Shown here: positions 1 to 36,854 of the stretch, piece by piece | How positions within the stretch are numbered: the stretch's first letter is position 1 | How the letters are laid out: every line of letters starts with the position of its first letter | Assembly (NCBI GenBank): GCA_032718475.1 | Contig: JAUCBJ010001779.1 | Location: forward strand, 1-36,854 | Direction: 5' to 3' | Source: Nemertoderma westbladi | Lineage: Eukaryota; Animalia; Xenacoelomorpha | DNA length: 36,854 bases | The notes under the pieces: generated by a model | Told to the model about the DNA's origin: nothing | The model's database searches: none | Seen by the model: only the letters and a program-made list of their open reading frames with translations | Program-made: the position numbers and the translations under genes

Positions 1-669
1 TTGCTGCACTTCTTAAACAACCCCCCCCCCCCCTCCCCTCTATCACTACGTCTACTTCTGCTACTAACCATTAAACACCCCCCCCCCCCCCCTCACCCCA
101 CCACTAGGTCTACTACTAACCACTAACGGGTAGTTGTGCGTGGTAGAACCGCCGTGACTCATCCTCAGAGGATGTGGTGATTGGCACTCGGTTGACGCCT
201 GTAGCATTATATATATACATATATATTTAACACTTTACCTTGCTTATTTTTTTAAATATGTTTACCATACTTATTTGGGCTTCGTTTGATATACTGTAGT
301 GCACCCACCATCACGTTATGTATCTTTAAATTATAATTGTATCTAAGAACGTTTCCTTTTACCACTAAGTAATATTTCAAAATGTTTAAATATTAATTAC
401 TTTCTATATAAATTTGATGTGTCCATCGAAGTTTTTTTTTCGTAATTTCGTAATTGTTTATTCATATTTTTGTGTTAATTAGTTGTAATGCAGTAAAATC
501 GGACCAATTTATAATGCGAAGGTTTCATAATTCCGGCTGTAAAGGGTTAATAATTAAAAATAAAGGGCAGTTCGGCTGTAATACAGTAGTGAACACTGAA
601 CAATGATGGTTAAGTTTAATAAAAATATGTAAGGTTTTTAACACTATGTCCTATTGGTTAGTCCTGAGA

Positions 670-2331
670 TTAGTTATCGGCACCATCGTCATCCCCGGCA
701 CCACCAACGGGATTACCGCGCTCTTCAACCCCGGCGCCGGCACCACCAACGGGATTACCGCCCCCTTCAACCCCGGCGCCAGCACCACCAACGGGATTAC
801 CGCCTTCCACAACCCCGGCGCCGGCACCACCAACGGGATTACCGCCTTCCACAACCCCGGCACCACCAACGGGAAGAGCTCCGTATATGTGGAACGCAAA
901 GTTTCTGTTGGCTGCCAGAACTCGCGTCACGTGAAGACGGGCAGGTTCCACCCCAGAACTGCCTACCAAGTCGGTCGACGTTGCAGATTATCCCCATCCG
1001 AAAATCCACCAACCATTATTTCCGTACCGCTGAGCAACTCCGCATTAACGTGTTTCCTTGCCTCCCTGTTCGTAACGATCTGCGTTTTCGACTAGAAATA
1101 AATTATTATAGTTTTTATAACATTTATACGGCCTATATTAAATAAGTAAATATTTTAGATTCGGTGCATATTAATGTATATTTATATGCTACAATCTGTA
1201 TACCAGTTGTTTACATCATATTATGGTAATAAAGGCTCTGATTAAATAATAATTTATTATATTTATAATCCATTTTATTATTAATTAAATCAATGTATTT
1301 TATACTTACTATTTTATTTCTATTCACATATCTTGTAGACGTTCAAGTTTTACATAACAATTTTTATTAATTTAATATACAATTTATGAATAACATGCTG
1401 TGGATACTTAACATGTTCAGTAATAAAATAACAGAACTTATACCATTAATAATATGAAATATATATAAAACTTTGAAAATATATATTATTTGTTTAGAAT
1501 TCGAACATTTAAATCACTTACTTTCTGATGTTCCTCAGAGAGAGAAACAACCCGGTGAATCGGTTTGAGGTAAACACGTTTACCCTCTCCAACCCTCACC
1601 ACCGGTAAATTTAGAGCGGCGGACAGCGTGCACAACATGGACGGCAAGGATTGCCTGTAGCAGCCGCACAAACTACGATCGCCCTTCAGGCCGCGACAAA
1701 CTGTGCCGCCGCAAACCTTCTTCATTGTCGTCTAAAAAATGTAAAATATATAAGTTTAGTTTGTTGTGTTGTATGACGTTCAGATGGGATTGAACTAGGT
1801 GTATTGCTATTTACGTCTTTATTGGCCTCACAATATGTTGCCTCTATGTTGGACCCTAGAGATTATAATAATCTCAAACCACTCAATATATTTATAATCT
1901 TCATTATTCTTTAGAAAAATATTTTTAAGTCTCCCGCCACGCCCATCCCCATCATTAAATGTTACTTATTCAGTTATTATATATTCTGTCAATAATTATT
2001 GTATGAGTGCCTGTCGAATTAATAGTTTGATAAAAAAAAATATTAACATCAACATACCCCTGTTACCATGTACAAGGAGAACCCCTGAAGATCGGGTGAC
2101 TTTATTAAGTCGTTGATGTTACTTGGTAACTCAGGCAAAACCGCTGGTCTTTCCAGATATAACGGCTTGTGCTTTGTTAATATTGTTGGGAGGTGGGTTA
2201 TCTCCCCACCACGGTAACCCGGCTCAATGATTGCTATAAACGATCCCGTCCCGATCTCATTCACAAAGAAATCATCTGAATCCTCACGGTACTGGTGTAC
2301 CATGACAAATGTTTCATTGGAAGATAATTCC
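670..2331 (-). pseudogene. Decayed multi-exon gene of unknown family (Cys-rich CGGxxC...CGC motif, Gly-rich repeat C-terminus); exons about 2331-2058, 1731-1522 and 1091-670
   Basis: GC-richer blocks bounded by canonical minus-strand splice sites: acceptors ttttttag|2331, ttttttag|1731, tttctag|1091; donors 2058|gtatgt and 1522|gtaagt. The first two exons join in frame (...MVTG|TTMKKVCGGTVCRG...). The last exon has stops in all frames, so frameshifts are needed. No 5' end found. Confidence 0.55.
695..873. repeat. 42-bp GC-rich tandem repeat, about 4.3 copies
   Basis: CACCACCAAC recurs at 699, 741, 783, 825 and 861. On the minus strand it encodes VEGGNPVGGAGAG-type units. Explains the overlapping ORFs at 646-1145. 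Confidence 0.9.
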
Positions 2332-2454
2332 CTAAAAAACAATCATATGTAATATATGAAATCTATGGAAATTAAATGATTTAATTTATTTTATATCACC
2401 TGGTTACATGGATCAATATTTATATAGTCAGAATTACGATAAATAAAACACGTT

Positions 2455-2541
2455 GTTTACCTTTTCGCACCTCGATCCGATTTATATACCTCCCTTGCTG
2501 CACTCGGTCGGTAAATAACAGATCTCGGGGCGATGGTAAAT
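2455..2541. repeat. Short imperfect palindrome (hairpin/MITE-like)
   Basis: tttacc...cgcacctcgatc...ttatatacc pairs imperfectly with ggtaaataa...gatctcggggcgatggtaaa. Confidence 0.35.
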
Positions 2542-2764
2542 AAAGCATATATTATTTGGAAATTTCCGGTTTGGGGGGCACTGAAACGCTAAAAAACGCA
2601 TGTGTCTAAAATACTTTGCACTTGTCTACGGTGGCTGATTTAGGCCACATTTAATTAAATTTTTTTTCAAAGAGGATTAAGAAAAAAATAAACTAAATTA
2701 TATTATTTAGGGGATTAAGAAAACAGAAACAAATTAAACTAAATTATGTGAATATTGATTTTGA

Positions 2765-3217
2765 TTTCTGATTGGTTGGAAAAATAAATAAACTAAATTA
2801 AGTATATTTCTGATTGGTTGAAAAAATAAATAAACTAAATTAAGTTATTTCTGATTGGTTAAAAAAATAAATAAACTAAATTAACTGTATTTCTGATTGG
2901 TTGAAAAAATAAATAAACTAAATTAAGTATATTTCTGATTGGTTGAAAAAATAAATAAACTAAATTAAAATATTTCTGATTGGTTGAAAAAATAAATAAA
3001 CTAAATTAAGTTATTTCTGATTGGTTGAAAAAATAAATAAACTAAATTAAGTTAATTCTGATTGGTTGAAAAAATAAATAAACTAAATTAAGTATATTTC
3101 TGATTGGTTGAAAAAATAAATAAACTAAATTAAGTATATTTCTTATTGGTTAAAAAAAAAATAAACTAAATTAAGGGAGGTTTCTGATTGGTTGAAAAAA
3201 TTGATAAACTAAATTAT
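2765..3217. repeat. Left subterminal array: 11 copies of a 41-42-bp unit, each with a CCAAT box (CTGATTGGTT)
   Basis: ATTGGTT at 2771, 2813, 2854, 2896, 2938, 2979, 3020, 3061, 3103, 3145 and 3187. Confidence 0.95.
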
Positions 3218-3765
3218 ACAGTCTGCATGTAGGCCGGTCAGACAGTTGGACAACTGCTCTCAGACTGCCAGTTTGTGGTACTGGTGTACTGCAGTACTGC
3301 CTGGCCGTGGTCTGTGTGTGGTATATGTCTGTATGCTGTACTGCTGTATGATGTATGAACAGAATCACCAACAACATGGTAAGGGAGGCTACTGTTAAAC
3401 TGTAGTACTGGTACATGTAGCGGTGTAGTGTAGTAGTCAGGTAGTGGTGCCGGTATGCCTGTATGCTATCCTGATGAATTGTTTTAATCTACTATGGACT
3501 GTTTTAATCTATTAGCCTACTAAATGGAAGGGGGGCCTGACAGCCTGATGATCAGGAGAAACGCCGGCTTTTAACAGACTTAAGGAGGGATACCTATCTC
3601 CGTGTGGATGAAGTTTATCGCATATTTCATGATTCTGCATCAGTTGATACTAATAGGTCTTCCTCTACTGGTACGCCTGACAGGTCATGTAAATGGTTCA
3701 CACTCAAACCTATATATGGAAGCTGGGCAATTAACACAGGGTACAATTAGTGACAATGTAAAAAG

Positions 3766-4026
3766 ATGTTGAGGGAGTTCGACCCAAAGTTATTGGAAGC
3801 ATTCGTTCGATTTGTTACTGGTTCAAATCTTCTTGTATGTGAATTTATTGTGGTTGGATTTTTCAAGGAGGACAAGTTCCAATCGAGTTTCGGACGTTCG
3901 ATAACTGCGAGAACATGTACCCCACTGTTAACGTTACCAACAGACTATAACTCCTATATGGAGTTGAAGGAAGAGATACAGAAACTACTCATGAACGGAA
4001 TGGGGTACTTATTTTCAGATTATTGA
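3766..4026 (+). pseudogene. HECT E3 ubiquitin ligase C-lobe fragment carried by the transposon
   Basis: LEAFVRFVTGS...TARTC..LLTLPTDYNSYMELKEEI matches the HECT C-lobe pattern (FL.FVTGS...PxAHTC..L.LP.Y.S...L), catalytic Cys retained. No N-lobe: an in-frame stop lies just upstream at 3751-3753. An open frame at 3541-3750 may be an N-terminal relic. Confidence 0.8.
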
Positions 4027-4759
4027 TCAATACAATGATGTAAAGAAAGTGTTATTGTATATTAATTGTGTTATTTTTTATTGTATATTAATTGTGTTAT
4101 TTTTTAGATACAAATAATCTTTATTCTTATTTTCAATAATTAGTTGCGTTCAAGTTTGTTTACAACCTTTTTCAGTTGCTGAAGTCCCCCCTCCGGAGCC
4201 GGAGGTTTGGTAAAGAGAGGGGGGGGGGGGGGGGGATTTGATGTGATTTGCTTTTCAGTTCACACGTAATACGCACACACATAATGTCCTGCGACTTAGA
4301 TAGATCCTTAGTTACAGCTGATTACTAGTATAAAATTAATATGTAACATGTGCTATCGAGTCTCGTTTGTTGTTTTGGTTACAATCGGTCCGTCACTATA
4401 TAACCTGCACCCTTCTCGACTGAAAACAACGACATGAACTGTACCAGCCTGTTGTGGATGGGGTGGGGGGGGGGGGGGGGGGGGTACAAAGTTGGTTGAT
4501 TGAAGAGTAATAATCCTCATTTACCTAAGTAAATAATGCAAATCTTATTTACCGCTACCATTGACTGAGGGGTAAAAAATATAAATTTTAACAATACATA
4601 TTATTATATAACATATATATTGATATAATATAGTACACATAATGTTGAATTCACACTACTACATTAACCAATGCTTGTTCGACTAATACATCGGCACATT
4701 GCCATAACGTACTACTTTGCTGAGGAGATATAATATGTGGGTTTCTTGATAAGTAATAG

Positions 4760-5607
4760 TCACAGATGTTTGATACAGACCTTCGGCATGTTAATTGTCA
4801 TTACCGAGTTAAATCTGTCAATCAGATTGATATCCTCTATACTAACTGGATGCAAATAGTTTGGATTATCGACAAACAATATGTCAGGTTTACCCCCAGG
4901 TGAAATAAGTCCACTTTTACGAAGTCGGTGGCTATTCCATTGAATTCTATTTCTAATAGAGTCAAGTGTTCTTTGAAGTAAGTCTAAATAAACGTAACGC
5001 ACTATCTCAATATGTAGATTATTAGATGTGTCTATAATGCCATAAATTTCCAGCGATCCAAAGTGAGACAACCAAGTTTGCATGCCGAGCATTGGGAACT
5101 TAGACTACCATGATTAAATGCGCTGATTGCGCGTGCTTTTTCCATATATAAAAACTTGTGGATCAGAAATATTTAGTTCATATAGACGTAAAAGTCGTTG
5201 AAAGAATTCTGCATTGACGTTTTCTGTGCCACGATCAGACCTAATAATGTGCGGGACACCGCCTAGCTCTTTAAGGGCATCAATAAAATATTCACCGATT
5301 ATAAACGGATCATTATTCGTGCGATGGCATTTAAGCCAGAGTAGTTTACGGCTATAGCCGTCGATTCCCCCATGAACAGCCAAACCGTAGGGCTTTAGCT
5401 TGTCCCACCCATCTATGTGTAGTAAGTAATTTGGGCCCTTTGAAATATAAGTACGTCTGACCACTTTCCTACTAATCCTTCTCCTAACTGCGTTCGGTTC
5501 TAATAAACGAAGGAGTTGACCAACTAACTTTTTCGGTACATATAATTTATGATTTAACAATAATAACTTCTGCATTTGCCTATAACCAAGGCCACTCGTG
5601 TTCACTC
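4760..5607 (-). pseudogene. DDE integrase-core transposase (IS3/IS481-like), 5'-truncated with in-frame stops
   Basis: Motifs GYR..., RRTYISKGPNYLLHIDGWDKLKPYG..HGGIDGYSRK, IRSDRGTEN, STRNQRI*SW*S and WNSHRLR. ORFs 5114-5605 and 4760-5092 are in the same frame, separated by TAA (5114-5116, at the expected catalytic Glu) and TAG (5105-5107, at an expected Trp). The 5' end abuts the right TIR array. Confidence 0.9.
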
Positions 5608-5609
5608 AC

Positions 5610-5841
5610 TTTATTTTTTCAACCAATCAGAAATACAGTTAATTTAGTTTATTTATTTTTTTAACCAATCAGAAATAACTTAATTTAGTTTATTTATTTT
5701 TTCAACCAATCAGAAATATACTTAATTTAGTTTATTTATTTTTTCAACCAATCAGAAATACAGTTAATTTAGTTAATTTATTTTTTAAACCAATCAGAAA
5801 TAACTTAATTTAGTTTATTTATTTTTTCAACCAATCAGAAA
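5610..5841. repeat. Right subterminal array: 6 inverted copies of the 41-42-bp CCAAT unit
   Basis: AACCAAT at 5621, 5663, 5704, 5746, 5788 and 5829; truncated internally by the deletion into the transposase. Confidence 0.95.
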
Positions 5842-6056
5842 TCAATATTCGCATAATTTAGTTAAATTTGTTTCTGTTTTCTCAATCCCCTAAATAATAT
5901 AATTTAGTTTATTTTTTTTCTTAATCCTCTTCGAAAAAAAATTTAATTAAATGTGGCCTAAATCAGCCACCGTACTTGTCTGGTGGGAAAACACTTAGAA
6001 AATTGTTCTCATATTCATTTCTACATTGTCAGATTGTCTATATATGAAAAGACTCT

Positions 6057-6413
6057 GATATTTTTCTCAAATTTCCCGGTTTCCTAGGGAAAATACCGGG
6101 AAAAAATACAGGAAATTTGTATCACAATCTTTAGCCTATTCAAAAAAATTTTCGAATATTCATTTAGATAAACATGGTTTTCTCAATAAATACCTGTACT
6201 AAACAATCTGACAATACAAACCAAAACAATAAACGATATTTTTCTCAAATTTCCCGGTTTCCTCGGGAAAATACCGGGAAAAAATACGGGAAATTTTTAT
6301 CACAATCTTTACCCTATTCAAAATTTTTTTCGAATATTCATTTAGATAAACATGGTTTTCTCAATAAATACCTGTACCGGTACTACTGTACTAAACAATC
6401 TGACAATACAAAC
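6057..6413. repeat. Tandem duplication of about 180 bp
   Basis: GATATTTTTCTCAAATTTCCCGGTTTCC...AAACAATCTGACAATACAAAC at 6057-6221 and 6236-6413. Confidence 0.85.
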
Positions 6414-7249
6414 AAAGCAGGCAAATTAATTTCACAATTTTTTTGAGGGAAAGGAGCAGGTTACATAGGCAGGCCTTTCTAACCAAAACAATAAACGGCC
6501 ATTCTGCCACTTTACAGCTTTACCAATCTGCCAATTGTGGGTCCAAAGGAGCAGATTGCAGATGTAGGCTTTCATAACCAAAACAATACAGCAATAAACG
6601 ATAACTTTGGGGTTTGCCCCAAAACAATAAACAGCCACTTTACTAATTGAGGGAAAGGAGCAGGTAACAGAGGCGAGCTTTTCTAACCAACTGACCAAAA
6701 CAATAAAGGATCACTTTACTAATTGAGGGAAACCATATGGTCAGACAATCGGTAGAAAAAATGTTAATGAAAAAAATTGTAAAAAGCGTTTCATAAAATA
6801 AGCGGTACCGGTATATATATAAATATATACAGACAGATATAAGTGTTTTAAGGGACGGTCCCCAAACTGCCAAAGTAACAATACCCGCAGTAGTTATTAC
6901 AGTACCGGTACTGCAGCCAACATGAGTCTGTCAGTCTGTACCTGTAGTTTGAGTCTGCTAGTCTGAGACTACATCTAATGGAAGCTGTTGTCAGGTTTGT
7001 GTTTATACACCTATAGCGGAGGCTATGCTATGGCATGTATGGTACACCAATACAGCAATACTGGTGAACCGGCAACCGGTACAATAAATACTGAAATAAC
7101 AGTTGACAGTAATACTGCAGTTAAGTGCAGTTGTTAAAAAATCAGTGGCCCTGAAACCGGAAAGAGCCAGAAAATGTGCAAAATTCGATTAAAATGGAGC
7201 AATGGAGGGATAGCCTTATGAGGTTTCACCTCGTTTCCATAAGGGTCCC

Positions 7250-9053
7250 TGTCCCTTCGATAGAGACTTATCCGAGTTCGAGCGACAACTTGCAGACTTG
7301 CATATAAACAACGAGTCAAGCGTCGTGAACAATTCTTAAGACGGTAACACCTCCGAACAAACAGCTGCAAATGTAAGTCGACAAAACCCATTTGATATTT
7401 TAGATTGACTATCACCGCACCACTATGTTGACCCAAAAGATTCTCCTTATCCTCCTCTCTATGAATGGTTGAGTCAGTTTGACTCCAGGGGAGTCCATGT
7501 AGCCCATGCTAATATACGCAGCTTGCTTCCTATGATTCCCGAACTAAAATGTATATTAGAACCAGGCTCAATTAATATTCTCACCATTTCTGAGTCATGG
7601 CTTAATGATTCTATCACTAATGCCGAAATTGGTATTCCTGGATATAATATCTTTTGGCGCGATAGGAATAGAAATGGAGGTGGAGTTGCTATCTATATCA
7701 ACTCAAGTCTTGTTTTTAATGTTCTAGAATGGAGTTACAACTGCAAATCTGAGGTCCTATTTTGGTGAACTATCACTACCAAGCACAAAGACAATTCTGC
7801 TTGGTGTGATATACCGACCCGACAGTGACAAAAATATGTTTGCCATTCCTTGGCGATACCTCAAAATACGGAGAGATAATCATTCTGGGGATACTAACAT
7901 AGACCTGTTATAGGTAACTACAAATGCATACCATCCCCCCTTGCTACCGATGGCCTCCTGCAAAGCCTATACAGCTTCACCAATGCACTTGGTGCCAGTT
8001 AATAACTGAAGCAACTCGGGTCACAGCTTTTACAGCCACATTAATTGACCATGCCTTTGTATCGCAACCAAATATGATTACAAGCAGTGGAGTTATTAAG
8101 GAACGATTAAGTGACCACTATAGTGTATACACAAGTACAGTATATAGTGTATAGTACATAGTGTATATAGTACAAGTGTATACATAAGTGTATAAACAAT
8201 TTTTGATACAAGAAAAAGACAAAAACCAAAACCAGCTATTCCCCTGACAAGTAACTGACGTTCTTACTCAACCTAATCCAAAGAGATATTGCTCGAAAAA
8301 CTGACAAATAGTAGTACATCCGTACAAGATTTGCCATATACAATAGATGTCAATACTGCAGCAACCATAGTGGATATTGTGTTATCAAGGATTTTAGATG
8401 ATATTTCTCCATTTCGGAAATGCCGCATAAAATCTTTCTCACAACAATGGGTCGATAGGGAGGTGAAAGACGCAATCATCTCCCGCAATAGAGCGTCTCT
8501 CAAACTCCACAATGAAAGAACACTCCTAAACCAGGAGGCCTTTAGAGTCCTAAGAAACAAAGCAACCAACCTCATAAAATGTAAAAAGGTATCGTACATC
8601 AGTCTACAATTTAAAAATGCAACTGGTGATAGCAAGAAACTGTGGAAAGTTCTTAAGACTATCGGTCCTCCTACTAGAAAGCAAGGAGCCCACTCCAAGA
8701 CAACCACTAAATGCCTTTTAATTGATGGCGAAATTCCACATGATCCATCGAAAGTCTGCGAGCACCTCAATACCTACTTCACTAATATTGCAAAAGAACT
8801 AGTATCAGCAATGCCTAAACCACCAGGCTGTTATGGCTTTGAATCTACATTGGAATACTACAAGGGACTCGGAGTAACGGAGAACGCGTTCAGCCTGCAC
8901 CCAGTTGAAGAGGACGACGTTGCCAAAATATTCTCTAAGATTGACCCCTCTAAAGCTGGAGGCCCTGATGGTATCCCTTCATGCATAATCAATGATGGGG
9001 CAATATTCAACTTGTCTATCTCATCTTCAATCTTTCCTGATAACTATAAAATA
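7250..9053 (+). mobile_element. L2/Crack-like LINE ORF2, 5' part (APE endonuclease and pre-RT region), degenerate
   Basis: APE motifs HANIRSL, ISESWL, RDRNRNGGGVAIY, IYRP, TLIDH and LSDHY; then SKKLWK, LNTYFTNIA, KAGGPDGIP and IFNLSISSSIFP. Several stops and frameshifts. Confidence 0.9.
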
Positions 9054-11178
9054 CAGTCCCGCTCTCAAAAGGCATTCCTTTGATCAAACATTGATCAAAC
9101 TTTGATCAAACATTGATCAAATATTGAAATGTATCAGGCTTATAAATCCTGCCATTGAGTTCTACCAAAGGCGCTGCACTTCAAAGTCTAGATTCCCACT
9201 GAGCTGTGTGTCAATCAAGCAGCCCTAACTCTCTCTCTCTCTCTCTCTCTGCTCTCTGTGTGTGTAATGCTCCATGTGCTCTGTAGGATGTCTGCAGATC
9301 ACACAGGACACCACTTCCATATCATACCATAGGTTTGTAAGCTATAGCCGTTATTTAAACCAGTTAAAGCCTAGGTTATAATAATTTACAGCGATTATCA
9401 GAAAATAACAGCCGCAATTGAATCTCCACTTGGCGGTGTGGTGGTAATGAAAGCAAGGGCGGGTAGGGGCTGTGTGGAGCTTAATTCTGAGTTACGCAAT
9501 GTGTTGGGTGGATGGCTTCAATACATTAGAATGGGGGGGGGGGGCACTAGCGTACCGAGGGGGAGGCCATGTGAAAGCATACTGAAGTCTTTCCAGTTGA
9601 AATGAGAACAAAAATAATATATATATATATATTAAAGATCCACATTCCAAATTTTCTGAAACAAAAGCATTTTCCTAAAGGGGGGGGGGGGGGGGGGGGG
9701 GGGGTAGTTAATATAAGAATAGCCCTTGGTATTATTATATCAGTTGACATTTCAAGTCACAACAAATTATGTCATAGGGAGTAAAGGAGTCAGCGGTCTC
9801 AGTGCTATTTGCTGTATATTATTAGCTTGGGGTGTCGACAGCGACAGACCACTAACAAAGTAAAGGCATAGCATGTGTAATGGCTCTTAGCTTATGCCGC
9901 CCCAGCATGTAAAACCAATTATCTGCTGTGGAATGGAATTCCCCGAAATTTCGAAATTTACTATAAAGTCTTCCCAAGAAATTAGACAGCCAACTAACCC
10001 ACACACAGGAGGCCGCCAACCAAAGAGATTGGCCTCCTGGCACTGAGCTGGCCTAGTCGCAAAGGAACTATGCAGGTAGTAATGTGTACTAAACAATACT
10101 AATGGCTACAATACATTATAATGGGGGGGGGGGGGGGGGTGTGCAGGTCCGCAGCTTGTACAATGATATAGTCATAGTCCACAACAAGAGAGGGGATGGG
10201 ATCACTGGGGTTATATTGATGCTTTGTCCTTGTCTTACAACGACCTGTGAGCAAAAAAGTGTGGTTTGTCGGCCGGATGGTTAAAACCCTCCATTAATTA
10301 AAAATGAATGAGCATAATTTAATAAGTATTACTAACCCAATTTGATTTTTAATATTTAAAAAATTATAATTACAATACGTTAATCTGAATTAAAAAATAC
10401 GTAACTAATGATGTACATAACATAGTTTATTTTAAAACAAATGAGATTTTCAAGTAGTGAGTATTAAAATTAAATTACGTACATTTTTAGAAGGTATTTT
10501 AGGGGGTGCGCTGGCGCTAGCGCTCGGATTTATTTATTTCTTTATTTACATTTATTAGTATAATTAGAGACAGGGGCAGGAAGGAAGCTTGTCGAATTTA
10601 CACAATTACTGTATAAGCAAATGCAATGCAACGGCAGCCATCGCGCTGCTATGTCAATGGAGGTCTTAAGGAACATTGAAACTAATTTCTAATATAACAA
10701 TAATTTAAAAATATTCCAAAGGATGTTTTTCTGAACTGGTTGTTAGTGTAATAATAGGCCCTGCCCTACAAGAACAAGACTCAGTCTGGGACACTACCAC
10801 AACACTGCCATGTAAATCCAATCGGGGTCCATCCACAAAGTCAAGCAAGCTCCATCCACTGCCCTGTCAATCAAATAGCGACTTGGCCATTAACAAAAGC
10901 CAGTTCTCGGCGGGAATCTGAGTTCAAAGGCTTGCCGCAGTTGAGAGATTTAAACTGTTACCTTGAAATCATTTCAACGTCATTTCAATATGAGACAGAA
11001 AGTCTGGAATTTCGGTGCGTCGATTTCAAGGTCATTTCAATATGCCATCAATGTCATTTCAATGTCAATGCTACTTTCAATGATATTCTATGGACACATT
11101 TTGATCAAACTTTGATCAATGTTTGATCAAAGTTTGATCAATGTTTGATCAAAGGAATGCTTTTTGAGAGCGGGACTG
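9054..11178. mobile_element. Non-autonomous TA-flanked DNA transposon (Tc1/mariner-like) inserted in the LINE
   Basis: About 68-bp TIR CAGTCCCGCTCTCAAAA(G/A)GCATTCCTTTGATCAAAC... containing repeated TTGATCAA palindromes; TA at 9052-9053 and 11179-11180. Removing it restores LINE FPDNYKIAGVVPAHKKG. No transposase seen inside. Confidence 0.9.
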
Positions 11179-11180
11179 TA

Positions 11181-12735
11181 GCTGGTGTAGTCCCTGCCCA
11201 TAAAAAAGGTCCAGTGATAATCAGCGGTAATAACAGGCCCCTTTCCAACCTTCCAATACTGTCGAAAATACTTGAACGCATTGCATATGACCAAATGTTT
11301 TTCTATGTAACTTCAAAACACCTTATGAATAAGTTCCAGTCTGGATTTCGACCTAACCTACCAAGGAGCCACCTTAAATGAATCCCTTACTGGTATGGAA
11401 ATGGTGCTTAGAGTATTAAAAAAAGGAAACTCGCGTCTACGCTTCCTTCATCGACATGGTGCCATCCTCGACCGCTCCCTTAGATGACTACTTTGCAACT
11501 CACTCATCCAGCCACACATTGACTATGCTGCATCCACTTGGTTTTTCACCATTACAAAGAAACTTCGAACTAATGTTGAAGCCCTTCAAAGAAAATGCAT
11601 CCGTTTCTGCCTCCGTCTTGGCCCTCGTATCCACATTAATGCTACACATTATGTTGCAATCAACTGGCTTCCCCTCCGCGAGCGAGTGCAATCAGTTATT
11701 TTTATCACACATGTTTAGAGTCAGAAACGGCCTCTCGCCAGAGTACATGAACGACATGGTCATACTTTCAATGAAGGACGAAGCGGTCTCCGCTCTTCTC
11801 AAGATAGGGCATTGATTCCCGATCGGAAGACAATTTATGGACAGACCACTTTCAGTTTCTATGGTCCCAAACTATGGAATGCACTCCCAAAGGTTCTAAC
11901 TGAATGCTCTTCATTAGTAACATTTAAACATAAACTGAAGGACTACTTACTGACTAAGATCGAAGATTCATCCATCTTTCTCTATACTTAATTTTTAACG
12001 AATTTTAGACCGACCGATACAATAATATCTTTCTATTTATTTAATTTTTAACGTATTTTTTTAGATTGATAATATACTACTCTTGTTATTAACTCAGGCT
12101 TAGACCTTCCGTTCCCACAATACTTAAGTTCTCTATGGTTCCAACCCATCTACAGAATGTACTGTACTCAGTGTCTACCTTTTGTTTCAATTTGATCTTT
12201 TTTTACTCTTAGATAAACCACAGTATCTACTGTACCTTTAATTCAATTTTATCTGCTTTTTTACTCTTTTATATACTTACCGCTAATTATATATTCACAG
12301 ATATTTATTTGACCCGAGTTTTATTCTGGACCCTCATGGAAACGAGGTGAAACCTCATGAGGCCATCCACGTCACTACATACGCTATCCTTCTTGTTTTT
12401 ACAGTACGTTACATTAATTATATTTACACTCATATTTACATACATATTTACATTTATATTCACTACATACGATATCCTTATTATTTATACTGTACATTAC
12501 ATTAATTATATTTTACCTATGCTTGTGATGTTGAGACCCATTGTTTTAAAACTAATGCAATTGTGCAACATTTCTCATGTTACCGTTCCATATAGGTATG
12601 TACAGTACACTACTATGCATAGTTATATAATATTAATTGTTGTTTCTCATCGTTTTTTCGCTTTACATTGCGATTTTATCTGTTTAGTGCATATAATTTG
12701 TTGTTGACTTAAAAAAATCAAATCAAAATGAAATC
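11181..12735 (+). mobile_element. L2/Crack-like LINE, 3' part (RT start, RT core deleted, C-terminus, 3' UTR and tail)
   Basis: NNRPLSNLPILSKILER and FQSGFRPN, then a jump near 11362 to ESLTGMEMVLRVLKKGNSRLRFLHR; FYGPKLWNALP near 11860-11890; stem-loop at 12328-12368; (AAATC)-like tail at 12716-12735. Confidence 0.85.
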
Positions 12736-13794
12736 TGCCTGTGCTCTATGCAGCCCAGGTTGGAATTCATGCATGACCGCGCAGGTACGCTTTGTTGTTT
12801 CGAGATCACCGCGCACCGCACCCTAAATTGGCTCGTCCAGTCGTCGCGCACCTCATCATAATCCATATAAAATCGCGCAGCTCATAAAAACAATTTTACA
12901 GTCCTACATATTTTACAAGTTTGAGCGTTTCAAAGCTTATCTTACTGTCTTAGTACTGTACATCTGTACGTTGAATCTACATAATAAATGAAAATGTTAC
13001 ATCAAAATTGTTAATATTAAAAAAAAAAATTTATCCTCTACATTTACATTTGAAAATACAATACTCCAGTACTCTACTGTATAAAATTTGAATAAAATAT
13101 GCAATAGTTAATTATTATTAGGTACCAGTAATACTTAGTATACCTAACAATTAGGCTTAACATACAGATATTGGTAGGGCTCGATCGGAGCTCCGGCCAT
13201 TTTGGCACCTCCGGCTCCGGTAAATATATTGCAGGAGTTAATTTTTTAATAAAGTATTATATTTCGTGCATATTCTAATCTGGACAATTATTTACACTAG
13301 GCCTATAAAGTACTGTAGTGCTTCAATATCAAGCATAATACTGCAGTATTAACTTACAGTACAGTCAAAGTCAATGACTGACTAACTCTGAGTCACACAA
13401 TATTAGTCCAACTGTCAACAGTGGTACTCCAGCACTTCGGGTCTGTATGACAATGTGAACTTTAAAATGTTTCAGTTTAGTACAACAGTGGTAGGTCATA
13501 GGGTACCGTACTGCCGTAGCCTAATAATGTAATAATACAGTACATGTACAGTACAGCAGTAATAGGCCAAGGCCTGTCAACACATACACCAAAAATGTAA
13601 TGGTGGTTATCGTACTCCGTACTGCAGTACTGGTACTGGCTGACTAGCAGAGTAGACAGGTAGGCCCTACTCCAGTACTCTGCTACTGTCAGACTGTAAA
13701 AAATTGTAAATGCTATGATTGTACACTGTACCACTGCAGCCATTTACAGATTTACTGCTGTCATGCCAGGGCCAGCATACTGTACAAGGCAGCA

Positions 13795-14076
13795 AGGGCT
13801 CAACCGAAGCTTCGGCTTCCGTTCGGGCCGAAGTTTGGCAATTTCGGTTCGGCTTCTGCGATTGATACTGCAGAGGCCCGGAGCAAACTTTGCTAAATAT
13901 TCCAAGTATTACATCAGTACATTGACTGATTGAGCTAAGACCAGAAGACATTACCGGTAAGACTAATCAATCTGCTGAGCTGATCTGTCCATCATTGTAC
14001 TAATTAATTTTGGACTGAACTTATTCCATATTCCATCTGACCATTTAGAAGGCATTATTTTATTAATTGTTTCCAG
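13795..14076 (+). mobile_element. Partial copy of the hAT MITE left end (empty-site version)
   Basis: Colinear with 15637-15837 plus 17018-17063 and lacks the 15838-17010 insert. Confidence 0.85.
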
Positions 14077-14212
14077 TTCCATCAGTCCATTATTCCACCG
14101 GCAGACCGGTGCTATTTAGATACTGATGCTTGTTACCTACTGTACCTAAGAAGGCTAACAATTTTGAAATTACAATCACCCAGGTTGGAATTTATGTAGA
14201 GTTTGCTCAACA

Positions 14213-14351
14213 TGTGTGGCGCGGATTAAGGATCCTGGCGCGTAGTGATGTAGTGACAGGGCTGCAGGGGCGTGTGGCGCGGATTAAGGATCCTGGCGCG
14301 TAGTGACAGGGGCGTGTGGCGCGCATTGAGGATCCTGGCGGTCCTGGCGCG
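14213..14351. repeat. Imperfect tandem repeat of TGTGGCGCGGATTAAGGATCCTGGCGCG (3 copies)
   Basis: Copies near 14215, 14273 and 14315. Confidence 0.8.
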
Positions 14352-14507
14352 AATATGGATGTAGTGTTAGCTCCTGTTAGCGTTAGGTTGGGACAGTCTG
14401 ACAGTAGGAGGTAGCGTAGCTGTAGCAGTGCACTAGCAACACATCCCACTCTACAGCATACAGCTCTATTTGAAATTATTCCATAGGTTTAAAAAGATTG
14501 AAAAATG

Positions 14508-14976
14508 TCCGCTCGCTTCGCTTGCGTTTATACTGTGACTGTAAATCTACTCTTAGTACTGTCTGGCTGTGGACAAATGGAAACGGACAGATTGTTTAGA
14601 TTACATACGGACAGATTAAAAACATGACTTATTGTTTCAAACGTTTTTCAATTGTCAGATTCTTCAAACCAATAAAACCATGAAAGCCTGCATGATTCAG
14701 CAGAATTTCCGTGCTCGCTAAGCTCGCAGTCGCAATTTACCGGTAAAAACATCTGCATTTCTGCATTTGAAAACAGTCGGTTTGCCAACTTTAAATGTTG
14801 AAATGTTAAAATTTTCGTGCTCGCTACGCTCGCATCTTGATCACATCTGCATTTAAAAACAGTCAGTTGACGTTGACCTACTACTACTACTACAACTACA
14901 GCACTATCTGACTATTACTGTCAGACTGTATTTATGTTAATATAATTGGAAAATTTCCTTGCTCGCTACGCTCGCA
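14508..14976 (+). repeat. Four spaced GCTCGCT(A/T)(C/A)GCT(C/T)GC motifs, probably internal repeats of a DNA-transposon relic
   Basis: Motif near 14511, 14713, 14819 and 14961, each after an (A)nT(T)C-like tract. Confidence 0.5.
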
Positions 14977-15164
14977 TTTTAATGTTAACATACTGTAGGG
15001 CTACAGAATTCAGGAATTATAAACTGATAAATTATTACAATTAAGCAATTACTGCAAAATTTCATAGTCAATTGTCGGCTTGGCGCGCATTAGATATCAT
15101 GGCTGGCGCGATTTTCGTTTAACCAGAACGCGTGTGGCGCGCTTTTTGTCAGTATTCCATATAG

Positions 15165-15628
15165 GACAATCACTAGAACATAGACGAGTGCATATTGCTG
15201 TATTGACCTAATTCAGTAATTACTGTTTTTAAAATACTCAATGGTTTTATTTCACTAGAATCTAATAATTTATTTGTAAATGTAAATTTATCTTCAATAA
15301 GACTGAGGGGGCACCCTTATAAATTGCAGCAGGCAGGCAGGGACATTCAGACATTGCAGAACTGTTGCGGTACAGAACTCATTTACAAATCGTGTTTGCC
15401 TGTTTGGAACAATCTGCCTTACGTTGCAGTAACTGCCCCCTCAGTCTGTCAGTTGAATTGTTCAAACGCCATATTTATGTGTGCGATTATAACAATTGGA
15501 TTAAATTTGACCGCAATTTGTAACTATGCCAATTTCTAATTATTTTCTATTTTTCATATCATTAGTTCCAGAGTTCTATCTGAGCTGCTGAGTTCAACTC
15601 TTTTTAGCGATCTACACTTTTATTTTAA
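15165..15628 (+). mobile_element. CR1-like LINE 3' fragment; its 3' UTR probably resumes at 17659-17826 after the hAT insertion
   Basis: FKILNGFI...RLRGHPYKL...VWNNLP motifs; (ATATA)n-like tail at 17802-17826. Confidence 0.7.
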
Positions 15629-15636
15629 CATGTCAG

Positions 15637-17650
15637 TAGGGCTCAACAGAAGCTTCGGCTTCGGTTCGGTTCGGGCCGAAGTTTGGCAATTTCGGTTCGG
15701 TTCGGCTTCTGCAATTGATACTGCAGAAGCCCGGAGCAAACTTTGCTAAATATTCCAAGTATTACATTGACAGATTGAGCTAAGACCAGAAGACAGTAAG
15801 ACTAATCAATCTGTCCATCGTTGTACTAATTAATTTTAGAGTGTAAACGTTAAGCAGACACTGGTGCAGAGCAGACAGTGGTGCAGACAGTGATGCAGAC
15901 AGTGGTGCAGACACCTGGTGCAGGCAGACAGTGGTGCACGCACTGGTGCAGACAGTGGTGCAGACATTGGTGCAGAGTGCAGACATAGTGGTGCAGACAG
16001 TGGTGCAGACACTGGTGCAGACAGTGGTGCAGACACCTGGAAGCCTGGTGCAGATAGAGGTACAGACAGTGGTGCAGACAGTGGTGCAGACAGTGGTGCA
16101 GACAGTGGTGCAGACAGTGGTGCAGACAGTGGTGCAGACAGTGGTACAGACACTATGGTGCAGACAGTGGAGCAGACAGTGGTGCAGACACCTGGTGCAG
16201 ACAGTGGTGCAGACACTGGTGCAGGCAGTGGTGCAGACGCTGGTGCAGACAGTAAAGGGTCGAGCAGTTTGTAAAGGAGCAGGTTTCAGAGGAGTATTGG
16301 GAGAACCAAAACAATAAACGTTATTGTTTTGCGAGCTAAGAATACCCAAGGCAGCAAGGGCCAAGAATACTCGCAGGCTAAGAAAAGAATACTCGCGGGC
16401 TAAGAATTCCTGAGACCTTACTGTAGTTAGTGAATGTATATCCCCAGCATGAGACAATAACTTAATGAGCTCGTTTTATTATATAGTAATAAGCAGTGAC
16501 TCCAGTAAAGGTAAACAAATTAAACATACTCTGTATAAAGTAGGTCATGTATAAACAATCAGACACTGTCGCTTAAACCTCATTCCTTTGAGACATTGCT
16601 GCTTACATTATTGTTTATATGAAAACGGGAATACCGATTAATTACTTACGTACACACCTCTTATAATTATTTGTAATCAGGGCACATTCACCTGCACGCA
16701 CCCCGACTTGTACTACATAAGTCCTCCCTACTTCATGTAGAACCTTTCAGTAGTTACTCGCATATTTGTAGATAATAAAGTCTATGATAAAATATAATAT
16801 AATAGTGCCTGGTGGTATTGTGTTTTGTGGTACTCTGGTATTTCAGTATTTTCACCAGGTGTCTGCACCACTGTCTGCACCACTGTCTGCACCAGTGTCT
16901 GCACCAATGTCTGCACGCTGCACCACTGTCTTCACCAGTGTCTGCACCACTGGCCGCACCAGGTGTCTGCACCACTGTCTGCACTACTGTCTGCTTAACG
17001 TTTACACCCTTAATTTTGGACTGAACTTCCATTTAAATGGCATTATTTTTTTAATTGTTTCCAGGTTACTTGGGTAGTTTCAAAATTAGCTTAATTAAAC
17101 AGTAGTTTAGGTTAGGCAAAATATTGCCATTTTACATTGTAGTACCCTATTTTTTAATTAATCATAACTTTGATACATAATACCAAATATACCTACTACC
17201 TCATATAAATAGTATTACAAAGACTACCTGTACTTTTAGTGAGGTTTTCTAAATTTGATATCACTACTGTGCGGCTTACTTACAGTAAGTACTTAGAGTA
17301 ACTTACAGTGGTGCATACAGTAAGTTCATGCATACAGTAAGTAGGCCTATACAGTACACAGTAGTTTAGGTTAGTAATGTACAGTAATGTAAATATTGCC
17401 ATTTTATTTTGTAGTATTTATTTTTTTAATTAATCATAGCTTTCTCGCTCTGTCGCTAAGTCCGCAGACCAAATAGGTGCCAGTCTGCCACTGCCAGTCA
17501 GCCAGTATACTGACGTAAATACGAATTTATGACCGTAACTTGCTAACTTTCTGAACTTCGGTTCGGATTCGGTTCGGTTCGGCCCGAAGTTGGCTCTAGG
17601 CTTCGGTTCGGTTCGGTTCGGCCCCATAAAGTGCCTTCTGTTGAACCCTA
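15637..17650. mobile_element. Non-autonomous hAT element
   Basis: 16-bp TIR TAGGG(C/T)TCAACAGAAG (15/16 match); perfect 8-bp TSD CATGTCAG at 15629-15636 and 17651-17658; TTCGG subterminal repeats at both ends. Confidence 0.92.
15838..17010. mobile_element. Foldback element nested in the hAT MITE, arms made of a 12-bp minisatellite (GGTGCAGACAGT)
   Basis: TIR AG(A/G)GTGTAAACGTTAAGCAGACA; duplication TAATTTT at 15831-15837 and 17011-17017; empty site at 14001-14017. Array at about 15854-16252 (+) and inverted at about 16852-16995. Confidence 0.88.
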
Positions 17651-18152
17651 CATGTCAGCATGTAATAATATTTTAGCTTATTTTAATTTAGTTTTTAATC
17701 TTATTTTAATATGGTGCCATAGTATAGGCCTAAGTCGTTTTGTTTTATTCACTGTTTTTATTTATATGCTTCTCCTTCTATGACAGCGGTGTCTCCACCC
17801 AAATAATATAATAATATAATATAATAGTCAGATAGTTAAGATACCGGATACAGAACCTCTAGCTGTCTAGTGCACTGTTAACAAACACACGATGGAGATT
17901 TGTATATAGTAAAGTATGAAGTACTGTAGAAAGATACATAAAATACACCGGGACCGGTATACCCTTGAACACTTCACTTTGGCTATTGTTTTTCCGTTTC
18001 TGTACAGTAATATCCCTTACAGCCTTACTACCGGTACTTGTACTACCTTTACCTGTTTACCTTACTACCTGTACTGTACTACCTTACTGCCTTAGGCTTA
18101 GAGTTATCGGTTTATCATATAACAGCTGACAGTCTAATATCTGAATATAATT

Positions 18153-19745
18153 ATGGAGAGTTCTGGATCTAGTGTTCCTATTCATCTTTCGGAGGTTGAG
18201 AAGCAATATTACTCGCGGATGTTCTCTTTGTGCGACGCTGGAAATACTGGAAAATTAACTGGAAAAGATGTCACCAGACTCTTCCTAAAGTCCAAGCTTA
18301 ACACCGATGTTCTGGCAAAAATTTCGGAACTTTGCGGGGCGAGGCGATTAGGTTATTTCGGGCGAAGTCAATTTTATGTCGCTCTAAAACTAATCGCGGC
18401 GATTCAGTCAGGAAGAAATTTAAATATCGACAGCGTTTCCGCTTCCGATGTGCCTCTTCCGAGTTTCTCAGGAGTTCCGCTTCCGGCTAGCAGCAGTAGC
18501 GAGACCCGCAGTCACTCCACCAGTTCCTTCTCCCCTCAGCCTCCCAAATCCCCATTCGAAATCTACAATTCCCCAACGTCGAGCGGCCAAACTCAACATT
18601 ACAGTCCGGCTGCTGCTGCTGTTCCCAGTCAAGCGACACCTGGTCGCGGCCCCGGCAACAACGCAACGTCCGACTGCAACGGACAGACGGCGGACCCGTG
18701 GACAATCACAGAGGAGCAGCGCCGTTACTACACCGGCCAGTTCCTCAGCCTCCAACCCAGCCCTTCCGGGACAATAAGCGGCCTAGTTGCGCGATCCTTC
18801 TTCCAAAAGTCGAAACTCTCCATCCCGGAGTTGTCGCACATTTGGCAGCTTTCAGATCGCGATCAGGATGGGAATCTTTCCCTCGAGGAATTCGCCATCG
18901 CGATGCATCTGGTTGTGGCGAAGCGTCACGGAATGTCGCTGCCTTCAGTCCTACCCGGTCAATTAGAGTTAACCTCCGGGGTGACCGTAGTGGAATCCAA
19001 CACCCCCCGGACCCCGGCCGCACCCCTCACGCCTCCCGCCGCCCCCCGCATCGACCCCAAGCCCCCTCCGTCCCCCGTCACCGACGACTGGGCTCGCTTC
19101 TCCCCCGCTCCCCCCTCCTACAACCCCGACGACGCCCCTGCCTCGCCCTCCTCTCTCCCGCACCCCCACGCCCTCAGACCGACCCCCGGGGGCCCCCAAC
19201 TCGCCCCCTCCGCCACGACAACCCCCCTTCCCGTCTCATTCCAACCGCTACGCGCCGCCGGCACCCTAGACCCGCCCCCCTCTCGGCGTGTCGCGCGTAC
19301 GATGTCGACTAAACCCGCGAGCAATCCGCCCACGAAACCGCCGCATAAGAACTACCTGTCGGACGGAGCGTGCGAACTCGGCGACGCCTCCGATGTCCCG
19401 GAACCCGCGGGACTCTCTCGCCAACGGAAGTGCCACTCCCGCAGTAACTCGCTTGACCTACAGAAACTCGGGTTCGAACCGACTCCGGCTCCGCGCGGCG
19501 ACACCGGTTTCGCGGATTTCGACCAACAATTCGGCGCGGTTTCCAACGCCACCCCGAGCCACGATAGCAGCGTCGAGTCGCTACGAACTCGGGAGCAGCT
19601 GACGGTTAGTATAACTGAGGCGACACACAGGCGGGAATACCTCACCCGGTCCAACAAGCAATTAGAACAACAGTTAAACCAACTCTCTATGTCGAGGGTT
19701 TCTCTAGAAGGGAAAGTCGCCCGAATTGAGAAGGAGTTGGATTAG
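18153..19745 (+). CDS. REPS1: RalBP1-associated Eps15-homology domain protein (REPS1/REPS2 family), 530 aa, single coding exon
   Basis: N-terminal EH-like domain with ELCGARRLGYFGRSQFYVALKL; second EH domain DPWTITEEQRRYY...FFQKSKL..ELSHIWQLSD.D.DG.L...EF..AMHLVVA; Pro-rich region; HSRSNSLD motif; C-terminal coiled coil. Confidence 0.95.
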   Translation: MESSGSSVPIHLSEVEKQYYSRMFSLCDAGNTGKLTGKDVTRLFLKSKLNTDVLAKISELCGARRLGYFGRSQFYVALKLIAAIQSGRNLNIDSVSASDVPLPSFSGVPLPASSSSETRSHSTSSFSPQPPKSPFEIYNSPTSSGQTQHYSPAAAAVPSQATPGRGPGNNATSDCNGQTADPWTITEEQRRYYTGQFLSLQPSPSGTISGLVARSFFQKSKLSIPELSHIWQLSDRDQDGNLSLEEFAIAMHLVVAKRHGMSLPSVLPGQLELTSGVTVVESNTPRTPAAPLTPPAAPRIDPKPPPSPVTDDWARFSPAPPSYNPDDAPASPSSLPHPHALRPTPGGPQLAPSATTTPLPVSFQPLRAAGTLDPPPSRRVARTMSTKPASNPPTKPPHKNYLSDGACELGDASDVPEPAGLSRQRKCHSRSNSLDLQKLGFEPTPAPRGDTGFADFDQQFGAVSNATPSHDSSVESLRTREQLTVSITEATHRREYLTRSNKQLEQQLNQLSMSRVSLEGKVARIEKELD

Positions 19746-20365
19746 TAGCTTTATTAATTTAATAATTTAATTATCGCCTAATAATAATTTGGTTTTATCT
19801 TGCAATTTAGGACTTTAAATTCAATAATTAATAGCTTCCTAAAGTAAGACAATCATTCTCCCATCTCATGTAACCACCTGGAACAATATTATCAGCCAAT
19901 TCTAGCCCCTATGTAAACCAACCAAAACACTACACCCCACGTGCCCCTGACAACCGGGCAGGCTTAACCGCCCACCCACAATATCCACTTTTCGAATTTT
20001 TCAACCTAAGATGCAAGAAGCCATGAATTCGCCTTAAAATTAATTAATTTCTTTACTTGTTATGTAATTGATATCGTCTATCCTCCATATATTATCTGCA
20101 TTTATATATATATATTATATACTCTCTCTATTTCCATTCCCAACTCGAGCTAGATAATCACAAATATGTAGTTAATAGTTGTATATTTATTAGCCGTATA
20201 GTTCGTATAATTATAAAGTAGCCTAATTAATTTGCAGCAACCAGCCAACACACATGTCACATAAAGTAAACGTGTGTCAGAAATGAGAAAAAGACTTTAT
20301 ATCCCAATATAATATAGCCTGCTTAAAAATTGATATTGTTTAGGTTTACATACCGGTACCGGTAA

Positions 20366-20609
20366 GGGGGCGTTCATAAAGTATGTCACGCACTGGAGGG
20401 GAAGGGGGTTCGGTATTGCGTGACATTTTGTGACAGGGGGGGGGGGGGGGGGGGACTTTTGTGACGGTCTTGTATTCTGGCTTAACAAGCATTGTGTATT
20501 ATTGACATAAAATATTTTTGTCTGGGGGGGGGGGGGGGTATCCTTTGGGGGTATCACAACTTTAGTAATGTGACAGAGGGGGAGTTGGGGTCAAAAATCA
20601 TACTTAATG

Positions 20610-20645
<36 letters not shown>
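20366..20645. mobile_element. PIF/Harbinger-like MITE
   Basis: TAA|GGGGGCGTTCATAAAGTATG at the left end and CATACTTAATGACCCC...C|TAA at the right; internal TGTGACA motifs and G tracts. The right end is degenerate. Confidence 0.6.
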
Positions 20646-20648
<3 letters not shown>

Positions 20649-21100
20649 GCTAGACCACATTATATTCCATTATTTAACCTACTGTTAAGGTATTACATAA
20701 GGTATTACATATAGTCTTAACAATTTAATTTTGGTGGGCAATAATATTGCATACGGTACCAGTTAAAACTGTATCCTACACAGTACGAATAAACCTTTAA
20801 ATATCGTTTGAGAATATAATATTTATTTATTTAAATAGATTCAATGCAGTAAAAAAGAGGAATTATTTGACTATTACGTATGGCGGTATAAATTATTATA
20901 GTTAATTAGTTGTTTATTGATATCCCCCCCCCCCCCCCCCCCCTTCGTAGGCGTGCAGCAGTCTCTACTTTAAAATTGTAAACTCTTCCTATCAGCTGGA
21001 CCACCCGGTTTTACTTCTAGGCGGGACAGCACTGCTTCTGTTGGGGCGTAGTCATTTAACCCTTTCCACCCTACCGTATACATTTCTATACGTTACTTTA

Positions 21101-21707
21101 TAATTCTGTCCTCAAAAGGTACGTAACTCCAAAAACCTCATTCTGAGATATCAAACCCCAAAGGTTTTTTGTATGCGCTTTTAGTATGCTGTAGCTACTA
21201 GGGGTGTGTTATATATCATTGGATTGAGCATACATTGTCTGATACGTTTTTTCTTATACTTTTTGTACATATCCATATGGCTATAGAGCCAAACGAGGCC
21301 ACTTAAACTCAGTTAAGTGTTTTTGCCTTGTGCCACTTTGCCCCTACCCAACTTTAGCTATAGGTAAATCTGTATTGGGTAAATAATAAAGTTAAGTGCG
21401 TTTACCTCAGTAAACCCCACAATTAGTTATGAGTTAGAGTTAGGTACGTGTTATGCGTTACTACATCATAACTACAGTAGTTAATTACGTTCTTTTGACT
21501 TTGTAATTTGATTTAGGTCCTTTTGACTTTGTAACACCAAATTTCGCAATAATCGACTTAGTAAATTTCAAGTAAAAATGTCAAACAACCACCAGCAATG
21601 AGAGTCATTGATATATCAGATGATAGCTAAGTAGTATGTGCTTAATTATGCGCTATTAACTCAAAACTGCAAACTTTGGAGTTACGTGCCTTTGGAGAGC
21701 AGAATTA
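21101..21707. mobile_element. Probable MITE with imperfect inverted repeats of about 33 bp
   Basis: TAATTCTGTCCTCAAAAGGTACGTAACTCCAAA (21101-21133) versus TTTGGAGTTACGTGCCTTTGGAGAGCAGAATTA (21675-21707). No clear TSD. Confidence 0.55.
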
Positions 21708-24255
21708 CTGTTATCAACATCAATAATTCTGCGGGTCACCTAAGTTTTCTTTTTTTTTTTAATCCTGTCATATCCAAACTTTATAGAACTTGAAATTTAT
21801 AGACTTTGACACAAAATTGATTGAGTTCAACACCTAATTGTATACAGTCTGCCATTGCTTTCTAATCTGTAGCTATTAAGGAAAGAAATGCTTAAAATAT
21901 TTTTGTTCGGTGGCGTAACAGCCTTGCCTTCATACGTAATAATTGAATACCCCCTATCCCGATTTGGGAGATTTTATTTATTGATTTTCTCCGTACTTTT
22001 AACAGTTATTATATGTTTGTTTTCATATGTTGTCAATTGTCATACTGGTGTGAGTGTATATTTGGAATAATTTCACTTATTTAATACATTGAAAACAAAT
22101 ATGTTTCTTTCCCGTTCCATTCGAGGTGTATAATTTTACCGAGCTCGGTAAATTATAGATCAAAGGAAAAATAACTACTTTTTTCTCCATGTAATACGCA
22201 ATTGTATTCCACAGGTTGCCTTTTCACCTCCTTTTTTCGTAATAACATAATGTAAACGCCGGCTGTTGGCACTCAGAAACCCGACGAATACGTGAAACAA
22301 ATGTATAACAACCTTCCAATATATTATCTTTCTTAATATTAATCAATATATTAAACATAAACCGGTATATAATACTATAACAGCACAATCTATTCAGCTA
22401 ACTCGCTAATGTATATCCGTATTTCCCAAGCCTCCACCTATCTACCATGTACTGTACTGTTCAGCATCCTGTCTGACGTCATTTCCGTCATCATACTGAT
22501 CGGGGGCCTCATAACCAGTCAGGGCCTTACACATAGTACCGACACTGTATGATCGCGCCGTGCATTTTTGGTGTGAATTTTTGGTGTGGTCTATTTAATG
22601 GTAACGGCTGGTTTGGTTGTGTATTTATGAAACAGACAGCAGAAGTATCAGTGCACGGTTCAGGAAAGGTAATGTATTCAAAGGTAAACATCGCGTTTGT
22701 CTTCAAAGTCGGTTATAAAAAGAGTTAAAGAGGCAATTTTGTGGAATAGTAACTTTTTCTTTACAATTCTACAATTACAAATTATATTTATTTCCTAATA
22801 TGATCAAAATATATAATTAAAAAAAAATACTCTATGCGTTTCGTATATAGAAATTGGAAAAGGGATAGACATTTTAACATCATTCAGTTACTATAAAACT
22901 TTGCAAACATTATTCTGAAACATATTTAGTTGTTATACTACAGTCTCTTCCCACAGTACTAAAATATAAAATAAATTATATATATAAATTAATTAGTAAT
23001 TAACTTATCACTAGTAGCTTTTATGTTGTAATTTTTTGCAATCAATTAAAAAGTTTATTTGATAATCTCCAGGTCACATTTTGAATGAATACATTTGCAT
23101 TACAAAAATATTATGGATAGTTCCATTTCAAGAATGAAATTTACAATTAAATAAATTAATATATTTTATTTTTATGTCAATTTGAAAGACAACATCAGGA
23201 TTGATTATATATTTAGTTGAAAACGATGATGTACTAAAAAGTACATGTTATTCATATTGTTATTGTTCTTAACTAATAATACCAACAGAATGCTAATAGA
23301 CCTAATATGTTTCCTATTCACATCACCTATAATTTATACGGATATTCTCTCAGTTGGAAACCCGCTATTGTTTTTTGTGTGGCCTGCCTTTATGTATGTA
23401 ATGTATTTAATATAGTTATCTGAATAATGATGCATCGCATAGAGTTAGTATAGTGCGCACCTCTTACGAAAAGAAAATATATTCAACCACTGAAAATGTT
23501 CGAGGAAAAATAGGTGCGATGAGAAAGTTGATATATCGATGGAATAAAAAAACAAACTATCCATATCCAATGCTAATAAAAGGTCGGGGATGGGGGTTGG
23601 TTGGCGTTAATTCGTAGCAAAATTGCGATATGATATTCTGGAACATACATAGTTGTATAGGAGCAAAGTTGTTCCTACATTCCGCCATGTCGGATAGTAC
23701 AAATCTTGTATCCGACAGAAAATGACAATTTTAGTTTATGAAAAAATGATATAAAAAATATATTGAGAGATTTAAATGATATACCGATACCTACAGAACA
23801 GATTTCATCAAAACAATATTATAACACGTTATTCTCACCAAAATTGCCAATAACAAGTTGTATATTTTGCAAAACATAATGCAGATGTTTTCTTTTAATT
23901 TTTCTTGTATATATTTAATCTTATTCACTCCTAAATAGCTAATATATATACAAATACATGGCCAAATATTTGGCGCACACCAGTAAATAAAGGAGAGTAT
24001 TTTATACCACTTTATTTTTGGCTTATGTTGTTGGTTCTTTGTGGTTTAATTTATTGTTTCGTGTCATTTAGCTTTGTTTATTTGATGCTTATGGTGTTTC
24101 CAGTTAAGTGTGTTTCCGAAATTGTGCTATCGGTGCGTTGTTGAGAAATTATTGTAATATTTGTATTGTTTTGTTTTGTATAATAGCTAGAAATAATAAG
24201 GTATTTAGTAAATGGAAACGATAGTTATTTATAAACATTGGTTAATACCAGTATG

Positions 24256-24593
24256 TACGGTGGCTGATTGTGGTCAATTATTTCCATTTTTTAATGTTTT
24301 TCACCCGGGTGAAAAACATTTATCACCCGGGTAAAAAACATTTAAATGTTTAACTATTGACTTTTGTTTATTGTTTTGGTTAGAATAACATGCCACTGTA
24401 ACCTGATCCTTTCCATTAATTGATTATTAACATTGGTCGAGATATTAATTCGCCAAAAACTCTATAAGGAAACTAACTACTGTACATGTGTTTAGAGTTC
24501 TGACACCTATTTTTCACCCGGATGATAAATGTTTTTTACCCGGGTGAAAAACATAAAAAAAATTGAAATAATTGGCCGCTATCAGCCACCGTA
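24256..24593. mobile_element. 338-bp MITE with the same termini as the IS3EU-like element
   Basis: TACGGTGGCTGAT...ATCAGCCACCGTA; flanks AGTATG (24250-24255) and AGGATG (24594-24599), a 5/6 TSD match; subterminal TCACCCGGGTGA palindromes. Confidence 0.85.
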
Positions 24594-27500
24594 AGGATGA
24601 CAACGTGTACCCTCATATTCTATTTAAATAGCAAATAAAATTAATAAGGAAAGGACTAATTGGTACTTTAAAGTCCCAATTCCCAATTAAACTTCCAATA
24701 ACTGATTTACAATAAATTATCGATACTAGATTTTATTTATAAACGGCCTAGAACACCATTATTTTTACTTAGAGTAGAATTTAAGGAGATTCAAAAACAT
24801 GTGGCCCCCCAGGCTCCACCACTACTCACGTTATTCGTATTTCAAGAACAAGATTTTGACACACCGTATGGTGTTGGTGTCCAGTCCATATAGAACAGAG
24901 GATAAGGGATAAAAGCAGAGAACATTTCAGCCTTTCAGTTACATTTAATAATTAAAAGTTGTTGACGTAGGCAAATTAAAGTAAAGTTGTCGTCGGTATT
25001 ACATTATATAAACACAATAATTGTACTGTGTTAAAATATAATATAATACGATACAATGATTATACATAATACAACCAAGGCATTACATTGTCTAAGTCTA
25101 AGTGTCCCCGTCGACTTTGCACCAGTTACACCGCAGTTATTCTTCAACCTTATAGTGATTTGTTGGTACTATTATAAAGCTGGCCGTCGTGCAAGGATTC
25201 CAAATATGTAACACGATCTGAGTTTCGTCGTAAAATAGCTGAGGTATTATTGACATTCGAATATTGCATGTATTTGCACCAGCAGCGCTAATATAGCGCA
25301 ATTTTATTCTATTTAATAAATACCCCATATTCTGAAACATTTATGCATTTATGGAACTATAACTACATGTACTGGTGTTATTATATACGCATTACATTGT
25401 TGCCAGCAGATATAAATTCATAAAAATTTTACAGAATATGATTATACTTACAGTACTAAGATTTCTAGGTAAAATTGTGGGGGGCTGGGGGGGGGGGGGG
25501 GGGTTCTAGATATCTGAATAACGATACTAGTAATATATAGTGTTTAAACGTTCAGGATAATTAAATTAAAGGAGGTTAGGGTATTCAGGCCGTAGTAACC
25601 GCCTGCACGGTTCCGTTTTAAGTAGGTTACTGTAGCTTTACCGGGGCGGGCCCAGGAGACCTCAATAATTTACAGTACTTACACCCAATTGGGACGTAAT
25701 TTGACAAAGATATTTTAAATAAATGGAATTACGCCGTTGAAAAACTCCTGTCCGAACTCGGATTTTGTATTGTTCAACTTTAACAGCCTAATGCCATACA
25801 GGTTATTATACAATGTCCGAAAATGTTAAGTGTATTTATTAAGGGGGGATAACCCCCACCCCCCCCCCCCCCCCCCCCCCCAGAACTCTTTTAAATGTCT
25901 ACTGAAATTGAAATATTTTGATTTTATACAGTATGGGCTGATAAAATATGGCCAAACATTTTTTTTCGAAAAATCAGTCGCCCTCTAGCGGCCATTGAAT
26001 GAAACAAGATTTGCGGTTAAAATGCTACTAGTCATTCAATTTTAGGTTAAATTGTCTGAAACCAATTTTTTTCGAATTACTGAGGTGAGCTCCACAAAAG
26101 TTATCGAATAAAATTTTTAGTTTTTCCTTTATATGAAAATTAATTAATATTTATTAATTAAATACATATTTTTGGCTTTAATTTGTAAAATTAGCTTTAA
26201 AATAAAAATATAAAAATTCCAACCGATAACTTTTAGAGAACAGTTGAAAACCTTTCGAATGAGCCAAGAATAAAGAAAATTGGATAAAAAATTGCGGAGT
26301 AGTATTTTGAAAAATGAAAAATTTAATTCCGAGATAATTGCCTTCCCGCCAAAAGTGGCTGTCTTTGGTCGGGTTGGTAAATCATTTCTGGCAGATCAGA
26401 AGATAGAAGCAGATCACCGAGCTAAAACTTTCCTTATGGGGGTTTGCGTGGTTGCTGATTTCATTTCCGATGTCAGTTTTAAATTTTGGTGGAATCTAGT
26501 TTGTCTGTCGGTTGTCTGTCTGTCTTAAAATTTGACTGACAGGCCGCCATACAGGAAAACAGCGATAACTCTAGAACTAAAATAGGTTTCGCTAAGCGGT
26601 TTTTAGATTTGAAATCCTGATTAAAGTCTGCTATAGAGTAAATAAAAAAACAGACATTTGAAATTTTGAGCAGGGGGGGGGGGGGGGTAACATATGTCAT
26701 ATGTCAACTCGAAAGAATTATACGCAAAATATAAGCAGATGTTCCCTAAACCCTTTTACCACCTAGAGGCAGACAGACTGGCGTGGGTAACTGCTGTCGA
26801 TTTAAGACCTCACAAAAAGCTGTCTAGAATATATGTGCCATCCGCCAGGTATCAATCAGGAATAAAGGATTATAAACAATAATATGAAAGGGCTGAAGGT
26901 TTTCTTTTCAGATTTCTAAAATGTTTTCATTTCAGCCCACTAGCGGTAGACTGAAGAACTGCCGAGGGAATACTGCACCAACACAGACGCAGCCTGTGGA
27001 TGTTCTACGGTCTAGCATGTATATCTGACAAGTTTCAGCTTGAACAGATAACAAATAACGAAATGAGAGAAGGTTTTAACTTTCAGATATTTCGACCTCT
27101 AGCGGCAGACTGGAAAACTGCTGTTGGATAACCTTCATCAAAAGACGTAGCATGTGGTCTGGGAAATATATTCGAAGATTCAGCTCAAACAGATTGAGAT
27201 CAAAGATTGCGGCAGACTGCAGAACTGCAAACAGATTACCAAATCAGACAAATGACGGAATGGGACCCGGATGTAGCCCTTTTACTCATTTTAGATATTT
27301 AGCCCTCTAGCGGCTGACTATAGAACTGTAGACGGATTTCCCTCCTTTGAATGACACTTTGACACCTTTGACGTGGTTTAGTACAAACTCGAACGGATTA
27401 TAAAAAGCAAAGAAAAGGGAGGACATTTAATGTTTAGACATGTAGCCCTCTAGCGGGAGACTGTTGAAAAGATGGTGTCGATCAGTCTCTAAAAAATCTC

Positions 27501-27884
27501 AATTTCTTGTCGTACTGATGCCTACAGATTTTCAACTCTACAGCTTTAAGGTGACATTGCCTAATATGGGTCATTTCGTATTTGAGTGGCTCCATAAATG
27601 CGGACATTTGTCTTGTAAGAGCCATTATATATATGTCTAAGTGGCCCTTTAGCAACAGTGACTAATTAAGGCCATTTTGAACTTCAGTGGATCCAATGGA
27701 ACATTGTCATACATGGGTCATTTAAAATCTGAATTCGATCGACGCTCTGTGAATCCTATAAAAGCGGTTCCGATATAGCAGCGCTAGTAATAGCAGGTAA
27801 GGTTTACTTTATTTCACGCTTCACTTCTTTCATTTTTTGTTTCTTTTGCGGAAAATGGCCAAAAATAGTTGATTTTGCGTTAAA

Positions 27885-28124
27885 CATCGCCAGACCAGTT
27901 GGTTGAGCACCGGGCTTACAATCTATTGGTTGTAGGTTCGAGCCCCGCCAGTGTCCACTCAGCCTTTCATCCCTGTGGTCGATAAAATGAGAATCATCAT
28001 TACCTTCACGTAGCAGCATGTTAGTTTATCGGCTCGGATGGAAATGTAGAACTTTCCATGTTTAGCTCTTTCGAGGGGTTTGGGTTGGTATCCCGTCTCA
28101 GACTTGGAGATTAAATCAATAATC
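27885..28124 (+). mobile_element. tRNA-derived SINE with Deu/Nin-like core
   Basis: A-box-like CCAGTTGGTTGAGC, B box GGTTCGAGCCC (27935-27945), then CACTCAGCCTTTCATCCCTGTGGTCGATAAAATGAG, which resembles the Deu/Nin SINE domain as I recall it; short AATC tail. Confidence 0.75.
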
Positions 28125-28409
28125 TGCAATAATTCGAGTCTCTTTGTACTTTATGTATCATTTGCTCCTCTCACTGAAGGTAGGCCTAATAGAAAGCGGA
28201 TCGTTTATTAGGTTACTCTGAATATCGAGCCAGTTCAATGATTTAGCGGGATGAATCTGAGCACACAGGTTACAAATTGGAGCACCTGTTATTGAAGCAC
28301 CCATCTATACAAATTTACATTCCCAGTTAAGAAATTCAGAAGCAGCTTACGACTAAGTGACCTGTTAGGAATTGGTCACCTGTGATCGATGTGGAATCCC
28401 GGTGGCCGC

Positions 28410-28511
28410 AAAACGTAACGGGCAATAAAACGTTACGGGCAATAAAACGTTACGGGCAATAAAACGGTACGGGCAATAAAACGTTACGGGCAATAGAACG
28501 GTACGGGCAAT
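28410..28511. repeat. 17-bp tandem repeat AAAACGTTACGGGCAAT, 6 copies
   Basis: Direct reading of the sequence. Confidence 0.95.
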
Positions 28512-29444
28512 AAAAATATATTTTATTTCAAAATTTTTGAAAAAAATGAGTTATAAAATTCTGCATCTGCATCTGAAGATATAATTTTTGATAGTGGGTG
28601 GTTTTTAACCCCCCCCCCCCCCCCCCCCCCCCGCCCGCCTTTTTAGTATTTATTTACCATACAAATTGGCATTAATTTCGCGAAAACATTGACATTGCTA
28701 TGATGATAATAAATTAATTAATTAATATTCGATAATCGATATGATAAATAAAATGTTGTAAATTAATTGTTATACGAATAGACTACTGGTTCTTAGACTA
28801 ACATACACTAGTGAGTAACATAGCGAACTAACATAGATAATTAGAATAAATTACAACCAATTATAAATAAACAATAAGCAATTATATGAAAAACAATAAC
28901 ACAATACAGCAATAATCTGCATATATAAATGTACCACTTGTATACTAATTAGTGCATTCTAAATTAATATTACACATGGTTATTAATTCACCAGTATGCT
29001 ATGCTATGCTATGCATGTATATCGTATATTTATTACTGTTTATTGTACTAAATAAATACAAATAGCGATAAAGTTAAAACAATCGTATGTGGTAAAGTGC
29101 AATAAAACAATTAAAAACGACTTAACGAAACTTAAATAAATTGTTCTACCGGTAGTAACAAAATAAAATCGCTGCATAAATAGATTTCACTCAAACATTG
29201 GAAAATATAATAAAATTAGCAAAGTATAATAAGAGAGGCTACCGGTACCGATATAGGCCTATATATATATAATAACGATTTCTGAATAATAATATGAATA
29301 TAATAGGCTATCTGAATGTGAATATAGTATTTAATAGTAAGTAAATAAATAAATTATGTCAATAATAATTTAAAAACCGTTCTGCAGTTTATTAAAATTT
29401 CCTAGGCCTATATCCTAAATATCAGAATATAGGCCGATAATAAT

Positions 29445-29876
29445 TTAACTAAAAAATGCAAGTTTGGAATCTAACCATTCCTCCGTTAAATCCTCTTTAT
29501 TTCGGACTTCAAATACTTTAGTGAGCTCCGCTGTTTTTACTATGTTCAACTTACTCCCCGCGTACATCATCTGAACCTCCGGCTTACAACCAGAGGGCGA
29601 ACAAAAAATGAAACAGTAGGGATATGAGACCCTCCCGTCGTCAAACCTTCTAATACTGGAATAAACAATATATCTGGGTTCGTGGTCTGGTAATTCCTCT
29701 TGCAAAGCATCAAGGTTTTCAAGGTCGTCGTAGCATTCTTCGGTAACTACCGTCATTGTCGATTTGTTGATCTTCAAAATAATCGCGGCTCGATTTTTGT
29801 CTTTCCGAAATCGGAATTTCCGAAGTTGCTTCGCAACGTCTTCGTGGAGAGCACAAACGGTTAAAGTGTCCGACAT
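29445..29876 (-). CDS. GMF: Glia maturation factor (ADF-H/cofilin family), 143 aa, single coding exon
   Basis: MSDTLTVC...LRKFRFRK...AAIILKI...ELPDHEPRYIVYS...DDGRVSYP.CFIF.SP.GCKPE.QMMYAGSK...TAELTKVFE.R...DLTEEWL..KL.FF gives a full-length match to GMFB/GMFG. AATAAA on the minus strand at 29388-29393. Confidence 0.97.
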   Translation of the reverse strand: MSDTLTVCALHEDVAKQLRKFRFRKDKNRAAIILKINKSTMTVVTEECYDDLENLDALQEELPDHEPRYIVYSSIRRFDDGRVSYPYCFIFCSPSGCKPEVQMMYAGSKLNIVKTAELTKVFEVRNKEDLTEEWLDSKLAFFS

Positions 29877-30170
29877 GTTGCTAAAAATGTCAGTAAATCA
29901 GTACAACAGTAAAGGTACCGGTAACTCCAGAACTCTTTACTGCGTTAAACTACTGAACTACAGTACTGCAGTAGGCCCACTGAATACTGGAATACAAGCA
30001 ACAAGCGCACGGTCACTGTAGCTACTGCATACTGGCTGACTACTACTGGGAATTGTGTTAATAATATCTCGTCCAAGGCGTACTATATACAAGGCCATGC
30101 CATCGAGTTAACTGGGGGCGGTGGTGACTGGGGGCAAGATTTTTTTGACAACAATTTGATATGTTGATAT

Positions 30171-31968
30171 GGGGAGAGTTCTATAAATTTTAATTTGCTG
30201 CAATTTGGTCAATGGACGTAATTGAAGCATTCTCGTTAAGTAAGATACAAAATTTTATGGTAGCTAGTGTTTTAGATAGGTTTAGCTAGTAATTTCGACA
30301 CTGGTTCCGACATCCTACTTCCCTCTATAAATATTTTATAGTAGCTAGTTCTTTTTACTATTTGTATAGAAAATGTTCCAGAAAATGTTAGCTATTAATT
30401 AAATTTTTTTATTGATTTTAAACACGTTTTAGAACGATTCCATGCGTTTTAGATAGAATCCAGATTTTTTTCTAAAAAATGTTCTAGAACAAAAAATATT
30501 TGTTCTAGAACATAATTTTTTTTAAAAATGAATAGCTATCAATTAAATTCCAAGTCAATTTATATCAATTTCAATTCAGGTCAGGTCAGGTATTCTAGGT
30601 CATTTATCAAGAAAACGTGCCATCTCCATGCAGCATAAAGGGGGTGCCACCTGTAGCTGCATAGACCCTCTTACTAGGGCAAATCTGGTCCTGAAACTAG
30701 GACCCCCTTCGTTCTGGGATAAGGACGCCCTTGGTCCTGGATTAAGGACCCATATACTTGGCTGCAGGGGTATATGGCCTGGCCAGGCAGATGGTGATCT
30801 ACCAATATGGCTGGTCAGGAGTAGAGTGTTCTCATGTCCACTCTGAGTGCACTTCACTGCGACCTGCACCTGGCAGCAGGGGTACAGGGCATGACCCAGC
30901 AGATGAGCTGCACAGCCAATGGTGGGTCATGTGCACCAGAGTAGATATGGGTGATGGGCCTCATATCTGACTCCACTGCGACACCCACCCTGTGGAATGG
31001 CAAACCAGGGTGTGGTATTTGCCCCGAGAGCTGACTCGGCAAAAAAGCACCCCCCAACCCCCACTATGGATTACATTAGTAATGCGGAGGTCCGGCCACT
31101 AGAGGCCAGTGGAATTACCGGACACAATCGGCCTCACAGGCGTCAGTTATCTCCTGACCGGCTGCCTGTCTCACCCCCTACTGGAGACAGAGCAGCCAAC
31201 AATTCTTTGAGTCCCTTTCCTGATGACCTTTCTGGCCCAAACCCTGGGTCACCAGGGAGGCCAGATTATTGTGAGGGGGAGAGGGATTCGGGAGTTCGAG
31301 GCTACTCTCATATTCCACCCCGACCAACAAAGCCATTGGTGAATCTGAGGCAAGTTACTAGACTAGCCTCAGTAAACACCCTAACACTCGGGTCCCCAAT
31401 GCTACAAGGTGAGCTGACTGCCTTGGCAGATAAGCTTTCTCTTAGCGTAGTGGGTGTTCAAGAGCACCGAATGCACACTGGACAGACTGATGAGGTTCTG
31501 ATTAAGGACATGGGGGTGGTTGGCGACTCGCCCTCGCGTCAGCAGATGATAGTGGCAATGGTGGTATTGGTCTATTGATAAATCCAACTGCACATGCAGC
31601 ATTGTACAAAATAGACCTGGCTAAGAAGTTTCCTAAGGTGGTTCTGATTGTGTGCTACTCTCCAACTAGTGTTGCCCCTGCAGAGAAGGTGGAAAATGTC
31701 TACCACAATCTACAAGCAGCTACTGATGGAGTGGATCAGCATGCATTCTTAACATTCCTGGGAGACTCTAATGCATAAGGACTATGTAGCTACTGTACTA
31801 TGAAATATTTATAGAAGGAAGTAGGATATCGGAACCAGTGATGAAATTACTAGCTAAACCTTCTAAAACACTAGCTACTATAAAAATTTTTATTTTGCGT
31901 AACGAGGAGACTTCAATTACGCCCATTAACCAAATTGCAACAAATGAAAATTTATAGAACTCTCCCCA
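30171..31968. repeat. Inverted pair of about 170-bp repeats (30171-30340 and 31798-31968) bracketing the RTE fragment
   Basis: GGGGAGAGTTCTATAAATTTT...CATCCTACTTCC matches the reverse complement of GGAAGTAGGATATC...TTTATAGAACTCTCCCC; a weaker outer IR at about 30076-30100 and 32045-32068. Confidence 0.8.
30577..31778 (+). mobile_element. RTE-clade LINE 5' fragment (5' UTR and APE endonuclease), degenerate
   Basis: ASVNTLTL, VVGVQEHR, GGIGLLIN, IVCYSPT and LGDSNA motifs across frameshifted ORFs; truncated before the RT. Confidence 0.8.
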
Positions 31969-32507
31969 TGCCTGCACACACACAGTACAGCAGTACGCTA
32001 CCGTTTGTAATCCATCCTCCATAAATTATGAAGGCTGCACTCTTGCAAGGCCTTTAATAGAGTACGCTATGGGCTGGCTGCTTACTAGTATTATTATATA
32101 GGTATTGTACTGTATTGTTACCCAGCTACTGATAAGTTACATATTAAAATGTAGAATAAATGGACTCAATCACAGCTCAACGCAAAATATGTAACTTTCA
32201 ACGCCCATTATATCTCAGATATTCCTGTTGAAAAATTTCTGAATTAATTACATGTTTAGTTTCCCTGCAACAACGTCATCTTCCATTCGTTACCAACGAA
32301 CCCTCTATAAGATTAAAATATCGACTGAGATACCTATTTAAAGCGCTTGTAGGTAAGGATTGAAAGCGAAGGCGGGTTGATATCTCGACACGGGGAATTA
32401 ACAAAAAATTTAATTATCAATAAATTTGTTTTAGTTATTCTAACCAAAACAATATGTGACAAAATTTTAGGGATTATGGAAATACGCCTTATATTATCAT
32501 ATTTTTT

Positions 32508-34000
32508 TTTTGATTCGGTGGTGCACTCTAAGCTTTTGGCAAAACTGTCTTCATATGGTATCTGCGGCAATTTACTACATAGGTTGGATTGGTGCATTTT
32601 TGGCTAACAGAACTCAACGAATAGTGGTTGGTAATTGTTTTTCTGAAATTTGCAAGGTTACTTCAGGCACTCCCCAAGGTAGTGTTCTGGGACCTGTCCT
32701 GTTTCTGATTTTTATAAATGACCTTCCGGTGCTATTAGACTCTGTTACAGTTAAACTATTCGCTGATGACGTTAAACTATATTCTCCTGTTGTCGCTAAT
32801 TGCAGTAATGCTAATCTTATTTCACAATCGCTTAACACGTTAGGTAACTGGGCTATCAGTTGGCAGTTAGGAGTGGCTGCCCATAAGTGCTCAGTTATAC
32901 AAATTGGTATTACAAATCCTTTGTTAACTTATTCACTCAATGACAAGCCGATTAAATCAGTTTGTCATTGTAAAGATTTAGGTATTACTGTGTGCGACAA
33001 CCTTACAGTTCGATAAATATTGTCGTGAACAAGTAGCTAAGGCTTATAAAATCTCTAACATGATTTTTCGTTGTTTCTATACGAACAACGAAAAGGCATT
33101 GCTTTTAGCCTACAAGGCATATGTTAGGCCTTTACTAGAGTATTGTACTCAAGTATGGTCGCCGTTCACGATGGGTAGTATCGATCTCATTGAAGGTGTG
33201 CAACGTTATTATACGAGACGTCTTTATCTTCGGTGCAATCTAGGTAGGACTAGTTATTTCGAACGATTGAAGCATTTTAAGCTGCAACCATTAGAAATTC
33301 GCCGTATTATTTATGATCAAAAAATGGTTTTTTCTATTTTACACGGTCTGATAGATTTATCCTTTGATGATTTTTTCTCTTATCCAGTGCGTAGTGGATT
33401 GAGAGGACACAACCACAAGCTATTGGTTAACTACAGTAGACTGCAAATTTCGAAATTTTCGTTTGCCAATCGCGCGATTCCAATATGGAATTCATTAGAC
33501 GCAACAGTAGTAGATTCAGAGAGCTTACTCTCTTTTTCACGTAAATTACTCGATGTTGATTTGCTGCATTTTTGCAAATTTGATAGAAACTTGGCGTGAT
33601 CCTTTTTAACTATTTTTTAATTAATTATTTTTTACTTATTTTTAATTCAGATTCGTCATTGTAATTAATTGCTTTTAGTACCGGTACGGTTTCTGCTTCA
33701 CTACTGTTTCATTAGTTTTTATTCGCTTAAATATTTAGTTTATAGATATAATCAATGTTCCTTGCTTTATTTATAGTGTATTTGCTTTCTTTAATTATTG
33801 TTCATACCTTATTTTATATTAATAAGTTTCATCATTCTGGATTTTTAGTGTATGGCCCCCATAAGTGCAGTTAAAGCCTAGGCGGTCTTCTCCCCTTTTA
33901 TAATTACTTATAATTTAGTGCATGCATAATTTATTATGTTTATCGCATGAATGTTTATTTTACCATGGTCTGAGTGTTGATAATAATAATAATAATAATA
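32508..34000 (+). mobile_element. 5'-truncated CR1-like LINE (RT core, C-terminus, 3' UTR, (TAA)n tail)
   Basis: SGTPQGSVLGPVLFLIFINDL, FADDVK, KDLGI, YVRPLLEYC..VWSP, LRGH..KL and WNSL; (TAA)n at 33981-34000; disrupted near 32590 and 33016. Confidence 0.92.
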
Positions 34001-34204
34001 TCAAGTGACTTATATTGTCAGTGCAAAAACAGTTCATGGTGTTTGGAAATATGCGACAGGGTTGGGAAGGATTGAAATGTACGTAGGAGTTATTAGTTAT
34101 ACTTATAGTACCCGATCAGAGTTTGTTGCGATTATTTGAATTTTAAATTGAATATACAAAGTGTAAAAAGTGCCGGGGACATATGATATGCTGCCTTCAC
34201 CTTC

Positions 34205-34269
34205 AGCAAATAAACTTTGTATAACAACCACGGCCTTCGGCCTCGGTAGTTTATACAAGTTTATTTGCT
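34205..34269. repeat. Hairpin-forming palindrome around CGGCCTTCGGCCTCGG
   Basis: Paired arms AGCAAATAAAC/GTTTATTTGCT, TTGTATAA/TTATACAA and GGCC/GGCC. Confidence 0.7.
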
Positions 34270-35522
34270 TCAAGTTGATATATCGTTATATCACTCCTAG
34301 ATCAGGTGTTATTCTCTGCACAGTATATTAATAAAAAAATCCCCTCAAAAAAATTGCAGGAATGCAATGCCATTTTGTTTGTACTGTATGTGTGTTTTGC
34401 TGGTTTTGGGTGTAGTTAGTTAGAATAACATGTGTCCTGCACGGCTTAGTGTAGCTGATGAGCCAAATCACAGGGAAAAACGTGCAAAAATGTACCGGTA
34501 ACTAAATATAGGGCTAAAATATTATTTTTCCTAAATTATTCAAATTGAGGAAAACGTTTTAGAACTATATTGAAGAAGGGTTTAGTTAGTGAGTTAATTT
34601 ATTGACAGAAATCAGCAACAATCAAAATTTTACAATAATAATAATATTCACTTTTCGGAACCGTCACCAAAAACGAGGAAACCAAAAAAATAAGGTAACA
34701 AATAATGCACAGTTATAAACAAAGCAACTGAGACAAAGCAAGCACGGCAACACACTGCAGCTTCCATGGGCGTTAATATGTAGCGACTATACAGATATAA
34801 TTCCGATAAAAACTGCTTCATTAATTACTTAATAGAGACAGGGGGGGGGGGGGGGGGGGACTCGACGCAAAACCCGCCTTGGCGAATTAGTATCCCGCCT
34901 TAATGTTAAATTCTCAATTTAGGGAAAGGAGCAGGTTACAGTGGCACGATATTTTAACCAAAACAATAAACTAAACACAATAGAACAGGTTACAGTTTTA
35001 TTTTTGAGAATAATCAGCTGTTATTTGCGTCCAATTTCCCCTGGAGGAGGGATAAATTTTTACTGCGTCCAGTTTCCCCCCCTATCTTACTTAATAACAG
35101 CAAAAATAACGAAACAACATACCAAAAATGAACACGGGGCTACGGTGGCTATGATCTTTGCCAATTAATTAATTTTTTTTTCAGAAGTTCTCCATGACGT
35201 CATAATTTATGGTCGACCAGAAATTAATTTTTGGTATATATGTAGTTGTAGTGTGGCGCACTAAAATCTAACTGCCGCGCCGACGCGTTCTGCGGCGCGA
35301 TCTTTGTTTGTAAGTATTCCGGTCAGGTGGCCTGGGGCTGTACTCATGCGCAGGTACTGCGTACTGGCAGACGTTAATACTGTAATATAATACAGTACCG
35401 GTAATATTTATTGTCTATGTCGTCACCCGTATTCTGCCCCAACTTGCCCCACCGTACTGCCGTAGCTGTAGCATTGCGCATTTTAATAATTCCCGGTCTA
35501 CCGGTAACAATAATTTGACATA

Positions 35523-36787
35523 ATGGTGACCGTTTTGAGAGAGGAGAATATTGCTAATTGGCAGGGAAATATTACTCCAAAGGTGAACTTAATGAAAAGC
35601 ATTATAAATCGAATAGAATTCCCCAATTCGACTATATATATTCTCGAGTTTGTTGATAAATACTTCCAAAGTGTTCAACAGCATTCCGGAAATTTCCCTA
35701 ACCAAAATGTAGTTATTCAATTTATATCAGAGTTTGTTTTTATGGAAGGCCGGCAAAAATTTAACCCGTTACAAGAGTTTACTCTTGTCGACGCGGTTTA
35801 TAAATTCATCAAGAACTGCTCCCCGAAAATTCGTTATCCAGTATTCGATTCTCTGTTCGGAAAGAAAACCGGAGGTTCCGGGGTCGATGTTCGACTTGAG
35901 GTTTTATGTAAGTTGTCGTCATTGGCGGTTTCCATGGAATCCAAACAGATTCTCCCTCTCATTGGCCAGTGGATCCAGCTGCGCGGCACTTCGTGCCGCA
36001 AGGTTAAACTCGTGTGTCGCACTCTCGTGCAGGACTTCTGCGTGTTGTACCCCCATCTGAGCGGCTCCCTAGAGAACTGCCTCAACATCCACGAACCGCT
36101 ATCCGCTGGTTTACTTAACCTTTTCACCGTTCTCTACTCCGTCAATATCGAACCCCCGCAATTCAATCTGCCGCCCAAACCGCTGATAAAGTTGGTGCTG
36201 AACTGGTTAACGAAGAATCCGAATCTAACGGGTAATGCGGCCTTCGGCCAGTTCAGCCACATATCGATATACCCCGCCGAGGAGATAGTCATACGGAAAG
36301 CGCAGTCCACGATAGCTGGTCTCGCATGCTGGTCCATATGCGGACCGGTTATTCTGCAAAACCAAAACAAAGTATCACCCAGAACTGAAGAGATCGATTT
36401 CTACTATAAGTTACATTACTGCGTTCTAAAGTCGTTCACCTCCGCCAAATCGGAGCAAACTTCCTCTTCCATCGAGGATAATCCCCGTCAACGTTTGGAC
36501 TCCACGGATATAATAGAACCCGATGATCTCATAAACGGAAACGTTATAGAACTGCTCACCGTTATGGATATAAAACGTTTAGTGGAACAACTAGAGGTTG
36601 TCCATACCGAGTTGTCCTCGACAAGGACAGTGAAACTTCCTCCTTAATGATGGACAGGTTCACTCAGATTATCCAGGTCGCCATGGCTTCCGGTTGTATT
36701 CTGTGTTCCCACAACGACATTAAGTCAGTGTGCTACTCGCTTCCTCGCAATAAGTTGTTAAATACTTTTTTAAACAAGGAAGTTTAA
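35523..36787 (+). CDS. INTS15: Integrator complex subunit 15 (C7orf26 homolog), single coding exon with a -1 frame discontinuity near 36612-36620
   Basis: EFVF...FNPLQEFTL...VFDSLF...RLEVLCKLSSLAV...LVQDFCVL...YYKLHYCVL match INTS15 as recalled. The conserved C-terminus MDRFTQIIQVAMASGCILCS.NDIKSVC..LPRNKLL lies in the -1 frame (36620-36787, TAA at 36785-36787). The true start may be the downstream MKSII. Confidence 0.88.
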
Positions 36788-36854
36788 CTTCAGATTGTGA
36801 AGAATTTTGGTTTTTCTTATAAATAAGAAAAAATAATCTTAATAAATAAACTAA

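Follow-up and report, generated by a model that had tools for sequence, protein, structure and literature searches.

The IS3EU superfamily of DNA transposons is described, in the available parts of two papers, as little studied (PMC11934779) and as encoding two proteins (PMC10853768). Elements of the IS3EU/GingerRoot type have TA..TA termini (TAYGG..CCRTA), a 6-bp target site duplication (TSD), terminal inverted repeats (TIRs) of more than 30 bp, an integrase-like DDE core of the IS3EU lineage with no HHCC motif upstream of it, and a second protein, as defined in the accessible portions of PMC10045372, PMC12730594 and PMC6839031; where these features were examined, the element analyzed here matches all of them. 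It differs in its second protein, which is not named as a HECT ligase in the texts and supplements searched. The word "HECT" occurs zero times in the available text of these five papers and in three supplements, and Repbase names such as IS3EU-1_CGi_2p imply another annotated protein. The fungal TET+ families share the TAYGG..CCRTA ends, the 6-bp TSD and a second enzyme gene opposite the transposase, but in the available text the partner is an alpha-kinase (plus TET/JBP) and not a HECT (PMC12730594), and neither "HECT" nor "ubiquitin" occurs in the text or supplement of that paper. Since the fungal families have an alpha-kinase in that slot, a HECT partner is not universal in the superfamily.

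Other DNA transposons carry cargo of the ubiquitin system, including the F-box and SUMO protease of Zisupton and the Ulp1-type proteases of Mutator and Ginger. The elements described here likewise keep a ubiquitin/SUMO-pathway enzyme as a regular transposon gene; the known cargo consists of proteases or adaptors, whereas in the IS3EU relatives the whole catalytic domain of an E3 is encoded by a gene of its own, convergent with the transposase. Among host proteins, UBR5/EDD, G2E3 and GL-Metazoa (class IV) are listed as divergent families in a HECT ligase survey, and G2E3, the nearest named host relative, is reported there to have a non-functional HECT in vertebrates (PMC3673628). In the portion of the survey available, G2E3 and GL-Metazoa are treated as host genes and the string "transpos" is absent.

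The window, a 36,854-nt stretch of DNA from Nemertoderma westbladi, contains at 2627-5974 a broken copy of an IS3EU/GingerRoot DNA transposon of the two-gene, cut-and-paste type. The element starts with TAC at 2627 (TACGG), ends with GTA at 5974 (CCGTA) and is flanked by a perfect TSD, CTTGTC, at 2621-2626 and 5975-5980. Its terminal arms, at 2627-2688 on the plus strand and 5913-5974 on the minus strand, are 62 nt long and 98% complementary. Internal to them lie tandem arrays of one 42-bp unit, with 10.9 copies at 2764-3216 (plus strand) and 5.6 inverted copies at 5610-5842 (minus strand). Between the arrays are remnants of two convergent genes. A unit bounded by TIRs and a TSD had been proposed in an earlier note made from the DNA letters alone, and its limits stand as given there. 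With up to three mismatches allowed, the 18-nt terminus would be expected 0.03 times in the window and occurs four times, at both ends of 2627-5974 and at both ends of a second, small element. Other long open reading frames (ORFs) of the window resemble animal genes for an EH-domain protein, cofilin and INTS15.

The gene reading inward from the right TIR is an IS3EU transposase (rva_4) at 4760-5605 on the minus strand, with its N-terminal part missing. PF24764 matches it in two in-frame pieces, 5117-5605 (E 6e-19) and 4763-5104 (E 6.2e-7), which are separated by stops at 5114-5116 and 5105-5107 and translate as one frame. The D, D and E residues are invariant in 77 aligned transposases; in the window, the Asp codons are retained at 5411-5413 and 5234-5236, and the stop at 5114-5116 occupies the position of the catalytic Glu. 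By eye, the motifs IDGWDKLKPYG, GTEN and NQRI fit the subgroup of IS3EU-1_CGi, IS3EU-4_CGi, IS3EU-1_DR and AD_GR-003 among the Repbase IS3EU cores, and the named transposase matches are from marine invertebrates. What had been called an IS3-like DDE transposase is refined to the IS3EU/GingerRoot type.

Reading inward from the left TIR, as was also proposed, is the C-lobe of a HECT domain (3759-4026, plus strand; stop codon 4024-4026). The catalytic Cys of its ARTC motif is intact at codon 3916-3918 and aligns with the invariant Cys of relatives, and the Phe four residues before the HECT end is encoded at 4012-4014. Pfam PF00632 matches 3754-4023 (E 2.5e-4), where the earlier note had expected a HECT profile to hit over 3766-4026, though the 21.2 bits obtained are below the curated cut-off of 23.9 and the match spans profile positions 221-304 of 306, which is the C-lobe only. 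Against the family profile built in this analysis, the piece gave an hhalign probability of 99.4 (E 1.4e-21). The genuine HECT remnant starts at 3759, on the right side of an internal deletion junction (3758/3759) that has removed most of the ligase gene, namely the N-terminal domains and the HECT N-lobe. A possible first exon of the ligase gene lies at 3524-3666 on the plus strand and has an ATG at 3524. At 3535 its frame is broken by 8 additional bases, which contigs of four public runs do not have. This exon assignment is tentative because the frame at 3541-3747 gives no match to the HECT family profile.

Most words of the element interior are present in three public runs, which come from two samples under one organism label. 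The contigs of these runs have no differences from the window's HECT piece over 322 bases and part from the window at 3758/3759, where they end on both sides with an unlike continuation: one has 1006 more bases before 3759, a second extends 798 bases past 3758, and the junction is bridged by none of the contigs of the three runs. The 30 letters shown before 3759 in a public contig contain, by eye, no stop in the HECT frame. The public runs also differ at 5106 and 5116, which gives sense codons at both window stops, and their contigs extend the 5' part of the transposase beyond the window copy. Both genes thus run on past the window's breaks in contigs of the same organism label. Judged by these longer copies, the sense codons at the stops and the 8 bases missing at 3535, the window copy arose by deletion within a family that has more complete members. 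It is dead, as the earlier note had held, and adds little alone because both of its genes are broken.

The subterminal arrays contain a CCAAT-box-like sequence, AACCAATCAG, in 10 units of the left array (minus strand) and at 6 sites in the right array. All 16 sites are inside the arrays and are mirrored between the two ends. We take the sequence to resemble the NF-Y consensus (CCAAT box), and the 16 sites could drive both inward-reading genes. Among the 87 related loci described below, a single match was found in seven and an array in none, so that CCAAT arrays are not common to relatives.

In order to place the pairing of the two genes in a wider sample, 80 metagenome loci were retrieved with the transposase alignment (the best 80 of 475 confirmed, from 29 of 64 parts scanned), and 7 further loci came from contigs of prokaryote assemblies, likely host contamination, for a total of 87. 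Viral contigs searched with the transposase pattern gave 84 matches, none of which was confirmed. Iterating a profile that was seeded with the HECT piece of the window revealed a HECT C-lobe in 27 of the 87 loci (25 after merging two near-duplicate pairs). Each of these C-lobes lies downstream of its transposase and on the other strand, which is the arrangement seen in the window. Detection depended on the downstream sequence at hand: a HECT was present in 20/30 loci with at least 2 kb, in 15/17 with at least 3.5 kb and in 9/10 with at least 5 kb. Upstream of the transposase it was found in none of 19 loci with 1.5 kb of sequence there. Pfam confirms the HECT in locus frames (e.g., E 6.2e-16 in L001 and 1.4e-10 in L077), and L077 contains a complete 9.4-kb element (3215-12608) with a 171-nt TIR, the TSD GATTGT and both genes inside, the second gene being in three frames that hold its N-terminal, middle and HECT parts. 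This co-occurrence, which had been suggested as a test, indicates that the HECT and transposase pairing is a family-wide, standing part of the element; the HECT partner is undescribed in print as far as we searched. No link between HECT and IS3EU/GingerRoot emerged from literature judged by title and the start of the abstract; a prior annotation in Repbase is likely, and Repbase, Dfam or Kojima's review in Genes Genet Syst may already name the HECT.

The same loci bear on the possibility that the HECT is a host fragment captured once and carried as a neutral passenger. Plant GingerRoot elements do capture gene fragments (22/77, in the available text of PMC6839031), the window piece by itself is only a C-lobe, and 10 of the 30 loci with at least 2 kb downstream are without a HECT. 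However, two of the HECT-less loci, L027 and L033, are TIR-bounded short derivatives, and L033 retains the 5' part of the ligase gene; together with L079 they make up three TIR-bounded transposase-only units, that of L027 having a perfect TSD. Across 27 loci with transposases that share mostly 40-70% identity, the HECT keeps one place and one orientation; its synonymous sites are saturated while the protein is conserved, and longer copies occur under the same organism label as the window. Recurrence in 27 of 87 loci, convergent downstream placement and conservation of the protein largely refute a one-off neutral capture, to which we give hardly any credence. Among 31 ORFs downstream of HECT-less transposases, Pfam found no alpha-kinase or other partner. 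Its two matches, to DDE_3 and Pkinase, were both at L087, outside the terminal motifs of that locus. The earlier note's inference of an E3 encoded by the parent element itself withstood the three refuting conditions set there: 27 loci carry the HECT, it is conserved between families, and the HECT profile matches the stated stretch, if below the Pfam cut-off. We regard it as nearly certain that the ligase is element-borne, its enzymatic activity being predicted.

Conservation was assessed in 19 HECT pairs of at least 70 codons and at least 45% identity, an identity floor that favours low pN. Values of pN were 0.26-0.42 against pS of 0.67-0.94; 14 of the pairs were saturated, and the other five gave dN/dS of 0.11-0.34. 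These substitution patterns indicate that the HECT is under purifying selection between families. The expectation of dN/dS below 1 holds at that depth. The only near-identical pair, L031/L058, has 10 non-synonymous and 0 synonymous differences in the C-terminal part and gives no purifying signal; one copy of this pair is decayed, with the Cys lost and the gene split.

The full-length form of the protein is seen in relatives. A full HMMER search with the HECT fragment returned 113 representative proteins, from which 38 longer matches were picked for alignment; a word-index protein search with the same fragment gave no match to any longer protein (43 candidates). These proteins are tied to the element by homology to locus frames, with E-values down to 1.6e-131. 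The aligned relatives begin with a helical module at the N-terminus, which is followed by a basic stretch and a ubiquitin-like domain; a variable linker then leads to a complete HECT. From one Atlas cluster, in which 24% of members have SAM_1, and from the look of the alignment, the helical module is likely a SAM domain; SAM is absent from the Pfam matches of the 38 aligned relatives, and an Atlas search with residues 1-180 returned unnamed clusters only. UBX was recognized in L010 (22.3 bits, above the cut-off of 21), in 1 of the 38 aligned proteins and in 38% of one Atlas cluster. An AlphaFold model of one relative, P0124 (pLDDT 82.3, pTM 0.60), contains the bilobal C-terminal HECT fold of which the window copy retains the C-lobe only. 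The model matches the HUWE1 HECT over both lobes (Foldseek E 9.1e-13), and the structure it resembles most is UBR5 (Z 21.8 over 313 aligned residues, rmsd 4.6). The element's ligase resembles class IV HECT proteins in its highly divergent HECT, in this match to UBR5 and in relatives named as G2/M phase-specific E3-like. It differs from G2E3 in its SAM-like and ubiquitin-like N-terminus and in lacking RING and PHD: neither was among the Pfam matches (E 0.1) of the 38 aligned relatives, and the three RING/PHD-like zinc fingers that precede the HECT in G2E3 were not found.

Divergence of this degree raises the alternative that the second protein is a required but catalytically idle subunit of the transpososome, in which the HECT would act as a scaffold or as a binder of ubiquitin or an E2. 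Only 15 of 21 full-length relatives pass the Pfam HECT cut-off, mostly narrowly, and the reported state of the vertebrate G2E3 HECT offers a precedent in the survey text cited above (PMC3673628). The catalytic residues themselves argue the other way. The Cys is invariant in the 38 aligned full-length relatives and is kept in 25 of 27 rows (26 loci and the window, L057 being dropped as a duplicate), both exceptions being copies with other lesions. A Phe four residues before the HECT end (residue -4) is needed for transfer. In proteins of the window's type this residue is Met in 60/113 and Phe in only 19/113, which would suit an idle domain; it is Phe in the window itself, and Phe or Tyr in 111/120 proteins of the other HECT type. 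With both HECT lobes also present in the P0124 model, we consider an idle scaffold improbable, and the second-gene protein is probably an active ubiquitin ligase.

The two types just mentioned are a split among the C-lobes with strong support (SH-aLRT 99). When HECT type was placed on the transposase tree, the best tree required 4 changes, of which strongly supported branches impose 3; with shuffled labels the number was 9.1. One transposase clade of 9 has a single HECT type. The loci L012 and L019 have transposases of 82% identity and HECTs that are unlike. Pairwise identities of HECT and transposase are weakly correlated (Mantel rho 0.25, p 0.0012), a value not to be read as co-evolution since kin share labels. 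The congruence of phylogenies anticipated by the earlier note is thus partial: HECT types follow the transposase tree in part only, which suggests swaps of the module. We read the HECT as a long-standing partner that occurs on both sides of the deepest split in the sample and has probably been exchanged between lineages.

A HECT takes no part in DDE chemistry; therefore, the question is its target. The substrate we tentatively put first is the element's own transposase, a reading in which our doubt slightly exceeds our confidence. Transcription of both genes would run inward from the subterminal arrays. The ligase would dock on the transposase through its N-terminal part, which is SAM-like and ubiquitin-like, and the HECT domain would ubiquitylate the transposase and thereby limit its level. 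Alternatively, tagging might take apart a very stable post-insertion complex. Where the UBX-like domain is present, such disassembly could proceed via p97, by analogy with ClpX, which acts on the phage Mu transposase.

Docking was modelled between the L001 transposase and the N-terminal 356 residues of the protein that the second gene of L001 encodes. The complex scored 0.54, in a band where wrong predictions outnumber right ones unless the interaction was already likely on other grounds, and L001 is not of the window's family; the best of three controls scored 0.00. Runs agreed in at least 19% of contacts, and the pLDDT of the partner was at least 65. In calibration, the mark was reached by 51 of 78 solved pairs and 2 of 108 mismatched pairs, and scores of 0.60 or less comprised only 5 of the 78 solved pairs but all 4 mismatches that passed. 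The model weakly suggests that the N-terminal part of the ligase may bind its own transposase, in line with the earlier note's idea that the ligase regulates the transposase. Self-regulation is weakened by the free swapping of HECTs, which fits a tight one-to-one interface poorly, the swapping having been measured on the C-lobe and not on the N-terminal part.

Such swapping would suit a host-directed tool. In this alternative, which is close to the earlier note's idea that host silencing factors are degraded, the ligase would act against silencing or repair: its SAM-like and ubiquitin-like domains would bind host chromatin proteins, such as subunits of Polycomb PRC1, and the HECT would ubiquitylate them. 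Subunits of PRC1 have SAM and RAWUL domains. In P0124, residues 70-177 adopt a ubiquitin-like fold (Z 7.5-9.5) whose best matches include the Polycomb ULD/RAWUL chains 5fr6 (Z 9.5), 3gs2 (Z 8.4), 2na1 (Z 8.2) and 5jh5 (Z 8.1); these are tied with the unrelated ubiquitin-like domains of USP11 (Z 8.8) and kindlin (Z 8.4), so that the fold does not single out Polycomb. The TET/JBP genes of fungal IS3EU are proposed, in the available text, to counter silencing (PMC12730594). The sole complex modelled points, if weakly, to the transposase, and we judge a host-directed ligase unlikely, though worth keeping in view.

Either as a self-regulator of transposition or as a weapon against host silencing, a transposon-encoded E3 would give a name to the little-studied second gene of a widespread superfamily. 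The fullest statement that we would entertain, with clear reservation, is that an animal branch of IS3EU encodes a SAM-ubiquitin-like-HECT E3 that docks on its cognate transposase and uses host ubiquitin and p97 to control or dismantle the transpososome, that such mobile ligases account for the many "G2E3-like" genes annotated in fish, coral, mollusc and beetle, and that the HECT of host G2E3 may have a common origin with the ligases. Genes of aquatic animals and beetles annotated as "G2E3-like" or "HECT domain-containing" are likely transposon cargo and would inflate counts of HECT family expansion. Named members come from carp-family fish, beetles and an electric fish, the last with two loci in a single 90% cluster, and sturgeon, reedfish, eel and coral proteins of the second HECT type bear the label "G2/M phase-specific E3 ubiquitin-protein ligase-like".

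The window holds a second, non-autonomous IS3EU-type element of 338 bp at 24256-24593, with the terminal sequence TACGGTGGCTGAT in common with the main element (2627-5974), a dead transposon copy bearing the remains of a transposase gene and of a convergent HECT ligase gene. It is flanked by AGTATG and AGGATG, a 6-bp TSD with one mismatch, and has 22-bp repeats in its interior; its length is insufficient for either gene. The subterminal arrays of the main element (2764-3216 and 5610-5842) are built from a 42-bp unit that includes a perfect AACCAATCAG, and all 16 sites of this motif lie within the two arrays. The motif is CCAAT-box/NF-Y-like.

Among loci with a related transposase, L012 and L019 share 82% transposase identity, yet their HECT C-lobes fall in different subgroups; the pair is a candidate case of elements having recently swapped ligase genes. 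IS3EU-like transposase pieces were also found on contigs of prokaryote assemblies, namely a 439-kb Nitrospirales contig (L087:8566-15414, terminal motifs at both sides), Sedimenticola contigs (L081, L082, L085 and L086, one with a convergent HECT) and a Myxococcales bin (L084:1107-3077, a 657-residue frame). These are likely eukaryotic contamination.

To the right of the main element, 6275-6847 is a very high-copy repeat, with a summed contig depth of 30,000-447,000 in three public sequencing runs versus ~100-400 inside the element; a 178-bp tandem pair occupies 6057-6377. Long uninterrupted frames matching an EH domain (18138-19742, +), cofilin (29448-29897, -) and INTS15 (35514-36644, +) appear to be ordinary host genes or exons. 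Within 7400-9100, decayed LINE endonuclease frames were judged by eye at about 7500-7900, where no Pfam match was obtained at E 0.001. A reverse-transcriptase fragment lies at 32471-33013 (RVT_1, E 1.8e-12).
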